This document shows, in pieces, positions 1-64,000 of a stretch of 64,000 nucleotides of DNA (positions are counted from its first letter, which is position 1; each line of letters opens with the position of its first letter). Under the pieces are notes generated by a model. It worked only from the letters and a program-made list of their open reading frames with translations. It made no database searches and had not been told where the DNA came from. Origin of the DNA: Bugula neritina (Eukaryota > Animalia > Bryozoa); the NCBI GenBank assembly GCA_964035545.1, contig OZ037766.1:25656339-25720338 (forward strand). Reading direction: 5' to 3'. The translations under genes were made by a program, and so were the position numbers.

Positions 1-984
1 GGAACTAAAGTTTGTGAAGACATCAAGTTTGAACCCAACTAATGCCTTATTGAAAGTAATAACTGGTGAAATGAGCTAATAAAATTTGGCCTTGTGCAAA
101 TGATTATTTTACTTGCAAGCAATTCGCAAGTTAGTCAACAAATTTGTTTATCAAACGACATTTTTAGTATCCTGTAAGAGTAGTAATTGGTTTGGTCAAA
201 AGCTAAAATTTACCTAAGGCATCTTACAATCCTACTACTTCATGCCTTTTGAAACAAGTCGACTATAATTGAGACTTTGTAAGATTTTTGTAATAATTGT
301 TCAGAAATACATCAGAACTAAGTGTGGTACTAATAAGACTTGAAGAGATTTTAAATATATTTTAGATTTATTGGACTCTGTAAATATAGAATGAATTAGT
401 GCAATACAAACATATAAAAGAATCAATTTGATGTGAGAAACAATATACAAGTCAGTCACTAAGCGATATCAATTCTATAAAAATCAATCATTAAAATAAA
501 AAGCAATGAAACTAAATTTAAAAGTGGCACTAAAAGTTTAACATCAACAAATTTTGTTATCAAGTCAACATGGAATTAATAAAAGTCAAACTTTACATCA
601 GTGAGATGGCAGAATACAGAATTGTGCCAGTATGATACAGTTATGGGAGTAGCATGAGTATATACAAGAACAAAGAAGTAGAATCTGTATATTGTAAGAA
701 CTCAACACCTGTTATTCACAGCTAAGTAAGGCAGGTTGGTGGAGCCAAAGCAAATCTAAGTGGAATGTGAACTGTTGAAATCTTCTCAAGAACTAAACAC
801 CAGGGCTGTGAAAGAATACCGAAAGCAATCTGAGTAAATGGATATGCAAGACATAATATATATACACTATATTATTATACAAGGCCGTTCATGACTGCGG
901 GCAAGTGCGTTTGGTCCAACGATTTTAGAAGTGGATTAAAGTTGTTGACGTAATGTGTAGGTGTGGTGATACCGGGTAGTCCAT

Positions 985-3761
985 TTAATCCGATTCCGCA
1001 TCACTATCATCATCTGATGGAACCGCCTCCTTTGCTTTCTTAGCAGCCGAGACTAAAATAGAAATATAATGATTATCATGCAACCATTGCAAAGAAAAAA
1101 ATGAGGCATTTGACTGATTGGGGGTCAAATATAAAAGTGAGTTTTTTAAACCCTGTATCTAATTTGCACGGTAAAACAAAGTTTTTGAGACAAATTTGAC
1201 AGTTCATATAATATAAGCTATACGTTTTCCCTGTCTGTCGAAACATATATAACATGCAAGTTGCAGCCTGAACTCATTAAAACTTGAAAACCAAAAATAA
1301 CAACCCCCCCTCCCGGCCTGCAATGTCAAACATGTTGAATGCCACCTCGACCATAGTCAAAGATGCAAATGACAAAATAATATCCAAAACATGCTGACCT
1401 CCTTTATTATATGCTGCCATCGCTTTCTCATATCTCACTTTATCAGCAGCAGCCTGGCCTTCATACTTAGTCTTGTCAGTGATCTATAATTCACCACACA
1501 GCCACATTATGGAACACAACAGTTATACGCAGCACACGTGGTAAAATTTCAGTCAATGTGTACAGAAAAGGCAGGTTCTAACAAACTAAACGTTACAACA
1601 CTGTCATCCGCAGATACAGTATCAATGCTACTTTTAGCACATCAGCTGAAAACTGTAATGTTTTAGTTGATGAGAATGTACGGCTTGAATCTGTTTATTG
1701 TAGGTGAAACAACTCCTAATGTTAATGAATGTACTGGGGCAGCTGTTGAAACTGGTTACATCAAGATATACAGGCATCTCTGTTTAATAAAGAAAATGTA
1801 AGGCAGTTCTTTATTCATGCTTACCTTCTCCCAGCGCTTGCCAAGTTCTTTGGCAATCTCTCCGACATTATAATCTGGGTGCTCAGCCTTGATGGAGGCC
1901 CTGAACTCACCACAGAAGAAAAAGAAGGCAGACCTGCAAATCAGGAGGGCTTGTATTAACATACTCTTATACAGCATTGTACAATACTGTATTACTGTAT
2001 TTATTGGGGTTCTATTCACAGGAATTCATAGATTCATACATCATACATAAAGTAGTGCAATTATATCACAGAAGTTAAACTCGACATAAAAAATTAGATT
2101 AAGCAACGAGTACCATTTCAACAGCTCATAGAAATGAAAGACCCCGAGGTAAAGACTTATAGAAGACAGAATGTTTGAACAAAACTGAACAACAGTTTAA
2201 TTTATGATTAAAATATGTCAAAAACGCAACTACGCTTTGGGGACTAATTTTGAATCCTGAAAATCTGCCAAAACGAATGAGATGTTCAACTTTATTTCGA
2301 ATGTCCTTGTTCTAAGCGTTATAATTTTTTCCTATCACGTTGAAAGATAAGGAGGTTGAGAGTCAACTGGTTTTTACACACCACATTATACTCAAAATAT
2401 CCCTTTTTAAATAAAACAATCCGCAATTCACCTAAGTTACAAATATACTTGATATGCAATAAAGACTTCTTTACTTTCAATACTTTATGTGCACCTAGTC
2501 ATAATCTGCCACAGAAAGTGATAAAACATGCCAATACTGTCAATAAACATGAATGGCCGAGGACAGGCATTCTATACCCACAGTGCTAAGTCCCTATCAG
2601 TGCCGTGGTATTACTGTAAATTGAAGTGAGTCAGATAACTCCCAATGACATTTGAACTCAAATTAAATTTGCTGAACACTTACAGGGCTCTTTTGGGGGC
2701 ATTGGGATCCTTTTTCTGTCTTTTTCTGGTTGATCCACCCTCACCTGCTGGTGGAATATATCCCGCCATTTCCCTTTGATATCTTGCCTTATCCTATTGT
2801 GCAAAACAAACATTTAATATAAACAATTTAAAACAGTTTCTAGTAGACATATCCCATATGAATAACAGGTAGAGTTATGACTTTCCCAAACACTACATGT
2901 TATGCAGAGCTTCAGATGCCATGGTATTGCACAATAATTACTTCTACCATGCAGTATAAAACAAAACTTCCACTGCAGCAGAAGTTATAAACTGAAAACC
3001 ACTAAAAGTGAAATTATAGTTCATCAAGTTATGTACAACTGCAAATTAAAATACATTTTGATTTTACTCAGGCGACAAAATTTTACAATTTTCAGGAAAA
3101 TTTCACTACTGACCTTTGCTGCTATGTCCTCAAACCTTTTCTTTTCCTTATCCTTCATCGATCTCCATCTTTCGGCACATTTCTTACTAAACTCAGCAAA
3201 GACAATCTGATCTTCTGGATGCTTCTTTTTGTGTTCATCTCTGCATACCTGCAACAAATAACAAGTCATTTAGATACAGCTATCTATATCCAATATTATG
3301 AAGGAGATCTTTAAAAATATAATTCATGATATTACATAGTAATACCACGTAAAATGATTATTGTGGCGAAAACGTGCATCGGTGCATATTTTTTGTCAAA
3401 TCAGCACCAAGTTTGCTGTAAGAGGACAAGTTATTGGGTCCATGGATTTAAATTATCTACATGGGTGGTGAAGTAAGAAATATCAATGTGAAATGCAATT
3501 TATAAGTTAGTTTTTTCAACAAATGAAGTGCATTCAACTACTAAGACACATAATTGTAAACCTAATCTAGAGAAACTTACTGCATGCAGTGTGACTATAT
3601 ATGTAACAAAAAGTAACAAATTTATTGAAAAATAAGTATGAAAAGAGAACGTGCAACTCTCCAGCAATGGTGGAAAGAGAACTAGAATCAACCATTACCT
3701 GTACAAAGGCACCATAAGATGTCATGGCACCTTTTGGTTTTGCTGGCTCTTTCTTAGACAT
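985..3761 (-). CDS. HMGB: High-mobility group box protein B (HMGB1/2/3-like; two HMG boxes plus short acidic tail), 189 aa, 6 coding exons
   Basis: Exons 3761-3699, 3248-3114, 2793-2684, 1933-1825, 1483-1399, 1052-985; all GT-AG and phase-compatible. Translation [52 protein letters not shown]...[30 protein letters not shown]...[11 protein letters not shown]...RYEKAMAAY...[10 protein letters not shown] matches HMGB box A and box B. Confidence 0.96.
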
Positions 3762-5784
3762 ACTAACAACATACACAATTGTAAGAGGTTAGATTTGAGC
3801 TAAAAGATGCCGCTACTGTTATTGGCACATTAAATACCTGAACAAAAGCCGCATAGGAGTTTAGGGCCCCCTTTGGCTTGTTATTGTCTCTTTTAGGAGG
3901 CATCTTGGACAACTACTCAACACCTGTTGAAAACAGGTTCCAAGACTTAGACTGAGTCCCAAGAGTGACTTATAACCTAAGCCTACCTGCAAATATGTTA
4001 CACAAGTATAATGATGATAATGAGCACAATGACTATGTGGGAAGATATAAATTTATTTACATTTAATGTTTAGGTGAACAATTTCACTCAACAAGTAATA
4101 GCTGGAGTTTGGTTATTTGCACATAGAGATTTTTGTGTTAAATTTCATGCTGTTTTAATCAAATACAGCAATCAAAGTATTGAAATATTTAGCTGACAGA
4201 CAACAACATATTTGCTAGTATAGTAGTGGGTATTAATCATATTTTCAATAAATCATGATTGAAATTTAATCTAATTACATTCCAATTGTAGCTCCTCACT
4301 ATAACTCAATGGTGATAGCTGAACTTATTCTGCATATTGCACTAGGTTGGCACCAAGTCAAACTTCTCATTTTGGTATAAATAATTTGAACTTTTCCAGA
4401 TTTTAAAACAACCTTAGATCTACCACCGAAGACTCCAACGTAAATGCAAGCACAACAATACAAATTTTAGTCAAGTATATATATGAATATTGGGTCCTTT
4501 GAGGCTAACAAAGTTATTAGGGTGATTTAATTGCCCTAATACTAACTTGAATACCGCAGTTGGAATTCTTTAGTGCCATGTTACAGTAGCAGTTGAAAAG
4601 TGCTTTTTAAAAGGGCCTATCCACATTAGGGCGTTGTGAAAAACACTTGCTGAAATGACCCATCAAAGACGGACAGACACACCGAGAGAGCAAAATTGAC
4701 AACTTAACATTCTTGCTGCGAAAGTTTGCGAATTCAATAGGGATAAAAAACATCTTTATTCTATTTCTGCTTTTACATACATGTTCCTATTTATTTTGTT
4801 GAATCAAACATCTACATGCTCAATAGACTTAATATATATAAAGTATTTTACTACCAAGTTCAATGTCAACTAGTAGAAAAATAATCCTAATAATGAAAAA
4901 TGCAGTTAATAGCAACAGACTTTAAGACAAATGTTAAGACAAATATTGATTATATTATGGTAAAATAAAATCACCAACATGTTATGATTTGAAAATGGCA
5001 ATTTTACTTGACATGTGTTACTAAAATTAGCTTAGCTAAAATGAAAGTAATAGTGAGAATAGTGATACTGATAGTTACTTACTTTTAGTAAGTAACTTAC
5101 TCTTAGTGATAGCTGTGATACTGCCAAACTCAATGTGAATGTGAAACTCAATGTGAATGTGAAACTGAACGTTTACAAAGGTACAACTACATTTACTCAT
5201 TTAGGACCACCGAATCTGATGCAGATGTCTGATAGTAAAACCATTTTTATTGCATTATTAGTATCTAAATTAATTATTTAATTGCATAATTTTAATGATT
5301 ATCATTATGATTAATATTAATAATATTATTAAATTTAATACAAAACTTACTCTAAGTTAAATAAAATTCAGATTAAAATAAATCATCAATACAATAGCAA
5401 CGCCAACTATTAAAATTTGATCAGAGAAGGTGAAACTTTAAAGTTTTATATCTATACTATATTAATAATAATTTCAATCAATATAATTTAGGTTTGAATT
5501 CAATTTTATGAAAAAAAAAAACATTTTTTTTTAATATTCCCCCGTAATGGCAGTGACTGACACTAACAGTAACACTAAGTCTGATGCAGTATGAGTATGC
5601 AAATTGCAACGTGATGCTGGTATATTACCTTCAACTATGTTGATTAGCGGACGGCGCGGCTTGTGGAAATTGCACTCCTAATAGTATTAATACCGTATTG
5701 TGTACACTAGATGCAGTATATTGCACACTATCAGCGTTCAATACTTCACAATACACAGCCAGTCTCCCAAGCAGTTGTACACGA

Positions 5785-5885
5785 ATGCATTGGTATCATT
5801 GAAGAACGCGCTCATTGGCTGCGCTGCGTATTTGCGGGAAATTCTACCCAATAAATTTGAAATAACCAAGAATCAGCCAATCAAC
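5785..5885. promoter_or_regulatory. Probable bidirectional core promoter of HMGB and SAP30 (CCAAT boxes, E2F-like site, CHR-like site)
   Basis: ATTGG at 5789 and 5814; CCAAT at 5848 and 5877; GCGGGAAA at 5834-5841; TTTGAA at 5856-5861; locally CpG-enriched; lies between the divergent genes. Candidate first-exon donors flank it (minus strand ~5628, plus strand ~5919). Confidence 0.6.
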
Positions 5886-6160
5886 ACCTTTATTCACTAC
5901 CGTCTGTATAACACAACCGTATGAGTTTGATACCACTTTGATAAAATGGCTCTTGTACTGGGAAAAATAAAAAATAAAACTTTTACTAAAAATTGTTTTT
6001 TTTTTCTTATTTTAGTAAAATAAAACAATATTAAGCTATATTTTATCCATGTTGTTTTTCTTAGTTTTTAATAATGGCTTTGAATTACATTGCGGTAATA
6101 TAGTTTATGACACCAAACTATACATAGGTATGCATAACATGATTGTTAGTTGAGCACACG

Positions 6161-6363
6161 GTGCTACAAGCAGCTTCAAGGTGGGGGTGACTGGGTGCAG
6201 TAGTTTGCGGCTCTCAAGTCTGGAGTGGGGCGTGCCAGAATCCAAATTTTACCTCTCAATTAACTGGTAAAGCTATTTCTAGCTGAGTAATACCCCTAAC
6301 TCAAACTTGAGAATTCTAAACTACTGCACTCATTTACCCCGAACTTGCAGCTGTTCGTAGAAC
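6161..6363. mobile_element. Foldback/MITE-like element with ~70-bp imperfect terminal inverted repeats
   Basis: Left arm ctacaagcagcttcaaggtgggggtgactgggtgcagtagtttgcggctctcaagt pairs with the reverse complement of the right arm (ctacgaacagctgcaagttcggggtaaatgagtgcagtagtttagaattctcaagt). A related arm recurs at ~23745-23802. Confidence 0.6.
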
Positions 6364-7908
6364 TATTCTAATCGAGCAGTTAAGGACAGCCTTAAAAAAT
6401 ATTCAATGATGCGAAGGTATGAAGGGTAGCGCCTGCTTTCCCGTTATTCAATTTACTTAACAGGCTGCGTGTCAAGGTTATATCATCAACGACATCAATT
6501 CTCATTTTCTTGGTTGTATTCTTTTAGTTTTACAGCCTGATCTTAGACTTATTAATATTACAAATATTAATAATACTTGTTGCCATGTATATAAAATTGA
6601 ACAGTCATAGTTATAGAATGCTACTGAAAGTTGCGACAAATCTATAAATACTTACGGTTTGCAACAGTTACTTGCAGCTCTAAATTTTAAATTTTGAGTA
6701 AAAATCAAACTGAAACTCATTTGGAAACCGAAATAGAAATGAAACTGAAAGTCAAAATCATTATCATCTCATTCCCATTGTCATTGTGATTGTTGATACT
6801 TTTACTCTTTTAGTTGTATACTTTTAATTTAATTAGTTATAGCTTGAGTTGGACTTAACGTGTTAAACTTGAAGTTGAAGTAAACGTTCAAGTTTCACTT
6901 AAGTTAAACTTAATAACTTATTCTTAAACTATTACTATAAGTCTATAACTATAAGTGACTTATATTTCATTATTTGTACTTCACTATCAGTATCAGTATG
7001 AGTATTATGAATTATAATATTATTTATTTATTTCTATTTTGTATTTTATACTTATAGTGATAGTTAAACTTATTCTTAGTGTTATAACTCTACTAAATTA
7101 ATATGATATAAATATTTGTATTGATTCATGGTAATTATTAGGATTATTTATATTATAACAAATAATTAAACCTAATATTTTTATTTTATAATTATATATT
7201 TATTTGTTGTGAATCATTATTATTATAGGATAATAAATAAATATAATTACAGTTGGCATTACAGTATCAGTATGTGTTACTAATTATTATTGGTAGTACT
7301 ATTAGTAATTACTACTAGTACTAGTACTAGTAATTATTAGATTAATAATTAAATATTTGATTTATTAATTACTTAGAATTATTCAAATTACTAATGATTT
7401 GTAAATTAGAGTTGGTATTTTTATTGTTAAGGTTGATGCTTTGGCTTGTAGTTGTTTAAGAATTTTCTGCCACTTATTCTCAGTTTTACTGACTTGCTCT
7501 TACTGCGATTACATAGCGCTTTGACTTTTACTTCACAATAATTAATAATTTTTCTTTGATTGAAAATACAAAATAAATCTCAAGTCACTATTTTTATAGG
7601 CTTAAATGAGTCTTTATCAAGTTTGAGATTCTTTCAGGTTTTTTTCTGTTAGTATAGTCATTCGTATAATAATATGTGATTATTATGAGGATATTCATGG
7701 TAAAACCTTAGTTACATATATTCTCAACTACATGTAAATATGGGTTTCCCAATTATATGTAATTATTCTCACTTTAGATTTTTAGCAACTAAAATGTGAA
7801 TATATTGAATAGAAAGTTTTGAAACATGAATTGCTTTCAAGAAATTATTTCAATATGTTGAAGTCACGTTCTAGTTTCTTTCAGGTCTGGTTATATCAAT
7901 TTACCATT

Positions 7909-10228
7909 ATGGTTATGGAAGATTCTCGGCCAGCTGATCTGGATGGTGCCACCACCGAGCAACTTTGTTGTCTTATAGACGACAGTAGACCATGCATGCG
8001 CCCCGCAGGAAATGCCAGTTACGGCAAGAAGATTCAAAAGACTGTTCAGCAGCGAAAACTGAAGTTAGAATTAAATGACAAGGTATTTTGGATGCATGAC
8101 TGAGTTGTTGGCGGTAATAATATTTAGGGTTTCTGAGAATTGGTACTCATTCAGTTGCTTTTCTTGACGAGATTGTTTATAGTCAACATTGATTTATTAC
8201 CTCAATATAGTTTTTGTATTTATTGTATAACATAATTTTTTTATGTTATATATATACATATTATGCATATACTGAACATGTGCATATATAAATATATGGA
8301 TGTATACATATATTATGCATACACCTACGCATATGCTATGAATACACATACAGAAGTACATATACATATACTATACATATTTGTATACATATACATGTGT
8401 TATACATATACATTCGATTTAACTATAGTAAAGTGATAGTTTGCTATTTCATAGTCTTATTTGTTATAAAACAATACGTGGTAAGAGAAATGTGTAAAAT
8501 GGGTTAAATTTTCAATTCACAGTTTTATGAAGATTTGTGATTTATTTATGTGGCTAGTCAGTGTGGTCAAGTTTCCCCCAAGATTTCTGGGAAACAGTTT
8601 ATTACAGTCTACATACCTCAAACAGATAATCATTTTATTATATAGATTAACCACTCATATATTTGTGATCACCACAAAGAAGTTATTCACTCTCTGCGAC
8701 AGATCAAGCCTAGAAAACGTCCTGGGAGTGACCGGGACAGTTCTCCTGAAGTACAAGCTAAACGTGGCAATAAAACAGATGTAAGCATACCAATCTATTT
8801 CATCATTTTTTATGTTAACTGTTCTGCCTACCAACAGGTGTTAAAATTTTCTCAGCTACAGTTTGTTGTGTATTGTGGCTCTGTAGTTCTATTTAAGTTT
8901 GCTAGAGAAATTGCGAAGAACTCATGATATTTTGCCTTTCAGTTGATTTGTTTTTCTTACTTTGAGAAGAGGTTTGACTTGTTTATGATTAGATGCAATC
9001 TACAGGTAGATTGTTGTTATAGGAATTTTTTTTAACTTGTCATCTTTAGAAGCTACGTCTCAACTAGAGACATATAAATTCAGAGTTATCTGCTCTAAGT
9101 GTAGGAGTGTATAACTCCTAATAAAATTGTTTCCCGTCGTTATGGGCTAAGAGAATAATTCTACATGGTTTCACCAGGTGAACTTTCTTCAAATGCCTGT
9201 AAACACTTTGAGGAGATATAAGAGACATTTCAAGTTGACCACCAAACCAGGAATCAGTAAAGCCCTGCTCTCTGATGTGAGTCCTACATATATCATAGTA
9301 TAATGTAATATTATGTAATGTAATATAATACAATATAATATGATGTAGTGTAATAATATAATGTAATATAACATAATGTAATGTGATAATATAATGTAAT
9401 ATAACATAATTTAATGCAATAATATAATGTAATAATATAATGTAAGAATGTAATGTAATATAATGTAATGTAATATAATGCAGTACTATAATATAATGTA
9501 ATATAATGCAGTACTATAATATAATGTAATATAATACAAAACTATAAGGTAATGTAGTATACTATATTGTAATGTAGCAGTATGACGTAATATAATATAA
9601 TACATGTAATCTAGTACAATACAATGTGTCATATAGCAGCAGCTACTTAAAGCACTTAGCTATGCTATTTTATCTTTAATTGTGAGAATTATGTTTATAA
9701 TAAAAAGTCTTTTGAGAGAAAAACTTTGGCTCAATTTCTGAATAAGGAAGTTTGGTAAAAAGTTAAACACCATTTTGCTAATGTGGTCATTCGTATGACT
9801 TTAGAAAGTTTGTTTAATTTACTGTATGACTCTCACACATGTCATGGTCCAATAGAATAGATGCTTTATGGCCTGCTTGAGCTCTAAATTTGTATTAATA
9901 CTAAATTCTGTTGTTGTTAAATTATTTCAATGAAAATAATATATAATATATATGTTGAACAGCTTAGTATAATATATACATTTACTGTGTTACCTATTTC
10001 TGTATGAACTGTTTTGCGCATTATTAAGGTATATAATTACTTTCAATGTTATAAAAATTTTCTGTGTCATGTTTTCAGGCTGTTCAACGGCATTTTAAAA
10101 GCATCCCTGTGAATGAGAAAGAAATTCTTGCATACTTCATGTACATGGTTAAACATAAAAAAAGTAAACTAGACACTGATACGGACACCCACACATCTCT
10201 CTCTAAGCCACTCAAGTTTCAGGAATGA
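7909..10228 (+). CDS. SAP30: Sin3A-associated protein SAP30/SAP30L homologue, 185 aa, 4 coding exons
   Basis: Exons 7909-8082, 8646-8780, 9178-9276, 10079-10228, all phase 0. Zinc-finger region QLCCLIDDSRPCMRPAGNASYGKKIQK...YICDHHK; Sin3-binding region VNFLQMPVNTLRRYKRHFKL...HFKSIPVNEKEILAYFMYMVK. AATAAA at ~10555. Confidence 0.96.
9297..9625. repeat. Degenerate (TAATG/TAATA)n pentanucleotide repeat in a SAP30 intron
   Basis: Runs such as taatgtaatataatgtaatg are directly visible; they explain the spurious Y/I/L/H-rich ORFs at 9118-9407. Confidence 0.85.
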
Positions 10229-11180
10229 CACTCTCGGGCTAAGAAATTCTTTTATCTGCTAATTTATAAGACTGTTGAACTTGAGTCTGTCTTTACACAC
10301 TGTTGTCTTATTGCTACTCAGTGATACGCTGCATATTTCACTTACTTTCTACTCTGCTGCTAATAAGCTGTTTTGGTTGTACATACATTGTAAGTTTCCA
10401 TGTTATGTTGGATGTTTTGAGTCTCACAAAGTGTAAGCAAAGTCTTCTATACTGCAAAAAACTGTTTTAATTTTTTTAAATCTACGTAATAGAGAAATTA
10501 GCTTTTTTGTACGCCGAAATTGTTTTACTTAAGTTTATTAAATTGAATGAAACTAATAAAATGTTAAAATGATTAACAGTGGGTATTTAGATATTTATCG
10601 AATTAGAAGATTTATCGCATATTATTCACTGAAGGTCTGTTATGGAGCGTGTAATGCAGTTGGTAAATGGGATGTTACGAAAATCATTTTCATATCTCAA
10701 ATCCATTCATTTTTGAATGCATGTCTGTCATTTGTAGTGAATTCATGCTTTACTTTGCTTCAGTGTTTATAGTGTGATGGTTTCATTGTCATGAATGATA
10801 TGCGCTGTTTGGCCACAGCTGATTTCAAGAAATTTGGCAAAAAGAATTTAGGATACCCTTGACTGAAAGAATAGGAACTGATCAAGTGAGCTTTTATTCA
10901 TCACACAGGGCTGTAGAAATTTATTTACACATGGCAGTAGCTATAAATGTGAAATAATAGCAGACACAATTTTTCTACAATACATCTGTTGCAAATTAAA
11001 AAGAATAATAATATAAAATATCAAGATAATTATCTTGATTGCAACAAAAAATTTTACAATAATTATTAATTAACTATAATCTAAAGTAACTTATTTCAAT
11101 AATATATATAACAATAAAAAGTATAACATAGTAATAATAATATGGTTTTGATTGACTATTTTATATAAGGACGCTCATGT

Positions 11181-14100
11181 TTATTGCCAATAGCTGCTGT
11201 ACTTTTTCCAGTCAAATTTAGGAAGATAGCTGATTGCATCACTATTATTTTCATTGCCATTACCTGTAAAACACAGCATAACATAGTTTAATATTTGACT
11301 TATTAATGGCTAAATCTATTCATAAGAATGAATGCTTCAAGTTAGTGACAAACTAATAACGTTATGCTCATTTATTGCTAATGTTATGGAAAAGTGTTCA
11401 ATCACTTTGTGTATATACATGAAGCAATAATATAGTAGAGTCTTTTAGCATAAGTTTTTAGCATGTCATTGGTGGTAGAAGTGGTAGATTTGTACAGGAT
11501 ATAAGGTGTGTGGCAAAAATTATCAACTTATTGAAAATTTAAATTTATTTAGTGTTGTTCTTTTACAAAAAGCTAAGCTAAGCTAAGCAATATTATTGTA
11601 AACTTACTGTTTCCATTATTGCTTCCTATATTCCCATTGCCATTGTTTACACCATTACCACTTCCAACATTTCCATTACCATTGCTTTGCCCATTATTCT
11701 TTCCCAGATTGTCATTACCATTTCCGACTCCATTATTTGACCCTATGTTCTCATTACCATTGTCTAAAACAAAACAGCATAAAATAGTTGTTTCAATGTT
11801 GAAAATTGCTATTAAATTTAAAACTGATAATTTTTAAGTTTTTAGGTGCATATTATTAGCTGGAAGCCAATTTAAAAATTTGCTAAAGCATTCATACCAT
11901 TTCCATTATTGCTTCCAAGATTGCCATTTCCATTTTCTTTTCCGTTGCCAGATCCTTTGTTAATATTCCCATTTCCTGTAAAGGGTGTTCAACATTATTA
12001 GGTCATATAATTTTGCATTATTATCTGTTGCTCGTCAAAACAACAGCACAGCTACAGTTTAAAAGTTAGGAGATAGTATTTTTTTCAATCACGGTTACCG
12101 TTCAATGTCAAGCACAATTATATTCTCTAATCTATATCATGAAGGGGTCATTCAAATATTAAGAGTGATTCACAAATATAAAAATGGCTGCCACTAGCTC
12201 ACCTGCACCATTAAGAGCTCCAATATTGTCATTTCCATTCATCTGACCATTATCAGATCCATCATTGATATTTCCATTTAGGAATCCATTTCCACTTCCA
12301 ACATTGTCATTGCCTGCAAAATAATTCTCTCAATGCATTATTGTTGCAAATTTCAGCCATGTTGTCTTTTTAAACATCGAAAATGTTTTGAAGCCATGGC
12401 TATTATCCCAATCGTGTGGTTTTGAATGACAAAAGATGATGCATTATGGGTAAACTGGGTAAACTTAAAACTACAAAACTAGCTAGTGTGTAAAATGAAT
12501 ATACTTCCTTAGTGGTCCTCTCTATATTATTGTTTTTCATTTTCCCAGCCGACTAATTCTGATTTACCGTTGTCAATTCCATTTGCAGCTCCAATGTTAG
12601 CGTTGCCATTTTCTCTTCCATTGTGAGATCCTACATTATTTCCTCCATTATCTGCCCCATTACTGTTTCCACTGTTATCATTACCATTGTCAACTCCATT
12701 AAAATCACCAACATTCTCGTTTCCATTGCCGACTCCATTTCCATGTCCCGCATTTCCATTGCCTATTTTATAAAAGTTAAAATTTATGTTAAATAAAAGG
12801 GTGCATTTATAAGAAACTAAAGACCATTATTTTTGGAGCTTAACTTGCATATTTTGACAAGATATATAGTTGGTTATATGGTAGACACAATTTAGCCCGT
12901 TGTTTCAAAACTTAACTATTTATTTTTTCAATATATTCAAAAAATAGCAGTAGCAAGGAGAACAACAGAGATTTTCACAGATTTGTATTACTAAATTTAT
13001 GCATTGTATAATTATTTTTTATCATTATTTTTTATTACAACACTCTTATTTTTACTATATGGTAGTTATTATGTTGCAAAAATGACCTGTTTAATTTTAT
13101 TAGAATAATCAAAATAATCTTAAATATTTTTCATAACAAATCATTAATGGCATTGTTTAATCATAATGCTTGCACAATATTTTGCTGAAAAGACTGCTAT
13201 GGTTTCTAAGACAAGTTGCAACTGATTCAACCTACCATTCATTTTACCATTTTTGTCTCCTTTATTTTGGTTACCATTTCCTTGACCATTACCAGTTCCA
13301 TTATTTACATTTCCATTATTGCCTCCGTTGAAATCTCCCACATTGTCATTGCCATTTGCAACACCTGTGAAATAGAGAAGCAACCAATGAAAATGACTGT
13401 CAGTATAATTGCAGAATTTTAGTTTTTTGAAATTGGATTTAATAATATTTTTCCACAGTGTATGATAGTATATAGTCTATGCTACAAGCATTAATACTTG
13501 TAAAAATTACTTATTGTGCAGATTCGAGTTATGGCAGATATGCTTAATTCTATTCTGATTAACTTATTCCTAATTGTTTTGTCATATAAATGTCTTAATA
13601 AAATTTATTGTAGAGCTGTCTTTATATGTTAGAGCTTGTATGCATGTGTAGTAAACTACACGCATTATATATACACATGCAATGCTATTGTCATATATTT
13701 ATATGGTATATCATTTCATTATGTTTAACGTTTTAAATTCAACTTACCATTAACATTTCCAATATTATCATTTCCATTTTCAGATCCACTACTGTTTCCC
13801 TTATTTCCATTTCCGTTGCCTTGACCATTTAAGCTACCAACATTAACGTTGCCATTATCTGCTCCGTTCTTATCACCAAGGTTAGCATTGCCATTGATTA
13901 TGCCATTACCATTTCCAAAATTGCCATTTCCTGAAAAAATTTGCCATATGCATTATTTTATTTAATAACAGAGTTTAAAAAAAATTATATGGAAAATCAA
14001 ATAATAATTAATTAATAATTAATATTTTATACCAGCTTACCATTACCAAATCCATTCTTATCTCCAGTGTTCTGATTGCCATTTTTTCCACCATTGCTTT

Positions 14101-17100
14101 CACCCTTATTTTCATTTCCATTACCGATCCCATTTCCAGAGCCTGTGTTTGAATTACCAACATCAACAGCATTACCATCTCCATGATTCCCATTTCCATT
14201 TGCAAAGCCATTGTGGTGGCCGTCGTTGGCATTGCCAACATTGTTCCCATTATTATTTCCAATGTTTTTATTGCCATTAGTTCTTCCATTCATATCCCCA
14301 TTGTTGGCTAAAAGTTTATAAAGAAGTTTATTAATTTTGTTTAATGATGAGGCAAGTGAAAAGGTAATTGATAATTGCAATAGGTATTAATTTTTAATGG
14401 CTAAAAATAACAGGTTTAGTCATTAAAATTATTATTCCTCACCGTTTCCCACAGCATTTCCATTATCAGCTCCACTATTTTCATTTCCATTTATCACTCC
14501 ATTACCAGTGCCATTGTTGACATTACCATTCCCATTACCATTTGAGTTACCATTGTTGTCATTGCCATTAATGGAGCCATTCGAATCTCCTTTGTTGTTT
14601 CCGCCATTACCATTTCCTTCAATGTTATAAGACCAATGTAATCATTTTGAAAAGAACCACTTTGGGAGTTATATGATAATTAACATTTGCACACATGCAA
14701 TCTATTAACTTTATAAAAAAAGTAAACTAAACATTCAAGTTACTTTTCAATGTACATGATTGATGTCATCAAAAATATAACTTAGTAGACCTTCAGATGC
14801 TAAAATATATAGATGGACCACCTACCATTATGGCTGCCGTTGTTGCTGTTTCCATTAAAGCTACCATTATTATCTCCTGTATTCACAACTCCATTTCCAT
14901 TACCATTCTCCGAGCCCATATTGCTAAAAAGGTAAAGCAATATGGTCTACAATATACCTCTTGCATAAGTAAACTGCATGTTTGTAGGTTTGTAAAGTCT
15001 AAGCTTATGTGATGGCACTAGAAATTGTCTTTAAATTAGTTCAGCATTTTTTACTCATATAATTTGATGTCATGCTAAGTAGAAAGAAATTAAACACCAC
15101 CTCATGTACTATAAATTAATATGGTTCAATACATTGTAAATTTGTTTATATGCTTAATAACTTATAGCTGACTCTCAGCACTAGACATAAAACTTATACT
15201 CTGCAAGTCTACATGGTGTTTTTTCTCATTACACAGAATTTATTCTTACTTGTTTCCGTTGTTGTTTCCATTACCACTGCCGTCGTTTTTTAGTCCATTG
15301 CCATTACCATTTGAATTTCCTTTGTTATCATTACCATTATGGACTCCATTGCTATCACCAGTGTTTGAGTTTCCATTATTATTACCAGTAGATGAGCCAT
15401 TGTTCCCTGCAGCAATAGCATAAAGTTTTCCAAAAACTGCTAAAACACTATTTTCTAGAGAAAGTGTATCTATGCTTAAGTTATAGAATTGAAGACATTG
15501 ATGTCAAATACATATTGTTCTAACTTATATTAAGATAAAACCATTTCTATTGCGCGATTTTGTGTGCCATTATGTAATATATATATTAATTGTTGTACGT
15601 CAAAAGCTCAGATATATTGGTGTAACAAAACAGTTAGGAGGAATTGGAATTGAAGTGGTCTAATGGATAGAGTTTTAGAATTCAGATAATAGTGCACATG
15701 CATATAAGCTTTTGTTAGTTTTTCAAGTATAAAATTTATAAAACTTTTTCTATGCTGAACACTTTTCTAAAGTCCTAAGTTGATACAAACCTTTGGGCAA
15801 GTAATTAAGTTACTTTCCCTCATGTTGTAACAGGTATATAGATAATGCAAATAATGTTCACCTAATGAAATTATAGAAATTTTTTCAAGTGCAACGCACT
15901 AATCTGTGATAGATATAGTATAGCAGATTGTATTATGTCTCCATTATAGTCATGTTGTGACATCATTGCTGTGTGTGTTTGGCTACTTACTGTTTCCATT
16001 ATTGCTTCCATTTGAATCTCCAATATTTGTAAGTCCTGCAGCATTTCCATTACCATCACCATTGTTGTCATTGCCGTTGTATACACCATTTTTATTTCCT
16101 GTGTTGCCATCACCATTCACATTTCCGTTACTAGTCCCGTTGTTTCCTGCCAATAAGTACACAGCGTATCGTAAATTATTTTAAGTATATTATACATGTA
16201 TATGAAACAAAATAATAAGAGGGATGATATTTAAAAGTTGACTAAAAGTTAGGCAAGTTCAAATTTTGACCTGTGACCCTGATTTGCTTAGTTTTAATCA
16301 TATAATTTTATCATATTTTAAGTTTTTCATTATAAGTTTTGAGTTATGACCACTTTGCATTAACAACCTTAATATTGGATAACATCATCAATTAATATAA
16401 CTAGTGAAAATATTGAATAAAATAAGAGCAACTTGTGCCTTGCTTTGCCAACATAATGTGAATAACAATCAAGGAAGTGACTTATATAGCAGATAGCTTT
16501 ACTAATAAAAAGAACAGCTTGTAGCTACTCATCTACTATATCAATTCTTGTAAATATACACAACTCCTCCTAGCCTTGACTTTACTTACGATTTCCATTT
16601 TCGTTGCCATTTTCATTTCCCTTATTTTCGACTCCATTCAAATTTCCATTGTCATCTCCATTATTGTTATTTCCATTAGCATTTCCATTTGTGCTCCCAA
16701 TGTTTTCATTGCCATTACTGTTACCATTACCAACTCCATAATTATCATTTCCATTCGCATTACCATTGCCACTTCCAACATTTCCATTACCATTGCTATT
16801 TCCCTGCGATTGCCCATCATTTCCTAAATAGATAACACAACTTCTAATATACCAAAATTGAAAGTATAATTCTGGAAATGAAAATTGCTTTTGTTTATAT
16901 TTACATTTAAAGTACAAGCATCATTGTTCTTGTACTTTTTCTATTTAAATCTGATCAAGCACTAAATTAACTGGAATTTTTTATTTAACAGTTGAAAATC
17001 ATTTAAACCTGCTTTAATGAGCACTCTTTTATGCAGTATGATATATCATATAGTATTATCCCAATATGTATAACACACATTCTTGCTTTATATTCTGTGA

Positions 17101-19637
17101 AACTGGTCTATTTATATGTGAGTCCTCTAGGTTATTCCAGGCATGTTTATGTCCTCAAAGCACTTCATCATTAAGTGAACAAATGCAAGTTAAGAAAAGG
17201 ACCCTTTAAAGTTTAAAGCATTGTATGTAGATTAAATATAAAACCTCCATCGAAATAATCGCATTGACTGTGAGTATTTCAACATCTATGGTAAACTATA
17301 CATCTTTTGAAGTCAATGTTGCCACTGTTATTCTGTTAACTGGTACTATAATCAGTGTTATGCAATGATTAGTCAGTCCCCTTGGCACTAGTAGGTATAT
17401 TTCCTTGTTTGATCTGACCAATGTAGTAATCCTGTGTTATAATCTCCAGGAATTATTGGATTAAGGATTAATTACTACATTTTATCTAATAATTTCACAA
17501 TAACCAATTTATATCTGTTATTATCAATTAAACTAATATTCAGCTTCATGCTATCAGTTATAAACATTATGCAAGTTGACACCAGACAACACTAATTATG
17601 AATCAAATGCGAAACTCAAAAATTTTGCTCATCTAGCATCAAATGAATTGCATTTGTATAACTGCATGATATTACCATTTCTACCAATTTCTTAATATAA
17701 CTATCCTTGGTTTAAGAATACGTCATTAAAACATATAAGATGCATCCCTATACTCAACAGTATCGACCTCTATAATACTTTTCTCTATTAGGTCATAAGA
17801 TACTGGTATAGAATTCATTACACACAGAATTGCATGCTGTTTGAATATAATATGCCTAAAATTTAGATTTTATTCCAATTTTGCGTAATATTTCCACATA
17901 GTTTAGTAGAATAATGTAACTAACCATTGCCATTAGCATTTCCATTTAGATTGCCATCGTTGTGATTGCCGTTGTTGTTACCATTTTTATCTCCTGCATT
18001 TTCATTGCCGTTTTCATTGCCATTAGCATTACCCATATCCAGGTTTCCATTGAAGTTGCCATTATATGTGCCATTGTTGCCATTACCATTTTTGCTACCA
18101 ATGTCTGTACCATTGTTTCTGTGAAGTACAGAGAAACTGGTTTATATAGTTATACCCACAACATAATATATTGGTACTTGAATAAAAACAATGTCTAATA
18201 GAAAGATTGCAAGATTGAAATGAAAGAAATTGAAAGAAGAATATTTTAGTTAAATTTGTAACTTACCCATTACCATTAGCATTTCCATTGTCATTGCCGT
18301 TATTTCCATTACCATTAAAATTACCAGTGTCATTACCAATGTTTCTATAAAATTACAAAACATGTTTATAAAAATTACATTGGATGCTGTTGAACACATG
18401 TAAGATAATTTTTTACAATTACTAAAATACTGCTAGATAGTATATACATTGCCAACAGAATTATACTGAGCATGAGTGTAGTGTAGTGTACTGCTACTCT
18501 ATGTACCAAAGTGTATTGTTATTTTTACTATATAGTATAATGTACTGATACTGTTACTATGTAGCATAGAACGCTCCTACGGTTACTATGTAGTGTAGTA
18601 TACTGGTGCTATTACTATGTATTATACTGATACTGTTGCTATGTAGTGTGGTATAAAGCACTGTTACTTTTACTATGTGGCATAGTACACTGTTACTCTT
18701 ATTATGTAGTATAGTACACTGCTACTCTTACTATGTAAAGAACTACTAACCTATTGCCGGAGAGATTCCCATTTCCTGTTCCGTTATTAAAATTTCCGTT
18801 AACATTTCCTCGATTGGTACCTGTAGAATAATTTACAATGTTTCTGCATCTACCTAGTAACTTTGTAGTATGGCTACTATAATAATGGCTGGCAACTGTT
18901 TAATTTACCAAAGCCATAATTATAGCTTTTTCAATTCCAGAAAGATTCACTGAACTACTGAAATAACATTATGGATTCTTAAACTGTAAAGTTCTTTAAT
19001 CATTAGAATATAATAATTATTATCTTGAATTTTTTATTTCAGTTTTTCGTATTATTTTAGATTTACAAGAGATTGATATAAGATTTTACCATATAAGGAA
19101 GTTATGAATTTACATCAAAACTAAAATATTTTCCAATGCTTACTTTACTGTTTGATGTTCATGTTGATGGCAATACTTAATATGTTGACTAGTATTGTTA
19201 TAAAGCTTCTATATAGTCATGTGTGATTTAATTTAACAACTTTTAACAAGTTTTTAGCATGAGTCAACTAGTTATTAAACTAATAATCTAATAAGCTCTT
19301 ACCTTCTCCATTTTGATTTCCATTGTTTGTTCCAGTTTCGTTTCTCATCCAAATACGATGACTGTTTTGAATAGCCTCAGCTCTTGATTTCCAGTCTGTG
19401 CTACTATGGGTTGGGAGTCCCCACGTCACCATAAGTATTGCAGTTAGTGCACAGCATACTGTAGTTGATCGGTGCAATATCTAAAGATACAATACAAATA
19501 GTCATACATATGTTAGCATAGCAATCTCTATCTATATAATTTGGTGAAACACTAATTTCAAGTTAAAATCATTATAACTTGCTTGAGTTATAAATTTATG
19601 AAGACAATTGAGTAATTGTGTTACTTACTTTTGACAT
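11181..19637 (-). CDS. Secreted Asn/Gly-rich 13-residue tandem-repeat protein, paralogue A (849 aa, 58 repeats, 18 coding exons)
   Basis: Exons 19637-19629, 19480-19303, 18820-18751, 18344-18267, 18118-17925, 16823-16590, 16146-15991, 15406-15250, 14923-14826, 14616-14443, 14307-14041, 13930-13748, 13364-13236, 12762-12568, 12313-12203, 11975-11898, 11763-11608, 11263-11181 (2550 nt, GT-AG, phases compatible). Signal-peptide-like start MSKILHRSTTVCCALTAILMVTWG, then WKSRAEAIQNSHRIWMRNETG, repeats such as NDNVGDFNGGNNG, and tail DAISYLPKFDWKKYSSYWQ*. Confidence 0.9.
17200..17460 (-). mobile_element. Possible highly decayed LINE endonuclease fragment in an intron of paralogue A
   Basis: Minus-strand frames give IIPGDYNTGLLHW and VPVNRITVATLTSK, loosely like the GDFN and PTR motifs of APE-type LINE endonucleases; many stops and frameshifts. 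Confidence 0.25.
18475..18740. repeat. Degenerate ~30-bp minisatellite (actatgtagtgtagtatactg-like) in an intron of paralogue A
   Basis: Recurring ctgttactatgtag...tagtacac units. Confidence 0.65.
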
Positions 19638-19740
19638 GATGTTTGCAGACTGGTAATTGTTTAGCAGTGAATGATAAATTTTTTATATTCTTCTCTCATA
19701 TAAAGTGTTAAATGTGATAATGATGGACTTGGCGGAGACC

Positions 19741-19786
19741 TTATATATGCTTCTGAAAAACAGTAATAACTAATATAATGAATCAT
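19741..19786 (-). promoter_or_regulatory. TATA box and upstream AP-1-like element of paralogue A
   Basis: Minus-strand TATATAA at 19747-19741, ~100 bp upstream of the ATG; ATGAATCAT at 19778-19786. Confidence 0.5.
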
Positions 19787-20754
19787 TGCTAAGTAAATTG
19801 TTGCATAAAAATTAGTCATTTAAACATTACAGGTGGGTGGTGGTGGAACTCAACCTAAGATTATGCTGAAAAGTTTAGGTCACCAAGGCTAATATATTGA
19901 GAGATGGTAACTGTCACCACAACGTCATTACCATACAGAGGAAGGGTACAGAGTATACCACATGTAAAGTCTGTATTACTCAACTGATGATTTGCACCTT
20001 TCTGTGGGAATGGTTACCTTGCAGCATAAATCTGTATTACACTTTGTGCAATAACTACTGGTGCATTTGTCTATACCTTGATTACAGGCATGTATACTAT
20101 ACGTCTGTATCCCATAGGTGATTTGACTAATCCTCCCATGAAATATAATGCATATATCTTAAGATTTATTATAGTAAAAACTTTGCACAATTTCTTGCTA
20201 ATTACTTGCTTCTTTTATGCATTTACTCTTCTGCTCTAAGTCTACACAGCATTATGTAGCCAAGAGGCTCCTATAGAGTTATCCGTGGTAATGCAGTTGG
20301 GCTGACAAATAAAAAAAATTACTAATGACAATCTTTATAACAATTCTGAGAATATAGAGTGAGAATAAATTTTTCTATTTTCTAATTTCTCATTTTATTG
20401 TGATAAACTATGCAGGTTGCTTCCGCTTATGTATTTGCTAAAATATGCAAGGGGAACATTAAAAATGAATTAGTATTAGTTTAAAGCAATTTCTGTAGGT
20501 CTATAATACTATATTGGTCACCAAGAGAGACTAATTTTTCTACAACTGATGAGCTCAGAATCATTGGTTTTTAGCTAACAACCTTGTTATATTTTACACA
20601 ACTGCATTATTTTGAGTCAGCACGTAAAATTATGACCTGTAAATGTATTAACAATATGCATAATTTAGTAGTTATTAGGAAAAGTAATGTGTAGGGCTAA
20701 AGTTCTACAAGCCCGTCACGTCCACTAATACAGAAAATTTTGGTTCTAAATACT

Positions 20755-21160
20755 ACATGTGTTGTTGTGTGCTGTGTTGTTGTGTATTGTGTTGTTGTTT
20801 GTGTGCTATGTGCTGTGGTGTGTGTGCTATGTGCTGTGGTGTGTTTGCTATGTGCCGTGGTGTGTGTGCTATGTGTGCTGTGGTGTGTGTGCTGTGGTGT
20901 GTGTGTGCTGTGGTGTGTGTGCTGTGATGTGTGTGCTGTGGTGTGTGTGCTGTGGTGTGTGTGCTGTGGTGTGTGTGCTGTTGTGTGTGTGCTGTGGTAT
21001 GTGTGTGAGTGTGTGCTGTGGTGTGTGTGCTGTAGTGTGTGTGCTGTGATGTGCGTGTTGGGGTGTGTGTTGTGGTGTGTGTGTGTGTGTGTGTGTGTGC
21101 GTGCGTGCGTGTGTGAGTGTGTGTGTGTGGGTGAGTGGGTGGGTGGGTGGGTGAGTGTGT
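20755..21160. repeat. Compound (TG)n / (GTGTGCTGTG)n simple repeat
   Basis: Directly visible; explains the V/C and H/T ORFs here. Confidence 0.95.
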
Positions 21161-21616
21161 AGCAGATATCTCAGGGTTTGTCCTTTCGTCAACAAAAAAC
21201 CAAGCTTCATCGCCCCAATGAAAAAAACTTATATTTTTATCAAAGCATAATATTTAAAAGACGGTAACCTCAAGCAGAGAGCTCAAGTAACTTATGGATA
21301 TTCTATAAGTTAAAAATGTCAAGGTTTTATATTTTCACAAATTACTTTGTATGACAGTAAGTGGAAGGAGGGGGAGGGGTTACAGACGCACTTATTAAGC
21401 TAAAAATAAACTTTGACTCAACAGTTTTTCAAGAAATTGTGCGATATGTCTGAAATTATTGCCTTTTATATAGCTGGAGGTTAGTAAGGTAAATTTGCCA
21501 ACCCTTTGAAAAGCCTTTACTGTCAAGAACATATAACACCATAGGCTCACTTTACACACACAGTACTATACATAATAATATATTGTAATATTAAGAATGT
21601 TTTAGATGGTACTATA

Positions 21617-21827
21617 GGGAGCGGCTGTGGTCTAGGGGTTAAAGCGTTTGCCTTATAGGAAACACAAGGTCGTGGGTTTGAGCCCGGGTACAGGCTCTTG
21701 GTGATGTTAGAAAGAGCATCCAGTCATAATTGGTCCTGTGCCTCATCTAGAAAAGTCCTTAGCCCGTTTTAACAAAAACCCTTTGTTTCGAACAGGAATA
21801 GTGACTATAAACTTGCATGAGAGTTTC
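21617..21827 (+). mobile_element. tRNA-derived SINE (~211 bp) with 17-bp target-site duplication
   Basis: A-box-like TGGTCTAGGGG and B-box-like GGTTTGAGCCC, then ggtgatgttagaaagagcatccagtcataat and a 3' tail gtgactataaacttgcatgagagtttc. Flanked by identical ttttagatggtactata at 21600-21616 and 21828-21844. Confidence 0.88.
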
Positions 21828-24800
21828 TTTTAGATGGTACTATATCACTGTATAATAAAAATACAAGCATATAGGTGTTATTAGCATTATCATCTTACCA
21901 ACGCCTTTTATAATGCTTGTAACAATGCTAACCAACTTTACTTGCTTTCCTGGAGCTCAGGCTACTCTGTTATAAAATATCTCTTATCGGGTTTGCAGCA
22001 ATTCATTTAAACGATTTGAAACACTGCTTGGTTTGACCATATTCTAGCATCAGTGAAAACATTGGCCACTCAATAATTTGACAGTGTTCAAAGGCCACAT
22101 ATTTTTCACAACAGGTGATCTTACAGTCACATAAATATCTGTTTTAGCTCTACTTTTAATGCTTTAAGTTATTTTTATATACATTTTGGCTATTTATAAG
22201 TAAGATCAAATGTAATTTTGCAATATTCTACAATCAAAAATTTGTATTTTAAGTTAATTTAAAGTAATAATTTATAGAAGCGCTGGCTATGGTGCTCAAA
22301 ATGATTTTTTATCATAACTGCATTTTATGGAGAGAGGTTTTATAATTTTGTTATAAGGCTGGCAAAAACCTTTGTCATAACGTGTTTGCAGTTTTCTCAA
22401 AAAATTGTATAAAACATGAAATTCTTATCTCTTGGAAATTGCTTATATTTGCAGCTTAAAGTTTTATCTATTAAGCTGTCTTTAAATTTATTTTGGAAAA
22501 ATCAACATCATTTAACAAATGCCAAGTATGAACTACAAATGTTTTGGTGCTATTCTTTAATTGTAGCACAAAATTTTATTAAACTGCTTTTTTAAAAAGC
22601 CGCTTTATCTAGCATATAAATGATATAAGCTATTATACTTCTTTTGTACTACTATATATATGCCATTCTTATTAGTATTTAGCCTATAATTTGCGATATG
22701 TTTCAGATTTAAAATATTTAAAATATAATTTGTTAATGTTTTTAGCTTTAGAGATTGATAACTAGCACGAGTTTATTATTTTGCTATAAATAATTACATT
22801 GTTTCCAAGGTATTTTTTGAAATATTGTGGTGCATATTATGCATCATTCAATATATTTAACAGTTTTTACAGTTGGCAGTAATTTATTCGTGGTTTTATT
22901 GAAAGCAGTAGTGCGTCAAACACACTTTTCTGATGACCAAGTAACCAAATTAAACTAATTTTAGTTTAGGAAGTACAACAGACACTTTAGTTCTACTCCC
23001 ACTCAATGCTGTTCCTTTTCACATGCCCTTAAGGTGACCTCAGATGTGTCATTTATAGTGTGTGAATATATTATATGCAGATGAAAAGTAGACCAAAATA
23101 ACTCTGTATAAAATCAACCAATGACTCATGAATTTACCAGTTAATTTTTTCTTCTCTTATTCCAATAATTGAAGCTGTCTGTAAACTGTGATTGACCAGT
23201 GGAATTGAGAGATATTTTTAAAAAGTGGAGAAATGGTCTGATTCATTTAGAGCATGGGGAAGAGTTGAAATTATGCTCAAGAAATGAAAATGCATTTTTG
23301 CATGTTACAACATAGGAAATATTTGAACATAGGAAACATGTGAATCATTTTTGACTAAGAAAGTTATTTTGATGCTTTTTGTTGCTTTTGATAGCATGGT
23401 AATTTCAAAATTTTTGTTAGACAGAATCCTTTTTTTTAGATGCATATCACATTAAATTTTAACTGGTATATAAACTTTGTTTATTGTAGGGCCTGTTAGT
23501 GATGGTACATCATTAAATTACTAGTATTTATCTGTCAGCACGTGAACTGACCAGCAGTACAAAGTGCTCTATGCCTGTAATATACCAGGCTAATTTAATC
23601 AAGGGGTATACCATAGAAGTCCATAAATTTGTAGCTCCCGTTGGAGTAAAGTATATAAGTATTCTTAAGCACATCATAGTAACTGTCTTGTTTGATTCAA
23701 ATTACTTGTTTGGGGATTTTGGAGTTAGGTCCCACAACTTCAAAATTGTGAACCAGAAACTACTGCACTCATTCACCTCCAACTCGGAGCTGCTTATAGA
23801 ACAATTCCTGTTATTAGCCTAAATATCATAATCATAAACTTAAGACGTCAATGTTGCAGTTTACTATAGTAACTCGAGGGCTAACCTCGTTATATAATAT
23901 ATGCTGGAGATGCAGACATTTTTTTTCCAATAATTTGTATATTATAGTGCTTTATATAAAACATGTTGATGAAGACTGAGCTTTGGACTTTAAATATTTT
24001 CAACCAGTATTTTTACTTTAAAGTTTTTAGAGTTGTCTTCTTCATGGTATGAGTTGCTATAAACAGCTTATATAACACATGTATTGCTATAAATTAAAAT
24101 AGTATGTCATATAATATAACTCTTCCTACATAATGTATCAAAATTCAACATTCTACAATGATTTTTTTAGATTCTATCATTTTAGATTTGACACTGCTGA
24201 TAAAAATGAATTGAAATTGTTCAAGCTAAGTCTTTCTACACAATAACCCATGACTAAAGCAAATAAAAAGACTGTTCAGTAAAAAAAATCATTTTATAAT
24301 AGGATAGAATAGTATTACAAAGTTATTTATTTAATAGAAACTGCAAATAGATGGTCTATTTTCATAACAAAAACTTAGAATTACAGCAACAAAACCTTTC
24401 TTATACTCTGTTATGCATTAAAATCTTAGTTCATTCAACCCAATTTCATCGAATAAACAAAAATTTTCACTTTGTTTTTTTGAGATTATAGCATGTGATT
24501 TTTATAACATATTTTTTAAAATGTCTCAAAATCTTTACATGTAGTATGTAACTATTATGGTACTGTATATAATTTACTCAGCTAGAAACTGAGGCCTATA
24601 CGTGTGAAGTTGCAATATTACATATTACATATGAAGTTGCAGTATTAAGTAAGTTATAAGCATTTTGTACAGCATTCATAATTCTTGTATACAGTAATGT
24701 AATAACATAGCATACAAATAAATACATATTTTTAGAGCTACTATCACAATTCAGCAAGCTATTATAGTGTTTCTTTTAATTAGCCTGACTTCTTGTGGTG

Positions 24801-25656
24801 AAATTAAATGATTACATTTCATTTCAGGGAAGTAACTCCAAGTATAGATGTTAATGCATGTTGCTTGTTTATTGGTCGCTGTAGCCTGTATTTCGTAATT
24901 GGCTTACAAAGCAGAAAAACTGATTGCACAAGTGCATATAAATTATAGCAGACGATAACATAGGTTAAATAGGATGAGGAGTTTAGGCAAGTTACACTTA
25001 TTACACCTATACAAATATGTCCATACCTTAATGAATGTCCTCTATGTTTTTGCAACTTACATAATTACTTGTTGAATAATTAAAATAGATAACACTTGGT
25101 TCTTTGATAAAAAGATAGATATATTTGGCACTTGGCGGTTTAGAATATTTTTAAAACATTATGTACACATCATGCTATGACAGTGAGCAAAATTCAAGAT
25201 AATTGTATAAATACAAAAATGATAAAGATTTGGTAATAACAATTGCTAGCAAATTTTAATGTCGAGAAAAGTTGGTACAAAGTGGCTGAAAAACAATTAA
25301 CAGTTTATAGTATTTTATTCCCTACTCTCAAATGTTATTTTCCATCTGCTACAATCACATTGAAAAAAGTATGTTTAAAATTGTTATTATAACAAAAAAT
25401 GAATATTACAATTGGTAAGAAATTTGATGAGAAATGGTGAGGAAGAAGAAGGAGTTATCCTTCTTCAGTTTATTCAGATAAACCCTCTTCAAGTTTATCG
25501 TCATGAAACTGATTAGAGAGAAAGAGCTTTTGGCTCTATGCCACATTAAACTCAATGATTGTTATTCTTGTAGCACATGAAAGTATTATTTATGCAGCAA
25601 ATAAGTTTATTGTACTTCTAGTAAAGCCATAAATTTCATTAATGTTTTTACTTGAA

Positions 25657-28600
25657 TTACCAAAAACTTCCACTGACATATTGCTTCCACGATCCTGGCA
25701 CGTAACCTCCACTACCTGGTGCATCACCATTGTTGTTTCCGTTACCTGTAATAGAAACAAAGGAATTACAGAATGATGAAAATGCTTTATTATGTTGCTT
25801 ACCATGTATATATAAATCATATTTTGTAAAAACCCTTAAAGCATTTAATGTTTAACTTATCTAGGTGCAAAACAATTCTTCATGGAAACATGTACCATTG
25901 TTTTAAAATGATGTCACAAAATAAATAAAGAAAATACTTTCCATGCAAATGAATTGCTAATGTAATTTAGTACAAATTTGGATAAACTTGAAATGTCAGA
26001 GTACAAGTGGAAGTAAAAGCTATATTCTTGCATGAATGATATTTTAAGTTTCGAATAATTATATACAACATGTGGAAATGCATATTATTCTATAAACCTA
26101 GTTTCACTATTATAGTGTTTTCCAAAGTCCAGTTAAAGAACTTTCAGAATACACAACTCTGCTCTATATGGCTAGGTTAAAACTATGCAATTAGTAAACT
26201 TTGGTGTAGGTTTAAGTGGTGGTATTCTTACCACTTCCATTGTTGGTTCCAACATTTCCATTGCCGTTATTTGAACCATTTCCACTTCCAACGTTACCAT
26301 TACCATTGCCTTGTCCATTGCCACTACCATCATTACTGTTGCCATTTCCCATACCATTTTGTGACCCTGCGTTATCGTTTCCATTTCCAACACCTAAAAA
26401 TAACAAGTTAATAAAAGTCAATTTATAATAGGAAAAGCATAAACAATAAACATGATATCAAAAATCAACACTAGTGTTGGATAGTATAGCGCTGTATTTA
26501 TTCCAGCATACCTTGCAAATAAACTGGTTTCTTTGCTATTTAATTTTATAATCTTTAAGGGTACATATTGATAATGCTAGTTATTTACTTACCATTTTTA
26601 TCACCAATGTTGTCATTTCCATTTCCAGCTCCATTACCACTTCCACTGTTTCCATTACCATTACCTTGACCATTGTTGTCACCTAGGTTGGCATTGCCAT
26701 TGTCTTCTCCATTTTTATTTCCGGCGTTTCCGTTACCATTTATTTGACCATTATTATTTCCTTCATTTTCATTACCTATAAGCAATAATAATTTTATAGA
26801 TCTATTAACATTTCGTTTTTATGGTTTATTAAACTAGTTTTAGTTAGCTGAGATTTAAAGGAGTCTTCTACTCTTTCTTACGACTGACTCACCATTTAAG
26901 CCTCCATTTCCGTTACCGCTGTTGTGGTTACCATTCATTCCTCCATTGTTGTTTCCAAGGTTGTCATTTCCACTTCCAAATCCATTACCAGTTCCGCTAT
27001 TGGAATTTCCCACTTCATTTGCGTTGTTGCTGCCATGGTTTCCATTACCGTTTGAAACGCCATTGCCATTGCCAGCGTTTGCATTTCCAACATTATTGCC
27101 ATTGTTGTTTCCTGTGTTTTCATTACCGTTGAGTTGACCGTTTCCATCTCCAGCATTTCCTAAATTTCAAGTTGTATGTTTGACATTAGATAATAAGTTA
27201 ATAAGCATGATGAGCACAGAACATATGAATCTGGTTTACATTTAGATGCAACATTTAGTTTCGCATTGCGTTGAAGCTCTTACCATTGCCTGCAGCATTT
27301 CCGTTGTCATTTCCATTATTCTTGTTTCCATTTAGTTGCCCATTTTCATTGCCACTGTTACCATTACCATTACCATTGCCATTAGAATTGCCGGAGTTAA
27401 CATTACCATTGTTTGCACCATTTTGATCACCACTGTTTCCACCTCCGTTACCATTTCCTGGAAAATATTGAAAGAATGTTAAAAATTGATTGAAACTAAA
27501 CCTTGTTCAGTTTAAAAATTATAAGTAGAAGTTTAGGTTTAAATTACAAACTTTTTAATTTATATTAGTAACACTTTTAAGGTTTGCTATTTATAGAAAA
27601 TATTTATATAGCTGTTGCATAATTAACGGCTCATACTTTTATGTGTCAAAGATATTTTACAAATAACTATAATATTGAATCTAATGACTATTTACTAAAC
27701 TACAATAGCTTACTAACCATTATGACTTCCTGAGTTGCTGTTGCCATTGAAATGTCCATTATTGTTGCCATTATTTCCAACTCCATTTCCATTACCATTT
27801 TGGTTTCCAGCATTACTACAAAGTGCAAGAAAGCATAAAATAAGAGTTATCTTCTATAACCTATAGTATATTCTATATTATGCTTATTTAGAATTGTAAA
27901 AATTAGAAAATAATAGTTATAAAAGTTAATTGCATAACACATGAAAAGATTTAAGAAAGCTGGCTAAACCAGATGCATTTACACTATGAGGTAGCAATCT
28001 TGCTAAATAAAGCTAGTGCTACAATTTAATAATTTTTAATGCCTTACTGATTTCCGTTGATGTTTCCACTTCCATTACCATCATTGTTCAATCCATTGCC
28101 ATTACCATTTGAGTTTCCGGTGTTAGCATTACCATTATCAACTCCATTGTTTTTGCCAGTGTTCGTGTTTCCATTATTATTACCATTTGATCCCCCAATA
28201 TTTCCTGTAAAATGATAAAAATGCTATGTATAGACCACATTGCTTGATGTAGCAATTTAAAAAGCTGAGTTAATTTAAACCTAGTTTAGTAATTTTATTA
28301 ATTGGGTCTACTTTCCCAAATTTTAATTCAAAAGGTAGTAGCCAGAAAGATGAAACAAGCCAATAAATTTAAAATCTTTCATCAGGTTTTATCATATTGA
28401 ATGTAGACTAACCATTGCCGTTTTCACCTCCGTTGTGGCTACCGATATTTGCAAGTCCATTTGCATTACCATTGTCATTGCCTTTGTTATCATTTCCATT
28501 ATTGACTCCATTGCTATCTCCTGTATTACCATCTCCATTCACATTTCCATTGCTAGATCCGACATTTTCTGCAAAGAATAATCAGAATATTCAAATTGAG

Positions 28601-30869
28601 CTTATAGAAATATTAAACCTACATCCTATTGTATCTACTTTTTAGATACTATATAGTCAACGTAGACCCTCTCTAAATTGAATAAATGCTTTGTCATTAA
28701 AACTTTAAAACATGTTGTCATAGAAAATAGACATTTCAAATATTTATCGAGCTTAGTCAGAATATGTTGAACCCACATACTGAAGTTTAATTTACACTTA
28801 CTGCCGCAATTAACTTTCGGAGTTATAAGTTTTCATAAGATGTCATTTTGTAAATTTAGAATACACTTACTGTTTCCATTGTCTTTTCCGTTTCCTGAGC
28901 CAGTGTTCTCTACACCATTCAAGTTTCCATTGTCATTGCCATCATTGAGATTGCCATTGTTGTTACCATTCATGTTTCCAGTGTTATCGTTACCATTAGA
29001 ATTACCATTGCCAACACCATCGTTTGTATTGCCATTACCATTTCCATTTGCATTACCATGGTTTGAATTACCATTGCTATTTCCTTGTTGTAAACCATCA
29101 TTACCTATTTAAATTATATTTGTCTTAGAAATGTCATATAATTTGGAGTAAGGTTAAGCCGAAGCAGCATATTTATCAAGTTTTAAGATTGGGTGCTATA
29201 GTGAGAGACAAACAAACCTAACATATATCAGTTTATTTAAAAATAGTATCTTCATTTTTTGACAAAAATTGATTAAGTGTGGGGCTATGGGCATGTAACA
29301 AAATTTATTAACTTGCATTAGATTATCCAATCTAGGTTTTTAATATTAATAAAGACAGTGTCACAGTATATGACACTCAAAGCATATTATATTTTATATA
29401 ATCCTGCAAATAATCATCATTTCCGTATAGATATAAGATTATAGGTGGCTGATCCTAATTATTTCAATCCACAAACCACACTTGTATATGTAAAGCGCTC
29501 AGTATTAACTCTTCAAACTGTCACAGTTAAAAAGCATTTATTATGGCTGTTTTCTTATAGGTGTTGTTTCAATAAATTATTATCAAATGTAAATTTTTAT
29601 CTCAATACATATTTCCTGGTTACAACTATTTTTTGGTTATTTCTAACAGCTAAATTATTATGCAGAGATTGTAACTATATTAGACAATTTAAGGTATATG
29701 ATTCAATAATGCTATTTACCATTTCCATTAGCATTGCCATTCAAACTGCCGTCATTGCTGTTGCCATTATTATTGCCGTTTTTGTCTCCAGCATTCTCAT
29801 TTCCATTCTCGTTACCGTTCTTGTTTCCAATGACCAAGTTTCCATTGAAGTTACCATTAAATGTACCATTATTGGCATTACCATTTCTGTTTCCAACATC
29901 TGTACCATTGTTTCTAAACAGATCACGTCAAACATTAATGTTATACTTATAACTCAAAACTAGTTTTTAAGAAATACAAAAAGTAACCCGCATTAGTTAA
30001 AAATAGCTTTTGCATTTTTATACAGCGTAAAAGCATAACGTTTATTTTTATTTATTATAGCTGTCAAAACATTTACTTATAGCAAAATAAATAATTTGTT
30101 ATAAAAAGATTATTGTGAAAAAGATAGCTTACCCGTTGCCATTTGCATTTCCATTGTCATTGCCTGAGTTGGAATTTCCATTTACAGTACCAATATCACT
30201 ACCAGTGTTTCTGTAACAATTTTAATTAATCAAAGATTATGTGCATGTTTGAAAAATAAGAAATTAAAATTAATATTTACATAATATTGTAAACATTTAT
30301 AGCATTCAAAAATAAATGCAGGAAATTATATATTGATATATTGCAGCATGATAACATATAATAATGAATGTCTGTCAAACTTGTAAATACTGACCTATTT
30401 CCATTTAGGTTACCATTTCCTGCACCATCATTACCGTTGCCGTTGATATTACCTCTGTTAGAACCTACAGTAACAATAGTAACAATTTTGTTTCTTTGAA
30501 ATATTGCATCGTAGTATAAGTTGTGATAACTTATTTAGACCAAAACTGAAGAAAATCAATTCTTCGATTCACACAGCATAGCTTTACATATGAGGTTATA
30601 ATATCGTTCTTGAACTATTACCATGAAAATGCACAGAAGACCGCAAACTACACAATCTTAAAAGAAGCTTTTTTAAAAAAAATCTACTTCTTACCAGCTT
30701 CATTTTCATTTCCGTTACTAGATCCGGTTTCATTTCTCTGCCAAACTCGGAAATCTTGCTGAATTTTATCAGCCCTGGCTCTCCATCCTTCACCAATAGG
30801 AGTAGCATGTGACACAATTGCTATGGTGACCAGCACCAATGCTATGATGACAGACTTTTGATGAACCAT
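25657..30869 (-). CDS. Secreted Asn/Gly-rich 13-residue tandem-repeat protein, paralogue B (678 aa, 45 repeats, 13 coding exons)
   Basis: Exons 30869-30695, 30464-30395, 30210-30133, 29913-29720, 29104-28871, 28568-28413, 28204-28048, 27815-27718, 27457-27284, 27159-26893, 26775-26593, 26393-26232, 25745-25657 (2037 nt). Signal peptide MVHQKSVIIALVLVTIAIVSHA, then WRARADKIQQDFRVWQRNETG, the repeats, and tail DAPGSGGYVPGSWKQYVSGSFW*. Probable non-coding first exon ~31270-31171. Confidence 0.9.
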
Positions 30870-31296
30870 CTTCACAAGTCTAAAAGTACATGATTGGTTT
30901 TGGTTTTTAGGTTGTATAGTTGTTTTTAATCTTCTGGTTGCTTCTAGCCAACTTTGAGATGAGCACTGGTCTTTACTTGTCCATTTAAATTTAAATAAGA
31001 TGCAAAAATTACATTGTTAACTAAGCTAATGATAATATTTTCAAACAAAACTTGAAAATAAGAAACTAAAGTTATATTTCTTTGCAAAGATTAATTGAAA
31101 CTCAAAACTATTGTGTGAAAAAATAAAAGTTTGGAAGTGAATGCAATGTTAACAGCTCGAAGATAAATACCTGATAATTTAGTTGAAGTCTTAGTAGAAA
31201 AGTAAATCCGATCAACGGAATAATTCACTTGAAGGTTTAAGTCACCTTAAAGCTGCGAACAGACACTGTATGATCTGAGCTGTGCACAACAGTCTA

Positions 31297-31343
31297 ATAT
31301 ATATACACAAAACATACGTAAAAGCAATGATGAAATGATTCAT
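31297..31343 (-). promoter_or_regulatory. TATA box and upstream AP-1-like element of paralogue B
   Basis: Minus-strand TATATATAT at 31305-31297 just upstream of the probable UTR exon; ATGATTCAT at 31335-31343. Confidence 0.45.
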
Positions 31344-34300
31344 GTACATTTAAAATAGATTGGATTAAAAGTATGATTTTTTCCTCATTATTCAAAAGGT
31401 AGTTTGGCTTTAGTCACGTCTCATTAAGTAGTTGCCTTGATGTGTTTAGGAAATAGGGCTATACTGTAGGCTAAAATGATCAAGCCTGTCTTAGGCATGA
31501 CACTTAATTAATTATCAGGAAGTGACATTCGGTTACCATGGTTACAGATTGAATCCGCCTTCTGCATTAATACTCTCGATGCTATTATCAGCATATTATT
31601 ATATTCTCTTTTGAAGCTGAAACAAGCTTATACACACTGCAAAGTGATGACGAATGAGGCATGTCCTTAATTACAGTATGTATATGTATATACAGGCAGT
31701 CATCACTTAGTGCATACTTTATTTCTATTTGGCATTTTGACAATTTCTTTTAGGCTAGCAACTAAAGTAGACACCACATTTTTAATTTTGATCAATATTA
31801 TGGGAGTCGTGAAAGTTTTGAGAAAGCTTCAGCGGAGCAATAAACTATTATTAATATTACTATTGAAAATATTATTGAGATGAAGCAAAACCGTAGACAC
31901 AATGTTGATTATGTAGGATGTTTATTGGTAGGTTACAGAGAGTGCGAATTGTGTTTGAAAAAAGCTATTAATCACAACATGGCTGGCACTAAATGGGTAG
32001 TGATGTGAGTGTTGTGAATTATAGGATGTGGTATGCCCTCTACGTAAGTGTCCCCGGAATGCCAATGCTTACAATCAACATGCTCTGTTATTCACAGATG
32101 AACTATCATCTAGAGATTGCAAAACTGAACTAGAATTTGGTGACATCACCAAATATAGTAAAATTGCTTTTGCAAATACATGCATTTCTTTATAGAAACC
32201 CTTAGTAGATCTACCAAATACATTTAGTTTTATAGAATAAAGTTTAATTTGTTGCAAGTAAATGAAGGTGTGTTTTAAGAAACAAAGGTATTGGTGAGAG
32301 CTTGTTGGGTTAGAAGTTAGTGGGGCTCTTCTAAAAACGTGCAGTCATGTAACCTAACAGCAAATTTGTGCACAGAAAAATAGTGCAATATAACTAAAGG
32401 CATGATAGAAAAAAACATGGTAACCAAGGACACAGTAGAGAAAATAATAATATACAGGATGGAGTACACCACACACAAAAAGTTGTTGAGAACTAGAAGT
32501 GAAGGAGTAAAAAGTACCAATATATACATAACACAGTTTAGTTATCTTGGCAAGGGAGTTGGTATTAGCTTGATGTGGGGTGCTAGAGAAACATGTGCAG
32601 TCGCACGGTAATGCGATGAGTATATGTGGGTTGTGGCTGGTTTGTGCTCTGTTTCCTAACCAATCAGCACTTTGCCTAAATAAGTATATGGCATAACTAT
32701 TAATCTAGTCAGTCCTGTTCATAGTCATATTCAATCATTTCTTTTGCCAGTTGTATAGCATTGCTAATAAAGTTGCTTCACCTTGCCATATGTGTTCAAC
32801 TGCACAATTCTAAGCTATTAAATAATATATTATAAGACTATACTGTTAGTTTTATCTTATGAGCAGGTATAATAAACTGATATAATAAAGCTGGTGGTTT
32901 CCTTGAATCTGCAGGATCTCCCTAAGAGGAATAAAAGCAATAAACCAGGTTTAATCTTTGAAGAAGGAAATTGCTAGATAAACAACTAACAGCTTTATGG
33001 TCTGAGCAGATTAAATCACCATTAGGATAATCTGGTAGAGGTTTGCGGTATAAATGTTAGTCACTTTCTTATCATACTTCCAATCAATTACTAAGCTAAA
33101 ACTGATCATGCGTGGTTTGTTAGGTTTTTACTTTATCAACTGATGCCAAGTGCTTATTCCAGCAGAACTGTTAATGTTTCTGAAGCAGCCAATAAAACAA
33201 AGTGTATATACCTGAATTGCGTTCCTATAATGCCTCATGTTATTAGGGCAACTACAAGTTTGTTAGAAGTCACCAAAACAGAAATATTTTTATTTTTTAA
33301 ATTTTTTTCGCTCCATGACTTTTCATGTAATGTTCTATGGTACTCTGAGGTAATTAGTACTGCACGGAAATTGGTGAGATAGGAATTTTATTTTGGCAAT
33401 AGCTAGTATAGCCATTGCATGTTGATTTCACTGTACCTGTTCGTAAGCCCGTGCCATTGGCCAACCGCCAGGCTAGTACAGTCACGACTGCAGAAAGCAA
33501 GTGAGCACTAGTGCTTGTACTTGTGGGTTCATAGTACATCTGGGAATTTTTCACTTCCAAATGATTATAACTTGTAAAACATATCCTCATTGTTGTAATG
33601 AACAAGCGCATGCTCAATTTCTTTCAATGAATCACACAGTGCTTTAATAGCCTAATGGCTATTAGATTTGCAAAGTATAAGAAAACCTGCCTTAATCTGA
33701 TTGGTTAAAATGACTTGCTCGTCACCACTTCGGAATATGAGTCATAATTTTATGGCTTTATTGAGACTTTACTAAATATAATTTCTTATCTTAATTATAA
33801 CACCTGGGACATTAAAACTTGCGGTGTATCACCCACACGTTAGTTATAGATAATATAATTTAGATTATAATGTCACGTTTATGAATATGTATATACTTCA
33901 TACCTTTTCTAGTTAATATATTAATCCTCACCACGCTTTTGAATGTTTTGCTATCGCTTTACACGTAAACTTTTGATGTAGCAAACAAATAATATTGTTA
34001 TGAATCGACTATCATTAAAATTCATTCTTATGTTCAAAAAATTTACATATATGTGAATAATGTGGTATGCAGGTGCAGGTATGTGTACGGATATTATATA
34101 GAGTAAAGTATTTCAAATGAAATACTGCTTTGCCCACTCACAATTTATTGCAAAAACAATTAATTTCCTAATTAACATATTTACGGAAATACAAGAAATG
34201 AGCTGAGGAAAAACATTTAGGGTTTTATTTTTCTAATTATACTGACAGGAACAGGAAAATATAACAATTCAGTTAACTTTCAAGTAATTTTGGTGATCTA

Positions 34301-34399
34301 ATTAGGAATATCCTAAAAGAAATTTTTTTCTTTATTGATCCTAAAGTCATATATAACATTAAATTTTTTAAAAATTCAACTTCATCTATTTAGTATACA

Positions 34400-34614
34400 T
34401 AACTCATGTGGGTTTGTAGTCGCTTTCCCTGTGAGAACCTTTGATGGAAAGGGTTCTTTAATCAAGCTAAAGATTTTCTCCCTATTGTGGCAAAAAAGAA
34501 ATTATGGCAGAATACTCTTTTTAACATCACCATTGGCATTTATCAAGAAGATCAACCCACTGCAGCTCGTGTTTAATTAGCTAGTGCTCTAACCAGTAGA
34601 CCACTGCTGCTTCC
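34400..34614 (-). mobile_element. Diverged copy of the tRNA-derived SINE
   Basis: Reverse complement begins ggaagcagcagtggtctactggttagagc, contains ggtgatgttaaaaagagtattctgccataat and ends gcgactacaaacccacatgagtt, colinear with the 21617 copy. Confidence 0.7.
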
Positions 34615-36162
34615 AATTTATTAAACATTTAGTAACATGCATGGTGGGCCTAAAATGTTTTGTATCATAAAAATATGCCTATATTATGTCACAGCACTGC
34701 GATTATTTCGTATATGCCTATAAATAGCATCATATACATTGTAATATAATGTGTTTCCTACAATTTTTAATGCTTTTATCATAATATGACAGATGCGCCA
34801 AATGGTGATGGAACCATCAATCTTATTATTTCCTTAAACTTAATGTTCTATAAATACTTCATTATAATGTCTAATTCGTTAATTCGATAAATTATTTCTT
34901 GAATATAGCTCCATGTAATAAGAAATAATTTATTATAGGCAGGCATAAGAGCCGACCCCTACTGAGAGAAAAGCAACGTACGGCTTTATATGATCAAGCT
35001 ATGTTAATTGCCAACCTACACGATAATATTGCCTCTGTGCTGATGATGGTGTGGTAGAGATAGAATAGGTTGTGTTAGGTTGCAGATGACACCAAGTGGG
35101 ACTGGCATACGTATCGCTGAATCACTCACTCTCTACTTGCCTGAGTATTGGTCTAGCGTTAATCATAATTTATTACTTTGTTGGTAGTGGAGTTAAAGGT
35201 ATACATTCACCATAATACATTATGTATGTGGAGGCGATACATGCTTTTCTAGCGTTTCAAAACCCATCTTATAACTTATATATTTTGACAAACAAATGTG
35301 CCTATGGATTACATATTCTAGTGCATAGATGGAGCTTATGCTTATGCAATCATGAGCTGCTTGTGTTAAAAAAACTTAGCATGGAAGCCTAAAGTTAGAA
35401 AATATTTTAATGCACGATATATGATGATATTTTAACCTATTTTACTTTGATACAAAATTTGCTCTTTTAAATTTCACCAACAGTTTGCAAGCTTTGCAAC
35501 ATTTAAACTATATTATAACTTCAGAAATTTAATTTTTGTGATTGGTAATACTATGTTAATTTCTGATTTAGATTTTAGTATTTCATATTGATGTGTTATA
35601 ATTGTAATGCACTTTTCTTGTGCACAAACATTCGATTAGTATAAAATTCTGAAGCCATTGTTGCTATTTTAGTTTTTGGTGTTATATATCCAACAGAAAA
35701 GCTTTAGATGCTGGATCAGTGTTACAAATGACTTATTCTTGTCTGCTATTTTGATTAGAAAGCCAAGTACGAGTCCTATTAGCAGTCAATGTGAAACTGT
35801 GCATTTGTGACCTTAAAATTCCTGGGTTCTCATTACAGCATATGATAGTATCACTACTGCTCAGTTGGGTTTAATTAAAAGGTCTTTTAATAGAAAAACT
35901 TGAAAATTAGTTAAAACGCCCCTAAAGTTTACGCGGATCTTCCCATTAACATATGTAAGAAGCAAGAGTAAGGTTGTCATTAGTTTATTATAAAACGAAT
36001 AAGTGCAAACAACAGGGTATGCATTGAATTAAGTTACTAGATATAATAGCCTTAACTATAGAGATTGTCTATTTGTCTGATTTTGTATACAAGTTATATT
36101 TTAATTTCACAAAATTCTCTAAAATATTGCATTCAAATAAAGTTGAGTGGCAAACTTAATAA

Positions 36163-36221
36163 AGTAATATTAGCTGCTAAGATAATATTAGCTGCTAAGA
36201 TAATATTAGCTGCTAAGATAA
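36163..36221. repeat. 18-bp tandem repeat x3 (taatattagctgctaaga)
   Basis: Directly visible. Confidence 0.85.
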
Positions 36222-36750
36222 TAGGTGAAATAATTACATGGATAAATTTTGGTGCAGAATTTAGTAAAGAAATCAAATGAAGGAAGGAAAAATTTTGTTA
36301 CAATCATAATATATAATATAATATGCAAATGTTAAAATTTAAACATTTTGAAAATGTTTAATACTGGAACCATGATACAAAAATACAGTGAATGAGATTC
36401 TACTACAAGTGTGCATTACTTGCTTCTAAAACATATAAATTAACACGATATAGAAATAATAAATAGGTACTACCGGAGTTCCTGGTGAAAGTGTTTTAAC
36501 GCTGCTAAATCATATAAAGGTGAATTTGATAAACTCAGCCTAACATAGATTTTGTCTGAATTTAGCGAAAAAATTTAAAAAGCATATTTTGTCAGCATAT
36601 GAAGGCAACAGCAAAAGAAACTTCAAGAATGCAATACAGTTTTATGAAATGGTGCATTAGCTTATAGAAAACTATAACCAACAAATAAAAAACAACTTAG
36701 AAACAAGTTAATGCTGGCTAGCAGAGTGATTGACAGCTTGCTTCATTTCT

Positions 36751-47378
<10,628 letters not shown>

Positions 47379-50300
47379 ATTGATTTAGTAATTCATTCAA
47401 TCCTAAAACCAAAATAACCCAATCAATCATATTATATTTACAATGAGTTTGTAATACTTAAGATTATTAGAGGCAGGGTTAATACTATTAACCTATTAGC
47501 ATATAACATGTTTATGTGGTGGAAGTTACTTTCTTACTAAGAATGTCATATTGTACATAAATCTTTTCACACAATTTAAGGCTGGCCAATGGAGCAATTG
47601 TTCAGGCAATAAAATCGTTTTACCAAGTGACTCACTCTATAGTGCTTGAGATGAATCTCATTTTACCACCAAAGACTGTTCTTTGTTTAATTTTTGTAAT
47701 GCTCCATAAATATTCATGGGGAAAAAGACATGACAGTACTGGCAATGAAAACATAGGTTTAAAGCAGCACACACGTATGCTCTAAAGTAACACTTGCACA
47801 CATATTAATAGCATACGAAATAACTATCTTCAAGCTAACTGCCATGAAGATTTCCAAAATAAAGTTTACCATCAACTGCTAGGAATATAGCAGACATGCT
47901 GCAATGACCTAAAAAGGCATCTTCTCTATAAAAATGGATCACAAGTTTTCGATCATGTGACTTGAAATGAGGAAGCTTGCCTAAACGTGTTATTGACTTG
48001 TTGCTTGCTGCTTTCAAGTAGAGAACTTCACAAATTCTTATCAGCAAAGCAAATATAGTTCAAATGTTTTTCATTCATGATATATTTCTTTGGACTCGCC
48101 TTACAATCAATGAGTGGTACACCATTGAGGTTGTTTAAACCAAACAAAACATCAAGTGCAACATTAGATCTAGTGATTTTTCCCTTTGTAATTTGTATGT
48201 ATTCACTGAATGGGTATGATAAATATACGGCATTCCTTCACAATAGCCTGTGAGCTATACTTTAGGTTGATAAAAGCCTAACTATAAATACAAATGAAAA
48301 TATCTTGATCACGGTCTATGTAAATTTCAGAAGAATTCTTGAGTAAGTTAACTAATAACATGTTTGTTGTGTATAAGCTTTTACAAGACTAGGTGGACTG
48401 TAGCTTATTCAGTGATGTTTTGAGGCCATCTCTAGAAATTGCAAGCTGCGAGGATATATTGTTGTTGTAGTTGTGTAGAGTGGTTTTGTATGTCTCAGGC
48501 AGTGTACAACATACTGCAGCTTTGACAGTTAAGGTTCCCTAACCCTATAACACGAACATCTAACCTACGTATCAAAACCAGCACACCAGCAACAAGTGGT
48601 AAAGTTTAAAAGGTAGATATGATGAGATGGCAGGGTGGGGAATGAGTTCTCCCCTTACTCTATCCACACTCTGCTAGAGAGAAATAAAAACGTAGATTCT
48701 GTAGGAAATATATGTATGTAACTGCCTGTAACCAACATGAGATTGCAGGTAGCTAAAAAGCTTCATTAGTAATTCAATAGTGGCTAGTCATTATGGCAAT
48801 GGTTTAATTATATAGAGACAATTGATATTTACTGTAACATAAATTTACATATCATAGTCAAACATCCTGTTGGTCTACCTTGGCTCTATCGATAGTTTCA
48901 CTTACCATTCCAACAGCATGCAGACTTATCTAGATATTATAGTGGCTATCAATGATAGATGATAGCAAATATGGTTGTTTATAGGTAGAAGTTTGAATCT
49001 AGGCCAGCAAAGTTTATATTTATCTCTCTCAGTTACTGGTACAAGTTTACAGTTCAGAAATTGACTTACATTGAGTAAGAGTTGCATAAGCTTTCAAGCT
49101 ACAAACTTACACTTACTTTTCTAAAATAGGTCAAGTTTGATTCTATAGAAAATATACTTTAAAATATGGCAAATGCCTGTGAAAGCTTTAGTGGTTACAA
49201 AGATAGCACTTACCAGTTTCCCTTGGACATAGGACTTAACCATTTCAATGTTCAAACTACCAGGATGTTTTGTAAACCACTAAAATACACATAACCTGCT
49301 GGGCTACGTACCAGCAAATGACCATTTTGTAGCACGCAGCTTAAAACCAGCTGTTGGCTCTCAGTTCTTGCAACAATTTTTATGATAATTGTTTCTTTTG
49401 TATTCTACTAAGCTTATAGTACAAGTAGCTGGCTATTATTAAGTCCTCAACATTAGCTCTTAGAAAAGACTTGCATTTAGCAAATAATCTGTGCAATTGT
49501 TACTTTATTCTACGTCTACTTAGGCGACCACAAACAAGCGCAAAATATTAAGCATCTTTTAAAATAGCCTAAGCTCATTTCCTAAGCTAGGTACAGATGA
49601 TTTCACAAATAATTAGAAATTCCAAGTTGTAAGTTCGAAGTGATTTGCAGGTTAATCCAACAAATAAATCTTCTTTTTACTAGAGAGTTAAATAATTTGC
49701 TTCAAATTTTCTGAAATATTTAACCTTCAATATTGAAGTAGTAGTCATAAAATTAGGCCATTTTAACTTTATAAAACTTAAGACTTACCAAATTTTACCT
49801 CTCGTTCACACTGCTCAGAAGAATTATGTCTAATTATGTAGAAACTAACTGTGTCAGCTCTGAAACCTCACAGCAGTAACCTTGTATAGTATAGTAGGAC
49901 TTCGAAATCTAAGGCTTCAAAATCTCTTTTATTCAAACTCTAATATAGTAGAGTTAACCTTACTTTTCAACTCTTTCCGATTTAAGTCAGTTTCATTTCA
50001 AATGCAACTGCCGCCGTGCATATATAATATAAGCAGTTGTATTTGCAGTAGTTCCACATATTTCTACTGCGCCGCCGTGTTTTGAAAAAAAGGGAGCCCT
50101 CGAAGGTGTACTCAAGTGGCCTAGCTATATCAATTTACTACTAAACCAACTGCTGCTCCATTCACAATCCCTCAAGTAGAGGCCTACTAGTAAATAATTT
50201 ATCCTTTCAAATCAATATGTCTCTCCTCCGTTGTGGTTAATTGAGGTAAAAGTGGTTATTAAAAGTGGGTGGTTATTGAATATTAATTAGTAACCTATTA

Positions 50301-53300
50301 TTATATACTAGCAAGATATAGCCATGGCGTTGAATAAGCAATTATATATTCTAACCACTATTTATAGGATTTTGCAGAGGTGAATAGCTTAATAAAGTGC
50401 TTATAAGTGAGCTGGAAATAGAAAAGCCTAAATACATGCAGGATGTAGAGACATTTAAGAAAGCTGAGACACACAGACAGAGCTAATAATAATCTAAGAC
50501 AGTCTTAATGCTATTTGCTCTTTCTACTTCAACATGTCTCAAAATTACATCACTATTACCACCTATACATGGTACATATAGTGATGTAAGTTTTGAATAG
50601 TTGAATGAAATAACTTTGTGACATGTAGCAGAAGTGTGATCTGCAGACACCTGTGAGAATTCCTAGCTAGTATAATATTGTTCTAGAGTCTAGATGAAAT
50701 TTTATCTATATTTATTTGATTTGCAATTTCAATAGTAAATCTTGTTATCAGGCTTCACTGCTGACCTTTTTGAAAAGATATAAAATTTCATGTCCCAATT
50801 GATTATTGTCAATATTTAAACAAAATTTTTTCACTTATACCTAAAAGTACAAGTAGTAGCACTAAATCTAATATTTCATTCACACTTTTTTACTTTTACA
50901 TGCTGTATCAATTCTGTTTTCTTACTTTTTTGTATGTCAAGATTGCAAATGATAACTTAATTTTTACTTTATGATATTAAGACATTAACTTTACATATTA
51001 TAATGTTTTCTATACTATAATAAAAGCTTCATTTAAAATAACAAAAAGAAAATGAAAATAAAAAATTACTGATGTTTTAATCACATGACAGGAAATAGAA
51101 AAAGGTTTTTAGCAGCTATAAGTAGCCTAATACTTACAGTTTAGTAGAGTGTTGAAACTTAAATCCGACAGCATATAAAGTCACCAACTGTGTGACACCA
51201 AATATTTAGAGATCCTGCTAACAAGTTCACAGCAGAAGGGAAATTAGTGAGAGCAATCCCAGGGGAATGTATAGCTTGTAGGGAAATATAATAATTGTAA
51301 TTTAATTAGTAATTGATCAAAGGTGTGCCTGCTTCAACCCCCAAGGTGACACTGACTGTATAGAGTTACCTATTTATTTACTGCAGTGCATTTCCAGTAG
51401 TCTACTGTAGTTCCCCAACAATAGCACTTGGCCAATGCATATTCTTATCAATTTTTCATTGAAAGATATGAACTCTACAATAGTCAGTTTAGACAAACTA
51501 TCTAAATATTTTTCATTGCCATTAAAGAATTATGTGTTTATAAAATATATTAAGCCATAAATTTGATTTTTATTTAAAAAACAAATATAAAATGTTGACT
51601 TTAAAATTTGAGTATGCACTTTATAAATCATTTCGACAATTTTATTGGTTTATGCTTTGTCATTTCTAAACTAACCAGTGAAATCATTCTCAGAAGAAAC
51701 ATAACCAGGTTTGAACTAAATTTTGTTTCAAGCTTTATATTGATCTATTTTAAGACTTGTGTAGATGACTGCTTTTGGGACTTACAGTATTTTCAGCTGG
51801 ACTTGTTATTCAGAGACCTCGCATTGTTATTTTCAATGCTTCTGTTTGAAATGCCTAAAATTCCAAATCAATAGGCTTACCATCAAACAAAGGTATTAAA
51901 ATGAATAATGCAAACAATCCAGCTCTGAGTTGAGACTAAAACAAAAGAAAAAATATAATGATAATTACTCATTTCAACAATTCGGCTGAAGGCATTGAAA
52001 AGCTGAGAAATAATGAATGTCAATTGAATGACCGGCTATCCAAGTATACAATCATGTTATTTTAATAAAAACTTTTGTATTATCTATTATGGTTATTTCC
52101 AGTAACTTCAGTTCTTATACACAGCTCAAGCCTATTGCTATAGGTTGCCCAAAATAAAATCCATGAGAAAACTGAAACTGAAGAATGTATTATAGCTGCT
52201 AGTATGTAAAAACCTTTATATGTGCAAGAAAAGATAACTCCTTATAATAGCAAAATATAGTTAATTGCCTAAACTCTATAAAGTCTGGACTCTAGCTCAA
52301 TAACTTCAAAAAGCAGTATGCTTTGAGCTTTGCAAGTTAAAAAAATTAATTTATTCCTCACTGCTTCTTATTACCACTTCTCACTGTTTTAATATTTTCA
52401 GGCAGCTGGTTTAACAAATAATATATAATAATTGCTAATTACTTATAGCATTTTGAACCCAGTTATAAATTTACCACCCTATGCAATCAAGACAGGGCAG
52501 TGAAGGACGAGGCATAGGTTTAGTAAAGGTGATTATAAACTTCTGTATTTAAAAATCATTATGCCTATTGTCATAGGAGTCAAAATGATTTAAATATAAT
52601 ATTTATTGAAAAATAAATGACTGCAGAAACTAGGAGTTGAAGATTTGCCTATCATAGTCATCATATTGTTAAGTTTTTCAAGCAATGCTCCATGATTTGT
52701 GTAACTTCATATCTAAAATTCAACTGGTGCACGAAGAACATTAAATTATAGCTGGAAGCATTTTGATATAAGTTTTGTCAAAATGCTTTATTATGGGTTT
52801 TTCTTACACTTATAAATGATTATATTTTTGTAGCTTTATTTCACAGGACTTTGAGGGAAGACAACTTACAAAGAATTCACTTGTATTTTGTCAGATTACA
52901 ATTGTGCTAGCTTGACTGTTAGTAATACTACAATAATCAGTAACTACTCTTTAAAATTATTATTTTCACAAACTTGTTTAAAACTACAACATAAGTTAGA
53001 TGACAAATGATTCTAAGCAAATATGGCTAAGTTTTCATCAATGTATCATCTATTTTTATCGCAAACGGGTTATTCTTGGTTATAAATATCTTATTTGCTT
53101 TAATTTACATATTTTTTATCCGTTATTATATATTAATTTTATATGCATACTGCAAATTTTCTCTGTCAAAATAAAATAATAGGTATGGTTCAAAACAAAA
53201 ATAATGTTTTTAATTTTGTGCAATTTATATTAACTAAACAATTCCTTTAAGCAGAATGTTTTTTATGGTTTTCTGAAACCTGCGTATAAAATAGTATAAT

Positions 53301-53851
53301 ATATACCTATTTAACAATAGCAAAGTATGTTTGAAATTAGCTTTAATTTTGCATAAATTGCCCAACTATAAGCTCCAACTATTCTTGCCAAAACTGAATA
53401 TATTATAAATCCTTCTAAGAAATATAAGATCTCACTCACAATTCATGTGTGCATGGTGCCTGACACATGATTGGCCTGTACTATGAAACAACTTCCAATG
53501 CAAATCAACAAGTCTGCAGTGAATTATCTCCACATCTCAAATATTACCCATGGCTCTATGTAATACAGTAGTACTAATTTCTTGCCTCTGATTCACTGGT
53601 AGTGAAAGTAAATTACTGGCAAGTTATTCTTGTTATTGCTTTAAGCAGTACACATCTGGACAACAATATCACACATATCTATTATATCGTGAAGTTTTAC
53701 AATATCTGTAATGCACCACTACCATACATTTATTTTGATTTCCATTAACCACGAGAAACTCAGAGTTTACATAGATTTTTGTATTGCTTTAAATATTTAT
53801 TTTGAAAAATTTATGTGTTTTACAAAATAAAAAGCTTGTGAATGTTCAAAG

Positions 53852-54627
53852 CTAAAGGCATACTATTTCACATATGGCCCAGGTCCTACAAGAAATTAAT
53901 TAATATGCATTTCAAATTTATATTATGACAAATAGCCATGCATAAACATAATAAGATTATAATACATAAAAGCTTTACATCTTAGCTATTTATATATTAC
54001 AGATGAGCCTAATAATATTTCATGACATTTGCAACTTTCCTACTTCATCTTTGCTCTATAATGTTATTTCTCAACTCATGTATAATGATGACTGTAACAA
54101 TGATCAAAACTACCACCAAAAGCTAATAGAAGTATAAAAAAGCAACACATTAAGTTAATGTTATTGGTAGAAATACTAATTTTTAAACAACAAAACAGAG
54201 AATTTTATGTATAACTTAAACAAAAAGTCAGAAAAATTTGCACAGGCTGTATGCACCAAATGATGTTTATGTATAAAAGTTTCACTTACATAAAACTATT
54301 TTCATTGCCTTGGCAACCACCATAAATAAATTTTCTGCATCTACCCCGAGAAAATCCATATCGAGGAATGTAAGCCTTACATGGGCCGGTTACAATGGGT
54401 AAGGAACAGGTGGGATCTGTAAGTACATCACGTAGTCATTACAAGTCAAAAAATCTTGAGCAACGAAAACATTCAAGTGAATATGAATTGCATTTATACT
54501 GCTTCGTGCAGATAAGTGTTTTTAGCTGTTGGTCTTTTGAAGTTAATAATGTACTCTTACCTCCATGAATAAACTGCACCAGACATGTGACTGAAATAAG
54601 CAAAGTTATAGCAACAATCGATTTCAT
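53852..54627 (-). CDS. Secreted single-domain Kunitz/BPTI protease inhibitor, copy 1 (75 aa, P1 Lys)
   Basis: Exons 54627-54561, 54416-54290, 53885-53852 give MKSIVAITLLISVTCLVQFIHG-DPTCSLPIVTGPCKAYIPRYGFSRGRCRKFIYGGCQGNENSFMTWAICEIVCL*: signal peptide, six Cys, GPC and FxYGGCxGNxNxF signatures. Confidence 0.93.
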
Positions 54628-55174
54628 CTTCAACAGTTATCTAGTGAAATATAACAAGTTAATAATATTATGTTTAGAATTGCACCCTTTATAATATAGT
54701 CTGCAAAACAGGTTACCAGGATGTTGTTGGGTACAAAACAGACCAATAAGAATAAGGCTAGGCTACACATATTTGATGTTGACCAAAAAAATTTAGAACC
54801 ACAGGATGGTAACGTTTTTTACATCATTCCAGCAAAACAACGTTTATGAAAAATACTTTTAAAAGCAATTTCAACCTCAAATAACAATGTAATAAAAGAA
54901 TGTATGTAAAAATAAAAAATATTACAATATAGAAGAAAAATTAATTACCATATTACCAATATTGCAAGTTTTTGCATGCACAGTCAATTAGTGTTTTAAA
55001 AATGAAGATATATAGTACACAGGTTAAAAATAAAATAATTATATTTGTTTTATTACTAAACCATATTCAGGTAAATGAGGTTAAGAATGACACATAGTCT
55101 AAGGTAGCTCACTATTAAAACACATCAAATGTTTTAGCTGTTTTATATAACATTTTAAAGCAGCCATGTTTTTT

Positions 55175-55290
55175 TTAATTAGAGGGTTTCCTAGCAACTG
55201 CTAGATCAAAGGTTGAATCTCAGCTGCAGGGCCATTGATGATGCCAGGAAGGCCCCCAGTCATAATATTTCCTGCATCACAGTGCAGTAA
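55175..55290 (+). mobile_element. Decayed SINE fragment
   Basis: ggttgaatctc...gatgatgccaggaaggcccccagtcataat resembles the B box and core of the 21617 SINE. Confidence 0.5.
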
Positions 55291-56536
55291 ACGAGATTTT
55301 GCCAGTTTTTAATTTATTACAACATTTAACAAGCATTATAGTTTATTCAAAAGTTTAGGTGTTCAAACACACAGTGTATAAATTGGCAAACCAACTTCTT
55401 TGCCAATTATAATGTATTCTGTCTGACTTTCTCGCTTCATTGTCTACTTTTCCTGTCTTATTATCTGGGTCTTAAGTTAAACAATTTTCAGATTAAGACA
55501 AATGCAATTTGATTTATTTTGCAGAGTAGATACAGCAGCTAGAGTAACATATAATATGTTCATATACTTAGAAAAATCTTTTTATAATTTTGATGCAGTG
55601 CTATAACTGTGCAAGACTACAGTCATCTATATAGGTAAGAAAGGTAAAAATTACAATGATTATGATACAATTGTAGGTGTTGAGTAAAAACTAGTAAAAA
55701 GAAAAAAGAGAACAAATGATGAGTCAACATATATTCATATAGTAGTTAATTGTTAGAATCTACACAAGCTGCTCACTTTTAAAAAATATTGGAAAACATT
55801 TTTGATGGGGAAATAATATATTTAGCATGGCATAACCCTTATAATTTATGAAAGGCACAAATTTAGAGATTAGGATCCATGGACCTTCACAAACATCGCA
55901 TGTGTCTAAATTATACTGCTACAATTTTCATAGGCTGGTGAGTAAAAATATAAAATGTCAAATGTCACTTTCGTGCTCAGTGTGTCTGCAATGCTCAAAT
56001 GTGATGGCAGAGATAATTTTGGCATATTTTCTACTGTTAATATAACATTATGAAATATTTGGCAGATGGGCAATTATGTGTGACACTCGTAAACTCAGTA
56101 CATAATTCTGATGGGTTAAAATAAAATTGTAAGTTCTGAGTAAAAGGTTTTATAGGTTTCATTCTCATCTATAAGAACCTACATAAACTTATATGTATAT
56201 GAAGGTGCACCATGATTATTAAACAGTTTTCGGTTTACTTATAGCAATTGTAATAACTTTTACACCACAAACATACAACAAAACACACTAGAGTGTGAGT
56301 TATGCTAACCTTGTCAAACCTATATTTAATGAAATGTTTAGCCATATAGATTACAATGTATCAAATGTATATGCTAATCCGTAGAGCTGCATACAACATA
56401 AATTTGTATAGTTTGTGTTGTTATTGCCCAAGAGGTAAGTAAGATGGTTGCCTTGTCATATATAGCAAGACGGAGCTAGTGTGAATTTTTTAGTTTATAT
56501 TATTGCTATAACACATAAGAAAAGTTACCATAATCT

Positions 56537-56623
56537 GCACTGGCACTGGTACTGGCACTGGTACTGGCACTGGTACTGGCACTGGCACTGGCACTGGTAC
56601 TGGCACTGGCACTGGCACTGGCA
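56537..56623. repeat. (TGGCAC/TGGTAC)n hexanucleotide repeat
   Basis: Directly visible; gives the spurious WH/WY ORF. Confidence 0.9.
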
Positions 56624-58630
56624 CGATGGCATTGCACTTTACCATAAACTGGCACACTTGCTTTCAATCATCCAGAAGCAGGTGCAGCTGTAAAAAGTTT
56701 TGGTTTTACATGCAAATGGCATTGAAGAAGTAAAAGCCTAGTAAATTTTCTGCAACTTTCAACTATTTAATTTTTCACCTTTGGTAAACATACTTTATTC
56801 TTTTAACTTACATTTAGTTAAGTGTGTAGTGAACGTGCTTTGCTGGTTGTTTGTCCAGATTTGATTTCTTATAGTAACAAATTTTGAAGTCCAATTACTC
56901 ACTCTTTAAAAACAAAGTAAGAGTACCAAATCAAAACTCTCTGCGTCCAGACTTTGCATGTTAACAACTATAATTCTCATTCATTATAGAGTCTTGTTAT
57001 GGGCTTGGTAAGAAAGTGTGTGCCTGGAAAGATAATTTCTTATAATAGAAAAACATTGGTAGATTAAACCAATAACTTCAAAAGCAGCATGCTTTAAACA
57101 TTGCAAGTTTAAAAAACAGTTTAATCCTTACCATTTCTTACAGTTTTAGTCTTTGCAGGTAACGGGTAGGTTAAAAAAACATTTTATATATATGTTGCTA
57201 ATTAGTTGCATTTTTAACTCAATCATATAAGTTTGCTAAGGCGGTATATATACACAAATTATTCTATAATTTTTTGTACAAATTATATATAGATTTATTA
57301 TCATATACTGTAAGCTAGTTTGTATTATTTGTATACCAATAGTAATAAAACAAGCTGAAAGTTAATGATGTACTTGCAAAAATTGTTTTATGTGTGACTG
57401 AAACTAGTTCGAACATTTTCATCTATAAAGAACAACTGAAGAACTATATAAGAACACCATGAAATAACTTTTATAAAGCAAGATGCATAATGAATTTTTG
57501 TTAAACAAAACAATAATTTTTTTTCTGCAACTTTATTTATAAAAGTTGCAAGAGAAAGTTTCACAAGATTTGAGAGAAGACAACATAAATAAATTTAGTA
57601 ATATCGTAAGAAAAACTAACTGAGTAACTACTAGTAACTACTCTTTTAAATTATAATTTCTAGAAAGTTGTTAAAGATTTTAATCTAAATTTGGTAAAAA
57701 CTAGTTCGAACACAATATTTGTATTCCGGCCCAAGATTGCATCACCTATTTCCATCACAGTATAATGTTAATTCTATAGTAATGTTCATCATATGCATAT
57801 ATTAATTTTTTTTTATCTATGTCATATATCCCTTTATATACATATACTGCAAATTTACTCTGTCAAAATAATATAATAAGTATAGGTGTGGTGCAAAACA
57901 AAATTAGGAAATGCCCTAAAATTTGTGTAATAAACAATTTTTAATAGATTGCTTAAATTATGAGTTTTCTCAAGTCATATCATAATAATATAATAGTAGT
58001 TAACCATGGCAAATTATATTCAAACAGAGATTTCATTGCATAACTTGTTTTTATATATTCGAAGCTCTGTTTTATTTTTGCAAGACTGTTTGTATTATAT
58101 GTTTCTATAAAGTATAAAATTTTACCCACAATTCATGGGCAGAGTTTGACCAATGATTGTTATCATACAAAACAACTTCCTATACAAATCACCATCTCAA
58201 ATCATCATATTATTTGCAGAAAACTATACCCAAACCTCAAATACTATCCAGAACTAGATATAGAGTGCCAAATGGTTCAAAATTTGCTCATTATTGTATG
58301 TGTAAACTCCATGCAACACAGCACTAATTTCTTGCCCTTATAGTCCACTGGTAGTGATAAAATATTAAATGCATGCGAAAGCTTAAAATAAATCACTTGT
58401 AAGTTATCTTTTTATTGTTCTAAACTGCATAGATTGGGACTAAAATGCAGTATCACAGATCATAATTACAATATTCGTAATTTAACAGTAGTACTCGCTG
58501 CCACTATTCACTTTGATTTCTAACAAATAAAAATGAATTGAAGTTATATAGACTTTTTTATTGCTATAAATCTTCATTAAAAAATTCATTTGCTTAACAC
58601 GGTAGAAAAACTTTTAAAAGTCCAAAATTA

Positions 58631-59781
<1,151 letters not shown>

Positions 59782-60112
59782 CTTTCACATTACTAGTACT
59801 AGTAGAATAATAACATATATTTGGAATTGCTCTTTATATTATATAGTTTGCCAAACACACTGAAGTAGGTTACACAAAAGACCAATAAAAATCAAGCTAC
59901 ATATAGTTGATATTAACCAATGAAATTTAGAACTACAACATGATATCCTCATCTGCAAGCTTTGAAATAAAAGGTAAAAACATCCTAGTCGCGTACGTAT
60001 TATGAGAATAAAGTACAATCCTGCCATATAAGGAAATATGACAGATTTAACTGTGATTGCAGTTGCTGCAAGCGACCACGGCTGAAACTTGTTTGACTTG
60101 TTTGTAAGCTTT

Positions 60113-60186
60113 AGTGTGTGTGTGTGGTGTGTGTGTGGTGTGTGTGTGGTGTGTGTGTGGTGTGTTTGTGTGGTGTGTGTGTGTGT

Positions 60187-60229
<43 letters not shown>

Positions 60230-60243
60230 GTGTGTGTGTGTGT

Positions 60244-60290
<47 letters not shown>

Positions 60291-60392
60291 TGGTGTGTGT
60301 GGTGTGTGTGTGTGGTGTGTGGTGTGGTGTGTGTGGTGTGTGTGGTGTGTGTGGTGTGTGTGGTGTGTGTGTGTGGTGTGTGGTGTGGTGTG

Positions 60393-60423
<31 letters not shown>

Positions 60424-60512
60424 TGTGTGTGGTGTGTGTGTGTGTGTGGTGTGTGGTGTGGGGTGTGTGTGTGTGTGTGTGTGTGGTATGTGTGTGTGGT
60501 GTGTGTGTGTGT

Positions 60513-60553
<41 letters not shown>

Positions 60554-60800
60554 GTGTGTGGTGTGGTGTGTGTGTGTGTGTGTGTGTGGTGTGTGTGTGT
60601 GTGGTGTGTGTGTGTGGTGTGTGTGTGTCGTGTGTGTGTGTGTGTGGTGTGTGTGTGTGTGGTGTGTGTGTGTGTGTGTGGTGTGTGTGTGGTGTGTGTG
60701 GTGTGTGTGGTGTGTGTGGTGTGTGTGTGTGTGTGTGTGGTGTGTGTGTGGTGTGTGTGGTGTGTGTGGTGTGTGTGGTGTGTGTGTGTGTGTGTGTGTC
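60113..60800. repeat. Long (TG)n/(TGTGG)n compound microsatellite
   Basis: Directly visible, ~690 bp. Confidence 0.95.
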
Positions 60801-61406
60801 CGTCCGTGCGTGTTTGTAACCTCCAAGTATTATCAATAATTCATAAGAAGTTCATCTTTTACCTTTAGCAGGTTTTTGAAAGCTAAAAATGTTTCTGGTG
60901 CAGCTCTGGAGTCACATTTTAAGAAAGCATTTCCTTTTTAGAGTCAGTTAACAGTAACACCATAATTGTATGTCAGGACTTTCATTTTCTATAGCCTTGG
61001 CAATCTTGTTTAGAATGCTTAAAATTAATTTCGAAACACTTTTACTGGATAATAACTTGTCCTAATATAAGTGCACTTGCTGAAGTATGTTTTTATTTTA
61101 ATAGGATGTCCGTAGAAATAGAAATGTTGCCATTTCTATTAAAAATAAGCGAATACGCTAACGTGCCAATATTGTGTCATATGTGTAATAAGGAATGAAG
61201 AAACAGTGCCATTTTGTGATTAGTATATAATAACAAGGTTTGAAATACAGCTATATTTGAACTGCTAGAAGCTAAGCAACTGAGTTGCTGATCGCCATAT
61301 AATAATTATATTTTACCTGACTAGCTTCAAAACTGAGCAGTTTTTCTAACTTACCTATGCCTAATCTTTTCAGGATTTTTCATGCTTTCATGCATTTTTT
61401 TTTCTA

Positions 61407-61567
<161 letters not shown>

Positions 61568-63253
61568 TTTGTGTGTATGCATATGTGTGCAGTGTATGTG
61601 TATGCATGTGCAGTGCATTTTAAGAGAGTAAATATCAATATATTAGGCCATTTTTTGTAAAAATTTCAACACATTCCTGATTAATTTTTATGCTAGCATA
61701 TTATGCAAATAAAACACAAAAGTGAAAAAATTTATGCTTAATTTAAAAATTTACGGTTGATTCAACATACTATATGAATTTTTTTTTCTAATTCATTTTG
61801 CTCTAAATTATTGAAATGGCAGTCTGATGTAAGGTGTAACATATTAAAAAAGTGCATTCGCACTGTTTTTTCTTTACCTTCTACTTTATAAGGCTAATTA
61901 TTATAGAAAAGTTGATGTCCGTGGCATGTTAAGCTCTGAAATAATTAATTTTAGTGTAGGCTACCACCACCATTTTCTCCACACCTTCACCACTGGTTTT
62001 ATTAAATATTTAGGGGTTCAAATCAATTGGCACCCTAACCAAATTCTGTTGCCAAGTTAGTTCTTTTGACTGTGAGTGTATATGTTGTCTAATTTTTCCT
62101 TTTTTCAATAATTTCTCAGTGTTTTCTATACTTAAATTTTTCTATTTCTTAAGCTGGGTATTGCTAAACAATCTACTTTGATGTATTACTTTAATAGCAT
62201 AAAATTAATGTTTGAAATGGTGTATGCTCAAGCTTGTTATTTTGTTAACTTTGATTGGTGATTGATTGTTTGTATTAAAATAATTCATAACATTACAGAC
62301 ATCACCAGATACTTTAAAGGAATGCTACAGAAAAAGAACAGTTGGTCTGGAAAGTTACCAGATGGGAACCTGCATGAGTAAACATTTGAACCTGAACCAG
62401 CATATATTATATTTTAGCTATGCTGAGGAAGTATCACATCTCAAATAATATATTGATTGCCTGTCCATCATTTTGATAAAAAATAAATTAATTTCTAAAG
62501 TTTTGTAAACAGGTGTGACACATTTTTACAGTAAACTGGCATTTACCAAATATAATATTTTTTATATTTTTACACAAAATGTCTATAGGGTTATTCAATG
62601 CAGTTTATGCAAATGTAAAAAAATTGAAATTTAAATACGCTATAGAAGTAAAGGAATAATTTTTACCAATCATTAGTTATAAGGATAACTTTAAAAGAAT
62701 GACTATAGGCTAATGTCAGAACAAAGTTAACACATTGTAGCAACAGACTGTAAAAATTTGACATTACTTAAATTATCAATTAAATGTGCTCTTTATTGTC
62801 ATAAAACACACTTTTTAAGATTTAAGTTTAAAATTATAATAAATTTACATAGATTATTTATATCTTTTAAACTTTCCAGTGTAAAATTTGGTGAGACAGT
62901 AAATTAATAAACTTTATTTAGAGAAAAATTACTTCTTATTTTTAGTATTTCAAGTATACAGCAATATAAACAAATATCTTATGCAGTAATAATGTTTATT
63001 ATTTATATTTATAGTTTATTTATTTATTGATCATTTTATTGTTTTTATCACAAAAAATTGACTCTTCACTTTTTTAAAAATTAGAAATTACTCAGCCTTT
63101 CAAACGTAAACAATGATGCCATAACTTCTACCTGGCCATCTGTAAGCTTAATTAGTTGGAAGAACACTTCCACGTTTCAGTGCATCATTCAGCAAAGTGG
63201 CAAATGCTCATAGTTTAACACAGGGTCATTAATGTAGCCCTGAATTTTATATT

Positions 63254-63683
63254 ATGATAGTATTGCATTGCATTGCATTGCATTGTATTGTATTGTACTG
63301 TGTTGTGTTGTATTGTGTTGTAATTTATTGTATTATATTGTGTTGTATTGTGTTGTATTGTGTTGTATTGTATTGTATTGTATTGTATTGTATTGTATTG
63401 TATTGTGTTGTGTTGTGTTGTATTGTATTGTATTGTATTGTGTTATATTGTATTGTATTGTACTGTGTTGTATTGTATTGTATTGTATTGTATTGTGTTG
63501 TGTTGTGTTGTGTTGTATTGTGTTGTATTGTATTGTATTGTATTGTATTGTATTGTATTGTATTGTATTGTATTGTATTGTATTGTATTGTATTGTATTG
63601 TATTGTATTGTATTGTATTGTATTGTATTGTATTGTATTGTATTGTATTGTATTGTATTGTATTGTATTGTACTGTGTTGTAT
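63254..63683. repeat. (TATTG/TGTTG)n pentanucleotide repeat
   Basis: Directly visible; gives the CIVLY/NTIQY ORFs. Confidence 0.95.
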
Positions 63684-64000
63684 TCCGTCTAACATCATTA
63701 ACAGAAATCTTAAAACCATGTCAATAAATTTCAATTATGCAAGTTTATTGGATAAATTGTGTCAGAATAGCTACAAGATGTTGACAGAAGTTAAGTGTCA
63801 AATATTCAGCTTCTTTGTTTTCATAGTAATATTTACTGTTTTGATTTACAGAGCAAGGAAGTATCCATGTGAATATTAGTGGTGACAAGTCTTCAGGCAG
63901 GCCCTTTTAGTTCTAAAAGAAATGAGCAAATGGGTATAAATAAAAAGAATAAATAAAAAAGATATTTTTCAACTACTTTGGTTTTTAGAAAGTATAATTA

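What the first reader, a model, noticed from the sequence alone, without database searches (positions are those of the whole stretch)
11181..30869. Tandem pair of secreted proteins built from a strict 13-residue Asn/Gly repeat: candidate new extracellular beta-solenoid family
Seen: after splicing, residues 72-825 of paralogue A are 754 aa = 58 x 13 and residues 68-652 of paralogue B are 585 aa = 45 x 13. Every exon I translated follows N-x-N-x-G-x-x-N-G-x-x-N-G (e.g. NENIGSNNGVGNG NDNLGKNNGQSNG NGNVGSGNGVNNG), with no Pro or Cys seen in the array. Both have signal peptides. The x positions and codons vary freely, so this is not simple DNA slippage. Established: fixed-length Asn/Gly repeats form Asn-ladder beta-solenoids or beta-rolls (ryegrass LpIBP ice-binding protein; curli/Fap functional amyloids); beetle antifreeze solenoids use 12-13-residue coils; Gly-X-Asn repeats occur in the mollusc shell proteins nacrein/N66; mycobacterial PPE-MPTR proteins carry NxGxGNxG repeats. 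I recognise none of these with this 5+4+4 13-mer. Inference: a narrow rod with about one repeat per coil (~4.8 A rise, so roughly 28 and 22 nm) presenting a regular amide lattice for mineral templating, adhesive/fibre assembly or ice binding.
Basis: partly seen in the sequence, partly recalled or inferred. Interest (0 to 1): 0.92.

Follow-up and report, generated by a model that had tools for sequence, protein, structure and literature searches.

The report
Bryozoan secreted 13-residue Asn/Gly repeat proteins
Two neighbouring genes of the fouling bryozoan Bugula neritina encode secreted proteins made almost entirely of one strictly kept 13-amino-acid asparagine/glycine repeat that is in none of the family libraries searched, yet also occurs in secreted proteins of bacteria, fungi, algae and a plant, and probably builds thin rods or fibres outside the cell.

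Summary
Observation confirmed. Genes A (849 aa, 58 units) and B (678 aa, 45 units) carry an unbroken N-x-N-x-G-x-x-N-G-x-x-N-G array; RNA contigs from four studies together show all 12 coding introns of B (A not tested). The genome is Bugula neritina chromosome 2. At least six related genes exist there. Between paralogues the seven fixed positions are 94-97% identical while synonymous sites are near saturation. The repeat matches no Pfam, NCBIfam or PDB entry, but it is not bryozoan-specific: the same consensus occurs in secreted proteins of Alphaproteobacteria, Streptomyces, archaea, fungi (one a hydrophobin extension), green algae and hop. In Alphaproteobacteria it forms tandem major/minor gene cassettes, often beside a LuxR regulator and sometimes an exporter or C39 peptidase, reminiscent of curli/Fap. 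One of two AlphaFold runs gave a right-handed 13-residue-per-coil solenoid, at low confidence (pLDDT 47). Best reading: an undescribed cross-domain beta-solenoid module used for extracellular fibre or matrix; fold and function are inferred, not shown. Mineral templating remains possible, ice binding is unlikely. The scan noted this stretch and similar repeats elsewhere in this genome before.

The parts
25657..30869 (-). Gene B coding span, 13 exons, 678 aa (exons 30869-30695, 30464-30395, 30210-30133, 29913-29720, 29104-28871, 28568-28413, 28204-28048, 27815-27718, 27457-27284, 27159-26893, 26775-26593, 26393-26232, 25745-25657)
   Evidence: Model; all 12 introns seen as joints in RNA contigs; N-terminal part annotated as hypothetical protein EB796_016628 / KAF6025069.1 of Bugula neritina
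30880..31170 (-). 5'UTR intron of gene B (upstream non-coding exon ends at 31171)
   Evidence: Loose ends at 30881 in RNA contigs X2 and X5 match the sequence upstream of 31171 (table 7)
30804..30869 (-). Gene B signal-peptide-like segment (about aa 1-22)
   Evidence: Hydropathy; sequence; cleavage site inferred by eye
30439..30803 (-). Gene B N-terminal cap (about aa 23-67, spans intron 1) with W-R/K motif and second Trp
   Evidence: similar caps in A and C found by genome search
25738..30438 (-). Gene B array, aa 68-652, 45 units of 13 residues across 11 introns
25657..25737 (-). Gene B C-terminal cap, aromatic and basic (W-K motif)
   Evidence: related caps in A, C, D and in relatives from plastic-debris metagenomes
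11181..19637 (-). Gene A coding span, 18 exons, 849 aa (exons 19637-19629, 19480-19303, 18820-18751, 18344-18267, 18118-17925, 16823-16590, 16146-15991, 15406-15250, 14923-14826, 14616-14443, 14307-14041, 13930-13748, 13364-13236, 12762-12568, 12313-12203, 11975-11898, 11763-11608, 11263-11181)
   Evidence: Model; ten consecutive exon lengths equal those of B; no RNA laid on A
19415..19637 (-). Gene A signal-peptide-like segment (about aa 1-25, split by intron 1)
   Evidence: Hydropathy
18795..19414 (-). Gene A N-terminal cap (about aa 26-71) with D-W-K motif
11256..18794 (-). Gene A array, aa 72-825, 58 units of 13 residues across 15 introns
11181..11255 (-). Gene A C-terminal cap with F-D-W-K motif, Tyr/Trp rich

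Best explanation
A and B are secreted structural proteins. Each 13-residue unit (5+4+4) forms one coil of a narrow, probably right-handed beta-solenoid: the three invariant Gly make the corners, the four conserved Asn stack as internal hydrogen-bonded ladders in place of a hydrophobic core, and the six variable positions face outward (in Bugula largely Asp/Glu/Lys/Ser). That gives stiff acidic rods of roughly 28 and 22 nm (inferred from 4.8 A per coil), closed by short aromatic/basic caps, which stack or bundle into an extracellular fibre or matrix of the colony wall (cuticle, skeletal organic matrix or attachment layer). Shown: sequence, splicing and transcription of B, selection on register, cross-domain occurrence of the unit in secreted proteins. 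Inferred: fold, in/out assignment, assembly, location.
For: No indel breaks the register in 103 units, and across paralogues the fixed positions are 94-97% identical, variable ones 28-43%, while Gly third positions are at or near saturation. Among RNA-versus-genome differences listed for B, 9 of 10 at fixed positions are synonymous and the tenth goes towards consensus, whereas 7 of 12 at variable positions change the residue (only the 40 best-supported of 96 differences were listed). Charged residues fill 24-35% of positions 2, 4, 6, 7 and about 1% of fixed ones; no position is mostly hydrophobic. AlphaFold with a 78-sequence alignment: beta-bridges at 13-residue spacing; superposes on right-handed solenoids at 2.2-2.9 A and on left-handed ones at about 9 A. 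The same consensus in 990 prokaryotic units, where 176 of 202 carriers have a hydrophobic leader, 61 of 119 loci hold tandem repeat genes, 45 have a LuxR/NarL regulator, 14 a membrane-fusion protein and 4 a C39 peptidase within 2.5 kb, an arrangement that recalls curli (CsgBA, CsgD) and Fap (FapBC, FapD; from my own knowledge). Eukaryotic carriers are surface or wall proteins: a fungal hydrophobin extension, a hop root-cap-domain protein.
Against: Both AlphaFold models are below usable confidence (pLDDT 44 and 47), one has no fold, and fold-search Z scores (best 9.6, 1ezg 6.5) are in the range expected for any generic solenoid. No solved relative; the only, insignificant, PDB sequence hit is the flexible 13-residue repeat of fibrinogen alpha chain. 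The bacterial context is circumstantial, heavily weighted to Mesorhizobium, has no background control, and may be convergent with the animal proteins. No tissue, stage or proteomic evidence for Bugula. A 26-residue super-period allows a two-unit coil instead.
Confidence: 0.5

Rival explanations
1. Skeletal biomineralisation protein: the rod (or an unfolded chain) presents rows of Asp/Glu, increased over time by deamidation of its many Asn-Gly sites, that bind Ca2+ and template or inhibit calcite/aragonite, as Gly-Asn domains of mollusc nacrein/N66/pearlin are thought to.
For: Host is a calcifying cheilostome; arrays are acidic (D+E 58 vs K+R 24 in A; pI about 4.3-4.4) and more charged outside than the bacterial ones; 138 and 107 Asn-Gly sites; relatives occur in metagenomes probably dominated by encrusting bryozoans. 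Compatible with the solenoid fold.
Against: The identical unit is used by non-calcifying soil bacteria, fungi and plants; no carbonic anhydrase domain; acidic residues do not form a strict column; no bryozoan skeletal proteome was found in the papers searched.
Confidence: 0.22
2. The array is a disordered or elastomeric low-complexity spacer or hydrogel former (like the 13-residue repeats of fibrinogen alpha-C connector, or Gly/Asn linkers of multi-hydrophobins); function lies in the caps.
For: 68% Asn+Gly, about 30% Gly, no hydrophobic core position; AlphaFold pLDDT below 50; only PDB sequence hit is fibrinogen alpha (E 4-6).
Against: Zero Pro in 168 Bugula units, no length variation, position-specific conservation of individual units between paralogues and of early exon sizes in a divergent species, and the same 5+4+4 spacing in three domains of life are hard to explain for a flexible chain.
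Confidence: 0.13
3. Same beta-solenoid class and role, different geometry: two units (26 residues) per coil, a flattened beta-roll as in ryegrass IBP or curli, giving rods half as long.
For: Even-lag units are more alike than odd-lag units in A, B and C (p 0.0005-0.003; position 10 alternates); many exons of relatives are 78 nt.
Against: The AlphaFold model bridges i to i+13; bacterial arrays come in both odd and even unit numbers; duplication of two-unit blocks explains the alternation without structure.
Confidence: 0.12
4. Ice-binding or antifreeze protein.
For: Coil size like beetle antifreeze protein; Asn-rich solenoids bind ice in grasses (own knowledge).
Against: No Thr-x-Thr or other flat invariant outward face (Thr about 2%, outward positions variable and charged); no PF21300 match in these genes; host is a warm-temperate fouling species (own knowledge).
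Confidence: 0.03

Closest known systems
Pentapeptide_2 (PF01469) / mycobacterial PPE-MPTR repeats
   Same: Asn/Gly periodic extracellular repeat; the first five residues of the unit fit N-x-G-x-x. In bacterial minor subunits PF01469-type decamers run directly into the 13-mers (one protein scores over the Pfam cut-off at residues 79-105).
   Different: Period 13 (5+4+4) rather than 5 or 10; Bugula A and B do not match PF01469; no PPE domain.
Curli (CsgA/CsgB, PF07012) and Fap functional amyloids
   Same: Secreted Asn/Gly/Gln-type repeat subunits; the alphaproteobacterial relatives show major plus minor subunit genes, a LuxR-type regulator and at times a C39 peptidase.
   Different: Different period and consensus; no Curlin Pfam match; no CsgG/CsgF or FapF seen among recurrent neighbours examined; amyloid behaviour untested; Bugula chains are 45-70 units long.
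Tenebrio molitor antifreeze protein (1ezg) and related 12-13 residue solenoids
   Same: Narrow right-handed coil of similar size; low-confidence model superposes at 2.5 A over 81 residues.
   Different: No Cys staples, no Thr-x-Thr face, ten times longer, no sequence similarity.
Lolium perenne ice-binding protein beta-roll (PF21300)
   Same: Asn ladders, Asn/Gly-rich repeat.
   Different: Heptad repeat, left-handed (rmsd 8.3 A to the model), Val core; no profile match to these genes.
Gly/Asn-rich extensions of fungal hydrophobins; Gly-Asn domains of mollusc shell proteins (nacrein, N66, pearlin)
   Same: Composition and extracellular setting; one hydrophobin (KXJ90418.1) carries eight true 13-mers.
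   Different: Mollusc domains are (from my own knowledge) GN or GXN runs attached to enzyme or Cys-rich domains; none appeared among the hits; here the repeat is 86-89% of the protein.

Membership tests
Pentapeptide_2 / PPE-MPTR | Match to PF01469 above the curated cut-off | tested here: not met
   No hit for any Bugula exon; genome-wide search has no match in the window genes
Pentapeptide_2 / PPE-MPTR | Period of 5 or 10 residues, NxGxGNxG motif (PMC12209268) | tested here: not met
   Autocorrelation peaks at 13 and 26 (0.55-0.61), 10 is 0.08-0.10
Pentapeptide_2 / PPE-MPTR | N-terminal PPE domain | tested here: not met
   N-terminal exons have no Pfam match
Curli / Fap functional amyloids | Curlin or Fap repeat profile match | tested here: not met
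   No Pfam or NCBIfam match among 78 segments
Curli / Fap functional amyloids | Secreted major and minor subunit genes with regulator and export functions nearby | tested here: inconclusive
   Seen for bacterial relatives, without background control; not applicable to the animal genes
Curli / Fap functional amyloids | Cross-beta fibres (ThT, Congo red, diffraction) | not testable with these tools
   Needs experiment
Beta-solenoid fold class | Fixed-length repeats without indels and without Pro, Gly at turns, ladder residues in register | tested here: met
Beta-solenoid fold class | Confident predicted or solved solenoid structure | tested here: inconclusive
   pLDDT 44 and 47; one model is a right-handed 13-residue coil
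Ice-binding solenoids (PF21300, insect AFP) | Profile match, or Thr-x-Thr / flat Thr-Ser face, or Cys staples | tested here: not met
Ice-binding solenoids (PF21300, insect AFP) | Ice-binding activity | not testable with these tools
   Needs assay
Nacrein / N66 shell proteins | Carbonic anhydrase domain interrupted by GXN repeats | tested here: not met
   Non-repeat parts are only about 70 and 25 residues, no Pfam match
Skeletal matrix proteins (functional class) | Presence in the mineral's organic matrix | not testable with these tools
   No bryozoan skeletal proteome found in the paper library

The most novel reading that the evidence does not exclude
The 13-mer is an undescribed minimal beta-solenoid with a purely polar Asn core that serves as a functional-amyloid-like building block in all three domains of life: a curli/Fap-like secreted fibre system of Alphaproteobacteria on one side and, on the other, a main structural protein family of the bryozoan body wall or adhesive, giving the first molecular handle on how this phylum builds its exoskeleton.
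Probability: 0.3. Interest if true: 0.88.

Novelty: new variant of a known kind. Interest (0 to 1): 0.68.

Why it matters
Almost nothing is known about the structural proteins of bryozoan cuticle, skeleton or adhesive, although Bugula neritina is a model fouling animal; this gives a defined, expressed, conserved candidate family that can be tested by proteomics and with short recombinant fragments. Independently, the same uncatalogued repeat marks what looks like an undescribed secreted fibre cassette in Mesorhizobium, Methylobacterium and other Alphaproteobacteria, where 110-170 aa subunits in culturable strains make the fold and assembly directly testable. A 13-residue coil with only Asn inside would also be an unusually small natural solenoid, of interest for protein materials.

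Tried and rejected
Artefact or DNA slippage: rejected (codons at fixed positions vary; shuffles; splice joints). Contamination or recent transfer from bacteria: rejected (chromosome 2 of the curated assembly, 12-17 introns, shared exon sizes in a divergent species). A single-exon phmmer search found nothing; the profile search did. Pfam, NCBIfam, PDB sequence, Foldseek and both ESM Atlas feature searches gave no family for the repeat; composition filters weaken these negatives. About 36 of the 89 profile hits share only the 13-residue Gly spacing, not the Asn positions, and were set aside. My first reading of the common bacterial neighbour as an OmpR-type regulator was wrong; it is LuxR/NarL-type. 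Motif-string and bryozoan literature searches found no description. No phylogeny was attempted: a low-complexity 13-mer cannot separate common descent from convergence. The single read-laying run covered gene B, so gene A's splicing and expression are untested.
Full report
Observation. Six-frame scanning shows Asn/Gly-rich open stretches only on the minus strand between 11.2 and 30.9 kb. A splice model scored on composition and GT-AG sites, blind to repeat register, gives gene B (30869..25657, 13 coding exons, 678 aa) and gene A (19637..11181, 18 coding exons, 849 aa) (first exons set by hand). Residues 72-825 of A and 68-652 of B divide exactly into 58 and 45 units of N-x-N-x-G-x-x-N-G-x-x-N-G; 71 of 103 units match all seven fixed positions, none misses more than two, Gly5 and Gly13 never vary, and there is no Pro or Cys in the arrays. 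Most exons are not multiples of 39 nt and introns fall at several places within the unit, yet the register never slips. Shuffles reach at most 10-12 in-register units. RNA contigs from four studies together show joints of the predicted sizes for all 12 coding introns of B and reveal a 5'UTR intron; contigs show presence, not level or tissue. Both proteins start with a hydrophobic leader and have no other hydrophobic segment.

Organism and family. The genome holds at least four more members: C (C2:26038570-26047625, about 990 aa, about 70 units, same run of exon sizes), D (C2:25554985-25562401, less regular, Pro-rich spacer), F (C3:24886872 onward, 13-mers probably followed by a Thr-rich stalk and hydrophobic tail) and G (C4:9024092-9026028, single-exon array with the first Gly shifted by one). 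A, B, C and D have short aromatic/basic caps with a W-K/R motif at both ends. Spliced relatives with the same early exon sizes (70, 78, 194 nt) and a related C-cap occur in marine metagenomes: a close A/B-like gene (L172) and several divergent ones (L033, L174, L175, L177) from samples labelled BRYA16, which I infer to be the bryozoan-dominated plastic-debris study PMC5069773 (the accession link itself was not confirmed).

Selection. Over 40 orthologous units the fixed positions are 97% (A-B) and 94% (A-C, B-C) identical, the variable ones 43%, 28% and 30%; third positions of conserved Gly codons agree 0.42, 0.31 and 0.30 against 0.31-0.34 expected at saturation. Individual units keep their quirks between paralogues. 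Of the differences listed between RNA and genome in B, 9 of 10 at fixed positions are silent (the other restores Asn) and 7 of 12 at variable positions are not. So length and seven positions are under strong constraint, which is the pattern of a folded repeat. A weaker 26-residue period is significant.

The repeat is not bryozoan-specific. A profile of the exons found 89 proteins, 53 with two or more true units: Geosiphon and Ambispora proteins, a Microdochium hydrophobin with eight units before the Cys domain, Coccomyxa secreted proteins, a hop root-cap-domain protein, and bacterial proteins. 990 prokaryotic units have the same seven fixed positions at 92-100% (units were selected on this consensus). 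In Alphaproteobacteria the typical locus is a major gene (leader plus 6-16 pure units) followed by a minor gene in which Pentapeptide_2-like decamers run into 13-mers; 61 of 119 loci have such tandem genes, 45 a LuxR/NarL regulator within 2.5 kb (mostly divergent), 14 a membrane-fusion protein, 5 MacB, 4 a C39 peptidase. From my own knowledge this resembles curli (CsgBA with divergent CsgD) and Fap (FapBC with FapD). Many loci are Mesorhizobium and not independent, and no background rate was measured. The unit also sits in proteins with PEP-CTERM, RTX and YadA-head matches. Whether animal and bacterial copies share ancestry or converged cannot be decided from such a sequence.

Structure. No Pfam, NCBIfam or PDB sequence family covers the unit. 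AlphaFold on a 164-residue exon of C with poor alignment coverage gave nothing (pLDDT 44, pTM 0.14). On an 88-residue exon of B with 78 aligned segments it gave pLDDT 47, pTM 0.31 and beta-bridges at residues 2, 15, 28, 41, 54, 67, 80. That model superposes on right-handed beta-helices and on beetle antifreeze protein (2.2-2.9 A) and badly on left-handed ones; Foldseek found nothing. This is a weak hint, not a structure. Sequence statistics agree with it: charged residues occupy positions 2, 4, 6, 7 and avoid the fixed ones, and no column is hydrophobic, so any core must be made of Asn.

Mechanism. Most likely the chain coils one unit per turn, Gly at the corners and Asn ladders inside, into a capped rod of about 22-28 nm that is secreted and assembles with its paralogues into a fibre or matrix of the colony wall; bryozoan cuticle and intra-mineral matrix are reported to hold protein, chitin and mucopolysaccharide (PMC11358562). 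Bacteria put hydrophobic residues on the outward positions, Bugula acidic ones, which leaves room for a Ca2+-binding or mineral-facing role. The 107-138 Asn-Gly sites per chain are deamidation-prone (own knowledge): folding would protect them, and unfolded chains would turn strongly acidic, a testable difference between the readings. Confidence: fold class about 0.75, fibre/matrix role with one unit per coil 0.5.

Comparison and novelty. It works like known extracellular beta-solenoids and functional amyloids but fails the membership tests for Pentapeptide_2/MPTR, curli/Fap, ice-binding families and nacrein. I found no description in the paper library, which lacks most subscription journals. 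I class it as a new variant of a known kind: an uncatalogued repeat family, new for animals as far as these searches reach, with an apparently undescribed bacterial cassette as the unexpected by-product.

Limits. 

Noticed in passing
L048-L167 (e.g. L067:3996-5107, L147:3407-7998, L145:3456-7695): Alphaproteobacterial cassette of major and minor 13-mer repeat genes with nearby LuxR/NarL regulator, MacAB-like exporter or C39 peptidase; looks like an undescribed curli/Fap-like secreted fibre system.
   Followed up: partly
L168, L170, L171 (viral contigs): The same major/minor gene pair occurs on three viral contigs, one next to a phage ssDNA-binding protein gene (PF10991).
   Followed up: no
G000:C3:24886872-24892500 (L027, L028): Family member F appears to end in a Thr-rich stalk and a hydrophobic tail resembling a GPI signal, i.e. 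a possibly cell-anchored version; several units are near-identical and contain Trp.
   Followed up: partly
G000:C4:9024092-9026028 (L044): Family member G: about 31 units in a single exon with the first Gly moved from position 5 to 6 and many Glu/Arg.
   Followed up: partly
G000:C2:4318735-4319370 (L031): Open frame with pure five-residue G-N-G-N-I type repeats, a pentapeptide cousin of the 13-mer.
   Followed up: no
G000:C4:12777569-12782881, C1:33878116-33878784, C5:12237228-12240545: Long open frames elsewhere in the genome score over the cut-offs of PF01469 or PF21300; may be real repeat proteins or translated DNA repeats.
   Followed up: no
window:1756-3269 (-): Exons of an HMG-box (HMGB-like) gene.
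   Followed up: partly
window:36751-47378 (-): Exons of a FERM-domain protein gene (FERM_M and FERM_C matches).
   Followed up: partly
window:25550-31050: RNA runs of this species differ from the assembly at many positions shared across four studies (contigs mostly 90-99% alike), consistent with cryptic lineages within B. neritina.
   Followed up: partly
P0001, P0006, P0088 (Geosiphon pyriformis): Fungal precursors in which 13-mer blocks are separated by Lys-Arg sites, suggesting release of short repeat peptides by Kex2-type cleavage.
   Followed up: no
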